A program made the position numbers and the translations under genes. From Candidatus Pampinifervens sinense (lineage in GTDB: Bacteria > Aquificota > Aquificia > Aquificales > Aquificaceae), in NCBI GenBank assembly GCA_037927135.1, contig JAXSPP010000006.1, positions 66,112 to 130,111 on the forward strand: DNA of 64,000 nt, given 5' to 3'. Below the pieces are notes generated by a model that was not told where the DNA came from, made no database searches, and worked only from the letters and a program-made list of their open reading frames with translations. Shown piece after piece: positions 1 through 64,000 of the stretch. Position 1 is the first letter of the stretch; each line of letters opens with the position of its first letter.

Positions 1-1
1 C

Positions 2-952
2 CTGATGGAGATGAAAAAGGAAGGGGCAAAGGCTGTGGTCTGCGAGGTCTCTTCTCATGCCCTGGACCAAAAAAGGGTATGGGGAACGGTTTTTCACACG
101 GTGGCCTTTACAAACCTAAGCCAAGACCACCTTGACTACCACCAGACCATGGAAAACTACTTTTTGGCAAAGGCAATGCTCTTTACCGAGTATGAATACC
201 AGCATGCCATCATAAACGCCGACGACCCTTGGGGCAAAAGGCTCATAAGCATGGCAAAAAAGGTAAAAACCTACGGAAAGGAAGGGGATTTGAAGATATT
301 GGACTTTTCTACAGGCCTTGAAGGCTCAAGGCTGAAGGTAGAGCATGAAGGAAAGGAATACACCTTTTATTCCAACTTAAGGGGAGACTTTCAAGCCTAC
401 AACCTTTCCCTTGGCATACTTTTGGGCTTTCTTTGGGACCTTTCTCCAGAGGTTATACAAGAGGGCATAAAAGAGGTGCATGTGCCAGGAAGGTTTGAAA
501 CCTACAATGGCAAGGGCTTTATGGTGGTTGTAGATTACGCCCACACGCCTGATGCGTTAGAAAAAGTGCTAAAAACGGCCAAGGCTTTGACAAAAAACAG
601 GCTCATTGTTGTCTTTGGCGCGGGTGGAAACAGGGACAGGACAAAAAGGCCCCTTATGGGAAAGGTAGCAGAAATGCTGGCAGACCTTGTAATTCTCACT
701 TCCGACAACCCAAGGTTTGAAGAGCCTATGGCCATTATTGAAGACATCTTGGCAGGTATAGAAGAAAGAAGCAAGGTAATTGTGGAAGAGGATAGAAAAA
801 AAGCCATAGAGCTTGCCATAGGCTTGGCAAGGGAGGGTGATGTGGTTGTAGTGGCCGGAAAAGGACATGAAGATTATCAGGAGATAAAAGGTGTAAAATA
901 TCCTTTTAAAGATTCTCAAGTGGTCAAGGAGGCCCTCGGTGTGCGACTTTGA
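2..952 (+). CDS. murE: UDP-N-acetylmuramoyl-L-alanyl-D-glutamate--2,6-diaminopimelate ligase (5'-truncated by window edge)
   Basis: Motifs EVSSHAL, FTNLSQDHLDYH, VDYAHTPDAL, DNPR (DAP-specific) and AGKGHEDYQ. Confidence 0.95.
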   Translation: MMEMKKEGAKAVVCEVSSHALDQKRVWGTVFHTVAFTNLSQDHLDYHQTMENYFLAKAMLFTEYEYQHAIINADDPWGKRLISMAKKVKTYGKEGDLKILDFSTGLEGSRLKVEHEGKEYTFYSNLRGDFQAYNLSLGILLGFLWDLSPEVIQEGIKEVHVPGRFETYNGKGFMVVVDYAHTPDALEKVLKTAKALTKNRLIVVFGAGGNRDRTKRPLMGKVAEMLADLVILTSDNPRFEEPMAIIEDILAGIEERSKVIVEEDRKKAIELAIGLAREGDVVVVAGKGHEDYQEIKGVKYPFKDSQVVKEALGVRL

Positions 953-1199
953 AAGTCTACATTACACGCTAAAGGATGAGCTTTTGAACCTTTATAAAGA
1001 GGCGGACACACCAAGGCCAAGGGTCAAGATAACAAGCCTAAAAAGCGGTAAGCTCTGCGGCCTTGCCAACCTTGCCAAAATAATCCTTTACTTTGAAAGG
1101 GAAGGCTATGTGGTGGTGTTGAACAAGGATGATAATTATACCGAGTGGGAGATACAGATAGAGCCTGGCATACTTGACCTGCTTTTTGGGTATGGGTGA
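939..1199 (+). CDS. hypothetical protein, 86 aa
   Basis: GTG start overlaps the murE 3' end, codon usage is host-like, no recognised motif. Confidence 0.65.
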   Translation: MCDFESLHYTLKDELLNLYKEADTPRPRVKITSLKSGKLCGLANLAKIILYFEREGYVVVLNKDDNYTEWEIQIEPGILDLLFGYG

Positions 1200-1575
1200 G
1201 CTTGGACTAAAGAAACTTGGGAAGGAGGAAGCTAAAAAAGTAGCACAGGCCATTGAGATTGCCTTAGAAAGCATTGAAGATAAAGCTAAAGATGTGGCTC
1301 TACAGAAAAAGCTGGAGCTAAAAGATGAGCTTACAAAGGAACTGGCAACGAAAGCGGATTTACAACTTTTAAAGGTGGAGCTTGAGGCAAAGGTGGAAAG
1401 CATAAAAACAGAGCTTGAGGCAAGGATAGAAAAAGAGTCTTCAAAGTTGAGAGAGGAAATCCTCAAGCTTGACAGGAAGTTTACCATCATGTTTTTAATA
1501 CTTCTTTTTGCCATACTTTTACTAAACAAGGGTGCCTTAGAATTCTTAGCAAAGCTTTTTGGCCTTGTTAAGTGA
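1192..1575 (+). CDS. DUF1640/CCDC90-like membrane-anchored coiled-coil protein
   Basis: ELATKADL motif, heptad coiled coil and C-terminal TM helix; paralog of 22193-22932. ATG at 1192 chosen; the ORF is open from 1174. Confidence 0.7.
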   Translation: MGELGLKKLGKEEAKKVAQAIEIALESIEDKAKDVALQKKLELKDELTKELATKADLQLLKVELEAKVESIKTELEARIEKESSKLREEILKLDRKFTIMFLILLFAILLLNKGALEFLAKLFGLVK

Positions 1576-1599
1576 TAAAGGTGGGATAAAATTTTAACC

Positions 1600-2493
1600 A
1601 TGAAGCTTTTTATGATAGGGTTGGGGAGGATGGGGCTTGGTATGTCAAGAAGACTCTCCAAAAAGGGGCATGAGGTCTTTGGCTACGATGTGAGCGTGGA
1701 GGCCAGGGAGAGGGCAAAGGAATACATAAGGGTTCTTGAAAGGCTTGAAGAGCTAAAGGAACAAGAGGAAAAGGTCCTCTGGCTTATGGTACCTCATGAG
1801 GTGGTAGATGAGGCCATAGACAGCCTCAGGCCTTACTTGAAGGAAGGGGACATAGTCATAGACGGTGGAAACAGCTACTATAGAGACTCTCAAAGGAGGG
1901 CAAAGGAGTTAAAAGGAATAGGTGTTTATTTTCTTGATGTTGGTGTAAGCGGTGGAGTGTATGGAGAGGAGCTTGGCTACTGTTTAATGGTTGGTGGTGA
2001 AAGAGAGGCCTTTGAAAAGGTTGAGCTTATCTTAAGGGACCTATCTTATGAAGGCGTGGGCTATGCCTACCTTGGGCCATGGGGTGCTGGCCACTTTGCC
2101 AAGATGGTTCATAACGGCATAGAGTATGCTATGATGCAGGCCATAGGAGAGGGCTTTGAGCTTTTAAAGGAGAGCGGTTTTAACTATGACCTGAAAGAGG
2201 TGGCACGTATATACAACACGGGCAGTGTGATACGTAGCTGGCTTATGGAGCTAACTCAGAAGGTCTTTGAGGACTTTGGAGACCTTGAAGGTCTGGAGGC
2301 CTATGTAGAAGACACAGGGGAAGGCCGTTGGACGGTGGAAGAGGCTATCAAAAGGGCTGTGCCAGTGCCTACCATAGCGGAGGCCCTCTTTGCCCGCTTT
2401 AGGTCAAGACAGAAAAACTCCTTTAGAGACAGGCTTTTGGCGGGCTTAAGGTATGAGTTTGGAAGGCATCAAGTAAGAAGAAAAGATGGATAA
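1600..2493 (+). CDS. gnd: 6-phosphogluconate dehydrogenase (decarboxylating, short YqeC type)
   Basis: GLGRMG Rossmann motif, IDGGNS, VSGG and KMVHNGIEY; adjacent to zwf. Confidence 0.93.
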   Translation: MKLFMIGLGRMGLGMSRRLSKKGHEVFGYDVSVEARERAKEYIRVLERLEELKEQEEKVLWLMVPHEVVDEAIDSLRPYLKEGDIVIDGGNSYYRDSQRRAKELKGIGVYFLDVGVSGGVYGEELGYCLMVGGEREAFEKVELILRDLSYEGVGYAYLGPWGAGHFAKMVHNGIEYAMMQAIGEGFELLKESGFNYDLKEVARIYNTGSVIRSWLMELTQKVFEDFGDLEGLEAYVEDTGEGRWTVEEAIKRAVPVPTIAEALFARFRSRQKNSFRDRLLAGLRYEFGRHQVRRKDG

Positions 2494-3820
2494 AAGCTTT
2501 TCCCTTTTTATCCTGGGTGGCACGGGGGACCTGGCAAAGAAGAAGCTTTTCCCATCCCTTTCAAGACTATACTCTAAGGGCTACCTTAAGGGCCTTGATA
2601 AGGTCTATTCCTTGGCAAGGAGCAAAAGGGAAGACTGGGAGCAGATAGTTTGCCAGCTTGACAGAGGCCTTGGAAAGCTTTGCAACTTCATACCTTTTGA
2701 TGCAAAAGACTGGAACTCCTACCTTGAGCTTGGAAAGGTCATAAAAGAGCTAAAGGGTCAAGAGCTTATATTCTTTTTATCCCTTAGCCCTTACCTTTTT
2801 GAGGATGCCATAAGAAACTTAGGGAGGCTTTTGAGGGACTTTACCAATCCAAGGAAGATAGTCATAGAAAAGCCCTTTGGCTTTGACCTAAAATCTGCCC
2901 AAAGGCTAAACGACCTGCTTTACAGATACTTTATAGAGGATGAGATATACCGCATAGACCACTTTTTGGGGAAGGACACCATCCAAAACATCTTTTCCCT
3001 TAGGTTTTCCAACACCATCTTTGAGGGCATATGGAACAGAAACTTTATAGACCATGTGCAGATAGTGGCCCTTGAGAAGGTGGGTGTGGAAGGGAGGGGA
3101 GAGTTTTATGATAAGGTGGGTGCCATAAGGGACATGCTACAAAACCATATGCTTCAAATGCTTGCCTTTACGGCCATGGAGCCACCTGCCCTGATGGAAG
3201 AGAGGTTTATAAGGGATGAGAAGGTAAAGGTCTTAAAGAACACAAGGATAGAGAGGCTTATCAGGGGAAGGTATGAGGGCTACACTTTGGAGGTGGGCAA
3301 CGAAAACTCCAAGAGGGAGACCTTTGTATGTGCTAAAGTGCTTGTGGAAAACTTCAGATGGCAAGGGGTTCCCTTTTACCTTATGACGGGAAAGGCCCTA
3401 AAGGAAAAGCTAACTCAGATTGTAATAGTCTTCAAGGAAATACCTCAAGGCCTCACCAGGCTTTTGGACTGCAAGCCTCAGCAGAATAAGATCATCTTTC
3501 AAATGGCTCCAGAGAGCAAGCTTATAATAGCCTTTGACCTTAGGCCACCTACTGGAAAGCTTCTGTCTTGCCCTGTGGAAAGCCTTATGGAGTATAAATT
3601 TCCCACCGAGTTTGAGGAGGCCTATGAGGTGCTTTTGCTTGATATAGTGGAGGGTGATAGGTCCCTCTTTATAAGGGGTGATGAGGTAGAGGCCCTATGG
3701 GAGATAGTTCAACCATACCTTGACCAAGAAGAAGATCCCTTTATCTATCCCAAAGGTGTAATGGTGCCTCAGCCTGCGGTGGAATTTCTGGAAAGAGAGG
3801 GAAGAAGATGGATCCTCTAA
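2486..3820 (+). CDS. zwf: glucose-6-phosphate 1-dehydrogenase
   Basis: GGTGDLA, IEKPFG, YRIDHFLGK and RDMLQNH motifs. Confidence 0.95.
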   Translation: MDKSFSLFILGGTGDLAKKKLFPSLSRLYSKGYLKGLDKVYSLARSKREDWEQIVCQLDRGLGKLCNFIPFDAKDWNSYLELGKVIKELKGQELIFFLSLSPYLFEDAIRNLGRLLRDFTNPRKIVIEKPFGFDLKSAQRLNDLLYRYFIEDEIYRIDHFLGKDTIQNIFSLRFSNTIFEGIWNRNFIDHVQIVALEKVGVEGRGEFYDKVGAIRDMLQNHMLQMLAFTAMEPPALMEERFIRDEKVKVLKNTRIERLIRGRYEGYTLEVGNENSKRETFVCAKVLVENFRWQGVPFYLMTGKALKEKLTQIVIVFKEIPQGLTRLLDCKPQQNKIIFQMAPESKLIIAFDLRPPTGKLLSCPVESLMEYKFPTEFEEAYEVLLLDIVEGDRSLFIRGDEVEALWEIVQPYLDQEEDPFIYPKGVMVPQPAVEFLEREGRRWIL

Positions 3821-3823
3821 CTC

Positions 3824-4138
3824 AGGGTGTTTCAAAAATAGCCTGTGCTTTCACGCAGACTACCGCCCCCGTCCCCTGCAACGGGAACTAGTGCCCTTCT
3901 CGGGTCTCCCCACAAGCCCTGAAAGAGTTTCCCTTTCAGGACAGAGAGGTCCCTAAGGATCCTCTCAAGGGAGAGTGCCGTCAGCACCACTACCTTGAGA
4001 ACTCGCCATGGATTAAATATCCTCCTTGGCTCACTCCAATGGATATGTAGGCTGGTCTCTTTGCCTTGATAGTTTGAGAATGTAAGCTTAACGCTTATGG
4101 TTATCATCTTTAGGTAAGGTGGATTTTTGACACACCCT
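3824..4138. mobile_element. putative MITE / non-autonomous IS remnant with 16-bp terminal inverted repeats
   Basis: Left end AGGGTGTTTCAAAAAT (3824-3839); reverse complement of the right end (4123-4138) is AGGGTGTGTCAAAAAT, 15/16 identical. No transposase; no clear target-site duplication. Confidence 0.6.
3839..4000 (-). ncRNA. candidate structured RNA (six hairpins) inside the TIR-bounded element
   Basis: GC-rich stems at 3839-3862, 3871-3888, 3894-3904, 3916-3942, 3944-3966 and 3963-4000. Several mismatches become G-U pairs only on the minus strand; GAAA loop at the 3' end. Confidence 0.4.
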
Positions 4139-4148
4139 CCCCTTTAAC

Positions 4149-4423
4149 TTGACAAAGTATACGGAAGGTTATATAATAGATTAAAGTCATTGGTGGTTCG
4201 GGGTTCTAAAGCCCCGTGAAAGGTCTTGACAAATGAAAAATTGTGTGTATAATAAAATAATTGGTGTCAGTTGAGGGGCATAAGGTCCCTTGTCATCTTG
4301 AGAGATGAATAGAAAACCTCTTGACAAAGGTGATGGGTTGAGATATAATTAATAAATGTATTGAGGGTCTAAAGGGCCCTTGATAAAGCACCACTTGACA
4401 AAAGAAAAGTTCTGAAGTATAAT
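4149..4423 (+). promoter_or_regulatory. four tandem consensus sigma70 promoters of the rRNA operon
   Basis: TTGACA/TATAAT pairs at 4149/4172 (17 bp), 4226/4248 (16 bp), 4321/4344 (17 bp) and 4395/4418 (17 bp). Confidence 0.88.
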
Positions 4424-4472
4424 AATAATCCTGTAAAGGCTGTGAAAAGGAAAGGGCTAGAAGGCCCTTGAT

Positions 4473-4504
4473 ATCTTGGCAACTGAATAAGGAGGAAGGG
4501 CTCC
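4473..4504 (+). promoter_or_regulatory. rrn leader boxA-like element / 16S processing stem, 5' strand
   Basis: ATCTTGGCAACTGAATAAGGAGGAAGGGCTCC pairs with GGAGCCCTTCCTCCTTATTGAGTTGCC after the 16S (about 6115-6141). The same motif recurs before the 23S (about 6319-6340) and pairs with about 9325-9353. Confidence 0.75.
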
Positions 4505-4516
4505 TATAACTGGGGT

Positions 4517-6084
<1,568 letters not shown>

Positions 6085-6149
6085 TAACGGAGCAAACTCT
6101 GAAGAAAAACTTCAGGAGCCCTTCCTCCTTATTGAGTTGCCTTTCCTTT

Positions 6150-6223
6150 GGGCCTCTAGCTCAGTTGGTTAGAGCGTGCCCCTGATAAGGGCAAGGTCGG
6201 TGGTTCAAGTCCACCGAGGCCCA
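6150..6223 (+). tRNA. tRNA-Ile(GAT), CCA not encoded
   Basis: Acceptor stem GGGCCTC/GAGGCCC, anticodon loop CTGATAA, T-loop GGTTCAAGTCC. Confidence 0.97.
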
Positions 6224-6242
6224 TTATCTGGGGCAGGTCCAA

Positions 6243-6314
6243 GGGGATGTAGCTCAGCGGGAGAGCGCCTGCTTTGCAAGCAGGAGGTCGTGGGTTCAAC
6301 TCCCACCATCTCCA
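6243..6314 (+). tRNA. tRNA-Ala(TGC), CCA not encoded
   Basis: GGGGATG/CATCTCC acceptor with G3-U70, anticodon loop TTTGCAA, T-loop GGTTCAACTCC. Confidence 0.97.
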
Positions 6315-6357
6315 TGTCATCTTTGGCAACTGAATAGGTTTTCCTTCCTTGTGGGTG

Positions 6358-9316
<2,959 letters not shown>

Positions 9317-9362
9317 ACCCACAGGAAGGAAAACCTATTGAGTTGCCAAAGATGCCAAAGCT

Positions 9363-9485
9363 TCCCTCGGGACCATAGCGGAGGGGAAACACCCGGTTTC
9401 CATTCCGAACCCGGCAGTTAAGCCCTCCAGCGCCGATGATACTGTGCCGGACGCACGGCACGGGAAAGTAGGTCGTCCCGGGGGT
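9363..9485 (+). rRNA. rrf: 5S ribosomal RNA
   Basis: CCATTCCGAACCCGGCAGTTAAGC and GGGAAAGTAGGTCG; helix I CCCTCGG/CCGGGGG. Confidence 0.97.
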
Positions 9486-9495
9486 TTTTAATTAT

Positions 9496-10248
9496 TTATT
9501 CCAGCTTGTAGCTTACAGGAAGCCTTATTACCACATCCACCGGTGGTTTTGGAAAAAGATGCGCCACCCTTTTGACAGTTTCTAAGGCATTCCTGTCCAA
9601 AAGTTCATAGCCTGAGCTCTTTTCTATCTTCACATCTTCTAAAGTGCCATCGCTTCTAAGATGTATATAGATTACTACCTTGCCCTCCCATCCCATTTTG
9701 CGCGCCAAAGGAGGATAGCTGATATTCCTTTGAACAATTGAAGATATAACGGAAAGCTTCTCCTTTAAGAACATCTCTTGGGCATGCTCTTTGTTTAAAC
9801 TTTCCTTTGACTCCCTTTTAACATCCCCTAAAGCTACAGCCTCTTCACCCTTCCCTTTGCTTCCAACAGCTTGATCGTGAGATTTTTGTGATGTATTTTG
9901 ACCGATCATTTCCTCATTTTTTTGAGAAATAGGTTGACTTACCTCCTGTGTTTGCAAGGGTGGTAAAGAAGCTTCCTCTTTTATACTCTTGATTATGTGA
10001 GGTTGATCACTTTCCCGCCTTACAGGCACAGCTTCATAGCTCTTGATGTTTTTCTCTTGTTTTATTGCCTTTTCTTTCTCCAATAGCTTTTCCACCTTAA
10101 AGGAGTCAAGGCTTAGGTCTATTTCTATGGCCTCCTTTCTTTCCATAGGTCTGTTTGTTAAAAATAAAAGGAAAAGCAAAAGGAAAGCATGAAGAAGAAA
10201 GGAAAGACCAAAGGCCTTTAGCTTTATATCAATGCGCTCCATGGCCAT
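9496..10248 (-). CDS. tonB: energy transducer TonB
   Basis: N-terminal TM with SFLLH; C-terminal YPPLARKMGWEGKV...SSGYELLD domain. Confidence 0.9.
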   Translation of the reverse strand: MAMERIDIKLKAFGLSFLLHAFLLLFLLFLTNRPMERKEAIEIDLSLDSFKVEKLLEKEKAIKQEKNIKSYEAVPVRRESDQPHIIKSIKEEASLPPLQTQEVSQPISQKNEEMIGQNTSQKSHDQAVGSKGKGEEAVALGDVKRESKESLNKEHAQEMFLKEKLSVISSIVQRNISYPPLARKMGWEGKVVIYIHLRSDGTLEDVKIEKSSGYELLDRNALETVKRVAHLFPKPPVDVVIRLPVSYKLE

Positions 10249-11635
10249 AAGCCGGGAAGAGAAGGACGGCTATTATCGTAAAAAGGGAAAGGAGGAGATA
10301 AAAAACGGGAAGGGCTGAGGCTGTTATAAAGATATAAACTCTCCTTTCCCTTGTTAAAAGACACACTCTTTTCCACAGTATATGAAGGCTCCAAAAACCA
10401 GCTATAAAGGGGAAGATTTTAAAGATATGTAGCCAAGGCTCTCCCCTTTTTGCCAAAGGCTCTGCACTTATATCCAGTCCGAAGGTCTGAGAGAAACCGT
10501 TCACAATATTATGATAGTACTCTATAAAGAAGAACTCAAGCACATGGGAAAGACCACCTACTATCATAAGAGGGGCAAAGGCATAGCCAAGAGTGGTAAA
10601 AACTTGCCAAAAGTCTTTGCTTAAAGCCTTTGCCACCAATTTAAAGCTAACATAAACTGTAAAAAGCACCAGGATCAAAGACATAAGCATGGCTATAAGG
10701 CCTGTCATATCCACAAACTTTGGAAGGCCTAAAGCCTTTTGAACATACCCTCCTACAGCTACCCAAGGCATATACTCGCTTAGGCTACTGCGCGAAAGGC
10801 CATGGTGGAACCTCATGGTAAAGGTTATTACCGCAACAAGAAGAACATAGACCATAACCTCTATAACTTTTGGGTTCTTTATACTTTCATAAAGGGAATA
10901 GCCCCACCTTCTAAGATCAAACCTTACCGCTTGACAGACATTAGCACACTCCATACAAAGGGTGCAACCAAACATGCTCTTTCTTTCTTCAAACTTGGAA
11001 GGGTTTAGCTCATAAGGACAGGCAAGGGCGCATACTGGCTTTTTACAGCCTTTGCACTCCTCTTGGTATGTAGAAAGCCATGTAAAGGAAGTCCTTGAAA
11101 AGGCTGTATTTACAGAACCTATAGGGCATATGTATTTACAGTAGGCCATGCCTCTAAAAAGGAAGAAGAAAAGTATGGAAAGGAGGGTAAAGAAGAGGAA
11201 GAAGCTTGCGGTGGCAATGGGGTGTCTGAGAAGGCCCGGAAAGGTGTATAAGACAAACCAGTAGGCTATTATGTTGGAACCTATGAGACCTATGTAAGGG
11301 TTGGCAAGCCATTTGGGCGGCCTAAGCCTTAAGCCAAATCTGGTTATATGCCTCCCTAAGAACCCATGGGGGCAGACCATGCAGAAGACATTTCCAAGGG
11401 TGGGAAGGCTTATAACCATAAAGAAGGGCCAGAAGATGGACCAAAAGACTGCCCTGGTGAAGATGTTATCCTTGGTGGGGTTTATAAAGCCGTAGGCTAT
11501 AGCATAAAAAAGGAGAAAAAGGGTAAGGAGTCTGTAGAAGGTTAGCATATATCTGTTTTTGAAAAGAAAGGAAAGGATGGGCATACCAAAGATGTCTGTG
11601 CTTGCCCTTTTTTTGACAAGTGTAAACACCCTCAT
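10229..11635 (-). CDS. polytopic membrane 4Fe-4S ferredoxin-type protein (NapH/CcoG/NosR-like)
   Basis: CMVCP and CKYICP motifs, CKGCKKPVCALACP and CTLCMECANVC clusters, many TM helices. Confidence 0.8.
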   Translation of the reverse strand: MRVFTLVKKRASTDIFGMPILSFLFKNRYMLTFYRLLTLFLLFYAIAYGFINPTKDNIFTRAVFWSIFWPFFMVISLPTLGNVFCMVCPHGFLGRHITRFGLRLRPPKWLANPYIGLIGSNIIAYWFVLYTFPGLLRHPIATASFFLFFTLLSILFFFLFRGMAYCKYICPIGSVNTAFSRTSFTWLSTYQEECKGCKKPVCALACPYELNPSKFEERKSMFGCTLCMECANVCQAVRFDLRRWGYSLYESIKNPKVIEVMVYVLLVAVITFTMRFHHGLSRSSLSEYMPWVAVGGYVQKALGLPKFVDMTGLIAMLMSLILVLFTVYVSFKLVAKALSKDFWQVFTTLGYAFAPLMIVGGLSHVLEFFFIEYYHNIVNGFSQTFGLDISAEPLAKRGEPWLHIFKIFPFIAGFWSLHILWKRVCLLTRERRVYIFITASALPVFYLLLSLFTIIAVLLFPAYGHGAH

Positions 11636-11645
11636 GGCTCACCTC

Positions 11646-13745
11646 CTAAAAGCTGTAAGTTAGCCTCACAAGGAAGGTCCTCGGTGGTGCAGGAGTGTAT
11701 CTCTTTACACCGCTTGTGTCCTTTGTAACCTCGTTGGCATATTTTTTATCAAAGAGATTGCTGACCATAATAGAAAGGTCTAAGTTTTTCCTCTCATATC
11801 CTACTGTGGCACTCGTTAAAAACTCATAACCTTTATACTTTTCGCTGTTGGCGTTGTCTATATAGTACTCTCCCCATGTGTCAGCCTGCACCAAAAGTCT
11901 AAAGCCTGAAGGATGCCTGTAGGAGAAAAACAGTGAATACTGATGCATAGGTATGTAGGGTAGTCTATTCCCATTCCTGCTTACATTCACACTTTGGTTT
12001 CCTACCCTTACTATCTCAGAAAACTCCTTGAACTTGTAGTCTGAGTAGGCATAAGAGAGTCCAAGGCTAAGGTTTTCAAAGACTTCGTAAGATGCGAAAA
12101 TTTCAAGGCCTTTCTTTTCCGTCTTTCCAGCGTTTGTAAACTGCGTGTACCCATCGGGTTGTATAACCCTTACCACCTCATCTTTTACATGCATCAGGTA
12201 AAGGGCTGTATCCAAGGAAAGCTTTTTGTGCCTTATCTTAAGGCCTGTCTCATAGTTTATAACCTTTGTAAGCCTTAGGTTTGGATTGGAAGAAAGCTCA
12301 CCGCTGGAAGGTGTGTTCGCTCCCGTTGCCACCGTTGCATAGAGGTTTATCCAAGGCACAAGCCTATAAAGCAGGCCCACCCTCGGGCTTATCACCGTAT
12401 AAGTCTTCTCCCTTTTGTAAGAAAAACAGTTTTCTATCTGTGAATTAGGACAGGAAACATAGTTGCCAGCAGAAAAGGAATAGTCTCCCCACTTATACCC
12501 GCTTATATCAAACTTTACCCTGTCTGCCCTTACACCTATATCCAATATCCATTTGTCCCTTTGAAAAGACTCCTGAAGGAACACACCCATAAGGGTGGTC
12601 TTTTGATTTTGCCTTTCCAACATGTCTCCTTTTTTATCCGAAAGGGTGCTAACTATCCTACCGCTTACAACCTTAACATCCTTGTACTTAAAGTAATCTG
12701 TATCTTGATCATCCTGTCTTATTGTGATGCCTCCAGTAAGTATACCAAGGCTGTGTCTGTAGTTTGCTTGAAGGTCAAAGCCGTATATCCATGTGTTTGC
12801 CTCATTAATCCTGCCTATCACAGGGTGGTAGTGTTGCCAATGGTTTAGGTATACCAAGGGTATAAACTCTAGGCTTCCTACACTTTTTGTAAGCTTTGAA
12901 CTAAAGAAGAAGATCTCTGAATATCTTCCCATGTGCTTCCAAGGGTCTGCCGTTTGAGGTGCCCTTCCAGTGCTTAAAAACTGGGACCATTGGTCTATGT
13001 TCCTTTTTGGGTCTACCACAAGGGATCCAGGAAGCTGCAGGCTTGCCTTTGTGTAGCTTATATAGTTTTCCCATGTGTCTCCGTTTTCAAAAAGGTAAGA
13101 AGGCTGTAAGGTTATCTGGTTGGTCCAAAATTTGTTCCAAGGCCTCCAAGAGTTATCCGTCTGTCTCCTGCTTGCATTAAAACCAAGGTAAAAGCCCCCT
13201 CCTAAAGGGGCAGAGTAGTAAAGGTTATGGTTTTGAGAGTTAAAATCGCCAAAGCCAAGCTTTATAAAACCACCCTTCCTTTCAAAGGGACTTCTTGTTA
13301 TAACGTTTATCACACCACCCGCAGCATTCACACCCCATAGGGTAGAATTGGGCCCTTTTACCACCTCAACCCTCTCTATCAAAGAGGTGTCAACAAAGTC
13401 AAGCCTTGTAAGGCTGTCTGGATCTGTTATTGGAACGCCGTTTAGAAGCACCATTATCTCTCTGATTCCATAGGGAGCTTTGAGCCCCGCACCCCTTATT
13501 ATCAGCCTTGTATCATAGCCTTGATTTCTTGAGCTTATATTAACCCCCGGGATTCCAGAGAGGGCATCTTGCAGATTGAACATGGGCTTTTGCTCTATCT
13601 TCTCCTTGCCCACCACAGTTATACTTGCAGGCACATCCTTTGCTTCCCTTTCTATCCTTGTGGCTGTAACGCTGACCTCTGGAAGTTCTTCTGAGAAGGC
13701 CATTCCCAAAAGTGCTATAAAGGCTAGCTTTAATTTGCCTACCAT
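11646..13745 (-). CDS. TonB-dependent outer membrane receptor
   Basis: Signal peptide, TonB box EVSVTATR, plug motif IERVEVVKGPNSTLWG, C-terminal YSF. ATG at 13745 has an SD (GGAGG). Confidence 0.93.
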   Translation of the reverse strand: MVGKLKLAFIALLGMAFSEELPEVSVTATRIEREAKDVPASITVVGKEKIEQKPMFNLQDALSGIPGVNISSRNQGYDTRLIIRGAGLKAPYGIREIMVLLNGVPITDPDSLTRLDFVDTSLIERVEVVKGPNSTLWGVNAAGGVINVITRSPFERKGGFIKLGFGDFNSQNHNLYYSAPLGGGFYLGFNASRRQTDNSWRPWNKFWTNQITLQPSYLFENGDTWENYISYTKASLQLPGSLVVDPKRNIDQWSQFLSTGRAPQTADPWKHMGRYSEIFFFSSKLTKSVGSLEFIPLVYLNHWQHYHPVIGRINEANTWIYGFDLQANYRHSLGILTGGITIRQDDQDTDYFKYKDVKVVSGRIVSTLSDKKGDMLERQNQKTTLMGVFLQESFQRDKWILDIGVRADRVKFDISGYKWGDYSFSAGNYVSCPNSQIENCFSYKREKTYTVISPRVGLLYRLVPWINLYATVATGANTPSSGELSSNPNLRLTKVINYETGLKIRHKKLSLDTALYLMHVKDEVVRVIQPDGYTQFTNAGKTEKKGLEIFASYEVFENLSLGLSYAYSDYKFKEFSEIVRVGNQSVNVSRNGNRLPYIPMHQYSLFFSYRHPSGFRLLVQADTWGEYYIDNANSEKYKGYEFLTSATVGYERKNLDLSIMVSNLFDKKYANEVTKDTSGVKRYTPAPPRTFLVRLTYSF

Positions 13746-13851
13746 GTTCACTTCCTCCAAAAGATAATTTTAAAGTTATTATAACGAAAAGTTTAAGTCA
13801 ATATTAACTAAAAAGACACTTGAAGATTTGAAGATCAGAAATAAATTCAAT

Positions 13852-14310
13852 ATGAGAAAAGTCATGGGAAGGCCCAATCTTTCAAAGGGTTTTACCCTTA
13901 TTGAACTGCTTGTGGTTATTGCCATAATATCCATACTGGCTTCCTTAGCCATACCGCAGTATATGAGGTATCAAGAAAAGGCGAAGGTTGGATCCTATGC
14001 CCTACCGATAGCAAGGGCATGCTTGATGGATTATGTTATGTTTTGTATAGAAAATTCCGGAGCTATTCCTAACTTAAACAATTTGAGAAACTGCTACAGT
14101 ACTTTAGGAAATCAGAACTTTATAACGGCTGGTGGAGAGGTTACGCTTAACACCAACGACCTATTAGTACCATGCAATCCCGATGGATCCCCTGGTGATA
14201 ATGCCACTGTTAGGGCCTATCTTTCCACCGCACCAGGATTTCAAGCTGTATGTTATATACCTCAAAGCTCACAAAGTATAAGATGCACAATCGTAGCACG
14301 CACTCAATAA
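13852..14310 (+). CDS. type IV pilin (PilA/PilE-like)
   Basis: Prepilin cleavage site KG/FTLIELLVVIAIISILASLAIPQY and Cys pairs. Start uncertain (13828/13852/13864). Confidence 0.9.
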   Translation: MRKVMGRPNLSKGFTLIELLVVIAIISILASLAIPQYMRYQEKAKVGSYALPIARACLMDYVMFCIENSGAIPNLNNLRNCYSTLGNQNFITAGGEVTLNTNDLLVPCNPDGSPGDNATVRAYLSTAPGFQAVCYIPQSSQSIRCTIVARTQ

Positions 14311-14690
14311 CTACTTTTTATTTCAGTCCTTATTACAACCCTTTCCAGACCATACCTTTTAAAAAGGTCAAGAAGACTAACCAAAGACTGCACCTTGGCC
14401 TCTCTATCGGCGGAAAGGCTTATTTTGGTGGAAGGACTAAGGCTTTTTAAAATATGCTCAAGCTCTTGCAAACTTACCCTTTTCCCTTCAAAGTATATCT
14501 CACCCTCCTTTGTAAGAACTATCTCAAGGCTTTTTAAGGCTTCTTCCTTTCCTTCCTTTACCTTAGGTAAATTTACAGGTATGACTCCTTGCACCATAAA
14601 GCTTGCGGTTATAAGCACTATGGTAAGAAGCACAAGCAGTATATCCACAAAGGGTATAACGTTTATTGAGCTAAACTCTTTATCCTCCAT
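14304..14690 (-). CDS. exbD: biopolymer transport protein ExbD
   Basis: [14 protein letters not shown] motif with the conserved Asp; follows exbB. Confidence 0.92.
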
Positions 14691-15105
14691 TTTCTATCTC
14701 CCACAGGCTTATCTTCTCTTTTACCTTTCTTAGAAGGTAGTTGTAAAGCACAGAGGAAGGGATGGCTACCAAAAGACCTAAGGCGGTGGCTTTTAGAGCC
14801 AAGGCAAGGCCTATCATAACCTTTTTTGTATCCACCAAGCCTTCCTGTCCAATGGTGTAAAAGGTAAGCATTATGCCAAGCACCGTTCCTAGAAGTCCAA
14901 TGTATGGAGCGTTGGATGCTACAGAGGCTATTATAAATAGCCCTCTTGTTAAGTCTACTTCAATCTCTTGCTTGCTTCTGTAAGCTTTTAAATCTACCCT
15001 TTTTAGGTACATATACCTTTCAAGAGCGATGCCCATAGAGAGAAAGCTCAAAAGGACCAAAATACCCATAACTCCGTAGTCTACAGAGGTTTTTATCCAG
15101 TCCAT
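14680..15105 (-). CDS. exbB: TonB-system energizer ExbB
   Basis: [14 protein letters not shown] and [14 protein letters not shown] motifs. Confidence 0.92.
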
Positions 15106-15149
15106 GGTGTTAATTTTAATATAAAGTTATGAGATTTTCAACAACCATC

Positions 15150-15608
15150 CTATTTTACATAAACTGCTTCTACCCTTGCAGTCTGTTGATTAGGGCTTGG
15201 AGCCCCTGCAGGAAAGCGAGCTATAGATACAATTTTGAATACACCACCTTTTGAGGAAGCTGCTGCTGTTACTGGCTCCCTTGATGTACCACTTATCTCT
15301 TGCCCTGTCAAAAATTGATCGCTTGCTATCCTACATATAATTATCTCTGTCCTGCCGATACCATCCCTACCAGTAATTCTAAAGTCCAGAAATAGCTGTT
15401 GGCAAGTTTGCCTTTGAGGTATATTGGTCATAGAAGCTGCATACCTTGCTCCTGCAGCGGCTGCTTCTCTCACAGATGTAAACGTCCTTATCTCTTCTGT
15501 AGATTTAAAAAGCCTGTTTAGTGCTATGTATAAACCAGTTATAAAAGCGCTTATTAATAAGGCAAATATGAGAGCATTTACAAGAGCGATACCAAGCTGC
15601 CATTTCAA
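15150..15608 (-). CDS. PilX-like minor pilin
   Basis: G/IALVNALIF prepilin-like N-terminus lacking Glu5, as in PilX. Likely TTG start at 15608 overlapping the upstream TGA (TTGA). Confidence 0.7.
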   Translation of the reverse strand: MKWQLGIALVNALIFALLISAFITGLYIALNRLFKSTEEIRTFTSVREAAAAGARYAASMTNIPQRQTCQQLFLDFRITGRDGIGRTEIIICRIASDQFLTGQEISGTSREPVTAAASSKGGVFKIVSIARFPAGAPSPNQQTARVEAVYVK

Positions 15609-16495
15609 TGTAAATTTGGCATAAATATGTCCATTTCTACCTTGCCCCATTTTCTATTCCTCCATGTGTTTTGTATATTTGGGTTCAATTGCGTTAGCCT
15701 TCCACCTCCACAAGCATCTGTATACTCCGGTTCTGTATTGGTACCTGTAGCGGGTGCAGACTCTGAAAGTTGAACCATCATACATAGCCTAATACCCCTA
15801 AGCTGGTCATACGGACAAGGAGTATCAAAAGCTTCTATTTCATTATTTTGGTCTACGCAAAGATACCTAAATCTCAAATGAGCTACGCATTGTATTATCT
15901 CTGCAGGTGTCCCATTCATATCAAGCATTAGTCTTTGGGTGCCATTTAAGCATTGGGGTGAAAGGTTTTGACTATCTAAGTAAAGTCTTAAATTAACTGG
16001 ATCATTTCTAAAAGCAAGACAGTTGCTTTGGCAGTTTAAGCTTTTATCTATCATGCTTATCCTTATAGGATAGCTACCAGGATCTGTTGGACAGTTCCTT
16101 AGAGTGGTAAAAGAGACTGGCATTATATCATCGCTACCTTCGCTTAGTTTAAAGTTTCCATTGCTATCTATATAACCCCAGCAGCCAGCCATTGTATTCT
16201 GAGATGCTACCCTTGTAAGGATTTCTAACCTTTGGTTGTTATTTATAAGATTTATAACATTCCCACTTCCATAGTTTAGCTTGCTATTATCTATTCCAAA
16301 GCCAGCAGAGGAAAGAAGTTTTGCCAGATTATCCATAACAAAGTTTAGCTGGGCCTGGCTTTTCACAACGGTGCTTCTTTCTGCTACATTACCTATGAGG
16401 CTTCTATAAAGTGCTATCAGACCCCCAGCCAGTATTAAACTCAAAACCATCACAATTAAAAGTTCAACCAACGTAAAACCTCTTTCCTTCCTCAT
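15605..16495 (-). CDS. PilW-like minor pilin
   Basis: RG/FTLVELL N-methylation motif and position in the cluster. Confidence 0.8.
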   Translation of the reverse strand: MRKERGFTLVELLIVMVLSLILAGGLIALYRSLIGNVAERSTVVKSQAQLNFVMDNLAKLLSSAGFGIDNSKLNYGSGNVINLINNNQRLEILTRVASQNTMAGCWGYIDSNGNFKLSEGSDDIMPVSFTTLRNCPTDPGSYPIRISMIDKSLNCQSNCLAFRNDPVNLRLYLDSQNLSPQCLNGTQRLMLDMNGTPAEIIQCVAHLRFRYLCVDQNNEIEAFDTPCPYDQLRGIRLCMMVQLSESAPATGTNTEPEYTDACGGGRLTQLNPNIQNTWRNRKWGKVEMDIFMPNLH

Positions 16496-17442
16496 GGTAG
16501 ACCCTGCCTTTCCTTAAACACCACCTTTGTAAAAGCCCTATATCTTTTATCTATTGGGTCAAAATACCAAGCTATTATACCTATAGCCTTCCCAAGTGGG
16601 TTCGTAGGAGATCTTAAATCAAAGTAGTTTATAATCGTTATACCCACATACACCTTATTGCCGGGTGCAGAGCTCCAAGAAACGCCTCCTCTCCTACTTA
16701 CCTCATAGGTGCATTTTAATCCTCCAAGGCAGTTTTTATCAATTCTAAAATTCCAAGAGCCATCCCAGCTCGTCCATCCGCTTCCTATTCTACAATCTGT
16801 TCTACAATGGCCAAGTCTACAAGCGCAATCGTCAGATCCTTGCCCCCAATCTGGTAAAAGCCTAAGGTGGCCAGCTAAATACCATGAGGGAAATCTATAT
16901 TTCATATTTTCTTCATTACAATTTGATTCGCCCTCCCTACAGTTGTTATTCCCATGGTATGGGTCTATAAGTGCAACTATGCCATCATCATCCGAATCGT
17001 AGACCTTAAAGCCGTAAGGTGCATAGCCTGGTTCAAAAAAGGCGCAGTAGAAACAATGTTGGTCTGTCTGGGGATTGCATATGGGTGGCTCCTGACCGGA
17101 GTTTATTGTCCAGTTTCTCCAGTCTCTTGCTTGTATGCTACAAAAGGCCCTGTTATACGCACAATCATAACAATAAAGAGCATTGCCTCCTGCCATCGGT
17201 GGATCTTCATTGTTTTCACCAGGGCTTATTATCCAACTATCATATGGAAGCGCTTCTATAAAGGACGCCCAGCTTTCAACCACCTGTGCTGCTGTCTGTC
17301 TTGCCTTTATCCTCATATCAAGCCTTATAAGCTCCAAAACGCCTTTTGCTAAAGCTATACCCAAGAAGAGTATGATTATCATTGCTACAAGAAGCTCTAT
17401 GATGGTAAAACCTTTTTTGTGTTTTAAAACCCTTGTGGACAT
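16492..17442 (-). CDS. PilV-like minor pilin with large Cys-rich domain
   Basis: KG/FTIIELL motif; lies between FimU-like and PilW-like genes; 316 aa with 14 Cys. Confidence 0.72.
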   Translation of the reverse strand: MSTRVLKHKKGFTIIELLVAMIIILFLGIALAKGVLELIRLDMRIKARQTAAQVVESWASFIEALPYDSWIISPGENNEDPPMAGGNALYCYDCAYNRAFCSIQARDWRNWTINSGQEPPICNPQTDQHCFYCAFFEPGYAPYGFKVYDSDDDGIVALIDPYHGNNNCREGESNCNEENMKYRFPSWYLAGHLRLLPDWGQGSDDCACRLGHCRTDCRIGSGWTSWDGSWNFRIDKNCLGGLKCTYEVSRRGGVSWSSAPGNKVYVGITIINYFDLRSPTNPLGKAIGIIAWYFDPIDKRYRAFTKVVFKERQGLP

Positions 17443-17909
17443 TCTTCACCCTCCAATACCCTTATCCTTCCATACCGGTTAATGCATATAGTTTTGGACT
17501 TATTCAAAGGCTGTGAGTGAAGGACTATCCTATCCATACCAAGGCCACATATAGCATTTCTTGGATAACCTACCCTATCAAATATTATCAATGTATCTTT
17601 GTTTGAGACCACACCTTCAGGAAGGTTAAAAGTTTCTATGTTGTTTCTGTTGGCGCAATTATTGTCTACTCTAAACCTTATTATTTGGTTGGATCCATTT
17701 CTAAACTCTAACCCCAGCATAAAATCCCTACTACTGGACATTCTTCTTGTTTCTTCCAGGTACTGAACAACGGAGTTTACAGCCTCTCTTAGCCTAGCTT
17801 CGTTTCTCTGATTTATGAGATACCTGATGGACAAACCCATAAGTATGGATATGATGGCGATAACTACAGCAACCTCTATTAAAGTGTAGCCCTTTACTTT
17901 TCTATCCAT
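17424..17909 (-). CDS. FimU/FimT (GspH-like) minor pilin
   Basis: KG/YTLIEVA motif; C-terminal IIFDRVGYP...INRYGRIR pattern typical of FimT/GspH. Confidence 0.82.
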   Translation of the reverse strand: MDRKVKGYTLIEVAVVIAIISILMGLSIRYLINQRNEARLREAVNSVVQYLEETRRMSSSRDFMLGLEFRNGSNQIIRFRVDNNCANRNNIETFNLPEGVVSNKDTLIIFDRVGYPRNAICGLGMDRIVLHSQPLNKSKTICINRYGRIRVLEGEECPQGF

Positions 17910-20900
17910 AGCACAAACCTTCCTGGCTTTCTTTGTCCCTGGAATTGAATGTTTATGAGCCCTCCGAGGCTGGTCTGCGCGATTATCCTATCTCCTTGTG
18001 GAGTAGATACATATCTAAAAGCCTCTCCTAAAGGTGGTGCTCCATAGCCAGCAAACACTGAATATTTAAGCGTATTGCCGGAAGTGTTGCCAACTGTAGC
18101 AAGAGGTGGATTAGCGGGTGGCAAGCCCGTTTTGTAATTTAACGCCGCTATATAGGTTTCTCCTACTGGAGTGCATATATCTTGGCTTGGCTTGAAGTAT
18201 ATACTAAGGACGGTTCCAAAGGCTACTAAAGGTCTTGAATGGGACAAAGCTGGGGAGTCAAACTTGTAGTACCATCCCTTTTTACCAGCTTGGAGCTTGC
18301 ATTGGTCCACTTGAGAGTTTGTGGATATTACTACATCCTTTTGAGAACAACCGTTTTGATCACAGCTACACATCTTTTTAGTTTGTGAGGATGTAAAGTT
18401 AAGAACAGTGGAGTTGCAATTGCTATAACCACTTATACTGTTAGCATCCGCCAGGTCGTTTTTTGATACTGTGATTGAGCATGTAGGATCAAAATACTTT
18501 CCTGCAGGATTCCAGCATGGGTCCATGAAGCCTATTAGATAGTTGTCATATGGAATCTGATTATGTCTTGGAGACAGATACAGACCAGTATTCACATAGA
18601 CCCAAAGGTTTTGGTTTTCATCCTTTGTAGCGGAAACTGCGGCAAAAACGGGAGGGGTATGATTGCCTGTTCTGAAAGAGTCCAAGTCAAGCACCTTTTT
18701 TATATCGCTTATGGTAATCTGGTCTGGCCTTCTGTATGTATTTGGTCCCACTTTGAGAGCTATTCTAAACAGGCCACCCCAGCTCCTATTGTTATTATCA
18801 TAACCATACATACCAAAATAGACCACATCATCCTGATAATCACCATCTATGTCAAACTCCATAAGGTCTCCCACCGCAGCCCTTGTATTTGGTGGAATAA
18901 GAGGGCTCAGATCTATCTTCTTAAGAATCTGTCCGTTAGATGGGTCTATTATGTATAGCTTAGGATTGGATAAGAACTTATCATAAGAATCTGCATATGG
19001 GTCTTTTGGTCCAGAGCCTGTTATAAAATACCAATATCCGTTTTTGTTTCTGTCTCCTATTCTAACCCTTGCAGGGTAAGCTGTGGTAAGGGCACCATCT
19101 TCTAAAGTTATCTCCCATACTACCTTAGGCTTTTGACCAGTGGCCATATAATCGGTTATGTCTATAAGCATCATGGAGGATGAAGCTATGGTGTTTCCAT
19201 TACTATCGGTCAATCTCTTACCACCAAGACCCATTGGAACAAAAAGGTATGTTCTCCAGCTATTTATATCTTTATTTGCTTCTGGATTATAGCCTGGATA
19301 AAAAGTGGCATCAAAGGCATCAAGCCTGTAATCTAAAATGGGTATGTATCCGCCCGCGGAGCAATAGTCTTTATGTCCATACCAAAGCATGTAAGGCAAA
19401 GCATTTTTGGGAATGAGGGCATACTCTTCACTACCTACTTGGTCCTGGTTTTCTGTATCTGGGCTGTTTGTTATTTTAATGGGTTGCCAGGAGTTTCCAG
19501 TCTCTTTTAGAAAGCCTATTCTGAAGAAGTGTATCATGCCTTGGCCTGTGCTAACAAAGGCTATAGATCTTCTATTTTTATACGCAGGTTGGTTTACAAA
19601 GTTCTCATAGGTACTATCTCCATAGGTTATTATGTATTTGCTTATAAGTGGTTCATTGCTTGCTACAGTTGGTGTGGAGTATACTATGGGGCCTAGTTTC
19701 CAAGGCACATCAGATCCTGACGAATATCCAGGGCAAATTTTTGAGATATTATCTAACTCCCTTTCCCTACGCACATATAATACTGGGTGGTTCTCGTTAT
19801 ACTTTTGTCCTCTATGATATTGTATTACATCACTGCACTGTTGATCTGTTAAGCTCATATCTATGCTTGTCCACCCATTGAGGCAACCTTCACTGGATAT
19901 AAAGTCTCTTAGTTGGTTGCTATTGTTCAAATAAAGTATGTTTCTACTATCCTCATCTGTAAGTGCAAGCTTGCAGTCAAAATCTATAGTTGGGATTAGT
20001 TCTTCAAGTAGATATTTCTCTTGGTAATTTGTACATGCGTTTGGATTTTGATCTGGGTCATCGTTGAAAACAGCCGCTTTTGGCTGATGCTCTTCGTCGA
20101 AGAATATCCTAAATATCTTATCAATAGCGTTTCCAAAGATGGTAAGGATCTTATCCCTGATTGAATCTTCTCTAAAGTTTCCTAAGCTATCTATCCAATA
20201 TCCTCTAAATATACCAAGCCACTTTATTGAATTAAATTCGGGATGAAATCCTGGCTGGATAACCACTGCAGAAGACTGATATCTGGAAGACAATGTGGCC
20301 ACAGTGGCACCAGAAGAAGCTCTTTTGAGTATGTCGGCGAAGGCGGAAAGAAGGGCGCTCTTTAAGCTTTCAGCATCATCTGCTTCATAAAAGTTGTAAG
20401 GGAGGCCCTTAGGTGGTTGGGCTGTATCCCATTCGGCGCACTTGGGATCCCAAGAACTATTAGGATTACACTGGGGAAGTGGGTATTGAACTCCTCTGCT
20501 ATTACAGTAAGTTTGAGTTGGTGTTTGTATATTTGTACAGTAGGTTCCACTGCCATTAGGATACTGGATACCTGTAAAGGGGAAGGGCCATGTATTGTTA
20601 TCTTTGTCCTCAAAGCCGCCAAAGATGGCGGTAGTTATCATCGCTTGTCTTCCTTGAAGTTTTGTATTAGGGTCCAAATCGCCAAAAGCATAAACTGCAT
20701 AGGTGTAAACATTTTGCTTTCCGGGTAGGTCGCTTCTGAGGTCCTGCGTTGCCATAATACGGGCAGGCACTACTGGGTCCACATTCCCATTCCAAGCACC
20801 GTCAGAGAGCAGGAGAACAAAGCTCTTCCTGCAGGGTACTGCGTAAGAATTTTGACCAGAACCATCGTAGTATGGGTCCGTATTGCCATTACCCCTACCA

Positions 20901-21841
20901 ATATAGGCAGTATTTTCTTCATAGTTATTGTCATTGCTTTGCTTATAAAAGTCATAGGCTTCCCACAGGGCCTCACCAGTGGGTGTGTCATAATATGGAA
21001 GCTCATTGTTTATGGCGTTTATCAGTTGAGATATTGTAGCCTGTTTCCCGACCTTTATTTCTCCATATCTCCCGTCACCTGCAAAAACCATAAACTCCAT
21101 TATGAGCTGGCATTTTTCATTGATCTGTCCGTTTAAGTTTGAAGTATCACAGAAGGAGTGAATAATTCCTCTAATAGAAGATGGGTCTGAGGGTCTTATT
21201 CGAAGCTGTGCGTTGTTTATAGCGTTGTTTCCAAGGGGACAAGTTCCATTGTAGTTTCTTATTGTTAAACTTCTGTTGCTGGGTTGGCCGGCGGTTATTT
21301 GGAATTGGCATTTGAGGTTTGAGTCATATATAGTGTATATGGCTCCTTCGCTTATAAGAAATGTGTTGCCTTGAGAGGAGCTTGACCTTCCGCCAGTCAA
21401 AACCCAACGGGCTATATCAATCCTTGTGGCACTTATCCAGTTTAAAAGGTTTCCAGAGATGCAGGAGGAGGTGCCGATCTTGTTAGAACAATCACAGTTT
21501 GCTTCTACAAAGTTTGATCCTGAATAACTATAGCATTTATTTGGATTAAAGTATCCCGAGTAAATCTTGTTAGTGTCATACTTAGCAGGAGATGAGGAGG
21601 TTATATAAGAAGTTCCACAGTTTGCCGTTTTTTGCTGAGTATATCTCAAAAAATCACATGGCACATAGGCTGGAAATTGCATGGATCCAGAGAAATCCAT
21701 AACTATAAGAACGTTGGGCTTTACTGCGTTTGATATAAAAGGTGGTACATAACAGTAATCAGACATTTGGGCTGGCTTTGTCTGCGTGAAAGCCAAAAGT
21801 AAGATAACTATCAAAAACAGCACTTTTCTCATGGTGCCCAC
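17894..21841 (-). CDS. pilY1: type IV pilus tip adhesin PilY1/PilC
   Basis: Signal peptide, vWA MIDAS DFSGS, LLLSDG, beta-propeller region with LGPIVYSTP, Ca-binding DIDGDYQDD and KGWYY. Confidence 0.88.
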   Translation of the reverse strand: MGTMRKVLFLIVILLLAFTQTKPAQMSDYCYVPPFISNAVKPNVLIVMDFSGSMQFPAYVPCDFLRYTQQKTANCGTSYITSSSPAKYDTNKIYSGYFNPNKCYSYSGSNFVEANCDCSNKIGTSSCISGNLLNWISATRIDIARWVLTGGRSSSSQGNTFLISEGAIYTIYDSNLKCQFQITAGQPSNRSLTIRNYNGTCPLGNNAINNAQLRIRPSDPSSIRGIIHSFCDTSNLNGQINEKCQLIMEFMVFAGDGRYGEIKVGKQATISQLINAINNELPYYDTPTGEALWEAYDFYKQSNDNNYEENTAYIGRGNGNTDPYYDGSGQNSYAVPCRKSFVLLLSDGAWNGNVDPVVPARIMATQDLRSDLPGKQNVYTYAVYAFGDLDPNTKLQGRQAMITTAIFGGFEDKDNNTWPFPFTGIQYPNGSGTYCTNIQTPTQTYCNSRGVQYPLPQCNPNSSWDPKCAEWDTAQPPKGLPYNFYEADDAESLKSALLSAFADILKRASSGATVATLSSRYQSSAVVIQPGFHPEFNSIKWLGIFRGYWIDSLGNFREDSIRDKILTIFGNAIDKIFRIFFDEEHQPKAAVFNDDPDQNPNACTNYQEKYLLEELIPTIDFDCKLALTDEDSRNILYLNNSNQLRDFISSEGCLNGWTSIDMSLTDQQCSDVIQYHRGQKYNENHPVLYVRRERELDNISKICPGYSSGSDVPWKLGPIVYSTPTVASNEPLISKYIITYGDSTYENFVNQPAYKNRRSIAFVSTGQGMIHFFRIGFLKETGNSWQPIKITNSPDTENQDQVGSEEYALIPKNALPYMLWYGHKDYCSAGGYIPILDYRLDAFDATFYPGYNPEANKDINSWRTYLFVPMGLGGKRLTDSNGNTIASSSMMLIDITDYMATGQKPKVVWEITLEDGALTTAYPARVRIGDRNKNGYWYFITGSGPKDPYADSYDKFLSNPKLYIIDPSNGQILKKIDLSPLIPPNTRAAVGDLMEFDIDGDYQDDVVYFGMYGYDNNNRSWGGLFRIALKVGPNTYRRPDQITISDIKKVLDLDSFRTGNHTPPVFAAVSATKDENQNLWVYVNTGLYLSPRHNQIPYDNYLIGFMDPCWNPAGKYFDPTCSITVSKNDLADANSISGYSNCNSTVLNFTSSQTKKMCSCDQNGCSQKDVVISTNSQVDQCKLQAGKKGWYYKFDSPALSHSRPLVAFGTVLSIYFKPSQDICTPVGETYIAALNYKTGLPPANPPLATVGNTSGNTLKYSVFAGYGAPPLGEAFRYVSTPQGDRIIAQTSLGGLINIQFQGQRKPGRFVLWIEK

Positions 21842-21842
21842 C

Positions 21843-22103
21843 TCATATCCACCACTCTAGAACTTTTATAAATATGACCTTTCCCCTTTTATCAAACTCA
21901 AGCCTTATAGTCTTTGCAGAGGGAAGGCTCTCTAAGGTAAGCTCCTGACCTGAGGGTCCTTCTATCTTAACGTCCTTTGAAATTGTATACTCTTTTTTGT
22001 TAACCATTATAATATCACCCTTTACCTCTATTTGCACATCTCTAAGTTCTAAGGCCAACGACAAGCTTACCAATAAAAGCCCCACAATTAAGACCTTTCT
22101 CAT
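21843..22103 (-). CDS. small secreted beta-rich protein, first gene of the pilY1 operon
   Basis: Signal peptide, SD GAGGAGG, stop 1 bp before the pilY1 start. Confidence 0.7.
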   Translation of the reverse strand: MRKVLIVGLLLVSLSLALELRDVQIEVKGDIIMVNKKEYTISKDVKIEGPSGQELTLESLPSAKTIRLEFDKRGKVIFIKVLEWWI

Positions 22104-22192
22104 CTTCTTCCTCCTCTTACTTTCTATTATTTTCCTATCTTTCTATGTTTACGTGATGTTTTTGTGAAGCCATGCTATATTTATATAAGGCC

Positions 22193-22579
22193 ATGATGGA
22201 AGCAACTTTGAAGCTTTATGAGCTTTTGCAGGAGAGCTTGGGAAAGGAAAGGGCAAAGGAATTCACGCAAGCTTTGGAGGAGGTTGTAAGAGAGATTACA
22301 GAAAGCAAAAAACAGACCTTTAAGCAGGAACTATCCGAGGAATTGGCCACCAAGCAGGATATAAAGATGCTTGAGATGGAGGTAAAGAAAGTGGAGGAAA
22401 AGCTTGAAGCGGAGATAAGGAGAGTGGAGGCTGAAGTTAAAAGGGTGGAGGACACTTTAAGAGCGGAAATGAAAAGATTGGAGGCCTATATGAAGATAAT
22501 GATAATTTTACTACTTATTGCCATAGCTTTATATAGTCCTGTTTTTGCGGAGCTTATAGGAAAGTTTTTAAAGCCATGA
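22193..22579 (+). CDS. DUF1640/CCDC90-like coiled-coil membrane protein, copy 1
   Basis: ELATKQDI, AE(I/V)(R/K)RVE heptads and C-terminal TM; start aligned to copy 2. Confidence 0.78.
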   Translation: MMEATLKLYELLQESLGKERAKEFTQALEEVVREITESKKQTFKQELSEELATKQDIKMLEMEVKKVEEKLEAEIRRVEAEVKRVEDTLRAEMKRLEAYMKIMIILLLIAIALYSPVFAELIGKFLKP

Positions 22580-22932
22580 TGGAAGCAACTTTGAAGCTTT
22601 ATGAGCTTTTGCAGGAGAGCTTGGGAAAGGAAAGGGCAAAGGAATTCACGCAAGCTTTGGAAGAGGTGATCCGAGAAGTGGCGGATGTAAAAGGACAAGA
22701 ACTAAAAAAGGAAATCTCCTCCGACCTTGCTACAAAGCAGGACATAAAAGTGCTTGAGGCGGAGATAAAGAGAGTAGAAGCGGAGATAAGAAGAGTGGAA
22801 GACACCTTAAGGGCAGAGATAAGAAGACTGGAGGCCTATATGAAGATAATGATAATTTTACTTCTTGTTGCTATAGCCTTATATAGTCCTGTCTTTGCAG
22901 AACTCGTAGGAAGATTTTTAAAAAGCCCTTGA
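22576..22932 (+). CDS. DUF1640/CCDC90-like coiled-coil membrane protein, copy 2
   Basis: ATGA overlap with copy 1; DLATKQDI, heptads, C-terminal TM. Confidence 0.78.
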   Translation: MMEATLKLYELLQESLGKERAKEFTQALEEVIREVADVKGQELKKEISSDLATKQDIKVLEAEIKRVEAEIRRVEDTLRAEIRRLEAYMKIMIILLLVAIALYSPVFAELVGRFLKSP

Positions 22933-22973
22933 CAAATTCAATAAGGAAATTAGAATATTCTTATAACCTTATA
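22929..22973 (+). promoter_or_regulatory. sigma70 promoter with overlapping inverted-repeat operator
   Basis: TTGACA (22929)-16 bp-TAGAAT (22951); symmetric ATAAGG-N5-AGAATATTCT-N5-CCTTAT. Confidence 0.6.
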
Positions 22974-22988
22974 TTTTGGAGGTAAGCC

Positions 22989-23195
22989 ATGACTATGGAC
23001 AGGGCCCTTAGACTGACCTCTGGTCTGATGCTTTTGATAGTCTTCCTTATAGCCATACGTCCTGCGGACATCCACTGGTTTTGGAAGCTCTTTATAGTTT
23101 TTATGTCCTTAAATCAAATACAGTCCGCCTTTACTGGATGGTGCCCGGTAGTTAGCCTTTACAGGAGGCTGGGCATAAAGGAATGTACCTGTTAA
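22989..23195 (+). CDS. DUF2892 (YgaP-like) membrane protein
   Basis: DRALR, two TM helices and AFTGWCP signature; SD GGAGG. Confidence 0.85.
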   Translation: MTMDRALRLTSGLMLLIVFLIAIRPADIHWFWKLFIVFMSLNQIQSAFTGWCPVVSLYRRLGIKECTC

Positions 23196-23479
23196 TCCGT
23201 CTCTAGCTCTATCTCACAGCCCTCCTTTTCTATAACAAGCTGGCAAGTGAGCCTTCTGTTCTCTTCATACTCCCCTATGCGCCAGAGGGTCTCTTCTTCT
23301 TGTTCAGAAGGCTCTGCCAAGCATTCAAGCCCCTTTACCACAGTGCATACACAGACACCACACTGGCCATCAGTACAACCAAACTCAACCCCAGCCTTTT
23401 CTATCTCATGATGGTATTCGCCAAACCTTACACCCGCTGGAATTTCCAACACCTTTCCATTTACCTTCACCTTAGCCAT
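23192..23479 (-). CDS. [2Fe-2S] ferredoxin
   Basis: GCTDGQCGVC...RLTCQ. Confidence 0.9.
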   Translation of the reverse strand: MAKVKVNGKVLEIPAGVRFGEYHHEIEKAGVEFGCTDGQCGVCVCTVVKGLECLAEPSEQEEETLWRIGEYEENRRLTCQLVIEKEGCEIELETD

Positions 23480-23508
23480 TGCAATATTTATTTTAATCTT
23501 GAAAGGCC

Positions 23509-24072
23509 TTAAAGTTCTTGATTTATCTCAATGATTTTACAAAAGCCTCCAAAGACCCTCCCCACGGGCTTTAAGGACCACACATTTAGGCTTTCTGCGC
23601 CGGCCAAAAGGACCCTGCCAAAGATAAGGTCATAGCCAAAGAGTTCTTCGTGTTTTAAAAGCCTGCATTCAAGCCATGCTTTAGCCCTTGCCACCCTTGG
23701 CACCCTTACCTTATAGCTTTCTGCCGGCTCAAGGCCAGTCCTTTCAAACTCGCTTACCTCTGGTGGAAAGTCTTCCGAGCTTATCTCCACTTCTCTTATT
23801 AGCTCTTCTGAGACAAGATTTATCACAAACTCGCCTGTGCTAAGGATGTTCCTCGCTGTGTCCTTCCTGCTACCGTCTTCCCTTTTGCTTATGGATATAA
23901 GGATAATTGGTGGCTCATCGCATACCGCATTGTAAAAGCTAAAGGGTGCAAGGTTCAAAAGGCCTTCAGGGCTCATAGAAGACACCCATGCTATGGGCCT
24001 TGGCACAACAAGGCTTGTAAGCACCTCATAAGGGTCAAAGCCCTCAGGCCTTTCCATATCAAAGATCATCAA
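23509..24072 (-). CDS. flavin reductase family protein (DIM6/NTAB)
   Basis: VVPRPIAWVS, NLAPFSFYN and KDTARNI motifs. Confidence 0.88.
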   Translation of the reverse strand: MMIFDMERPEGFDPYEVLTSLVVPRPIAWVSSMSPEGLLNLAPFSFYNAVCDEPPIILISISKREDGSRKDTARNILSTGEFVINLVSEELIREVEISSEDFPPEVSEFERTGLEPAESYKVRVPRVARAKAWLECRLLKHEELFGYDLIFGRVLLAGAESLNVWSLKPVGRVFGGFCKIIEINQEL

Positions 24073-24096
24073 AGATAGTATAAAATAAACACACCC

Positions 24097-24672
24097 ATGA
24101 GGCTACTATCCCTTGACACATCCTTTTCTTTCATAAACCTCACCCTTATAGAGGATGGTAGGGTTGTCTTGCACCACTATGTGGATGATGGAAAAAAGAC
24201 CTTGGAACATCTGCCATCTTTGCTGAAAGGTCTTGGCATTGACCCAGAGCATATGGATGCTTTTGCTGTCTCTTTGGGGGTGGGCTATTTGACCTCCTTG
24301 AGGATAGGCATAACCTTTATGAAGACCTTGGCATACCTTACCAAAAAGCCCATAGTGGGCTATGAAAACCTCTATATGATGTGCCACTTTCTAAAAAGGG
24401 AAGGGGAGTTTTGTGTAGCGCTCAAAGTGAGCAACCAGATATTTTGTAGAAGATGCAAAGATGGGAAGATAGGGGAGATAGAGGTTTTAAAAGGCTTGCC
24501 GGAAGGCATAAAGGTGGTAGGGCTAAGCGGACAAGGTCTGGGAGATATCTCTCTTGAATTCTTTCCCTTTTCCCTCTATGGTGGCCTTTGGGCATACAAA
24601 AGGCTAATGGAAGGCTATGGTGGTGATGATCCCATGCTTTTAGAACCCATATATCTGAGGCCTCCTGTTTGA
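24097..24672 (+). CDS. tsaB: tRNA t6A biosynthesis protein TsaB
   Basis: LSLDTS, GVGYLTSLRIG (GPGSFTGLRIG-like), C-terminal EPIYLR. Confidence 0.85.
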   Translation: MRLLSLDTSFSFINLTLIEDGRVVLHHYVDDGKKTLEHLPSLLKGLGIDPEHMDAFAVSLGVGYLTSLRIGITFMKTLAYLTKKPIVGYENLYMMCHFLKREGEFCVALKVSNQIFCRRCKDGKIGEIEVLKGLPEGIKVVGLSGQGLGDISLEFFPFSLYGGLWAYKRLMEGYGGDDPMLLEPIYLRPPV

Positions 24673-25776
24673 AAGCCTGTATATGATAAGGCCCAAAATG
24701 GGAAAGACAAGCATGAGAAGGGCAGAAAGCCTGTAGTTTCCGCCTGTAAGATAAAGTAATAGGGACCAACTAAATAGGCCCAAGCTTGAGGCTATGCGCT
24801 CACTAAGAGAATAGAAGGAAAATCTTATGGCTATGTCTCCCTTTGTGAATCTTTCAATAAGGAGCACTCTTGATGTGGTCCAAAGGTGGGAGAGGGAAAG
24901 GCCTGCGAAGAAGCCAAGGAAGAGCACCATAGACCTTGGCGTGAAGAAAAGGAGTATTAAAAAGGCACTCCAAAGAAAAAAGCCCAAAGGGAAAAGCCTG
25001 CTGGCCGAAATTCTATCTGTTAGCCTTCCCCACAGAAGGCCTCCAAACACACCGCCAAGGGCCGAAAGGCCTATGGTCCTGTATATCTCCCCCTCCTTTA
25101 GCCCATAGACCTCCCTCAAATAGACCCCCATCATGGCTATCATGGTGTTGGCAAGCTCCATAAGCAAAAGCACAGATACCATGGTTAAAAGAAAGTTTTT
25201 GTCCTTTAGAACCTCCCTTATGCTTATGCTTTGTCTTTCTTTTGGCTCTGTGAGGTAAATTAGAGAAGGAAGGGACAAAAGGAAAAAGATAAGGGCTATA
25301 AAGATAAAGGCTGTAGGAAGGCTAAGCCTTGGTGCAAAAAGTATTAAAACCACCGCAGATCCAACATAGCCCAAGGCCACACCAAGGCCAGAGGCCGTCC
25401 CTTTTGTCTCAAAGATCTTTAGCAAGGAGTTATAAAAGAGCATGGCCTGCTGGTGGATGATGGCCAAAAGAAGGTAGAGGAAGAAGTTCAATTCTACACT
25501 GTGAAAGGAAAGGTAAAGGGCAAAGCAAACAAGTGGTATGAGAAGGCTAAAGAGGCTAAAGAATTTCTTCCTTAAGCCTCTTTGGTCTGCCAGCTTGCTT
25601 AGCCTTAGGGCAATAAAGAAGGAAAGTAAAAAGGCAATCCCATAGAGGGTTGAATAGGTTTTTACGTCTATGTGCTGGGTAATATAGAGGGGGTAAAGGG
25701 TGGAGAAGAGGAGGGCTCCAAGCACCGTCTCTCCAGAGTCATAGAGGGCAAAGGAGAAAAGCCTTATTGCCCTTAT
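24640..25776 (-). CDS. MFS transporter (UMF1/ATG22-like); probable ATA start
   Basis: About 12 TM helices, ADQRGLRKK and LGVALGYVG. In-frame FALYD motif lies upstream of the first GTG (25725). Confidence 0.8.
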   Translation of the reverse strand: MRAIRLFSFALYDSGETVLGALLFSTLYPLYITQHIDVKTYSTLYGIAFLLSFFIALRLSKLADQRGLRKKFFSLFSLLIPLVCFALYLSFHSVELNFFLYLLLAIIHQQAMLFYNSLLKIFETKGTASGLGVALGYVGSAVVLILFAPRLSLPTAFIFIALIFFLLSLPSLIYLTEPKERQSISIREVLKDKNFLLTMVSVLLLMELANTMIAMMGVYLREVYGLKEGEIYRTIGLSALGGVFGGLLWGRLTDRISASRLFPLGFFLWSAFLILLFFTPRSMVLFLGFFAGLSLSHLWTTSRVLLIERFTKGDIAIRFSFYSLSERIASSLGLFSWSLLLYLTGGNYRLSALLMLVFPILGLIIYRLSNRRPQIYGF

Positions 25777-28700
25777 TTTTGAACCTCTATCTCACACTGG
25801 TCTGTAATGCCATAGGGGTCCCTCTTGCACTGCTCAATGGGCACCACCTTCCTAAACCTTTCCACAAAATCCTCCCAGTTTTCCAATATATGTTTGCCCC
25901 ATGGGCTCTGTGTATAGCCCACATGCTTCTCTATTAGGGCTCTTAGCTCTTCTCTTTCCGCATCCAAAAGCTTCCTCGTAATCACATAATCCTTGTTTAT
26001 CTTAAGGTATATATCTTCATCAAGAACGTAGGCATAGCCTCCCGTCATTCCCGCTCCAAAGTTCATGCCCACAGGGCCAAGGACCACCACTATACCACCG
26101 GTCATATACTCACAGCAGTGCATGCCAGCACCTTCTATCACCGCAATGGCTCCGCTGTTCCTTACCGCAAACCTCTCTCCAGCCTTTCCGCTTGCGTATA
26201 GCTCACCCCCTGTGGCACCATAGAGGCATGTGTTGCCCATTATCACATGGTTTTGAGTGTCCTCCACATCGTAAGGCCTTATGACTATCCTCCCACCGTA
26301 CATACCCTTACCCACATAGTCGTTGGCATCGCCTATGAGGGTCAAGGACATGCCTCTGTGGTTGAAGGCTCCAAAGCTCTGGCCCGCAGTGCCCCTAAAG
26401 ACAAGCTGTATGGTATCTTCAGGAAGGCCTTCATCTCTGTATTTGATGGCTATATAGTAGGCAAGCCTTGTGGGCACGCTTCTGTCTACGTTCCTTATGG
26501 TGTACTCTCCATAAAACCTTTCTCCCCTTTCTATGTATGGAAGCACCTCCTCCTCCAGCCTCTTTGCCAGCTCACTCCTCCTTGGGTTGTCGTTCCTCTC
26601 CTGCATACACCTTAAAGGCTTGTCTTTGGGATAGCCCTCCTTTAAAAACTCTTCTAGCTTTACCCTTTTGGAACCGGGTATATGGTCAAAGGTTCTAAAG
26701 GTAAGAAGGTCCCTTCTTCCTATTATCTCATCAAGGGATCTTACTCCCATCTCCGCCAATATTTCTCTCACCTCTTGTGCCACAGCCCTAAAGTAGGCCA
26801 TTACGTTTTCCACCTTTCCTTTAAACTTCTCCCTGTATTTGGGGTCTTGGGTGGCCACACCTGTGGGACATTGATTGGTGTGGCAAAGCCTTGCCATCAC
26901 ACACCCTTCCGCTATCATGGCCGCAGTGCCAAAGCCAAACTCCTCCGCACCAAGAAGGGCAGCTATGATCACATCCTTACCAGTCCTCATGCCACCATCC
27001 ACCCTTAGCCTTACCTTGTCCCTTAGGTTGTTTTCCATCAAGACCCTTTGAGTTTCAGAGAGGCCTATCTCCCAGTAGTTTCCTGCATTCTTTATGGAAG
27101 AGTAGGGGCTTGCACCCGTTCCGCCTTCTGCACCGCTTATCTGAATCACATCGGCATAGGCCTTTGCCACACCGGCAGCTATGGTTCCCACACCCGTTTC
27201 TGCCACAAGCTTGACGCATACCTTAGCCTTTGGGTTGGCCTCCTTCAGATCGTTTATAAGCTGTGCCAGGTCCTCTATGGAGTATATGTCATGGTGTGGC
27301 GGTGGGGAGATAAGGGTTATGCCCGGCTGGGCATGCCTTAGCCTTGCTATATACTCGTTTACCTTTTTTCCGGGAAGTTGGCCACCCTCTCCAGGCTTTG
27401 CACCTTGGGCTATCTTTATCTCAATGTCCTGGGCGGAAGCCAAGTAGGTAGGCGTTACACCAAAGCGTCCAGAGGCCACTTGCTTTATGGCGGAGTTCTT
27501 TATGGTCCAATACCTTGCCGGGTCCTCTCCACCCTCTCCCGAGTTGCTCCTCATACCAAGCCTGTTGCAAGCCTCTGCCAATACCTCATGGGCCTCGGGA
27601 GAGAGGGCTCCCAAGGACATACCACCCGTTACAAACCTTTTAAGGATGCTCTCTACGGGTTCTACTTCTTCTATGGGTATGGGCTTTTCTGCCCTCTTGT
27701 AGTCCAGAAGGTGCCTTATAAAGGTGGGATGCTCTTCGTTTGCCAAACGGGAAAACTCCTTATAGTCTTTGTAGTCCTTTGTTTCCAAAAACTTGTGCAA
27801 AGCCCTTACCACAAAGGGAGACCAAGCGTGGTATTGGCCCCCCTTCCTAAACTTCATATCACCACCATAGTCAAGCTGTGGGCTATCCGTTTCATAGGCC
27901 GCATCATGCCTAGCCAAAAGGCTGTTTTGGATTTCAAAGATGCCATCCGCCTCAAGGGTTGCTGGAGTTCCCGGGAAGTACTCCTCTACAAAGTCCCTGT
28001 TTAGGCATACTGTATCAAAGATCTTGGTACCTTGATAAGAGTTGAGGGTGGATATGCCCATCTTGGACATGATCTTTAAAAGCCCATCCTCTAAAGCCTT
28101 CTTATAGTTGAGTATGGCCTTCTCATAGGGCACCTTTATCTCACCCTTTTGACAAAGCTCACCTATAAGTTCATACATTAGGTATGGGTATATGGCCGAA
28201 GCACCATAGCCTATAAGGCATGCCATATGGTGTGTGTCTCTCGCCTCACCCGTTTCTACCACAATGGAGACCCTGTTGGCAAGGCCTCTGTCCGATAGCC
28301 ACTTAAATACGGCAGAGACGGCCAAAAGGCTTGGCACAGCAAGCCTATACTTGGATATATTCCTGTCGGAAAGCACCACAATGTTTGCGCCCTCTCTTAC
28401 CGCCTCCTCCACCCTTCTACAGACGATCTCCACACCAAGTTTGAGGTCGCATATGCTTATACCCTCATACATGGCGTCATAAAGGATATCCGTTATCCTC
28501 CTTTCTCCAGCCAGGTCTTGTAGCTCTACAACGCAGTAGCTTCTCTCCTTGGGATAGGTCATGGGCACCCAGGCCACCTTAAAATACTTTTGCTCCATCA
28601 GGGCCTTAAACTGGTATGGCAACAGTATGGGGCTGTCTATCTGAAGCCTTTTGGCATGCTCCTCCTCTTCCTTTAAAAAGTTCCTCTTGTGTCCTAAGTT

Positions 28701-30263
28701 CATCTTGAGGGACATAACAGACCTTTCCCTTATGGGGTCTATGGGTGGGTTGGTAACCTGGGCAAACCTCTGCTTGAAGTATCTAAAGAGAAGCACAGGC
28801 TTTTCTGAAAGGGGTGGAATGGGTGTGTCATCACCCATGGAGAAGGTGATTTCTTTACCTTCCTCCGCCATGGGTATCAAAACATGCTTTATCTCCTCTT
28901 GAGTGTAGCCAAAGGCCACAAGCTTTCTTATCCTGTCTGGGTCCTCCTTTGGTTCTGGAAGGCTGTAGTCTTTTATTAGCTTAGATAGCCTTACAAGATG
29001 CCTTTCAAGCCACTCTCCGTAGGGCTTTTGTGATGCAAGCTCTTTTAGTATCTGCTCCGTTTCCTTTACCTCGCCCTTTGAGAGGTCCACAACCAAGGTG
29101 TCCCCAGGCCCTAGCCTACCCTTCTTTAGGACCCTTCTCTCTCCCAAATCTACCATCCCAACCTCTGAACCAAGCACAAGTATGCCATCTTCTGTTAGCA
29201 CATAGCGTGCGGGCCTAAGGCCATTCCTATCTAGATGGGCCCCTATCTTTTTACCGTCGGTGAAGGCTATGCTTGCAGGACCATCCCAAGGCTTCATAAG
29301 AAGGGACTGGTATTCAAAGAAGTCCTTTATTTCTTTGCTTAGCCAAGGCATACCCTCCCATGCGGGGGGTATTAACATGTTTATGGCATGCTCTGGGCTA
29401 TAGCCTACAAGCAAAAGGAGTTCAAAAACCCTATCAAGGGAAGCAGAATCGCTCTCATCGCTGTATACCAAAGGCCTAACAAGCTTTATGTTGTCTCCAA
29501 AGACCTCGTGCTGGAGTTCATGCTCTAAAGCCCTCATCCAGTTTCTGTTGCCAAGCAAGGTGTTTATCTCTCCGTTGTGGGCAAGGTATCTTAAGGGCTG
29601 GGCAAGCTTCCAGTTTGGGAAGGTGTTGGTAGAATACCTCTGGTGGAAAAGGCAAAAAGAAGACTCTATCCTCTCATCCTTTAGCTCTGGGTAAAAAACA
29701 TCCAGCTGAGTTGCCACAAGCATACCCTTATAGACCAGGGTCCTAGAAGAGAGGGAAGCAAAATAAACCTTATCCTTTATTTTTTTGTCCGTCTCTATGC
29801 GCCTTCTTAAAAGGTATAGCTCCAGTTCTACCCTTTCTGGGTCGCATTTTGCCGTGTCCAAAAGAAGGTGGAATATCTTGGGCATAACCTTGAGGGCAGA
29901 CTCGCCTACGGCGGATTTGTCCACAGGCACCTCCCTCCAGCCCACTAAGGAGAAGGGGCTCTTCCTTATGTACTCCTCTATCTGAGGCCTTACATCCTCA
30001 TAGAGGAAGGCAGCGCCCACCGCCAAGTTTTCTATGGAAGAGATCTCAAGCCCCTCTTTATCTATGAGATCTGCAAAGAATCTTCTTGGAATCTCTATAA
30101 GAACGCCCGCACCATCGCCCGTCTTTCCATCACCGCCTACCGCACCCCTATGGGTAAGGTTCTTGACGGCCGTAATGCCCCAGTTTACAATCTGATGGCT
30201 TCTTTCCCCCTTTATATTACACACAAAGCCTACACCGCAGGAGTCATACTCCAAAAGCTCCAT
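25773..30263 (-). CDS. gltB: glutamate synthase large subunit
   Basis: DSCGVGF with catalytic Cys, HQRYSTNT, KQVASGRFGV, KIAQGAKPGEGG and the 3Fe-4S motif CVMARLCHTNQC. Confidence 0.97.
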   Translation of the reverse strand: MELLEYDSCGVGFVCNIKGERSHQIVNWGITAVKNLTHRGAVGGDGKTGDGAGVLIEIPRRFFADLIDKEGLEISSIENLAVGAAFLYEDVRPQIEEYIRKSPFSLVGWREVPVDKSAVGESALKVMPKIFHLLLDTAKCDPERVELELYLLRRRIETDKKIKDKVYFASLSSRTLVYKGMLVATQLDVFYPELKDERIESSFCLFHQRYSTNTFPNWKLAQPLRYLAHNGEINTLLGNRNWMRALEHELQHEVFGDNIKLVRPLVYSDESDSASLDRVFELLLLVGYSPEHAINMLIPPAWEGMPWLSKEIKDFFEYQSLLMKPWDGPASIAFTDGKKIGAHLDRNGLRPARYVLTEDGILVLGSEVGMVDLGERRVLKKGRLGPGDTLVVDLSKGEVKETEQILKELASQKPYGEWLERHLVRLSKLIKDYSLPEPKEDPDRIRKLVAFGYTQEEIKHVLIPMAEEGKEITFSMGDDTPIPPLSEKPVLLFRYFKQRFAQVTNPPIDPIRERSVMSLKMNLGHKRNFLKEEEEHAKRLQIDSPILLPYQFKALMEQKYFKVAWVPMTYPKERSYCVVELQDLAGERRITDILYDAMYEGISICDLKLGVEIVCRRVEEAVREGANIVVLSDRNISKYRLAVPSLLAVSAVFKWLSDRGLANRVSIVVETGEARDTHHMACLIGYGASAIYPYLMYELIGELCQKGEIKVPYEKAILNYKKALEDGLLKIMSKMGISTLNSYQGTKIFDTVCLNRDFVEEYFPGTPATLEADGIFEIQNSLLARHDAAYETDSPQLDYGGDMKFRKGGQYHAWSPFVVRALHKFLETKDYKDYKEFSRLANEEHPTFIRHLLDYKRAEKPIPIEEVEPVESILKRFVTGGMSLGALSPEAHEVLAEACNRLGMRSNSGEGGEDPARYWTIKNSAIKQVASGRFGVTPTYLASAQDIEIKIAQGAKPGEGGQLPGKKVNEYIARLRHAQPGITLISPPPHHDIYSIEDLAQLINDLKEANPKAKVCVKLVAETGVGTIAAGVAKAYADVIQISGAEGGTGASPYSSIKNAGNYWEIGLSETQRVLMENNLRDKVRLRVDGGMRTGKDVIIAALLGAEEFGFGTAAMIAEGCVMARLCHTNQCPTGVATQDPKYREKFKGKVENVMAYFRAVAQEVREILAEMGVRSLDEIIGRRDLLTFRTFDHIPGSKRVKLEEFLKEGYPKDKPLRCMQERNDNPRRSELAKRLEEEVLPYIERGERFYGEYTIRNVDRSVPTRLAYYIAIKYRDEGLPEDTIQLVFRGTAGQSFGAFNHRGMSLTLIGDANDYVGKGMYGGRIVIRPYDVEDTQNHVIMGNTCLYGATGGELYASGKAGERFAVRNSGAIAVIEGAGMHCCEYMTGGIVVVLGPVGMNFGAGMTGGYAYVLDEDIYLKINKDYVITRKLLDAEREELRALIEKHVGYTQSPWGKHILENWEDFVERFRKVVPIEQCKRDPYGITDQCEIEVQK

Positions 30264-30333
30264 ACCTTCACCTCTCAAAGGATTAAATGGGCTAATATTT
30301 TAATATAGTTTTGGCTCCCCCTAAGTAAATACC

Positions 30334-31626
30334 TCATCCTGTGATGCTTTTAAGATCCTTATAGAAGTCTGGGTAAGAAATGGCAACACATTCTGGATTG
30401 TCTATGATAGTTTCCCCTTCCGCCAAAAGGCCGGCAATGGAAAAGGCCATGGCTATCCGGTGGTCCCCAAAGGTCCTTATAGAAGCACCCCTTAGCACAT
30501 CTACCCCTTCTATCTCAAAGCCATCCTCATACTCCTCCACCCTTACCCCCATAGCCCTCAAGTTCTCCACCACAGCCCTAATTCGGTCGCTCTCTTTTAC
30601 CCTCAGCTCCTGCGCACCCCTCACCCTTGAGACTCCTTCCGATAGGGCCATAACCACCGCCAAAATGGGAAGCTCGTCTATCATGGAAGGCACCTCTTCC
30701 GGAAGCACCTCCACGGCCTTTAGCTTTCCAGAATATCTCACATAAAGGTCTGCCACAGGCTCACCAGATATTTCTCTTAGGTTTTCATACCTTATGTCCG
30801 CACCCATATCCTTTAACTTTCTAAAAAAGCCATCCCTTGTGGGGTTTACAAGCACATCCTTAAGAAGCAATTCAGAGCCTTCAAGAAGAACGGCAAGGGC
30901 CACAAAAAAGCTGGCAGATGAGGGATCAGCAGGACAAAATACCTCTGTAGCCACAAGCCTTTGACCACCCTTTAGCTTTATCACATGCCCTTCCTTACCC
31001 TCCATCTGGATAAGCTCCACACCAAAGGCCTTTAACATCCTTTCTGTGTGGTCCCTTGAGAGGACAGGCTCCACCACCTCCGTGTAGCCCTCCGCCCTCA
31101 GCCCAGCCAAAAGTAAGGCAGACTTTACCTGTGCAGAGGACTTTTTATTAAAAAAGGAGATACCTTTTAGGCTTCCGCCTCTTACGCATACGGGAAGCTT
31201 GTTCCCCTTCTCCCTTCCGTCAAGGTAGGCACCCATCTGCCTTAATGGCTCTACCACCCTAAGCATGGGCCTCTGCCTTAAGCTCTCGTCCCCCGTTATC
31301 ACACTAAAAAAGGGCTGTGTGGAAAGGACTCCAAGCATAAGCCTTGCAGTAGTTCCAGAGTTTTTGGCATCAAGCACGTTTGAGGGTTCAACAAAGCTGT
31401 AATCCCTCCCCTTTATCCTTAGGTTTTTCCCATCCTTTTTTACCTCTACCCCTAAGGCTATAAGCATGTTTAAGGTGGCCAAAGTATCTTCGGAAGAGAG
31501 CCACTCTTTTACATAGCTTTCTCCCTCCGCCAAAGCTGAGAAGATAACCGCTCTGTGGGATATAGACTTGTCTGAGGGTACCCTTAGCTCTCCTTTTGCT
31601 CTTTTTGCTTTGCTTAGCTTTAGCAT
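30334..31626 (-). CDS. aroA: 3-phosphoshikimate 1-carboxyvinyltransferase
   Basis: DKSISHR, NSGTTAR, SAQVKSA, ELRVKESDR and DHRIAM motifs. Confidence 0.97.
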   Translation of the reverse strand: MLKLSKAKRAKGELRVPSDKSISHRAVIFSALAEGESYVKEWLSSEDTLATLNMLIALGVEVKKDGKNLRIKGRDYSFVEPSNVLDAKNSGTTARLMLGVLSTQPFFSVITGDESLRQRPMLRVVEPLRQMGAYLDGREKGNKLPVCVRGGSLKGISFFNKKSSAQVKSALLLAGLRAEGYTEVVEPVLSRDHTERMLKAFGVELIQMEGKEGHVIKLKGGQRLVATEVFCPADPSSASFFVALAVLLEGSELLLKDVLVNPTRDGFFRKLKDMGADIRYENLREISGEPVADLYVRYSGKLKAVEVLPEEVPSMIDELPILAVVMALSEGVSRVRGAQELRVKESDRIRAVVENLRAMGVRVEEYEDGFEIEGVDVLRGASIRTFGDHRIAMAFSIAGLLAEGETIIDNPECVAISYPDFYKDLKSITG

Positions 31627-31630
31627 GAGA

Positions 31631-32383
31631 TTATTTTATCAAAAGCATGTAAAGCCCTATAAGTGTCCCCCAGCCTATTACAAAGGCTTTTACCACCTTT
31701 GGTTTGAACCTTTGAGAGATTCTTGCACCCATATAGCCTCCAAGGGCAAAACCGGGCATCATGGCAAGGGCAAAGGGCCAGCTTACCTTACCGCTCAAAA
31801 CAAAGATAAGGGCGCCAATTAAGTTTATGGTAAGGCCCAAAAGGTTCTTTATGCCGTTGGCCATATGTATGTTGTAAATGCCGGAAAGGGTAAGGCTTGC
31901 CAGCATCATAATGCCTATGCCAGCACCAAAGTAGCTCCCATACACGCCGGTCAAAAACTGAAGGCCTGTAGGTATAAGAGGGTGAAGCCTTCCATCCTCT
32001 ATGGCAAACCTTGCCAAAAGGCCCTTTATAAACTCGCTAAGGGCCAGCATCAGCACAGCAAAGAAGATGAGAAAAGGCACTATATTCTTGAAGGTCTCAG
32101 ATGGCGTTTTTATCAAAAGCAAGGCACCCACAAGGGCACCAAGCACAGAAGAGAAGAATAGAGGAAGGAATGCATCCTTTGATTCCTTGAGCCTGTCTTT
32201 GAAGCCGAAGGCTCCTGTGAGGGACCCCACCCAAAGGGCCACCGTGTTGCTTATGTTTGCCACCACTGGGTCAAGGCCAAGCCAAACAAGGGAAGGAAAG
32301 GTTATAAGGGTTCCACCGCCAGCCACCGCATTTATGGCACCGGCGCACACAGAGGCAAAAAAGGCCAAAAGATAGGCTTCCAT
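31631..32383 (-). CDS. TSUP/TauE-SafE family transporter
   Basis: INAVAGGGTLITFP and YGSYFGAGIG motifs. Confidence 0.88.
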   Translation of the reverse strand: MEAYLLAFFASVCAGAINAVAGGGTLITFPSLVWLGLDPVVANISNTVALWVGSLTGAFGFKDRLKESKDAFLPLFFSSVLGALVGALLLIKTPSETFKNIVPFLIFFAVLMLALSEFIKGLLARFAIEDGRLHPLIPTGLQFLTGVYGSYFGAGIGIMMLASLTLSGIYNIHMANGIKNLLGLTINLIGALIFVLSGKVSWPFALAMMPGFALGGYMGARISQRFKPKVVKAFVIGWGTLIGLYMLLIK

Positions 32384-33003
32384 TAAATTATCTTTCCAAA
32401 CTCCTCAAACTTAAACCTGTAGGCTCTTGGAAGTAGCTCCTTTGAAGGGTCCTTATAGCCTATGGCTATTATCATGGGGACCACCTTGTAATCTTCTATG
32501 TTCAAAAACTCCTTTAGCTTTTGCTCATCGTAGCCTTCCATAGGATGGGTTTCAAGGCCAAAGGCCCTTGCGGTGATCATTATGGTCATGCCAAAAAGGG
32601 CCGTATCCCTTACAGCCTTCCTAAAGGCCCTCTGCGGGTCCTGCCAGCCTGATAATATCTGTTCCTTTAGGGCCTCCTTTGCCTCTGGCTTTATATAGCC
32701 AAGCTTTTCCCAGCTTTGAAGAACCCTATCCACATGCTCAAATCCAGCCCTTGGGTTGGCAATTAGCACTATGTTGGCGCTTGCATCCTCTACCTTTTGC
32801 TGGTTATAGCATATCTCCTTAAGCCTCTTTTTCTTTTCCTTGTCCTTTACCACTATAACCTCCCAAGGCTGTAGGTTATAGCCCGATGGTGCGGTAGCGG
32901 AGATCTCCAGTATCTCCTTTATCACCTCATCTGGCACATCCCTTGTGGGGTCAAAAAAGGTTATGGATCTTCTTTCTGTGATAAGCCTAAGACATTCCTT
33001 CAT
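32383..33003 (-). CDS. nitroreductase family protein
   Basis: RRSI, APSGYNLQPW and THPMEGYD motifs. Confidence 0.92.
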   Translation of the reverse strand: MKECLRLITERRSITFFDPTRDVPDEVIKEILEISATAPSGYNLQPWEVIVVKDKEKKKRLKEICYNQQKVEDASANIVLIANPRAGFEHVDRVLQSWEKLGYIKPEAKEALKEQILSGWQDPQRAFRKAVRDTALFGMTIMITARAFGLETHPMEGYDEQKLKEFLNIEDYKVVPMIIAIGYKDPSKELLPRAYRFKFEEFGKII

Positions 33004-33584
33004 AGGACCACCTCCAGTTCTTTGATTATGCCTTCCAACATACTCCTTCTTTCTTCATCGCTTACATAAGGAATAGAATACAAAAAGATATGCTTTATCA
33101 CTTGCATGCCACAGAATTCAAAGATGCCCACATCTGTGGTTTTCTTTAAGCATTCCTCCATGCCAGAGGGCCTATAATCTTCTTCACTTGCCCCAAGGGT
33201 GTTTATTATGATTACCCTTTTGTCTGATAAAAGGCCTACAAGCTCTCCATCCCTTTCTTCGTAGGCAAAGCCATAGCTGAAGACCCTGTCTATGTAGCCC
33301 TTGAGTATGGCTGGCATGCCAGTCCACCATATGGGATAGATAAATATCAACAGTTGGGACCCTTTTATAATCTCCTGCTCTCTTGCAATATCTTCTGGCA
33401 CCTTTCCAGCCAAAAGGCTTTCAAAATCCTTTGAGGACAAAACTGGGTCGAAGCCCAAGGCGTATAGGTCCCTTAAAGTGTAGCTTATATTCTTTGAACC
33501 CAAGTATTCAAGGACCTTATCCCTTATGGCTCTGTTAAAGCTGTTTGGGTTGGGGTGTGCGTATATAAGGCATACATGCTTCAT
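33000..33584 (-). CDS. NAD(P)H:quinone dehydrogenase (flavodoxin-2/MdaB-like)
   Basis: AHPNPNSFN and YPIWWTGMPAILKGYIDRVF; ATG at 33584 with SD GGGAGG. Confidence 0.9.
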   Translation of the reverse strand: MKHVCLIYAHPNPNSFNRAIRDKVLEYLGSKNISYTLRDLYALGFDPVLSSKDFESLLAGKVPEDIAREQEIIKGSQLLIFIYPIWWTGMPAILKGYIDRVFSYGFAYEERDGELVGLLSDKRVIIINTLGASEEDYRPSGMEECLKKTTDVGIFEFCGMQVIKHIFLYSIPYVSDEERRSMLEGIIKELEVVL

Positions 33585-33708
33585 AATAGAACCTCCCACT
33601 GGTAGATTTTAATATTTTAATACAAGGCGTAAAAAAGGCACAATTAAGCAGGTCATATGTTTTTGAATGGGGCTTTAATCCTGTTTATGGTGTAAAATAT
33701 AGACTTTA

Positions 33709-35382
33709 ATGCCAAGGCGAACAGACATAAAGAAGATACTCATCATAGGCTCTGGTCCCATAGTGATAGGTCAGGCGGCAGAGTTTGATTATTCTGGCAC
33801 TCAGGCCTGCAAGGCCTTGCTTGAAGAAGGCTTTGAGATAGTCCTTGTTAACTCCAACCCGGCCACCATAATGACAGACCCCCAGTTTGCCCACAGAACC
33901 TACATAGAACCCCTTGTGCTGGAGGTGTTGGAAGAGATAATTAAGAAGGAAAGGCCCGATGCCCTCTTGCCTACCCTTGGTGGCCAAACGGCCTTGAACT
34001 TGGCCGTCCAGCTCTATGAGGAAGGTATTTTAGATAGGTATGGCGTCAAGCTAATAGGTGCCAACTACGAGGCCATAAAGAAGGGTGAAGACAGGGACCT
34101 CTTTAGAAAATCAATGGAAAGAATTGGCCTTAAGGTGCCACCCAGCGTAGTGGTCTCTTCCCTTCAAGAGGCCCTTGAAAAGGTAAAGGAGGTGGGCTTT
34201 CCAGCCATCTTGAGGCCAGCCTTTACCCTTGGTGGCACAGGAGGTTCCATTGCCTACAACATGGAAGAGTTTAAAGAAAAGGTGGAAATAGCTCTAAAGA
34301 CCTCACCCATCCATCAAGTGCTAATAGATAAGTCCCTTATAGGCTGGAAGGAGTTTGAGTTTGAGGTGATAAGGGATTCAAAGGACAATGTGATAATAGT
34401 CTGTAGCATTGAGAACTTTGACCCTATGGGAGTTCATACGGGGGATTCTATTACAGTGGCACCAGCCCAGACATTGACGGACAAAGAATACCAGATTTTG
34501 AGAGATGCCTGCATAGAGATAATGAGGGAGATAGGGGTAGATACTGGTGGTTCCAACATACAGTTTGCTGTAAATCCGGAAAATGGGGAATTTTATGTGA
34601 TAGAGATGAACCCAAGGGTCTCAAGGTCTTCCGCCTTGGCCTCCAAGGCCACAGGCTTTCCTATAGCAAAAGTGGCTGCAAAGCTGGCTGTGGGCTACAC
34701 CCTTGACGAGCTAAAGAACGACATTACAAAGCACACACCCGCATCCTTTGAACCCTCCATTGATTATGTGGTGGTAAAGATTCCACGCTTTGACTTTGCC
34801 AAGTTCCCAAGGGCAGATAGAACCCTTGGAACAATGATGAAGTCTGTGGGGGAGGTTATGGCCATTGGAAGGACCTTTAAAGAGGCTTTGAACAAAGCCA
34901 TAAGGAGCCTTGAACAGGATGTTTACGGCCTTGCCTTTCCAGACTATTCTTCCTTGGAGGATGAGGAGATAAAAAGAGCTATAAGAACACCCAACCCTAA
35001 CAGGCTTTGGTATATAGCGAGCGCCTTCAGAAAGGGCTATAGCCTTCAGGAGGTATACGAGCTTAGCAAGATTGACCCATGGTTTTTGGAGAATATAAGG
35101 CAGATAGTGGAGTTTGAAAAGGTGTTAAAAGAAGGAAATCTGACGCCGGAAGTTTTGAGGATGGCCAAAGAGATGGGCTATTCGGATGTGGAGATAGGAA
35201 GGCTTACTGGCATGGGGGAGGAGGAGGTAAGAAGGTTAAGGTATGAATGGAATATACTTCCTGCCTTTAAAGGTGTGGATACATGCGCCGGTGAGTTTGT
35301 AGCCTATACACCCTACTACTATTCAACCTACGAAAGACCATATTATACAATTGAAGAGGGTGAGGTCTTAGACCAGGATTAG
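33709..35382 (+). CDS. carB: carbamoyl-phosphate synthase large chain, N-terminal half (split gene)
   Basis: [30 protein letters not shown]; ends at 557 aa soon after VDTCAGEF...YYYSTY, the normal domain junction. Confidence 0.93.
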
Positions 35383-35394
35383 GTTTGAAGAGCT

Positions 35395-35679
35395 ATGGCA
35401 AGGCACAGAAGAGGCAAGATAAAGCTGGAGCATCATCTGCTAGAGGGCCTGGAAGGATATTTGGAGAGGCTTAGCTCCTTTGATTGTGTGAAGGCCATAA
35501 TTCCTGGCAGAATAGCAAGACAGAATGGAGGCAGAGGTTCAAAAGGCCTTTTTCTAAAGTATAGAACCAGCTCTGGCTACAAGCTTTTGTGCAAAAACGG
35601 TGCCTCTGTGCAGGAAGTTTTTGTAGTCTGCGAAGACAAAGAAGCCTTTGAGAGGCTTTTTAAGGAGTTTATAGAATAA
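35395..35679 (+). CDS. DUF2103-like small protein
   Basis: KLEHHLLEGL, IIPGRI and VQEVFVV resemble DUF2103. Confidence 0.6.
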   Translation: MARHRRGKIKLEHHLLEGLEGYLERLSSFDCVKAIIPGRIARQNGGRGSKGLFLKYRTSSGYKLLCKNGASVQEVFVVCEDKEAFERLFKEFIE

Positions 35680-35688
35680 AATTTTCTT

Positions 35689-36180
35689 ATGAAAGCTTTG
35701 TTGTTTTTGATACTATTTTATCCCCTTGTCTTTGCCCAAGAGATAAAGGTTTCCACCATAGTTCAAGGGAAGATAGAAAGGGTCTTAGTAAAGGAGGGTC
35801 AAAGGGTAAATAAGGGAGACCTTTTGGTTATCATAGATCCTGTTCTTTACACTACTCAAAGGGACAGTTTAAAGGCTCAGCTCAACTCTCAGAAGGCAAC
35901 GCTTGAGAAGGTGGAAAGGGATTTTAAAAGGTATGAGGAGCTCTTCAACCGTGGCCTGCTCTCTAGGAGTGAGTATGAGGATTGGAAGAGTAAGTATGAG
36001 AGGGAGGTTAGTCAGTATGAAGTTCTTAAGGCACAGCTTGAGAGGGTAGAAAAGCTTATAGAGTATTGCACCATAAGGTCTCCAACGAGGGGTATAGTCA
36101 AAAGGCTTTTTGTTAGGGAAGGGATGTTTGTAAACGGTACCTTGAACCCAGAGGTGCTTTTGGTTTTGGAGGAAAGGTAG
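35689..36180 (+). CDS. short efflux periplasmic adaptor-like protein (lipoyl + alpha-hairpin)
   Basis: Signal peptide, GKIERVLVKEGQRVNKGDLL, coiled hairpin, IRSPTRGIV. Confidence 0.75.
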   Translation: MKALLFLILFYPLVFAQEIKVSTIVQGKIERVLVKEGQRVNKGDLLVIIDPVLYTTQRDSLKAQLNSQKATLEKVERDFKRYEELFNRGLLSRSEYEDWKSKYEREVSQYEVLKAQLERVEKLIEYCTIRSPTRGIVKRLFVREGMFVNGTLNPEVLLVLEER

Positions 36181-36836
36181 CTATCTTACCACCTCCCACT
36201 CGGTTATCAGGTGATTGCCCCTTTTGAAATGGGACCTGAGCCTAAGATGCAAAAGGTTTTTGAGACTTTTGAAGCCTTCTCCACCCACAAGGGTAGGCAC
36301 GTTCTCACCCCCTACTATAACAGGTAGATGTATAAGCCTTATCTCATCTACAAAGCCCCTTTTTATGAGTTCCCAGTTTATGGATGCACCGCCTTCCACC
36401 ATAAGGCTCCTTATTCCCCTCTCGTACAGTATGGGCATGAGCCTTTCAAAGTCCACCAGGTCTTCGCCCACCACAAGCACCTCCGCACCCAAGGCCTTTA
36501 TCTTTTCAATCCTCTCCTGCGGTGCTCTTGTGGTGGTAACTATTATGGTGGGTGCGTCTTTGGAGAATATGTTGGCATCCGTTGGCACATTGGCGGTAGA
36601 GCACGGAATTATCCTTACAGGGTTTTTCCCCTCCACATACCTTACTGTAAGGCTTGGGTTGTCCGTCCTTACCGTCTCACAGCCCACCATTATGCCATCC
36701 ACCTTTGCCCTTATCTCATGAAGATACCTGTAGGCCTCTTGGTCCATAAGGGTCATAAGCTCCTTGCTGGAGGCCCCCCTGTAAAGGGTTAATTTTCCGT
36801 CCACGCTCACCTCTGAGACTATTATTATGTAAGGCC

Positions 36837-36840
<4 letters not shown>
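36181..36840 (-). CDS. 2,5-diamino-6-ribosylamino-pyrimidinone 5'-phosphate reductase (stand-alone RibD C-terminal type)
   Basis: SVDGKL, IMVGCETVRTDNPSLTVR and LMVEGG; no deaminase domain. Confidence 0.85.
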
Positions 36841-38485
<1,645 letters not shown>

Positions 38486-38944
38486 TCATTTTTCAAACTT
38501 GAAGAAGACAGACATATGGTCCTTACCTATTTTATACCTGTTTATCAAAAGTTTTTCCTTGAACTGCTTTGGTATCCTTTCATAGACCTCTGTGAGGCTA
38601 ACGGCCGGCATAACATCCATGCCAAGATACTCATCCTCCATAGTAAAGCCTGGCAATTTCAAAACCTCATGGATTCCATCTTTGGATATAACTTTGAAAA
38701 AGGCCCATTGCTTCAGACTTTCCCTATCCTTCCTCACCTTTCCATAGACTTCAGAAAGCCTTATTTCATAGGACCTGTTAAAAAATAAAAACCTTTTTTT
38801 CAGAAGGATCTTTAATATACCCTCCTCTATCCTAAAATCAAGGTCTGGATAAGCCCTTCTTAACTCTTCACTGGTAAGCCTTACCTCAATCTCCTTATCT
38901 ATAAGGTTTCCAAAGTGTAGAAGATCTTCAATGAATATACCCAT
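38486..38944 (-). CDS. hypothetical protein, 152 aa
   Basis: Host-like ORF co-oriented upstream of ilvC; no motif recognised. Confidence 0.65.
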   Translation of the reverse strand: MGIFIEDLLHFGNLIDKEIEVRLTSEELRRAYPDLDFRIEEGILKILLKKRFLFFNRSYEIRLSEVYGKVRKDRESLKQWAFFKVISKDGIHEVLKLPGFTMEDEYLGMDVMPAVSLTEVYERIPKQFKEKLLINRYKIGKDHMSVFFKFEK

Positions 38945-38965
38945 GGTTTTATAAAATAGTATATT

Positions 38966-40015
38966 GTGGAGAATGATACAAGGGGGAAGAGTGTATCTAT
39001 GGATAAGTGTAAGCTCTATTATAAGCTTGGTAAGGGCCTACCTCTAGAGAGCTCGGATATAAAGATACTGGCCAACATCATCAAAGAGGAGATCAAATTC
39101 CTGCTAAGAAATAACATACTACCCACACCTAAGAACTATGAAAGATGGTTTATAGTCTTCTGCTATGCTTTTGAAAATATGACCAAGCAACCGTGTGATG
39201 AGGAGCTTATAGAGCTTTACAAAAGGCTATATGGGGAAGAGGGCTTGAACGATTCAAAGTGCGACCTTGAGATAACCTTGGATATCCTCAATAAGCTGAT
39301 AGAGGATCTTAGCAAACTGGCGAAAGAGTATAAGGAGTATGCTACAAAGAAGGCCGAAGAGATCTCTAAGATAGAAGATAGGGTCCCAGAGGGGGATTTG
39401 ACCCATCTCCTTTCGGAGCTTTTGATGCACATAAGGGATATAAAAGCTCAAAATGAGAGGTTTTTGAGAGATATAGAAGAACAACACCATATTATAGAAA
39501 GGTTAAGAAGTAGATTGGAAGAAGCTGAGATGGAAGCAAACATTGATTATCTTACAAACACCTTCAACAGAAGATCCTTTGAAAGAGCCTTAAGGGAATG
39601 GTTTGACGAATACAGAGACAAAGGGGTCACCTTTTCTTTGATTTTTCTAGACCTTGATGGCTTTAAGAAGATAAACGATACTTATTGGCATTCGGTAGGG
39701 GATTTTGTTTTAGCACGCATAGCCTTTTTCTTAAGGAGGAACCTCAGGGCCAGGGATATTTTGGCAAGATGGGGAGGGGATGAGTTTGCCATACTTATGC
39801 CAAGGACAACAAAGGAACAGGCCGTAGGTGTAGCCGAAAGGTTAAAGAGTAAGCTGGAAGATCTTCAGCTGATGGTAAAGGGCCAAAGGCTTAAAGTGAC
39901 CTTCAGCTATGGTGTGGTGGAGGCAAGCGACAGATACAAGAGTGTGGAGGAGATGATAAGGGAAGCTGATGAGCTTATGTACAAAAATAAAAGAAAAAGA
40001 AGCAAGGTCTTATAG
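38966..40015 (+). CDS. GGDEF-domain diguanylate cyclase
   Basis: DYLT, DLDGFKKIND, RARD I-site and RWGGDEF; start uncertain. Confidence 0.9.
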   Translation: MENDTRGKSVSMDKCKLYYKLGKGLPLESSDIKILANIIKEEIKFLLRNNILPTPKNYERWFIVFCYAFENMTKQPCDEELIELYKRLYGEEGLNDSKCDLEITLDILNKLIEDLSKLAKEYKEYATKKAEEISKIEDRVPEGDLTHLLSELLMHIRDIKAQNERFLRDIEEQHHIIERLRSRLEEAEMEANIDYLTNTFNRRSFERALREWFDEYRDKGVTFSLIFLDLDGFKKINDTYWHSVGDFVLARIAFFLRRNLRARDILARWGGDEFAILMPRTTKEQAVGVAERLKSKLEDLQLMVKGQRLKVTFSYGVVEASDRYKSVEEMIREADELMYKNKRKRSKVL

Positions 40016-41350
40016 ATACCTTCTTATCTCCCTTCTGTAAGCCAAGTAGAAGATTATGGCCCTTAAAGTGGTCTCCAAGCTCATAAAGACCCAAGGCACT
40101 AAGGGGCTATGGACGAATTTTAACACGAACATGGAGGGCAGTATTCTAAAAACCCAAAAGGAAGAGAGGTTCACCAAGAGGGGTATATGGGTCTTTCCCA
40201 TACCTTTTAGAGAGCCAGAAAAAATGCTGGCATAGGCCATCTGTGGCTGGGATAGGGCAACTATAACAAGGTAATAGACCGCATAGCTTATGACCTCTTT
40301 GTCCCTTGTAAAGATTAAGGAAAGGTAGTGTGGAAAGATGGCTATAAACATACCTATAAGTCCCATTATAAGAGCTGTAGTATGAGCACTTATCCTCACT
40401 CCATAATCAAGCCCTTTGAAGTTTTTGGCTCCGTAGTTCTGTCCTGCAATGGTAGTGGAAGCTATCATCATGCCAAAGCCTATCATGAAGGAGATGCTTT
40501 CTACCCTTAGGCCCACCTGGTGTGCTGCAAGCACCTTATCACCAAACTGGGCCACAAGTCCCACAAACACATTAAAGGAGAGGCTTGTAAAAGCCCTTTC
40601 TATAGCCGTAGGCGTGCCTATGCGCAACATTCTAAGGAGTATATCTTTGTCAAGACAAAGGCTTATGGGAAAGGGCTTTCTGTAGCGCACATAGAGGTAG
40701 ATATAAAAGAGAAGGCCTACTATCTCCGATAGGGCTATGCCCCAGCCCGCACCGGCAACCTCAAGCCTTGGAAGGCCGAACTTGCCGTATATTAAAAGGT
40801 AGGCGGAGGAAATGTTTACCACGTTCATGAGAAGGGCCACCTTGAAGGGTGTCTTTGTATCTCCGTATCCGTTGTAGGCAGCATAAAGGGTATTGGTGGC
40901 AAAGCCCACAGTTATAAAGAGGAAAACGGGCTCAAGGTATTCTTTTGCAAGGCTTGCCACACTCTTTGAGGCACCAAAGTTGAGCATAAGGTAAGCTACC
41001 AAATCCTTGCCAAGGAAGGTAAGAGGGAGGGCTATAAGAAGGGAGATGATAAGGCCCCAAAGGAGGGCTGGAGATGGGTCCTTGTTTGCTCCCACCCTTT
41101 GGGCCACAAGCACCGTGGTGCCAGTGTAGGCAAGGGCCATGAGGGAGTATATGAACCAGAGCATGCTTGCAGAGTAGCCCACGGCGGCCACAGCAGTGGC
41201 AGAAATGCCAGAGACCAGTATGATGGAAAAGGCACTCTCTACGGTGTAGAGCAGGTTTGAAAGGATGATGGGCATGGCAAGCCTTAGCACCCTGTTTATT
41301 ACCCTTAGCTTGCTATCCGATGGGTCTATGAGCATTTTGTTATTGGACAT
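40010..41350 (-). CDS. MATE family efflux transporter
   Basis: LAMPII, GYGDTKTP and GQNYGA; about 12 TM helices. Confidence 0.92.
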   Translation of the reverse strand: MSNNKMLIDPSDSKLRVINRVLRLAMPIILSNLLYTVESAFSIILVSGISATAVAAVGYSASMLWFIYSLMALAYTGTTVLVAQRVGANKDPSPALLWGLIISLLIALPLTFLGKDLVAYLMLNFGASKSVASLAKEYLEPVFLFITVGFATNTLYAAYNGYGDTKTPFKVALLMNVVNISSAYLLIYGKFGLPRLEVAGAGWGIALSEIVGLLFYIYLYVRYRKPFPISLCLDKDILLRMLRIGTPTAIERAFTSLSFNVFVGLVAQFGDKVLAAHQVGLRVESISFMIGFGMMIASTTIAGQNYGAKNFKGLDYGVRISAHTTALIMGLIGMFIAIFPHYLSLIFTRDKEVISYAVYYLVIVALSQPQMAYASIFSGSLKGMGKTHIPLLVNLSSFWVFRILPSMFVLKFVHSPLVPWVFMSLETTLRAIIFYLAYRREIRRYL

Positions 41351-42086
41351 ATGGCCTTAGCACCTGCATAGTTTTTTCATAGCCAAGCCTGTATATATCA
41401 TCGGCCTTCAGAAGGCTAAGAGGTGAGTATTTAAAAAGGTCTGGCTCTATTACCACATGACAAAGTTCTTTCCTCTTTTCCACGTTGGACCTCACCGCCA
41501 AAAGGAAGCTCCTCACAAGCAGGTGAAATATACTCCTTATCTTCTCCACCTGTTCGCTTGGGTTTACATCCACGCCCACAAGCATGCCATCCATGGAAAG
41601 CAAAGGCTCCACAGGAAGGTTGTTGGTAATGCCACCATCTATAAGAAGATATTCCTTATACCTTATAGGCTCAAAGATGCCAGGCAGGGCACAGCTACCC
41701 AAAAGTATGGGTGCAAGATCTCCCCTATCAAAGTAAAGGGTCCTTCCACTCTTTATGTCCAAGGCTCCGATAAATAACCTTTTCTTTGCCTCTTCAATGC
41801 GCCTTATGGATAGCATCTTATTCAAGTACTTTTCCGCCTCTTTTAAAGATATAAAGCCGAGCCTTGGAATGGCTGGCCTCAAATACTTTAGCCACTCCTT
41901 TGATTTTACAACCCTTAGCATCTCCTCTGGTGTGTAGCCATCACAGTAGAAAGCTCCCACAAGGGCACCAGCACTTACTCCGCTTATGGCCCTTATCTCA
42001 AAGCCAAGCTCTTCCAAAGCTTTTATCACACCAATATGGGCTATACCCCGAGAAGCTCCGCCGGAAAGTACAAGGTTAACCTTCAT
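41340..42086 (-). CDS. patatin-like phospholipase
   Basis: LSGGASRG, GVSAG and DGG motifs. Confidence 0.92.
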   Translation of the reverse strand: MKVNLVLSGGASRGIAHIGVIKALEELGFEIRAISGVSAGALVGAFYCDGYTPEEMLRVVKSKEWLKYLRPAIPRLGFISLKEAEKYLNKMLSIRRIEEAKKRLFIGALDIKSGRTLYFDRGDLAPILLGSCALPGIFEPIRYKEYLLIDGGITNNLPVEPLLSMDGMLVGVDVNPSEQVEKIRSIFHLLVRSFLLAVRSNVEKRKELCHVVIEPDLFKYSPLSLLKADDIYRLGYEKTMQVLRPYVQ

Positions 42087-42549
42087 GGATTAAAAGGATA
42101 GTACAAAAGCAGGCCAAACCTTCTTCTTTACAAAAGCCCTCCCGACTCTTACCCTTTATGGAAATACTATCCTTTGGAAGCTCAAGAAGCCTTGAAAGGC
42201 TTTCCTTTATGGCCTCCTTATAGGGTGCAATCCTTGGCTCATCAGCCACGATCACACAGTCAAGGTTCAACACTCTGTAGCCCTTTTCCTTTGCCCTCCG
42301 TAGGGCCTCTTTTAAAAAGACCTCCGAGTTTGCTCCTTTCCACCTTGGATCTCTATCGGGAAACAGCTCACCTATGTCTGGCTCTCCAATGGCTCCCAAG
42401 AGGGCATCCGTTATGGCATGAAGAAGTGCATCACCGTCCGAATGGCCCCTTAGGCCCTTTGGAAAGTCTATTAAAACACCGCCCAGCTTTAAGGGCTTTC
42501 CCTCTTCAAAGGCATGGGAATCAAAGCCAAGGCCTATGCGAAGCTTCAT
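42076..42549 (-). CDS. ispF: 2-C-methyl-D-erythritol 2,4-cyclodiphosphate synthase
   Basis: RIGLGFDSH and GHSDGDALLHA; ATG at 42549 overlaps the DUF420 stop. Confidence 0.95.
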   Translation of the reverse strand: MKLRIGLGFDSHAFEEGKPLKLGGVLIDFPKGLRGHSDGDALLHAITDALLGAIGEPDIGELFPDRDPRWKGANSEVFLKEALRRAKEKGYRVLNLDCVIVADEPRIAPYKEAIKESLSRLLELPKDSISIKGKSREGFCKEEGLACFCTILLIHEG

Positions 42550-42977
42550 TGGTTTAAAAACTGCATAAAGTAGAAGATAAGCCAGCCAGTTATGGCCACA
42601 TAGATCCAAACAAAGGCCGTTATGGGGGCAATCCTTTTATGTTTTTCAAAAGTGCCTTTAAAGGCGTACCTTAAAGTGATTACAGCAAGGGGAAAGTTGA
42701 TTATGGCAAGGATGGTATGGGACCAAAGGATAAAAAGGAAAAGGCCTCTGTAGGGACCCTCATATTTACCCATAGGGATAAGGCCTTGAGATTGCAGAAA
42801 GTTTCTAAGCACATACAGGAAAACAAATATAAGGGCGAAGATGGAAGCGGTTATCATAGCCCTTTTGTGCGCTTCCCTTCTTCCACTTTTGATTAAGAAA
42901 AGGCCAAGCACTATGGAAAGACCACTTATTGAAATAGTGAGCATACTCAATATGGTTATGAGGGTTGTTATTTGCAT
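42546..42977 (-). CDS. DUF420 membrane protein
   Basis: AHKRAM, SHTILA, HKRIA and W-x-YVAITG. Confidence 0.85.
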   Translation of the reverse strand: MQITTLITILSMLTISISGLSIVLGLFLIKSGRREAHKRAMITASIFALIFVFLYVLRNFLQSQGLIPMGKYEGPYRGLFLFILWSHTILAIINFPLAVITLRYAFKGTFEKHKRIAPITAFVWIYVAITGWLIFYFMQFLNQ

Positions 42978-43534
42978 TGTTGTCCCTCAATTCTTAAGTC
43001 TATGGGATAGACAATGGTCTTGCGCTTTCCTGAATATTGTTCTACCAGGTAGAACTCCATATTAGCAATTGTATCACAAATTAAAGGAGAATACTGTTGA
43101 GGGCATAAATTAGCGAAAAATCTCATATTTTGAATTTTTACCTCTGTATCTTTATCTGGATATAGTGTAGCCCCTACTGAAAATTCATAAACACCAGATA
43201 GGCAATTACTTAAACTTAATTTAAACTTTTCCACGTAAACAGGCGAAGGATTAGAAGTAACTGGTTGACCTTGAGCATTCTTGATAGTTTGAGAATTAAA
43301 CGTTATAACAAATATCTCACTTTGAAAATCTTCTCCTACGCATGTTCCTGAGCTATTATATACCACATTACAACTTACATTTATTGGAGGTGGATTTCCA
43401 TTATCGTCTTTTACACCAGCTATACTCACCACCACCGAATCAAAATCCAAAGATCCACTGCCTCCTCCGCCACCACAACCAAACAGATTTATACTTGCTA
43501 CTATAGTCAATAGGATCTTAAATTGATTCTTCAT
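42968..43534 (-). CDS. AT-rich orphan lipoprotein
   Basis: Lipobox LFGC followed by a Gly linker and six further Cys; SD AGGAGG before ATG 43534. Confidence 0.7.
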   Translation of the reverse strand: MKNQFKILLTIVASINLFGCGGGGGSGSLDFDSVVVSIAGVKDDNGNPPPINVSCNVVYNSSGTCVGEDFQSEIFVITFNSQTIKNAQGQPVTSNPSPVYVEKFKLSLSNCLSGVYEFSVGATLYPDKDTEVKIQNMRFFANLCPQQYSPLICDTIANMEFYLVEQYSGKRKTIVYPIDLRIEGQQCK

Positions 43535-43602
43535 CTCTCCCTCCTTAAAGTTTTGCATATTATTATAAACAAAATTATAAACAAAAGCTATAATTATTAA
43601 TC

Positions 43603-43929
43603 ATGTATTACCTGTTTCTTACGGTTTTTATAATAGTTGGCCTTTTGCTCATTGCTGTAGTGCTTATGCAGAGAAGCAGAGGAGACGTTGGTAGCGCCTT
43701 TGGTGGTATGGGACAGGGTGTTTTTGGACCAGGTGGGGTGGATACTATACTTACAAAGATCACCTACTGGCTAGGCTTTATCCTTATGGCCCTGGCCATC
43801 ATTCTTGTACTCACGCACCCTTCAAAGAGAGGGTCTCTGATAAAGGATGAAGGTAAAAGAGCTCCTGTCCAAACCCAGTCGGGTAGCAATCAAGGACAGG
43901 CTCCTTCTTCTGGCCCACCTACTAGGTGA
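43603..43929 (+). CDS. secG: preprotein translocase subunit SecG
   Basis: VLMQRSRG..GSAFGG, LTKIT and two TM helices. Confidence 0.92.
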   Translation: MYYLFLTVFIIVGLLLIAVVLMQRSRGDVGSAFGGMGQGVFGPGGVDTILTKITYWLGFILMALAIILVLTHPSKRGSLIKDEGKRAPVQTQSGSNQGQAPSSGPPTR

Positions 43930-44662
43930 AGACTATAAAAAGCTTTACCTTATGGACCATATGGAAGTGCCAGAGGATATAGAAAAGGCCTTTTTTGATA
44001 AGTTAAAAATCTTAGAGTCAGGTTATCCTGTTCAATACCTGCTTGGGGAGTGGGAATTTTTTGGCAAGGAGTTCTATGTAGAGGAAGGGGTTTTGATTCC
44101 AAGGCCTGAGACGGAACTGCTTGTAGAGGAAGTATTAAAAAGGCTTCCAAAGGATGTAAAGCTTATAGGCTTTGAAATAGGTGTGGGCACTGGGTGTATA
44201 AGCATAAGCCTTCTATTGCATTGTGAAAACCTTACAATGCTTGCCAATGATGTAAATATAAAGGCTTTGAAGCTTGCCAAAAGGAACGCTCAAAGGCATG
44301 GTGTTATACACAGGTTGTGGCTCTTTGGAGGAGACCTCTTTGAGGCCATAAAACCAACAGCCTTTGACTTTATAGTCTCAAACCCACCTTACATACCGAT
44401 GGAAAGGTGGAAAAGCCTGCCAGAAGGTGTAAAGAGGGAGGGCTACACCTCCCTTATAGGTGGACAAAAGGGTTGGGAGTTTTACGAAAGGATAAGCGTA
44501 AAAATAGACAGCTATCTTAAGAGAGATGGCTTTTTTACCTTTGAAATAGGCCACGATCAAGGCCCTATAGTTAGGGATATCTTTAAGAGTAAGGGCTATG
44601 AAGTTATGGTCCTAAAGGATTATGCTGGTCAGGATAGGGTGGTGGTGGGATGGAGATCTTAG
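43847..44662 (+). CDS. prmC: release factor glutamine methyltransferase
   Basis: PVQYLLG, VLIPRPETE, IGVGTG and VSNPPY motifs. Confidence 0.93.
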   Translation: MKVKELLSKPSRVAIKDRLLLLAHLLGEDYKKLYLMDHMEVPEDIEKAFFDKLKILESGYPVQYLLGEWEFFGKEFYVEEGVLIPRPETELLVEEVLKRLPKDVKLIGFEIGVGTGCISISLLLHCENLTMLANDVNIKALKLAKRNAQRHGVIHRLWLFGGDLFEAIKPTAFDFIVSNPPYIPMERWKSLPEGVKREGYTSLIGGQKGWEFYERISVKIDSYLKRDGFFTFEIGHDQGPIVRDIFKSKGYEVMVLKDYAGQDRVVVGWRS

Positions 44663-45882
44663 GCTTTCTTTTGGGAACCTTCTTCTTTATACTAGTTGAA
44701 GCCTTCTTTGCAGGTTCTGAAATAGCCCTTGTGAGTGTAGATAAGGGAAAGGTTCTGAGCTTATACAGAAAAACTAAGCAGGAGTTCTTAAAGGATTTTC
44801 ACGATAACCCTGAAGAATACATAACCCTAACCATGCTCGGATACACTGTAAGCATAGTCTTTTCCTCCACCTTTTACACCCTGGCGGTAGTGCATCTATC
44901 GGAACACCTTCCCTTCATAAAAGGCTTTGAGGTAATACTTTCCTCAAGCCTAGTCATCTTCACCTTACTCCTTGGTGAGATATTGCCCAAAAGCCTCTAT
45001 CAAAAGCATGCGGAAAGACTATTCTTACCTTCCCTATGGATACTTAGCAAGCTAAAGATGTTTACAAAGCCTTTGCTTGTTTTTGCCAGAGCTGTAAGTA
45101 GGTCTATCACAGACCTTTTGAAGGATAGATATAAGGAGAGGTTTGAAAAGGAGGATTTGATGAAGCTTATGGAGGATATTGCCTCAAAGGAAGAAGAGCT
45201 TCGCATTGCAACTAGGATCCTTTCTATGAGGGACATCTTTATAACAGAGGAGATAAAGCCTATACAGGAAGTGGTTATGGTGGAAGAGAATACAAGCATA
45301 GATAGGGTAATGGAGATCATGAAGGAGAATAAGTATAGGAGGTTGCCTGTTTACAGCGGAAAGGTGGACCAGATTGTGGGATATGTGGACCTCTTTGACC
45401 TAATCCAGAATAAGCATGCAAAGTCTATAAAGGAGCTCATAAGACCCATACATTATTTTTCCGAATTTACCACTGTGGCAAAGGCCTTTGAACTTCTAAA
45501 GAAAAGTAAGGAACAGATGGGTGTGGTCGTGGATGAAAGGGGCAACCTGCTTGGGATAATCACTTGGGACGATCTGCAAAGCTATATTATAGGAGGCTTG
45601 CATGAGGGAAGGAAGGAGGAAGAGGAGGATTTTGTTGAAATAGAGAAGGGCAAATGGATAGTAAAGGGGGACGTAGAAAAAGATAAGGTAGAAAGGTTCT
45701 TTAACATAAAGCTTCCAGATGGGCCATATACCACTTTAGGTGGATTTCTCTGCTTTTATCTTGGATCCATTCCTCAAAAGGGTTATAGTATAGAATACGA
45801 GGGTTATAAGTTTAAGGTTGTTCAGGCAAGTGAAAAGAAGGTGATAAAGGTGATGGTGGAAAGCGATGTATCACAGACGTAG
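44650..45882 (+). CDS. hemolysin/CNNM-CBS-CorC family protein
   Basis: FFAGSEIAL, GEILPK, a CBS pair and TLGG in the CorC domain. Confidence 0.9.
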   Translation: MEILGFLLGTFFFILVEAFFAGSEIALVSVDKGKVLSLYRKTKQEFLKDFHDNPEEYITLTMLGYTVSIVFSSTFYTLAVVHLSEHLPFIKGFEVILSSSLVIFTLLLGEILPKSLYQKHAERLFLPSLWILSKLKMFTKPLLVFARAVSRSITDLLKDRYKERFEKEDLMKLMEDIASKEEELRIATRILSMRDIFITEEIKPIQEVVMVEENTSIDRVMEIMKENKYRRLPVYSGKVDQIVGYVDLFDLIQNKHAKSIKELIRPIHYFSEFTTVAKAFELLKKSKEQMGVVVDERGNLLGIITWDDLQSYIIGGLHEGRKEEEEDFVEIEKGKWIVKGDVEKDKVERFFNIKLPDGPYTTLGGFLCFYLGSIPQKGYSIEYEGYKFKVVQASEKKVIKVMVESDVSQT

Positions 45883-46543
45883 AAGCCTGAAAGAGATGCC
45901 CGATGATCTAAAGCCAAGAGAAAAGATGCTTGCCTCTGGTCCTGAAAAACTTTCGGATGAAGAGCTTTTAGCTATCATATTGGGCTCTGGCACAAGGGAG
46001 ATGGACGTTCTGTCCCTTTCAAGGGAGATAGTAAGGATGGGATGGAAGGAGATCTCTAGAGTATCTCCTCAAGAGCTTATGGATCGCTTCAAAGGCATAG
46101 GGGAGGCGAAGGCATGTCAAATAAAGGCCATAGTGGAGCTGGCAAGGAGGATAAGCGATCCCTACGAAGGTGTTTTTATAAACAACCCTGAAGAGGCCTA
46201 TGAATTTTTGAAAGGCAAAGTGGATGAAAGAAAGGAATACCTTATAGGCCTATACCTCAGCCCTACCAACAGACTACTTTCCTACGAAGTTATAGCCATA
46301 GGTAGGATGAACGCTCTTAATGCCGAGCCAAAGGAGATACTCTATCATGCTATAAACACGGCCTGTTATGGAATAATCCTTGCCCACAACCATCCCAAGG
46401 GTGATCTAAGACCATCAAGAGAGGATGTAGAGTTTACCAAAAGGGTAAAGCAGGCCTGTGAACTTATGGGTTTTGAGCTTTTGGACCATCTTATAATAAA
46501 CTCCAAGGGCTTTTTTTCTATGAGAAGGGAGGGTTATCTTTGA
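45866..46543 (+). CDS. radC: RadC-like JAB domain protein
   Basis: PREK, LSDEELLAIIL and HNHPKG...S..D. Confidence 0.92.
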   Translation: MYHRRRSLKEMPDDLKPREKMLASGPEKLSDEELLAIILGSGTREMDVLSLSREIVRMGWKEISRVSPQELMDRFKGIGEAKACQIKAIVELARRISDPYEGVFINNPEEAYEFLKGKVDERKEYLIGLYLSPTNRLLSYEVIAIGRMNALNAEPKEILYHAINTACYGIILAHNHPKGDLRPSREDVEFTKRVKQACELMGFELLDHLIINSKGFFSMRREGYL

Positions 46544-47193
46544 TAGCCCTATTGCAAGCCTTAGGCCTTGCCGAAAGGAGGTGTAGATATTGTGGGAAAG
46601 GCTTTGTAGGAAGGGGTCAAGGCTTCATATGCCCTTCATGCCTCAGCAGTCTAAAACCCTATCATCCTATGGACTACAGCCACAGGCCAAGCTACGTGTT
46701 TTCTTATAGGGTCTTTGGACTGTATGAAGGTGTATTAAAGGAGGTCATAAGGTGTATAAAGTTTTACAATTCAAAAAGCCTTGCCAAAGGCCTCGGAAAC
46801 ATCATAAAGGACCACCTTTGGGAGTATATAGAGGAAGTGGAGCCCGACCTTATAACCTTTCCACCCCTAAACTTGAGGCGCTTTTGGAATAGAGGTTTTA
46901 ACCATATGGAGTATATTTTGAAGGGTGCGGAGGTGCCCTACATTAGCCTTTTTAAAAGGGTAGACATGGCTCCACCCCTTGCCTCTCTGGAGGCAGAAAA
47001 GAGGAAAAAAGTGGTTTTGGGCTACAGGCTAAGAGAGGATTTTATAGATCATGTGCAAGATAAAAAAGTGCTGATTATAGACGACCTTCTTACTACGGGA
47101 TCTACCATAGAGAGGCTTGCATACCTTCTTATGTCTGTTGGTGCAGAGGAGGTTCATGCCTACTTTGTATCAAAGGCTAAACCCTCTGCATAA
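46540..47193 (+). CDS. comF: ComF family protein
   Basis: CxxC...CxxC zinc ribbon, RGFN and [11 protein letters not shown]. Confidence 0.88.
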
Positions 47194-48388
47194 ACTTCTC
47201 TAAAGCCCTTTTTATACCCCTTACGGCTTGCCTTATGCGCTGTTCGTTTTCCACAAGGGCAAACCTCACATAACCCTCTCCATACTCTCCAAAGCCTATG
47301 CCTGGAGAGACGGCCACCTTTGCCTCCCTCAGAAGGAATAAGGAAAAGTCAAGGGAGCTCATGCCTACTTCAGGTGGTATCTTTGCCCAAACGAACATGC
47401 TACCCTTAGGCTTTTCAACGCGCCAGCCAATGCGGTTTAGCCCTTCCACCAACACATCCCTCCTTTTCCTATAAATCTCCCTATTCTTTTCCACTATCTC
47501 ATAAGGGCTTTCAAGGGCTATTATGGAAGCCACCTGTATTGGAGTAAAAACGCCGTAATCTAGATAGCTCTTAAGATGCGCCAAGTTCTTTATAAGTATT
47601 TCGTTGCCCACCATAAAAGCTACTCTCCAACCGGCCATAGAAAAACCCTTTGACATGGAATAGAGTTCTACTGCCACGTCCTTAGCACCTTCCACCTGGA
47701 GTATGCTAGGTGGTTCGTAGCCGTCAAAGCCTATATCTGCATAGGCAAAGTCGTGCACTATCCAAATACCTTCTCTCTTTGCAATCCTTACCAATTCCTT
47801 AAAGAAGTCAAGGCTTACACATATGGTTGTAGGATTATGGGGAAAGCTAACCACGATTGCTTTCGGCTTTCTAAAAGAGGCCTTCAAAGCATCGTTTACC
47901 TTTCTAAGAAAGCTTTCCTCAAAGTCTTCCCCATCTTCTGGCATTATGGGTACGGATATGGCATCACCACCCGCTATAATGGGTGCATAATAGTGAATAG
48001 GGTAGGTAGGGTTGGGGACAAGCACCGTATCTCCCGGTTCAAGAAGGGCAAGCATTAAATGAGAGTAGCCTTCCTTAGCACCTATGGTAAGTATGGCCTC
48101 CCTTTCTGGGTCCAGTTCTACACCATACCGTCTTTTGTAAAAGTCGCATATGGCCTTCCTCAGCCTTGGTATACCCTTTGAGGCAGAGTAGCCATGCACA
48201 TTATCCCTTCTTGCCACTTCACAGAGCTTTTCTATTATGTGTGGGGCTGGTGGCATATCCGGATTTCCCATACCAAGGTCCACTATATCTTCACCTTCAC
48301 GCCTGAGCTTGTATTTCAGCTCGTTTACCATGGTGAAAACGTACTTTGGTAGCTTGCTTACCCTTGGAAACATCCAGCTTTCAGCCAT
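47177..48388 (-). CDS. class I/II PLP aminotransferase (AlaC/YfdZ-like)
   Basis: [16 protein letters not shown] and [13 protein letters not shown] motifs. Confidence 0.88.
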
Positions 48389-48746
48389 TTTCCATCTCCT
48401 CTTCCAGTTCTTTACAGTTTATGCACATGGTGGTAACTGGTCTGGCCTTCAACCTTTCAAAGGGTATGGTAGCCCCACAGCTTTCGCATATACCATAGGT
48501 CCCTTGCTCTATCTTCATTAAGGCATAATCAATCTTTCTGAGGAGCTTGAGCTCCCTCGTTTTTATCCTTTGAAGGTTTATATATCTACCGGTCTCTATG
48601 TTAGCTCTGTCTATCTCGTCTCCCCCCTCAAACACTACATTGGAAGGATCCCTTATCTGTTCTTCCGCATGTTTTATTATCTTCTCCCTAAGTTTTATAA
48701 GGTCATTTTTGAGCTCCGCTACCTGCTGAGGTGTCAAATGTTGCAT
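48381..48746 (-). CDS. dksA: RNA polymerase-binding protein DksA
   Basis: DEIDRA coiled-coil tip and CESC...CINC zinc finger; ATG at 48746 preferred. Confidence 0.88.
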
Positions 48747-48765
48747 AATTTTATAATTATAAGCC

Positions 48766-49164
48766 ATGGATATTGGTAGAGTTATAAAGATAAAGGAGGG
48801 TATAAAGGAGGAGAAGGTAAGAGAATTAAAAAATATTGATGCACAGATAAGGTCTATTGAGTTTGAAATTCAAAGATTGGATGAGATTGCAGAAGAGATA
48901 AACAGCCTTGTCAAAGAAAACTTTTCTGAAGATTTAATAATTCGTTATAGGGCAGTTTTATCAAAGAAGAAGGATCTATTGGCTAGACTTTTTGCTTTAA
49001 ATCAAATCAAGGAAGAAAAAATGCAGGAAGTTAAGCAAATTTATAAGGATGTGAAGGCTCTTGAGCTTTTGAAAGGTTTGCTAGATAGAAAGAATAAGCT
49101 AAGAGAACATAATATAAGCATGCAAGAAAGCAATTTTATTCATCTTATGAGAAAATGGTATTAA
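48766..49164 (+). CDS. FliJ-like coiled-coil flagellar export protein
   Basis: About 130-aa all-helical coiled coil ending KALELLK...MQES; upstream of a MotE/FlbB-like gene. Confidence 0.5.
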   Translation: MDIGRVIKIKEGIKEEKVRELKNIDAQIRSIEFEIQRLDEIAEEINSLVKENFSEDLIIRYRAVLSKKKDLLARLFALNQIKEEKMQEVKQIYKDVKALELLKGLLDRKNKLREHNISMQESNFIHLMRKWY

Positions 49165-49583
49165 ATGTAGTCTTAATACTGTGGCTAGCTTTGGGCTTGT
49201 GTGGTTTTGCTAACTCGCAGTCTGCCCTACAGAAAAAGATTAAAAAAGATAAGGAGGATAAGGCCAGGGAGGAGGTAAGGTCCATACTTGTGGACCTTGA
49301 GACAAAGCTGAAAAGACTGGAGGAGGAGAGGAAGAGGTTGGAAGAGCTAAGGAGGGTGGAGGTGCCAAAGGAGGAAAGAAGAAAGGAGGTGCAGAAACTG
49401 GTTGAGATATTCAATAAAGCTTCGCCGGATGAGGCTGGTGCGATTATGAACAATCTAGATCCGAACCTTGCGGCGGAAATATTGTTAAATTTAAAGGAGA
49501 GGCAAGCGGCCGCCATACTTGAGGCCATGGACCCTCAAAAGGCTGCTGAAGTGTCAGCCATCATAATGAAAAGGAAAAGATAA
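49155..49583 (+). CDS. MotE/YlxF-like flagellar protein (MgtE N-terminal-like repeats)
   Basis: Signal/TM, coiled coil, then LVEIF..ASPDEAGAIM...AAEIL..L...QAAAILEAMDPQKAA. Confidence 0.7.
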   Translation: MVLNVVLILWLALGLCGFANSQSALQKKIKKDKEDKAREEVRSILVDLETKLKRLEEERKRLEELRRVEVPKEERRKEVQKLVEIFNKASPDEAGAIMNNLDPNLAAEILLNLKERQAAAILEAMDPQKAAEVSAIIMKRKR

Positions 49584-49656
49584 GCTTATAGTGTTATAAG
49601 AATTTCTTAAAAAGAAGGAGTAGGGTAGGTTTATAATAAGCTTTGGAGGTGCTAGC

Positions 49657-50772
49657 ATGGATAGGCTTATGCTTGAAAGGCTTACAGAACAAAAGGAGAG
49701 TCCTGAGTATCTTCAGATAAGCATGGCAGCAGCCATGACCCTTGGCATAGTGCCTGGACAGTTTTATAGAAATACAAGGCTAAGTTGTATAAACACCCTA
49801 TTGACTTACCCATCCGGTTGTCATGCCACCTGTGCCTACTGTGGCCTTCAGAAGGCAAGGGAGATGGAGTATTCAAAGAAGAACTTTATAAGGGTAGAGT
49901 GGCCTACGGTAAAGCTTGATGAGATAATAGAGAGGACCAAGAGGGTGGGACATGTGGAAAGGTTATGTATAGCTCAGATAACCCACCCAAAAGCCATAAG
50001 GGATACAAAGTATATCCTAAAAAGGGTGGTCTCTGAACTAGGGGACAGGATCTTCGTATCCTTACTTATCAATGCTACAGGCACAACCTATGAAGATATG
50101 GAGGATTACAAGAGGCTGGGGGCCGATACAGTCACAGTAGCCCTAGATTGTGCCACACCTGAGCTTTTTGAAAGGCTAAGAGGAAAGCCCATGAACAGCC
50201 CACATAAGTGGGAGACCTTCTGGAAGGTTCTAGAGTGGGCTTGTGATGTGATGGGTGATGGTTATGTGGGGTGCCACCTTGTGGTAGGTCTTGGTGAAAC
50301 AGAACAGGAAATGGTAGAAACTATACAGAAGGTGAGAGATTTGGGTGCAAGAACCCATCTCTTCTCCTTCTGGCCGGAGGAGGGCTCAATGATGGAGAAG
50401 GAAAGGCCTTGTCCTGCACCACAGTACAGGAGGGTTCAGTTTGCAAGGTATTTGATAGACAACAAGATAGCCCGTTATGAGGATATGAAGTTCAATGAAA
50501 GGGGTCAGATCATAGACTTTGGAATAGACAAGGATACCTTTGAGGAGATCTTCTGGAGTGGAAGGCCCTTTATGACCTCCGGTTGTAGGGGTAAGACTAC
50601 AGAAGTAGCTTGCAACAGACCCTTTGGAGACAGCTCTGTAACAGATATAAAGAGTTATCCCTTCAGGCCTAGCAGGTGGGACCTTCAGAGGATAAGGAAA
50701 CAGCTCTTTGACTATGAAATGACAACCAACTATCCAGATATACTAAATCCTAGCGTATTCAGATACCAATGA
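49657..50772 (+). CDS. radical SAM protein, LipS2-type lipoyl synthase subunit (biotin-synthase-like)
   Basis: CHATCAYC radical SAM motif; C-terminal TSGC...CNRP resembles the LipS2 TxGCPxC(N/D)RP motif. Confidence 0.7.
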   Translation: MDRLMLERLTEQKESPEYLQISMAAAMTLGIVPGQFYRNTRLSCINTLLTYPSGCHATCAYCGLQKAREMEYSKKNFIRVEWPTVKLDEIIERTKRVGHVERLCIAQITHPKAIRDTKYILKRVVSELGDRIFVSLLINATGTTYEDMEDYKRLGADTVTVALDCATPELFERLRGKPMNSPHKWETFWKVLEWACDVMGDGYVGCHLVVGLGETEQEMVETIQKVRDLGARTHLFSFWPEEGSMMEKERPCPAPQYRRVQFARYLIDNKIARYEDMKFNERGQIIDFGIDKDTFEEIFWSGRPFMTSGCRGKTTEVACNRPFGDSSVTDIKSYPFRPSRWDLQRIRKQLFDYEMTTNYPDILNPSVFRYQ

Positions 50773-51059
50773 GCTTGGGAGATTTTCTTTTGGATATGGG
50801 TTATGCGGGTTTTGCTGGCTTTGTGGTAGGCTTTGCCGTAAGGAGGGTTCTAAACCTCTTCCTTCTCCTCCTTGGCCTTTATATCCTTTCCCTCATGTGG
50901 CTTGCAAGTAAGGGGATAATATCTGTGAACTGGGATCAGCTCTTTGTTCTATTTAGGGGCATGTTTGAAGGCTTTACAGCCTTTGTCCAAGGCCTTATAA
51001 AAAAGCTGGCCTTTGCAGGAAGCTTTGCCATAGGCTTCGCCATAGGTTTTAAGACTTGA
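50769..51059 (+). CDS. FUN14 family membrane protein
   Basis: GFVVGFAVRRV, GIISVNW and GSFAIGF..GFK. Confidence 0.85.
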   Translation: MSLGDFLLDMGYAGFAGFVVGFAVRRVLNLFLLLLGLYILSLMWLASKGIISVNWDQLFVLFRGMFEGFTAFVQGLIKKLAFAGSFAIGFAIGFKT

Positions 51060-51415
51060 AGGAGATAGAACTATTAAAAGAGGCAAAAAGACTTTGGGAT
51101 AGGGGTGATTATTATTTAGCACATGAGGTGCTTGAAGACCTATGGAGACTCTTTCCAAAAGAGGATAAGGCTTCAAGAAACTGTTATCAAGGGCTTATAA
51201 GACTGGCTATAGCTTACAACCACTATTTGTGTGGAAGAAGAGATAGCGCTTTGAAGGTCTTAAAGATGTCCTATGAACAGCTAAAGGGCTGTAGTGAAGT
51301 GCTAAAGTATGTGGACATATCTAATCTACTTGAACATATAGCTTTTCATATCCAGGTCTTAGAAAGGGGAGATGACATAAAAGAGTTTCCAAAGTTATCA
51401 CTTCTAATAGATTAG
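51056..51415 (+). CDS. DUF309 family protein
   Basis: YYLAHEVLEDLW...QGLI.LA.A..H. Confidence 0.85.
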   Translation: MKEIELLKEAKRLWDRGDYYLAHEVLEDLWRLFPKEDKASRNCYQGLIRLAIAYNHYLCGRRDSALKVLKMSYEQLKGCSEVLKYVDISNLLEHIAFHIQVLERGDDIKEFPKLSLLID

Positions 51416-54400
51416 AAGAGCTCCACCCTTATGCCCATACTCTCAAGCTCTTCCCTAAACCTCACTATGTCCATACCTACCTTTATCCTTGGGTCTGCAT
51501 GCATTATAGTTCTATAACCGTTTATCCTAAGCTCAATTATCAGCTCGCTTCCCATCTCATCCCTGCACTCTTCTATCAAAGACATCAACCTTTCTAGCTT
51601 ATCCTCTTCCAGCTCCTTCATAAAGATAAGCTTTAATGGAGTGCTTTCCCTCTTTAAAAACTCCTCCGGTGTGTAGACCTCTTTTAACAAGAGTCTTACT
51701 TCCTCCGTCTCTTCGTCCATGTCCACATCAAACCTTCCCACAATCACCTGATCCTCCTTTATCTTTTCCCTGTTCTGCTCTAGGGTTTCTGGGAACACAA
51801 GAACCTCAGCTATACCCGTCTTATCAACCAGGTTAAAAACGGCTATCTGGTTTCCCTTTTGTGTCTTCTTTAGCTTAAGGTCCGTTATAACTCCCGCAAA
51901 GGTAAAGGTTCCCTCTTCTACCTCTTCAAGTATCTCAAGGTAGGAAATCCTTCCTTTGAGAAGCTCTTCGTATGGATCAAGAGGATGGGAAGATATGTAA
52001 AAACCCAAAACTTCCTTTTCATACTTGGAGTTGTCCTCCTCTCTTATCTCCTCCTTAAAACCAAAGAGGCCTTTTGTAAACATAACAGTACCGTGCTCCA
52101 ATCTATGAAGTATATAGGACCTCTTTTCACCTGTAAAGTCAAAGGCTCCAGCCTTTATAAGGGCTTCAAGGGTCCTCTTGTTCACCTTCCTGCTTTCCAC
52201 ACTTCTTACAAAGTCTCCCAAGGAGGTCCATGGCCTCTTCCTGCAACTTACTATAAGCTTGGCCGTCTCTTCTCCCACACCTTTTATCCTTGATAGACCA
52301 AATCTTATGGTCCTTTTGTCCTCAATGGTGAAGTCCACACCGCTTTTGTTTATATCTGGTGGCAGTATTCTAAAGCCCTCCTTTTTTGCATCCTTAAGCA
52401 AGCTAATAAACTTCTTATCGTTCTTTTCCGTAGACAGCTTAACACAGAAGAACTCCTCAGGGTAGTGGGCCTTAAGGTATGCAGTCCAATAAGAGAGGTA
52501 TCCATAAGCTACCGAGTGGGATTTATTGAAGGAGTAGCTAGCAAACTTTTCTATATCTTCCCAAAGTTCTACTATCTTCTTTTCATCATAGCCCCTCTCC
52601 ACTGCGCCCTTTATAAACTTTTCCTTCATCTGCGCCATAAGTTCGGCATTCTTCTTTCCTATAGCCTTCCTTAGAGTATCCGCCTCTCCTGGTGTAAACC
52701 CAGCCAGTATTTGTGATGCTTTCATTATCTGCTCCTGATATACCCATACACCATAGGTCTCTTTTAAAACAGGTTCCAGCTCTGGGAAGGGATATTCTAT
52801 AGGCTCCTTTCCATGCTTCCTGTTTATATAACTGTCCACAAGACCGCTCTTTAATGGACCAGGCCTGTAGAGGGCTAAGACTGCCACTATGTCATCAAAA
52901 TTGTCTGGCATAAGCCTTCTGAGAAGGTTCTTCATGCCAGCGCTTTCAAGCTGGAAAACTCCGGTTGTATTGCCCTCTCTTAACAGTTCATAGACTTCCT
53001 TATCGTCCAAAGGAAGCCTCAAAAAATCTATATCAACTCCATGCCTCTCTTTTACCATTTGCTTGATCTTATACAGCTCTGTAAGAGTCTTTAGACCTAA
53101 AAAGTCCATTTTAACCAGGCCTATCTCCTCAAGCTTTACCATATCAAACTGTGTTGCCACAGATCCTTCCTTGTCGTAGTAGAGGGGCAAAAGCTCCTCT
53201 AAAGGCCTTGGTGCTATAACCACACCGGCAGCATGCAAGGATGTATGTCTTGTAAGCCCTTCCAGCTTTAGAGCTATCTCCACAAGCTTCTTGATCTCCG
53301 GATTTTCTTCGCACAACTTTCTGAATTTTTTAACATTCTCCTCTATATCTATCCTATGTTTTCCATACTTCTCCAGAAGCTCCTCTATAGGGGTCATGTA
53401 CATCTCTTCAAGGTTTAGCCACGTTCCTTGCACATCACCCTGGGGTATAAGCTTGGCCAATGTATCGGCAGTTTGATAGGAGATGCCCAAGGCCCTAGCC
53501 GTATCCCTCAAAGTTTGTTTTGCTTTCATCACGTTGTAGGTGATGATCTGAGCCACCTTTTCAGCCCCATACTTCTCCTTTACATACTCAATGACCCTAT
53601 CTCTGTTTTCCATGCAAAAGTCCACATCTATGTCCGGCATGGATATCCTCTCTGGGTTCAAAAACCTTTCAAACAGAAGGCCATGCTTTATAGGGTCCAC
53701 ATCCGTTATACCCAGTGCAAAGGCCAAAAGGGATCCGGCGGCCGAGCCCCTACCTGGGCCTACAGGTATGCCTTGAGACTTTGCCCAGTTTATAAAGTCC
53801 TGAACTATAAGGAAATAGCCTTCAAAGCCCATACTGGAGACCACATCAAGCTCATAATAAAGCCTGTCCCAATACTCCTTTGTATCCTTAGCCAGGCCCT
53901 GTTCTATCCTTTGCCTTAAACCTTTTACCGCAAGGTCCTTCAATAGCTCTCCTAGGCTTGACCCTTCCACAGGATAATCTGGCAAGAGATAACCTTTATT
54001 TTCAAGAAGATCAAAGCTTTCTGCTGTTTTTTCAGCCACTTCAAGGGTGTTCTTTAGCGCCTCTTCCCAACCGTCAAACTTTCCCTTAAACTTCTCCCAT
54101 ACCTCTTCTGGGCTTGCAAAATGTAGGCCTTCATTGGCACATTTGAGGCCTCCCCCTTGTTGTATTTCCATAAGGGTCTTTTTCATCTGTATGGCCATAA
54201 GCACCTGATGGGCTAGCCTGTCTTCGGGCAAAAGGTAGTGTGAATCGTTGGTAGCTACAAGCTTTACACCAAGCCTTTTTGCTATCTTTATAAGTATCCT
54301 GTTTGCCACCTCCTGTTCTGGCAATGAGTTGGACTGAAGCTCAAGGTATAGATCATCACCAAAAAGGTCTAAGAACTTCTTTACCCACTCTTCCGCCTTT

Positions 54401-54876
54401 TGCTCTTCTCCAAGGCTTGCATAGTATGTGGGTACACCCTTCAGGCATGCTGTTATGGCTATTAGCCCTTCATGGTATTGGCTCAAAAGCTCATAATCTA
54501 TACGTGGTTTGTAATAAAAGCCCTCTTTGTAAGAGAGGGTGGAGAGCTTCATAAGGTTTTTAAGGCCTTTGTCATCCTTTGCTATAAGGATGAGGTGATG
54601 GTTGTATCTATCCGTTATGTTATCCTCTGTGGCCTTTCCTTTCCTGTCAAAGCGCGAACCTGTGGTAAAGTATGCCTCCATACCTATCAAAGGCTTTATA
54701 CCGACAGACTTCATCTCTTTGTAAAAGTCCAAGATGCCAAAGAGGTTTCCATGGTCCGTTATGGCAACAGCTTTATAACCAAACTCTTGTGCCTTCTTTG
54801 ACAGATCCTTGATCTTTATAGCTCCATCAAGCAAAGAGTACTGAGTGTGAAGATGCAAATGGACAAAATCTTTCAT
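51412..54876 (-). CDS. dnaE: DNA polymerase III alpha subunit
   Basis: FVHLHLHTQYSLLDG, GRGSAAGS, PDIDVD and FNKSHS; no intein seen. Confidence 0.98.
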   Translation of the reverse strand: MKDFVHLHLHTQYSLLDGAIKIKDLSKKAQEFGYKAVAITDHGNLFGILDFYKEMKSVGIKPLIGMEAYFTTGSRFDRKGKATEDNITDRYNHHLILIAKDDKGLKNLMKLSTLSYKEGFYYKPRIDYELLSQYHEGLIAITACLKGVPTYYASLGEEQKAEEWVKKFLDLFGDDLYLELQSNSLPEQEVANRILIKIAKRLGVKLVATNDSHYLLPEDRLAHQVLMAIQMKKTLMEIQQGGGLKCANEGLHFASPEEVWEKFKGKFDGWEEALKNTLEVAEKTAESFDLLENKGYLLPDYPVEGSSLGELLKDLAVKGLRQRIEQGLAKDTKEYWDRLYYELDVVSSMGFEGYFLIVQDFINWAKSQGIPVGPGRGSAAGSLLAFALGITDVDPIKHGLLFERFLNPERISMPDIDVDFCMENRDRVIEYVKEKYGAEKVAQIITYNVMKAKQTLRDTARALGISYQTADTLAKLIPQGDVQGTWLNLEEMYMTPIEELLEKYGKHRIDIEENVKKFRKLCEENPEIKKLVEIALKLEGLTRHTSLHAAGVVIAPRPLEELLPLYYDKEGSVATQFDMVKLEEIGLVKMDFLGLKTLTELYKIKQMVKERHGVDIDFLRLPLDDKEVYELLREGNTTGVFQLESAGMKNLLRRLMPDNFDDIVAVLALYRPGPLKSGLVDSYINRKHGKEPIEYPFPELEPVLKETYGVWVYQEQIMKASQILAGFTPGEADTLRKAIGKKNAELMAQMKEKFIKGAVERGYDEKKIVELWEDIEKFASYSFNKSHSVAYGYLSYWTAYLKAHYPEEFFCVKLSTEKNDKKFISLLKDAKKEGFRILPPDINKSGVDFTIEDKRTIRFGLSRIKGVGEETAKLIVSCRKRPWTSLGDFVRSVESRKVNKRTLEALIKAGAFDFTGEKRSYILHRLEHGTVMFTKGLFGFKEEIREEDNSKYEKEVLGFYISSHPLDPYEELLKGRISYLEILEEVEEGTFTFAGVITDLKLKKTQKGNQIAVFNLVDKTGIAEVLVFPETLEQNREKIKEDQVIVGRFDVDMDEETEEVRLLLKEVYTPEEFLKRESTPLKLIFMKELEEDKLERLMSLIEECRDEMGSELIIELRINGYRTIMHADPRIKVGMDIVRFREELESMGIRVELF

Positions 54877-54981
54877 GTTCTATTAGCATAAAAGAGATGA
54901 AAGAGGGTGGCAAACTTCTAAAAGGCTAAACTTTGCCTTTATCTAAACCTTTACCTAAATACGAGCCATTGTGTAATTTTT

Positions 54982-55743
54982 TTACCCTGCTGGAACCTTA
55001 TACATATCTTGCGTTAGAAGGTCTACACCCACCTCAAGGTTTTCTACCCACTCTATAAATCTCCTTACCATGTCCTTGCCCTTAAAGATGGCTCCATGCT
55101 GGGGAACTATCATCTCAATATCCAAGTCTTTGACCATATTGGCCCAAAGCTTTAAAACCTTGCCACTGGCCATATACCTTCTGTGGAAACCCTCCATATA
55201 CTTTATATGCTTGTCAAAGTCCTCCACAAAGAAGTAATCTTGTCCTAAGGAGGCACCAAGGTCGCCGGAAAAAAGGATTTTGGAACATGGATCGTAAACT
55301 TGGAAGTTGCCAGGTGAGTGTAAAAAGTGAGCTGGAAGTATGTATAATTTGCAGTCTCCACCTAAGGTAAGCACTGTGCCGTTGTCATCTATAGGTTTTA
55401 CCCTTCCCTCAAGCTGTGAATCAAGTCCAAAATGGGGCAAGAACCTCATCCAGAGCTTTGAAATATATGCCTCTGCCTTTGTGGTCATAAGCCAACCATT
55501 TATGGAAGCTACTATGTCTGGATCTTGATGGGAAAGGAAGATATACCTTATCTGGCTTGGGGGTATATACATAGACAGTTCGGAAAGGAGCTTGGAAAAG
55601 ACTTTATGACCCCCTGGGTCTAAAAGCATGCCTTCATCCTTGTGAATTATAAGGACCTGATTGGCTTGAACTGCGCTCGCGGGAGTTAGTTCTTCAAAGA
55701 ATACTACCTTGTGCTCTGGCGTGTTAAAGATGACCTTTTTCAT
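54982..55743 (-). CDS. metallo-beta-lactamase fold di-iron protein (ODP/FprA-like, no flavodoxin domain)
   Basis: SHQDPD, AHFLHSPGN, LFSGD and PQHG; ATG at 55743 with SD GGAGG. Confidence 0.8.
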   Translation of the reverse strand: MKKVIFNTPEHKVVFFEELTPASAVQANQVLIIHKDEGMLLDPGGHKVFSKLLSELSMYIPPSQIRYIFLSHQDPDIVASINGWLMTTKAEAYISKLWMRFLPHFGLDSQLEGRVKPIDDNGTVLTLGGDCKLYILPAHFLHSPGNFQVYDPCSKILFSGDLGASLGQDYFFVEDFDKHIKYMEGFHRRYMASGKVLKLWANMVKDLDIEMIVPQHGAIFKGKDMVRRFIEWVENLEVGVDLLTQDMYKVPAG

Positions 55744-55825
55744 TAATACACCTCCAGCCTGATAATTATCATATAGTATACCAAAGGCTTGCACAGACTT
55801 TTGGGAGTTTTATAATTTATTAACT

Positions 55826-56641
55826 ATGTTTCAGTTTACAGAAGAGCAAATAAGGCGCTACGCAAGGCATATAATACTGCCTGAGGTTGGTGGAAAGGGT
55901 CAAGAGAAGCTTTTAAAGTCTAAGGTATTAGTTATAGGAGCTGGTGGTCTTGGTTCTCCAGCCATATATTACCTTGCTGCCGCAGGGGTTGGAACAATTG
56001 GTATAGTAGATTTTGATGTGGTGGACCTCTCTAACCTCCAAAGACAGATACTTCATTCCACAGAAAGGGTAGGGATTCCCAAGGTAGAGTCTGCGCGCAT
56101 GACTGTGGAAAAGCTAAATCCAGATGTGAAGGTGATAACCTACAACACTATGATAAACAAGTCCAATGTGATGGACATAATAAAAGACTATGATGTGGTC
56201 CTTGATGGAACGGATAACTTCCCAACGAGGTTCCTTATAAACGATGCCTGCTACTTTCTTGGAAAGCCTCTTGTCTCTGCCGCTATGCTGAGGTTTGAAG
56301 GACAGATCTCCGTTTTTGACTTCAGAAACAAGGAACAATCTCCCTGCTACAGGTGTCTCTATCCAGAACCGCCACCACCTGGTTTGGTTCCCTCCTGTCA
56401 GGAGGCAGGTATACTCGGATCCATAGGTGGAATTATGGGTTGTATTCAGGCAACAGAGGCCATAAAGCTACTCCTCGGTATAGGTGAACCGCTGGTAGGT
56501 AAACTCCTTATAATGGATGCCCTCTCTATGGACTTTAGGAAGGTAAAACTGCGCAAGGATCCCAATTGTCCCCTCTGTGGTAAAAACCCAACCATAAAAG
56601 AGCTGATAGAGTATGAGCAGGTGTGTGATGTTCACTTTTAG
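55826..56641 (+). CDS. moeB: molybdopterin-synthase adenylyltransferase MoeB/ThiF
   Basis: RYARH, GAGGLG, SNLQRQ, CYRC and CPLC motifs. Confidence 0.88.
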   Translation: MFQFTEEQIRRYARHIILPEVGGKGQEKLLKSKVLVIGAGGLGSPAIYYLAAAGVGTIGIVDFDVVDLSNLQRQILHSTERVGIPKVESARMTVEKLNPDVKVITYNTMINKSNVMDIIKDYDVVLDGTDNFPTRFLINDACYFLGKPLVSAAMLRFEGQISVFDFRNKEQSPCYRCLYPEPPPPGLVPSCQEAGILGSIGGIMGCIQATEAIKLLLGIGEPLVGKLLIMDALSMDFRKVKLRKDPNCPLCGKNPTIKELIEYEQVCDVHF

Positions 56642-56647
56642 GAGACG

Positions 56648-56977
56648 GTGATGGATCTTATAGGTATTGAGGACTTTTTAAAGCTGGATATAAGGCTTGC
56701 CAGGATAATTTCTGCGGAAAGGGTAGAAGGGTCGGAGAAGCTTTTAAAGTTAAGGGTTTCTCTTGGAGAGGAAGAAAGGACCTTGGTGGCAGGCATAGCT
56801 AAGTTCTACAGCCCTGAGGAGCTTATAGGAAAAAAAGTGCTTATGCTTGCCAACCTAAAGCCTAGAAAGATCTTCGGTATAGAATCTCAGGGTATGATAC
56901 TTGCCCTCTCCGATGGTGAGAACCTTTCCCTTATAGTGCCAGATAGGGATATCAAGGAAGGTGCTAAGGCAAGTTGA
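56648..56977 (+). CDS. Trbp111 / methionyl-tRNA synthetase C-terminal (beta) domain protein
   Basis: DFLKLDIR, KLLKL.V.LG and NLKPRKIFGIESQGMIL. Confidence 0.9.
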   Translation: MMDLIGIEDFLKLDIRLARIISAERVEGSEKLLKLRVSLGEEERTLVAGIAKFYSPEELIGKKVLMLANLKPRKIFGIESQGMILALSDGENLSLIVPDRDIKEGAKAS

Positions 56978-56986
56978 TATTTAATT

Positions 56987-57330
56987 TGGTGGAGGCGGCG
57001 GGAATCGAACCCGCGTCCGAGAACCTTCGGATCACAGGGCCTCTACAGGCTTAGCCAGTGTTTCCTTTAACCCTATGGGTGTCCACTGGCAAACCCCATA
57101 GGGCGAGCAGGGATCCTCTTTCAGCTTGGTCTGTCCCTGCAACAGACCAAGCCTACACCCCTGATCTCTTAACCCTTCCCACAGCCCAGGGGCCAGGCCA
57201 TGGGAGAGCCGCTGCCATCAATTAGGCAGCGAGAGCGAGTTCCCTTTCGGGAAGTGTTTTAGGCGGCTGTTAAGGTTGCCACCCTGCCTGCAACCCTGTC
57301 CTACGGTCCCCGTCGAACCCATTCGCCCCC
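56987..57330 (-). ncRNA. ssrA: transfer-messenger RNA
   Basis: 5' GGGGGCGAATGGGTTCGACGGGG; 3' GGTTCGATTCCCGCCGCCTCCACCA; tag frame ending ELALAA-TAA (57254-57222). Confidence 0.96.
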
Positions 57331-57350
57331 TTAGGGAACTCACTTTATAA

Positions 57351-57378
57351 AGTATAGCAACCCTTTATGAATTGTCAA
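57351..57378 (-). promoter_or_regulatory. tmRNA promoter
   Basis: Minus strand TTGACA-16 bp-TATACT with an extended TG, about 20 bp upstream of the mature 5' end. Confidence 0.75.
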
Positions 57379-58655
57379 GGCCTCAGAAGTCCAAAGCTGT
57401 AAAGAGCGGCGAGGTCTGCACAGGCTATAGCATTACCCATATTGCAAGCCTTTTCTAAAAACTCCCTTGCTTTAGAATAGTCGCGAACAACACCATTGCC
57501 ATTAACATACATAGTACCAAGTCTTCCGCAGGCGAAAGCATTTCCACCATCACAAGCTTTTCTGAGAAGTTCCGTAGCCTTAGAATAATTCCTTTGATCG
57601 CCTTTTGCCTCTATATACAAGTTTCCAAGGCTTGCACAGGCCATAGGATTGTCCATACTACAAGCCTTTTGAAGTAGATCCATGGCCCTAGGTATATTCC
57701 TTTGGTTACCCTTTCCCTCCAAGTATATGTTTGCCAAATCAATACATGCATTTGTATTGCCAAGGTTGCAAGCCCTTTGATAGAACTCTATAGCCTTTAT
57801 GTATATATTTTCCTTATTTATCACTTCTGCTTGAATAGTAGCCAGCTTATAACATCCGTTGGGGTCTCCAAAGTTGCACGCCTTTTGATAGTTTTCCAAA
57901 GCCTTTTGAAGGTCCTGGTTTATATAGTAGCTAATTTCCCCAAGCCTAAAGCATGCCATACTGTTTCCTAGATTGCATGCTCTTTGGTAGAAAAATTCAG
58001 ACATGGCTAAAAGGTCTCCATTCTTTACTTGACCATAGTAATACATATCGCCAAGCCTATAGCATGAAAGGTTATTCCCCATCCTACAGGCTTTTTGATA
58101 GTACTCCAATGCTTCGTTATAATCTTGTTTTATATCTCTGCCATAATAGTACATATCCCCAAGCCTATAACAGGCCATATTGTTCCCCATCCTACAAGCT
58201 CTTTCATAAAGCTCTTTTATCCTTGTATCCACAGCCACAGGCTCCTTCTGTTGGCTGATCAATGGGAAGGTTGTTAACGATTGCCTTTCTTGTACTTCTT
58301 CTACTTCAGGATAGCTTTTCCTTTGAATCATTTCGCTATGCAAAGCTGTGACCTTCTGCCTTTGTCTGTAATGGTTGAGATCCTTCTTCTCCCTCCTTTT
58401 TGCAGGCAATCTATACTCACGTCTTCCTATGTTGACCATTGCACAAGCTTTCCTATAAAGGCTTATAGCTTTCCTGTAGTCTTGAGGTACCCCTCTTCCT
58501 TCTGCATACATATCACCAAGCTCTATACAGCTTTTGGCATCTCCCCTTTTACACGCACTTTCAAGACCCTCTATACTTTGAGCCTTCGCACTAAATAAAA
58601 CACCCCCTGCAAAGCCTCCTATCAAGATAAAATTTAGAAATTTCCTTTGCAGCAT
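57375..58655 (-). CDS. secreted SEL1-like repeat protein (Hcp-like, Cys-paired repeats)
   Basis: Signal peptide; repeated KAC.xG...(A/S)C..LG.MY..G units. Confidence 0.88.
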   Translation of the reverse strand: MLQRKFLNFILIGGFAGGVLFSAKAQSIEGLESACKRGDAKSCIELGDMYAEGRGVPQDYRKAISLYRKACAMVNIGRREYRLPAKRREKKDLNHYRQRQKVTALHSEMIQRKSYPEVEEVQERQSLTTFPLISQQKEPVAVDTRIKELYERACRMGNNMACYRLGDMYYYGRDIKQDYNEALEYYQKACRMGNNLSCYRLGDMYYYGQVKNGDLLAMSEFFYQRACNLGNSMACFRLGEISYYINQDLQKALENYQKACNFGDPNGCYKLATIQAEVINKENIYIKAIEFYQRACNLGNTNACIDLANIYLEGKGNQRNIPRAMDLLQKACSMDNPMACASLGNLYIEAKGDQRNYSKATELLRKACDGGNAFACGRLGTMYVNGNGVVRDYSKAREFLEKACNMGNAIACADLAALYSFGLLRP

Positions 58656-58711
58656 AGTCTTTCCTCCACAAAGCCTATTTGCTTATAATTTTATCAGTTA
58701 AAATAGTATAG

Positions 58712-59950
58712 ATGAAAATTTTGGTAGTTAAGTTTGGTGGAACATCCGTTGGAAGCCTGGAAAGGATTCAAAACGCAGCTCAAAGGGTAATCCAAAAGCT
58801 AAAGGAAGGCTATAAAGTGGTTGTTGTTTCCTCCGCCATGGCAGGTGAGACAGACAGGCTTATAAACCTTGCAAAGCAGATAGACCCTATGCCGCCAGAA
58901 AGGGAGCTGGATATGCTTATCTCCACGGGAGAACAGCAAGCCATTGCCTTATTTGCCATGACCCTTCAGAAGCTGGGAGTGCCAGCGGTAAGCCTTTGTG
59001 GCTGGCAGCTACCCATAATAACCGACAACGTCCATACAAAGGCAAGGATAAAGAAGATAGGCATTCAGAGGATAAAGAACCTTTTGAACGAAGGCTATAC
59101 ACCTGTGGTGGCTGGCTTTCAGGGTGTAACGGAAGATTGGGAGATAACTACCCTTGGAAGAGGGGGATCGGACCTGTCTGCAGTAGCTTTAGCCTATGCC
59201 TTAGGTGCAGATTGTGAGATATACACGGATGTGGAAGGGGTTTTTACAGCGGACCCAAGGATAGTTCCTAACGCAAAGAAGATCCCTGTAATATCCTACG
59301 AAGAAATGCTAGAGATGGCCTCCCTTGGCGCTAAAGTTATGCAGGCAAGGAGCATAGAATTTGCTATGAAATATAATGTAAGGATACATGTGAGGAGCTC
59401 CTTTAACGACAGTGAGGGCACATGGATAGTTCCAGAGGAGGAGGTCATGGAAAAAAGCGTTGTAAGGGCCATAACCTTGGAGAGAAACGAGTCAAGGATA
59501 ACGGTAGTAAGGGTGCCAGACAGACCAGGTATAGCCTACAAGATCTTTAAGGCTTTGGGGGATGCTCACATAGTGGTGGATATGATAGTACAAAACGTTT
59601 CCCATCAGGGTTATACAGACCTTTCCTTTACGGTGAACAAGGCTGATGCTCTCAAGGCGGAGCAGATTGTAAAGAAAGTAGCCCAGGAGATAGGGGCTCA
59701 AGAGGTGGTAAGGGATGACAGAATAGCTAAGGTCTCTGTGGTGGGTATAGGCATGAGGAGCTCCTATGGCACAGCTGCCAAAGTCTTTGAGGTCCTATAC
59801 AGGAATAACATAAACATAATGGCCATATCCACATCGGAGATAAAGATCTCTTGCCTTATAGAGGACAAATATGGAGAGCTCGCGGTAAGGGAGCTTCATT
59901 CCGCTTTTATAGAAGAGGGAGAGGAGGTAAAGATAGTTGACGAGTCTTGA
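58712..59950 (+). CDS. lysC: aspartate kinase
   Basis: [21 protein letters not shown] and two ACT domains. Confidence 0.96.
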
Positions 59951-60890
59951 CAGAGAAGAGCTTCTGAAGATCTTTGATGAGTTCAAAAGGCTTAAGGTCC
60001 TTGTTGTAGGTGATGTAATACTTGATAGATATGTCTTTGGTAAGGTGGAGAGGATCTCTCCAGAGGCTCCCGTTCCTGTGGTGGAGGTACAAAGGGAAGA
60101 GTTCAGGCTTGGCGGTGCGGGGAATGTGGCCCATAACCTCTCAAGCCTTGGAGTAAGGGTATACCTTCTTGGTGTGGTTGGTCAAGATTATGGAAGACAT
60201 ATTATAAGGGGTCTTCTGAAGGAGGTGGGCGTTGAGGACCTGACGGTGGAGGACCCTCACAGGCCTACCACAGAAAAGACACGCATAGTGGCTGTATCTC
60301 AACAGCTTCTCAGGGTGGATGTAGAGGAGAGAAGGGCTTTGGAAGGTGAAGTTCTAAAGAAGGTGCTTGAGAGGCTTGATCTGGATGTAGATGGAATAAT
60401 AGTCTCCGATTATGCAAAAGGTGTGGTGGTTAAAAGCCTTATGGACAGGATAAGGGAAAAGAGGGTGTTTTTTGCTGTTGATCCAAGGCCTCAGAACAAG
60501 CATCTGTATGTGGGTGCAAGCCTTATGACTCCAAACGAAAAAGAGGCTATGGCCATGGGCAATGAAGAGTCTTTGCAAGGCCTTGGCTGGAAGTTAAAGA
60601 GAGAGCTGAGCCTGAATACTCTTGTGATAACCCTTGGGCCAAGGGGCATGGCCCTTTTTGACAAGGAATATAAGGTCTTTCCAGCGAGGGCAAAGCAGGT
60701 GTATGATGTTTCTGGAGCTGGCGATACGGTGGTGGCGGTGCTTACGGCCTGTGCCCTCATAGGCTTGGGTTGGGACAAAGCCTGTGAGCTTGCCAACCTG
60801 TGCGCTGGCATTGTGGTAGGAAAGCTTGGTACGGCCGTAGTAAAGCCTGAAGAGGTTCTTCAAAGCCTTGAGGAAGGGTGCAGAGTTTGA
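59937..60890 (+). CDS. rfaE1: D-glycero-beta-D-manno-heptose-7-phosphate kinase (RfaE domain I)
   Basis: [23 protein letters not shown] and DVSGAGDT motifs. Confidence 0.92.
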
Positions 60891-61197
60891 AGACCTAGCT
60901 GTAGCATACCTAAAAAGCCTTGGCTACAAAATACTCCACAGAAATTACCATTGTAGGTTTGGTGAGATAGACCTTGTGGCCAAAAGTGGTAATACTCTGG
61001 TCTTTGTGGAGGTAAAAGGTGGAAGGAGCAAAGCCTTTGGAGACCCAGCGGAGAGGGTGGACAAAAGGAAGATGGAAAGGCTTTTAAAATGCATAGAGGA
61101 GTACATTTCAAAGTATGGGGTGGTGGACTACAGGCTGGAGGTGGTGATCGTAAGGGGTAAGGAGGTGGAACACATAAGGGAAGTGGAGCTATTTTAG
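60868..61197 (+). CDS. YraN family protein
   Basis: G..FE..A..YL, GEIDLVA and LVFVEVK. Confidence 0.9.
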   Translation: MRKGAEFEDLAVAYLKSLGYKILHRNYHCRFGEIDLVAKSGNTLVFVEVKGGRSKAFGDPAERVDKRKMERLLKCIEEYISKYGVVDYRLEVVIVRGKEVEHIREVELF

Positions 61198-61971
61198 GGC
61201 TTTAAAGGCCCTTTTAAAAATTTCAAAAAGAGCTTTAGTATCAAGGCAATTTCTTTCTTGACACACTTGGGGAAAGCAAGGACTACATTCTAAAGAAAGG
61301 CTTATCTGAAAGACCCTTTCTCCTATGGGTCTCCAAACTACTGGATCTGTGGGGCCGTAGAAGATGAAGGTGGGAAGACCGCAGTAGCTTGCAAGATGAG
61401 AAATTCCGCTGTCATTTCCCACAAAAAGCCTTGCGCCCTTTAGCGCTTTGGCTATCTCAAGGGGAGAAAAGCTTTCAAAGTAGTTTTTAACATAATCCTT
61501 TAGCCATTGGTCCGCTTCACCTATCAAATACATCGTTTTAAAGCCTTGTCCTTTCAAAAAGTCTTCTATTCTGAGGAAAAGATCAAGGGGTGGGTTTTTC
61601 TTTGGGGACCCGCTGGAGGGGTGAAGCACGGCACAATCTTGTAAGGGGCTTTTTTCAAAGGGTTCTATGGGCAAAACCTTAGAAAAATTGCCAGATAGCT
61701 TGAGGCTTTTAAGGTAGTGTTCCACAAGCCATACCCTTTTTTCTGGAAAGGGCTTTACATTACCATCATGGGCTATTATTATCCTTTCTTCAAACTCCTC
61801 CTTTGGAACTTCCGAGCTTATAAAGTCTGCCCAGCCTATCTCCCTTGCAATGGCAAAGTAGTCTGTGTTTCCTACTGCCCATATTTTTTTGCCAGACTTT
61901 TTTAAAATTTCAAGGATTGGAAAGGTGAGGAGTGTATCTCCAAGACCCCCACGCCTATAAAACAAGAGCAT
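61189..61971 (-). CDS. glycosyltransferase family 9 (heptosyltransferase-like)
   Basis: GGLGDTLL, HPSSGSPKK, GNDSGISHLA and YGPT motifs. Confidence 0.88.
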   Translation of the reverse strand: MLLFYRRGGLGDTLLTFPILEILKKSGKKIWAVGNTDYFAIAREIGWADFISSEVPKEEFEERIIIAHDGNVKPFPEKRVWLVEHYLKSLKLSGNFSKVLPIEPFEKSPLQDCAVLHPSSGSPKKNPPLDLFLRIEDFLKGQGFKTMYLIGEADQWLKDYVKNYFESFSPLEIAKALKGARLFVGNDSGISHLASYCGLPTFIFYGPTDPVVWRPIGERVFQISLSLECSPCFPQVCQERNCLDTKALFEIFKRAFKALK

Positions 61972-62000
61972 GTTATAATTCTCTATAAGGAGGTCTGCCA

Positions 62001-62333
62001 GTGAAAAGCACCATTGATATCAATCTCATGGAAGAGTTATCCAACCTTGAATATTTTATTGTAAAAACGCCGGTAAACAGTCCAGAGTTCTGGAAGGAAT
62101 GGCAAGAAAAATACTCCAGAGCCTATGTCTCTAAAATAGCGGTGAAAAAACTTCTAAAGACAAAAAGGCTTACCTACGAGGACATAAAAAGGTATAGGGC
62201 CATGCTGGAGATGTATGAGGGTCTTTTACTTTACCTTGAAAGCCTAAAAAGGCTTGCCCTAAAGCTAAGAGGTGTTATTGAAATAAGCGATAGGTCAGAG
62301 CTTGACGATGAAGATATAGACTTTGACTTCTGA
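62001..62333 (+). CDS. hypothetical protein, 110 aa, acidic C-terminus
   Basis: GTG start with strong SD AAGGAGG; upstream of pgk. Confidence 0.7.
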   Translation: MKSTIDINLMEELSNLEYFIVKTPVNSPEFWKEWQEKYSRAYVSKIAVKKLLKTKRLTYEDIKRYRAMLEMYEGLLLYLESLKRLALKLRGVIEISDRSELDDEDIDFDF

Positions 62334-62345
62334 AGGGAGGCCAGC

Positions 62346-63536
62346 ATGCCCTTTAGGAAGAAGACTTTGAGGGATGTGGATGTAAGGGGTAAAAGGGTGC
62401 TTGTAAGGGTGGATTTTAACGTGCCCATGGACGAGTTTGGAAACATTGAGGATGACACGAGGATAAGGGCAAGTCTTCCCACCATTGAATACCTTTTGGA
62501 TGCAAAGGCAAAGATCATCCTTATGTCCCACCTTGGAAGGCCAAAGGGAAGGGATGAGAGGTTTAGTCTTTTACCTGTAGCAAAAAGATTATCTAGATAC
62601 CTAAACAGGGAGGTTAAAATGTTGCCCGACTGTGTGGGAGAGGAGGTGGAGAAGGTGGTCTACAACATGAAGGAGGGGGAAGTAGTTCTTCTGGAGAATT
62701 TGAGGTTCCATGAGGGAGAAAGCAAGGGAAGCGAGGAGTTTGCCAAGGCTTTGGCAAGGCTTGGTGAGGTCTATGTGAGCGATGCCTTTGGCACATGTCA
62801 CAGAAAGCATGCCTCTGTATACCTTGTGCCACAGATATTAAAGCCTGCGGTTATGGGCTTTTTGCTTGAAAAGGAGATAAGCTATTTTGAAAGGGCCATG
62901 GTAAACCCACAAAGGCCAGTGGTGGCCATCATTGGCGGTGCCAAGGTCTCTTCCAAGCTGGGCATAATAAAGAACCTTCTCAAGAGGGTGGATAAGCTCT
63001 TTATAGGTGGTGCCATGGCCTTTACCTTTATAAAGGCATTAGGCTACAAAGTGGGAAGCTCCTTAGTGGAAGAAGACCTTCTTGATACGGCAAGGGATAT
63101 ACTGGAGATAGCCAAAAAGCTGGATGTAAGGCTCTATCTTCCTGTGGACTTTGTGATAGGAAAAGAAGTTTCTGACAACACACCCACAAAGGTGGTGCCT
63201 TGGCAGGAAATACCCGATGGGTGGATGGGCCTTGACATAGGGCCAGTCTCTGTAGCCCTTTTGAGGGAGATCATCTCAGACGCCCAAACCATAGTTTGGA
63301 ACGGCCCCATGGGAGTTTTTGAGCTGGATAGGTTTAAGGACGGCACCTACGAGACGGCAAAGATGCTTGCTCAGTCTCCTGCTCTTACCATAGCGGGAGG
63401 CGGCGATACGGACCATGCCATCCACAGGGCTGGAGTCTATAACGCCATAGACTTTGTATCCACTGGCGGTGGTGCCTTTTTGGAGCTTCTTGAGGGCAAC
63501 AGCCTACCATGTATAGAAGTGTTGGACGATGCATAA
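62346..63536 (+). CDS. pgk: phosphoglycerate kinase
   Basis: RVDFNVP, SHLGRP, LLENLRF, GGAKVS and STGGGA motifs. Confidence 0.98.
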   Translation: MPFRKKTLRDVDVRGKRVLVRVDFNVPMDEFGNIEDDTRIRASLPTIEYLLDAKAKIILMSHLGRPKGRDERFSLLPVAKRLSRYLNREVKMLPDCVGEEVEKVVYNMKEGEVVLLENLRFHEGESKGSEEFAKALARLGEVYVSDAFGTCHRKHASVYLVPQILKPAVMGFLLEKEISYFERAMVNPQRPVVAIIGGAKVSSKLGIIKNLLKRVDKLFIGGAMAFTFIKALGYKVGSSLVEEDLLDTARDILEIAKKLDVRLYLPVDFVIGKEVSDNTPTKVVPWQEIPDGWMGLDIGPVSVALLREIISDAQTIVWNGPMGVFELDRFKDGTYETAKMLAQSPALTIAGGGDTDHAIHRAGVYNAIDFVSTGGGAFLELLEGNSLPCIEVLDDA

Positions 63537-64000
63537 CATAGAGCTTTTCTTGAGAGTGGCCAAGGAAGCAAGCCTTTTGGGAGGGCTTGTTTTAAAGGAG
63601 TTTTACAGGAGAGAAGACAACAAGGTTATGGAAAAGGGTGAAAAGGACGTATACAGCCTTGCGGATAAGCTCTCAGAAGAGAGGATAAGGGAGCATATAC
63701 AAAAACACCTTCCAGACCATCTTGTGGTAGGTGAAGAAGAAGGTGGTTCAAGCGATGGAGACTACGTTTGGTATATAGACCCCCTTGACGGCACTAAAAA
63801 CTACATAGCAGGCTTTCCCATCTTTGGCACTTCTGTGGGCCTTCTTTACAAAGGAAAGCCCCTTGTGGGAGCCGTTTATCTTCCTGCCTTTGATAGCCTC
63901 TACTGGGCTGCCGAAGGCCATGGTGCCTACAAAAACGGAAAGAGAATAAGTGTTAGGCAGAAGGAAAAACTAAAAGAATGTTATGTGGCCTACGGCTATC
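63529..64000 (+). CDS. inositol monophosphatase family protein (3'-truncated by window edge; not in ORF track)
   Basis: ATG at 63529 gives MHNIELFL...ADKLSE...GEE...WYIDPLDGTKNY. Confidence 0.9.
   Translation, partial: MHNIELFLRVAKEASLLGGLVLKEFYRREDNKVMEKGEKDVYSLADKLSEERIREHIQKHLPDHLVVGEEEGGSSDGDYVWYIDPLDGTKNYIAGFPIFGTSVGLLYKGKPLVGAVYLPAFDSLYWAAEGHGAYKNGKRISVRQKEKLKECYVAYGY

Follow-up and report, generated by a model that had tools for sequence, protein, structure and literature searches.

The window, a 64,000-nucleotide stretch of the Candidatus Pampinifervens sinense genome, carries a short element between zwf and the first of four tandem consensus promoters that precede the 16S rRNA gene (Table 1). 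The element directly abuts the upstream side of the -35 box of this promoter, and its tnpB-sense strand is the minus strand of the window. The two arms of its terminal inverted repeat (TIR), AGGGTGTTTCAAAAAT and ATTTTTGACACACCCT, are 16 nt each and 94% complementary, confirming the 16-bp inverted repeat with one mismatch that an initial annotation of this DNA had described as bounding positions 3824-4138. The flanking copies of the target-site duplication (TCCTCTAACT and CCCTTTAACT) agree at 8 of 10 positions. GC content is 52-65% over positions 3820-4030 versus 35-42% over 4030-4180. ARAGORN placed no tRNA or tmRNA within the element, its matches being the tRNA-Ile and tRNA-Ala of the rRNA operon alone. 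The 91-aa minus-strand frame has no Pfam match; against the rest of the genome it gives a 54-residue match, at 76% identity, to the C-terminus of a TnpB protein. The empty site suggested as a check by the initial annotation could not be produced, no pre-insertion allele being demonstrable. The rRNA operon does not come after zwf in 25 congeneric genomes, and in the closest relative the DNA similarity to zwf stops at 3787 though the protein end is homologous.

Table 1. Coordinates (window positions) of the element, its parts, the RNA helices and the neighbouring features.
Feature	Position	Strand	Remarks
Whole deletion derivative	3823..4139	-	317 bp, including the conserved terminal C/G outside each TIR
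TIR, right end of parent (RE, downstream of tnpB)	3824..3839	.	AGGGTGTTTCAAAAAT
TIR, left end of parent (LE, upstream of tnpB)	4123..4138	.	ATTTTTGACACACCCT; aligned to the parent copy C5
Target-site duplication, left copy	3813..3822	.	TCCTCTAACT; includes the zwf stop codon (3818-3820)
Target-site duplication, right copy	4140..4149	.	CCCTTTAACT; final T is the first base of TTGACA of rRNA promoter 1
Remnant of conserved structured RNA (putative TnpB guide-RNA scaffold)	3823..4045	-	covariation; alignment shows a 36-nt deletion
Candidate guide flank	3803..3822	-	if the RNA runs ~20 nt past the right end, by analogy with the TnpB/Fanzor reRNA build (PMC10711439 and PMC10691335)
Open frame, 91 aa	3832..4107	-	first ~18 and last ~55 tnpB codons fused; not a gene itself
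zwf (glucose-6-phosphate dehydrogenase), context	2486..3820	+	G6PD_N E = 1e-37, G6PD_C E = 7.5e-86
Promoter 1 of four ahead of the 16S rRNA gene	4149..4177	+	TTGACA-17-TATAAT, 12/12
Helix H1	3988-3990 with 3891-3893	-	
Helix H2	3984-3987 with 3975-3978	-	
Helix H3	3968-3974 with 3905-3911	-	
Helix H4	3961-3966 with 3944-3949	-	
Helix H5	3935-3942 with 3916-3923	-	
Helix H7	3880-3888 with 3865-3873	-	
Terminal hairpin	3839-3862	-	

A BLAST search of the same genome for further copies, as the initial annotation had advised, recovered the parent of the element. Two 1.5-kb copies (C5 and C9) match it at both ends: element positions 1-195 share 89-91% identity with their right-end part, and positions 233-293 share 87-90% with their left-end part. 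The parent is an insertion sequence (IS) of 1.54 kb. This genome contains it in full twice, at C5 (about 1544 bp) and at C9, with tnpB ORFs of 487 and 503 aa, together with further derivatives at C1 and C5; a congener genome holds at least eight TIR-paired full-length copies, five of which were aligned. The window element is a non-autonomous internal-deletion derivative of this IS, whose sole gene is tnpB. It retains both 16-bp ends, the first ~18 tnpB codons and the last ~220 nt of the parent, and the 91-aa frame consists of the N-terminus and C-terminus of the parent TnpB joined by the deletion. The window copy is missing 36 nt from its first stem-loop (the apical loop and 3' arm) and 21 nt at the left end, and is therefore probably decaying. 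The other repeats of at least 200 bp in the genome that were scanned with Pfam proved to be ordinary paralogues (EF-Tu, methylase, glycosyltransferases, DUF29 and UvrC), with no other internal IS-like repeat.

Elements of this family in the Aquificaceae have IS5-like inverted ends and 9-10-bp target duplications, usually adjoining TTGACA, and their tnpB begins ~55 nt in from the left end. Copies are 87-97% identical. In an alignment of 23 copies the flanks diverge straight after ...CACCCTG in 21, and the target duplication is perfect (10/10) in 7 of the 23. A TGTCA-like motif was seen 5' of target duplications; a TGACA-like pentamer is placed at the left-end side of 11 elements and at the right-end side of 2, and no clean TAM could be defined. 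One genome (G089) contains 83 TIR matches versus 9 in its control. The short derivatives occur in several copies of differing lengths, and because their deletion junctions also differ they are not one amplified MITE lineage; 7 of 11 hold less than the whole RNA scaffold described below, so retention of the RNA is not required for their persistence. The element nevertheless has all the features of a MITE (TIRs and a target duplication, no coding capacity, multiple copies, and a longer relative that shares its ends), and the MITE reading of the initial annotation stands insofar as the element is TIR-bounded, non-autonomous, repeated and flanked by direct repeats. What does not stand is its view of the RNA as a separate, new and independent cargo, because the RNA is the 3' end of the parent tnpB together with its 3' UTR. 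A literature search returned no paper on this Aquificaceae element or on 'SSO2105'.

The single ORF of the parent encodes a protein of the TnpB/Cas12 RuvC-nuclease family that lacks the zinc finger. The protein scores 66.6 bits against TIGR01766 (cut-off 32) and 60.6 bits against TIGR01765 (cut-off 47.25); against NF040570 (guided_TnpB) it reaches 63.8 bits, under the curated cut-off of 100, and the PF07282 match covers profile positions 1-28 of 60 only. An AF2 model (mean pLDDT 71) was searched with Foldseek, and the best 40 matches are to the Cas12 family (Cas12f, Cas12k, Cas12e/CasX and Cas12g), TnpB and Fanzor2, with a top E-value of 7.7e-10 and low TM-scores of 0.2-0.3. All 15 homologues compared share D215 (GIDLN), E278 (VIEKL) and D347 (KDVA). 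E278 lines up with the Cas12f1 region of the RuvC-II glutamate, and D215 and D347 are putative RuvC catalytic aspartates, identified only from the resemblance of their motifs. No C4 zinc finger/TNB insert separates RuvC-II from RuvC-III, the intervening segment (AYTSIIGMLKYAPQYM..KD) having no cysteines; loss of the zinc finger is reported for some TnpB branches (PMC10691335). The clade is large, with 2651 matches at E up to 0.001 among 8000 candidates scored. The C-terminal 73 residues of TnpB have pLDDT values below 50, so that conservation in this region more likely acts at the RNA level. Where residues are identical between homologues, the same codon is kept at 64-77% of positions over residues 401-471 versus 42-48% over residues 1-400 (rows L018 and L085 left out).

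The conserved RNA spans ~250 nt, comprising the tnpB 3' end and 3' UTR, with its 3' limit at the right end of the transposon. It is conserved from Aquificota to Bacillota, Thermotogota and Dictyoglomota, in five phyla altogether, with invariant loops and with 71-85% nucleotide identity over ~140 nt to tnpB 3' regions in other phyla. The minus strand folds at -123.9 kcal/mol (z = -5.2; none of 100 shuffles as good) and the plus strand at -111.1 kcal/mol (z = -4.0). A core model of 38 pairs in 51 sequences shows two-sided changes at 13 pairs, compared with 6.3 +/- 1.2 in shuffled alignments (0/500 reach 13) and at most 4 with partners slid. Extending the model to 70 pairs gives 32 with two-sided (compensatory) changes, the corresponding controls being 15.3 +/- 2.1 in shuffles (0/500 reach 32) and at most 10 with partners slid; the covariation that the initial annotation had proposed seeking among homologues is thus present, in an element that is not single-copy. 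Counted over the 38 pairs and 51 sequences, G-U cells number 255 on the minus (tnpB-sense) strand versus 10 A-C cells, and pairing, 99.2% on this strand, would be 86.5% on the opposite one, a comparison that favours the tnpB-sense strand in that the structure was predicted on it. The asymmetry of minus-strand G-U and plus-strand A-C mismatches remarked on in the initial annotation is therefore a property of the family, and the minus-strand RNA that it suggested is real, as judged from covariation and G-U bias. The initial annotation could not match the RNA to RNase P RNA, SRP, 6S, tRNA or a riboswitch. Rfam likewise gave no match in the window, whether with the gathering threshold or with E allowed up to 10, and searches with three full-length copies (L002, L036 and L099) returned nothing relevant, only a chance-level snoR113 match (E = 0.083) elsewhere in L002. 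Samples of ~3/100 of two raw metatranscriptome runs, with one RNA contig set, yielded 0 matching reads, too little to tell either way.

The details of the fold differ in part from those first drawn. The left part is GC-rich as described, and the conserved fold in the window copy is a nested multi-helix one of ~220 nt in place of six adjacent hairpins in 165 bp. Two of the four hairpins named reappear as helices that covary among relatives, GTGC..GCAC as helix 2 (changed from GC to CG in 17 of 51 rows) and GTCCTGAAAG..CTTTCAGGGC as helix 5. The GTTCCC hairpin exists as helix 7 in a different register, the supported one being GUUCCCG/CGGGGGC. An outer stem, TCTCAAGG/CCTTGAGA, is perfect in the window copy only and competes with the covarying helices 3 and 4. 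The terminal hairpin TAGTCTGCGT..GCACAGGCTA is backed by folding and by visible stem changes rather than by a count of covarying pairs: a 6-10-bp hairpin with varied stems is found in 12 of 13 distinct Aquificaceae versions, the thirteenth being a parsing artefact. After it comes a U-rich run, AUUUUUGAAAC.

In TnpB systems the guide RNA is encoded at the 3' region of tnpB. The layout here agrees: the structured RNA runs in the tnpB sense, overlaps the last part of the gene and stops where the element does, at its right end. By position and strand, the hairpins are most likely the remains of a TnpB guide-RNA (omega RNA/reRNA) scaffold, and therefore of an RNA of known class, though in an unusual kind of transposon. 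The point at which similarity stops (...CACCCTG) fits a scaffold-guide boundary at the transposon end. As a whole, the window element is a protein-less IS derivative that probably keeps a remnant of such a scaffold. The arrangement has precedents in PMC10691335, where TnpB 3' ends lie at most 250 bp from the end of the transposon, other transposons can enclose solo TnpBs between their ends and DDE-associated TnpBs carry inverted terminal repeats, and in PMC10711439, where Fanzor reRNAs include the TIR and TSD. The putative RNA would be ~250-270 nt long, starting near the AAGCCUUGGGAGUGAGCC block and ending ~15-20 nt past the ...CACCCUG of full copies. Its guide would be read from the DNA just past the right end, which in the window is antisense to the last zwf codons. 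In full copies, a TnpB-RNA complex would cleave the site left empty by excision and thereby retain the element there. The window copy, having no protein of its own, could at best rely on TnpB supplied by the two intact copies. The parentage, the protein family, the conservation, covariation and strand of the RNA, and the inverted ends and target duplications are demonstrated; transcription, guide function and homing are what we infer for the module.

Some observations count against a guide RNA, namely the guided_TnpB score below its cut-off, the missing zinc finger, the lack of an Rfam match, the partial scaffold in the window, the derivatives without a whole scaffold and the lack of a clean TAM. 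The structure lies at the 3' end of a sole gene and at a transposon end, and its terminal hairpin and U-rich run look terminator-like, so that it might instead be a cis element of the tnpB messenger (a 3' stabiliser, terminator or translational regulator) or a DNA end structure recognised by a transposase. We think this unlikely. A 70-pair fold with invariant loops in five phyla goes far beyond the needs of a terminator, the excess of G-U over A-C argues for RNA and against a duplex-symmetric DNA structure, and the same fold is found in IS607-type and TIR-type elements despite their unlike ends, from which it follows that the fold accompanies the protein and not the transposition chemistry. 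The last point also bears on the idea of a MITE of an IS5/IS1182-type DDE transposon carrying an independent, undescribed ncRNA gene. The TIRs, the TSD, the lack of an Rfam match and the occurrence of the same TIR around an IS5-family IS on a metagenome contig would all suit it, but the supposed cargo is collinear with the parent tnpB 3' end and UTR, the RNA occupies the equivalent position in IS607-type elements that lack these TIRs, and no IS5-type transposase was found, with the ORF of that IS as query, in the element-bearing genomes sampled; we regard it as very unlikely. There is still less to recommend a real small protein encoded by the 91-aa frame, with the hairpins incidental. The frame is open and has an ATG start, but it is two tnpB ends fused by a deletion, it matches no family and its C-terminal part corresponds to the TnpB region predicted to be disordered, and we consider this reading barely credible.

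How the elements move is a separate question. The genome has no match to PF01797 (Y1), PF00239 (serine recombinase) or PF01609 (DDE_Tnp_1), and none to rve or mutator profiles (completeness 99.96%). The element differs from IS200/IS605, which has a Y1 HUH TnpA and subterminal hairpins and neither TIRs nor target duplication; the Aquificaceae elements differ from IS607, with its upstream serine-recombinase TnpA, asymmetric ends and no duplication; and the element contains no DDE transposase inside the same ends and does not show the duplication length of IS5. The initial annotation had guessed at IS5-type ends, and the guess was a good one: the same terminal 16-mer (16/16 and 15/16) bounds an 892-bp IS on an unrelated metagenome contig (L185). 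We take this IS to belong to the IS5 family from its motifs, and it has the two-frame transposase typical of that family. That IS has a 4-bp CTAG duplication, unlike the 9-10 bp of the Aquificaceae elements. It emerged from a metagenome scan for the TIR 16-mer with 120 matches, mostly chance, of which seven have an inverted partner, one of these being the insertion of L133. With its ORF as query, no match was obtained in G000, G010, G091 and the other element-bearing genomes sampled, and the autonomous transposase with the same TIRs sought since the initial annotation was not found in them; across 71 family genomes (a sample outside which G089 and G101 fall) a single genome matched, weakly, and this one (G004) is without the element. 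One candidate for the autonomous partner, a 1263-bp G010 element that shares the ends and contains a 282-aa DDE-like ORF, is really a 966-bp IS982-like IS nested in a TIR shell. The nested IS (NF033520 E = 1e-6, below the cut-off) has its own ends, ACGCCGRGTGAGAAATT, and 23-38-bp duplications, and was rejected as mobiliser. The paired TIR matches of the complete G010 genome, solo matches and the 309-bp shell being left out of this count, enclose no other protein-coding cargo.

These results raise the thought that the zinc-finger-less TnpB is itself a cut-and-paste transposase, with or without the RNA, and that the Aquificaceae elements are autonomous. TnpB would then recognise the IS5-like inverted ends and make 9-10-bp staggered cuts beside -35-like TTGACA boxes. 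Its gene is the only ORF of the element and is intact in 7 of 8 copies that differ by 3-28%, the genome has none of the transposase families listed above, the one other IS has unlike ends and longer duplications, the paired TIRs of G010 hold no further protein-coding cargo once the nested IS is set aside, and inverted ends that match each other, with a 7-bp duplication, are also seen in a relative of 38% identity from another phylum. On the other hand, the same clade accompanies serine recombinases elsewhere, the ends match those of a bona fide IS5-family IS, mobilisation of solo TnpBs in trans is documented, and the copies are old, judging from their 87-97% identity, so that a partner may have been lost. 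On balance, an autonomous TnpB element seems improbable to us.

The analysis turns a structured RNA of no known kind into an annotatable feature, and it defines by strong covariation a ~250-nt RNA family, missing from Rfam, as the companion of a large zinc-finger-less TnpB clade. The same TnpB-RNA module occurs in IS607-type elements in Caldanaerobacter and in elements with IS5-like ends and target duplications in Aquificaceae and Calescibacterium. The TIR-type elements insert directly upstream of -35 boxes, in the window that of the first of four rRNA promoters, and they form a prokaryotic parallel to the Fanzors of eukaryotic TIR transposons. If active, the module would offer in this TnpB, which comes from a thermophile, a compact candidate RNA-guided nuclease with heat stability.

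The closest known systems are the IS607-type TnpB genes of Caldanaerobacter, Thermoanaerobacter and Caldicellulosiruptor ('IS605 OrfB family'), which belong to the same protein clade (58-65% identity, PF27229 label). Their 3' RNA is homologous at the nucleotide level, contains the same covarying helices and likewise ends at the right end of the element, whereas the 3' domain of the Aquificaceae RNA is ~100 nt shorter. The Caldanaerobacter (Bacillota) relatives have a serine-recombinase tnpA, whole in 3 of 8 copies and reduced to internally deleted remnants in 5, in contrast to the Aquificaceae elements, which have no tnpA. The IS607-type ends are GGAGGTCAAAACAG... and ...GGGTAACCAGG without duplication, in place of the 16-bp inverted ends and 9-10-bp duplications described here. 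A second comparison is with DDE-associated TnpBs and Fanzors, of which DDE-associated and solo TnpBs (PMC10691335) and Fanzor1/Fanzor2* (PMC10711439) also combine a TnpB-type gene with a 3' RNA at most 250 bp from the TIR. In these systems the TIR is the last part of the RNA-coding region, as in the Aquificaceae elements, and mobilisation in trans is presumed, as it is for the Aquificaceae elements; the latter differ in having no DDE gene beside tnpB, and the two best-sampled genomes yielded none bounded by the same ends. Finally, the window element resembles MITEs and the PATEs of IS200/IS605 (bioRxiv 10.1101/2023.03.14.532601) in keeping its ends, having lost its coding capacity and belonging to a set of several lengths, and differs from the PATEs in having true inverted repeats and a target duplication instead of subterminal palindromes, and in keeping most of the RNA scaffold.

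The 315-bp interval is a MITE-like relic of an element that encodes a TnpB-related protein. The initial annotation had called it a MITE, and a search of its own genome (12 contigs, 99.96% complete) did find copies: element positions 1–195 match two places at 89–91% identity, and positions 233–293 match the same two places ~1.25 kb further on. These are two full-length parents of ~1.54 kb, on contigs C5 and C9, each with one long ORF (503 and 487 aa) in the orientation equivalent to the minus strand of the window. A 91-aa minus-strand ORF in the window starts as the parent proteins do (MITIS.KL) and ends as they do (NPWRVLKVVVLTALS...). Pairwise alignment to the C5 copy shows that the window copy keeps the left end minus 21 nt, the first ~18 tnpB codons and the last ~255 nt of the parent minus 36 nt. 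Shorter derivatives are also present on C1 (201 bp) and C5. The ORF of the C9 copy is intact, its left inverted repeat is absent, and it diverges from the other copies directly after ...AACATAACCGGT.

The inverted ends, the GC-rich left part and the setting between zwf and the rRNA promoters are as originally described, zwf being identified by its match to G6PD_N/G6PD_C. Nine promoter-like sites were found, against 0.9 ± 1.0 in shuffled sequence. The end of zwf diverges in DNA from its closest relative (L121, in the complete congener genome G010); the two proteins reach the same length (...EFLEREGRRWIL versus ...EFIKEEGKEWFL), and synteny downstream of zwf is not common to the two loci.

Coordinates of the window element, its surroundings and related loci
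Feature	Position	Detail
Inverted repeat	window 3824–3839 / 4123–4138	16 nt, one mismatch
GC-rich left part	window 3820–4030	52–65% GC, versus 35–42% rightward
Last 11 zwf codons	window 3788–3820	DNA similarity to L121 stops at 3787
Promoter region	window 4149–4423	before 16S rRNA gene; all four promoters perfect TTGACA-16/17-TATAAT in tandem
Promoter 1	start 4149	12/12 consensus
Promoter 2	start 4226	12/12 consensus
Promoter 3	start 4321	12/12 consensus
Promoter 4	start 4395	12/12 consensus
C9 full-length copy (L003)	G000:C9:2865–4385	487-aa ORF
C1 derivative	G000:C1:79227–79974	201-bp derivative, 38 bp from degenerate IS982-like IS
Fragment beside full copy (L024)	G010:C1:661354–662921	solo left-end fragment
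Calescibacterium element	L099:947–2555	1609 bp, TnpB only

The parent protein clears the curated thresholds for TIGR01766 (TnpB-related domain) and TIGR01765 and falls short of the one set for guided_TnpB. Entries for its homologues read 'IS200/IS605 family accessory protein TnpB-related protein' or 'IS605 OrfB family transposase', and these proteins carry PF27229 (SSO2105_N in Atlas). The best structural matches of its AlphaFold model (mean pLDDT 71) are Cas12f, Cas12k, ISFba1 and ISDra2 TnpB, and Fanzor2, and residues D215, E278 and D347 are invariant in 15/15 aligned homologues. This TnpB relative has no zinc finger: the insert is missing, and the sequence there (AYTSIIGMLKYAPQYM..KD) contains no cysteines. 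Zinc-finger loss is described for some large TnpB branches in the available text of PMC10691335, as is a branch (RIIIr-4) with histidine for the RuvC-III aspartate, a replacement that the parent protein does not have.

The hairpins of the initial annotation do form a structured region, but this is not a separate ncRNA gene: it comprises the last ~55 codons of tnpB and a ~70-nt UTR. The RNA was called undescribed, which holds for the family (the element matched no Rfam family at any threshold, nor did any of three full-length copies searched) but probably not for the class, that of TnpB guide RNAs; ARAGORN returned nothing inside the element. Over this region nucleotide identity is 71–85% to the same part of tnpB in Caldanaerobacter, Thermoanaerobacter, Thermovenabulum, Fervidicola, Caldicoprobacter, a Dictyoglomaceae MAG, Pseudothermotoga and Thermodesulfobacterium, whereas the proteins are merely 56–65% identical. 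Use of the same codon for identical residues between Aquificaceae and other phyla rises from 42–48% at residues 1–400 to 77% at residues 401–432 and 64% at 433–471, starting near residue 405–410, and the last 73 residues are predicted to be disordered.

RNAalifold gave 38 pairs for a 150-nt core in 51 distinct sequences, with 99.2% of cells paired and two-sided changes at 13 pairs, compared with 6.3 ± 1.2 in shuffled alignments (0/500 reach 13) and at most four with partners slid. In the full-length rows (n = 36) the fold gains an upstream long helix and a stem-loop, which covaries at all 12 stem pairs around a near-invariant loop (CCUCUGGAUGGAACAAG); the model so extended comprises 70 pairs, of which 32 change on both sides (15.3 ± 2.1 shuffled; at most ten slid). 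The suggestion that selection acts on a minus-strand, that is tnpB-sense, RNA is supported by 255 G-U against 10 A-C cells, and in the window element the minus-strand fold is the stronger (-123.9 kcal/mol, z -5.2, versus -111.1 kcal/mol, z -4.0, for the plus strand). A terminal hairpin specific to Aquificaceae retains its stem, despite sequence differences, in 12 of the 13 distinct versions, and similarity between copies stops exactly after ...CACCCTG. TnpB guide RNAs are described, in the available text of PMC10691335, PMC10711439 and bioRxiv 10.1101/2023.03.14.532601, as structured, on the gene strand, lying over the 3' end of tnpB and stopping at the transposon end. Because strand, overlap and end all match this layout, we infer that the structured RNA is a putative TnpB guide-RNA scaffold. 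Two metatranscriptome runs, sampled at about 3 in 100 reads, and one RNA contig set yielded no reads on the element.

The element is present in 9/121 sampled genomes of the order, all in one family: eight of 62 in the host family besides its own genome, and none of the 58 from the two remaining families. A pattern scan and DNA matches put the number of full-length, TIR-paired copies in G010 at eight or more, and five of these were aligned; copies within and between G000 (the window's own genome) and G010 are 87–97% identical, and an ORF of at least 489 aa is kept in 7/8. In another congener, G089, the TIR core matched 83 times, against nine for a control pattern; these matches include several protein-less ~313-bp derivatives (e.g. 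L157–L159, 313–315 bp) with left halves unlike that of the window copy. At one G010 locus the solo left-end fragment adjoins a full copy and both abut the same CCTACCTTCT target, which suggests that one site was reused or that a tandem insertion was followed by deletion.

Flanking direct repeats were compared for 23 distinct Aquificaceae elements that have both ends: the best one matches at 10/10 positions in seven, is a 9-nt repeat (9/10 in register) in one, and matches at 8/10 in the window element, 6/10 in one and 4/10 or fewer in 13. A TGACA-like pentamer adjoins the duplicated interval in 14/23, on the left-end side in 11 and the right-end side in two, with the side not determined for one; in the window the pentamer coincides with the -35 box of rRNA promoter 1. 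The interest of the element rests mainly on its unexplained mobility and this insertion beside a -35 box.

Profile searches of the window's genome found no Y1 transposase, serine recombinase, DDE_Tnp_1, rve or mutator-type transposase, and the TIR pattern at ≤1 mismatch found no other cargo between these ends there. Scanning metagenome contigs with the TIR 16-mer recovered an 892-bp IS (L185) that shares these ends, has a 4-bp CTAG duplication and is assigned to the IS5 family by its motifs; the ends of the TnpB element are thus of IS5 type, as first proposed. The autonomous transposase expected to share them did not emerge: none like that of L185 was seen in G000, G010 or the other sampled element-bearing genomes, and in a sample of 71 family genomes, without G089 and G101, the one weak match came from a genome that does not hold the element. 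Most probably the element was mobilised in trans by an IS5-type transposase that has since been lost or escapes detection; mobilisation of this kind is reported for solo TnpBs in the available text of PMC10691335. It seems improbable that the TnpB-like protein itself acts as the transposase. The one G010 TIR element with a DDE-like ORF was rejected as partner, being an IS982-like IS nested in a TIR shell.

This IS982-like IS (966 bp, ends ACGCCGRGTGAGAAATT) is a different IS, carried in nearly identical copies at own-genome contig ends. It stands at nearly every such end (including C6:1–127 on the window's contig) at 97–100% identity, is probably the cause of the assembly breaks, and has a 282-aa ORF that matches NF033520 at E = 1e-6, below cut-off. 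In G010 it has 24 matches (95–100% identity; loci L137–L156 and L132:1091–2054) with direct repeats of 23–38 bp, unusually long and variable, and because of these duplications it was itself rejected as the partner of the TnpB element. In most of these repeats there is a TATAAT-like box, and their terminal AT meets a G to make up an apparent ATG, as though the IS had inserted at the promoters of leaderless genes and duplicated the promoter. The IS and TnpB-type ends are associated twice, separately: beside the C1 derivative and in the G010 shell.

Through its 36-nt deletion the window copy has lost the first stem-loop's conserved loop and 3' arm, and the remaining fold is intact; the 21 nt gone from its left end are present in the seven full-length G000 and G010 copies compared. 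No minus-strand promoter was predicted inside the element, and 4/11 short derivatives retain a scaffold that begins no more than 13 nt from the start of the core, the other seven keeping less. We conclude that the window copy is probably a decaying relic, which at best could be the source of a defective guide for the two intact TnpB genes.

In Caldanaerobacter relatives the same tnpB lies downstream of an IS607-type serine recombinase gene (whole in 3/8 copies, internally deleted in 5/8), and the ends (GGAGGTCAAAACAG... and ...GGGTAACCAGG) show no duplication; the Aquificaceae elements, in contrast, have ~55 nt from left inverted repeat to tnpB start and no second gene. An element from Candidatus Calescibacterium nevadense, with 38% protein identity to the window family, has ~25-bp inverted ends (AGAGGTTGTTCTAAAAATCCCTCA) similar in sequence to those of Aquificaceae and a 7-bp duplication, GCAACTA, which would make the TIR-type TnpB architecture old and phylum-spanning. 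The parent element differs from IS200/IS605 in having TIRs and a duplication and no Y1 transposase, and from IS607 in having no serine recombinase; its nearest counterparts are TnpB elements bounded by inverted terminal repeats, whether DDE-associated or solo, and Fanzor-carrying TIR transposons.
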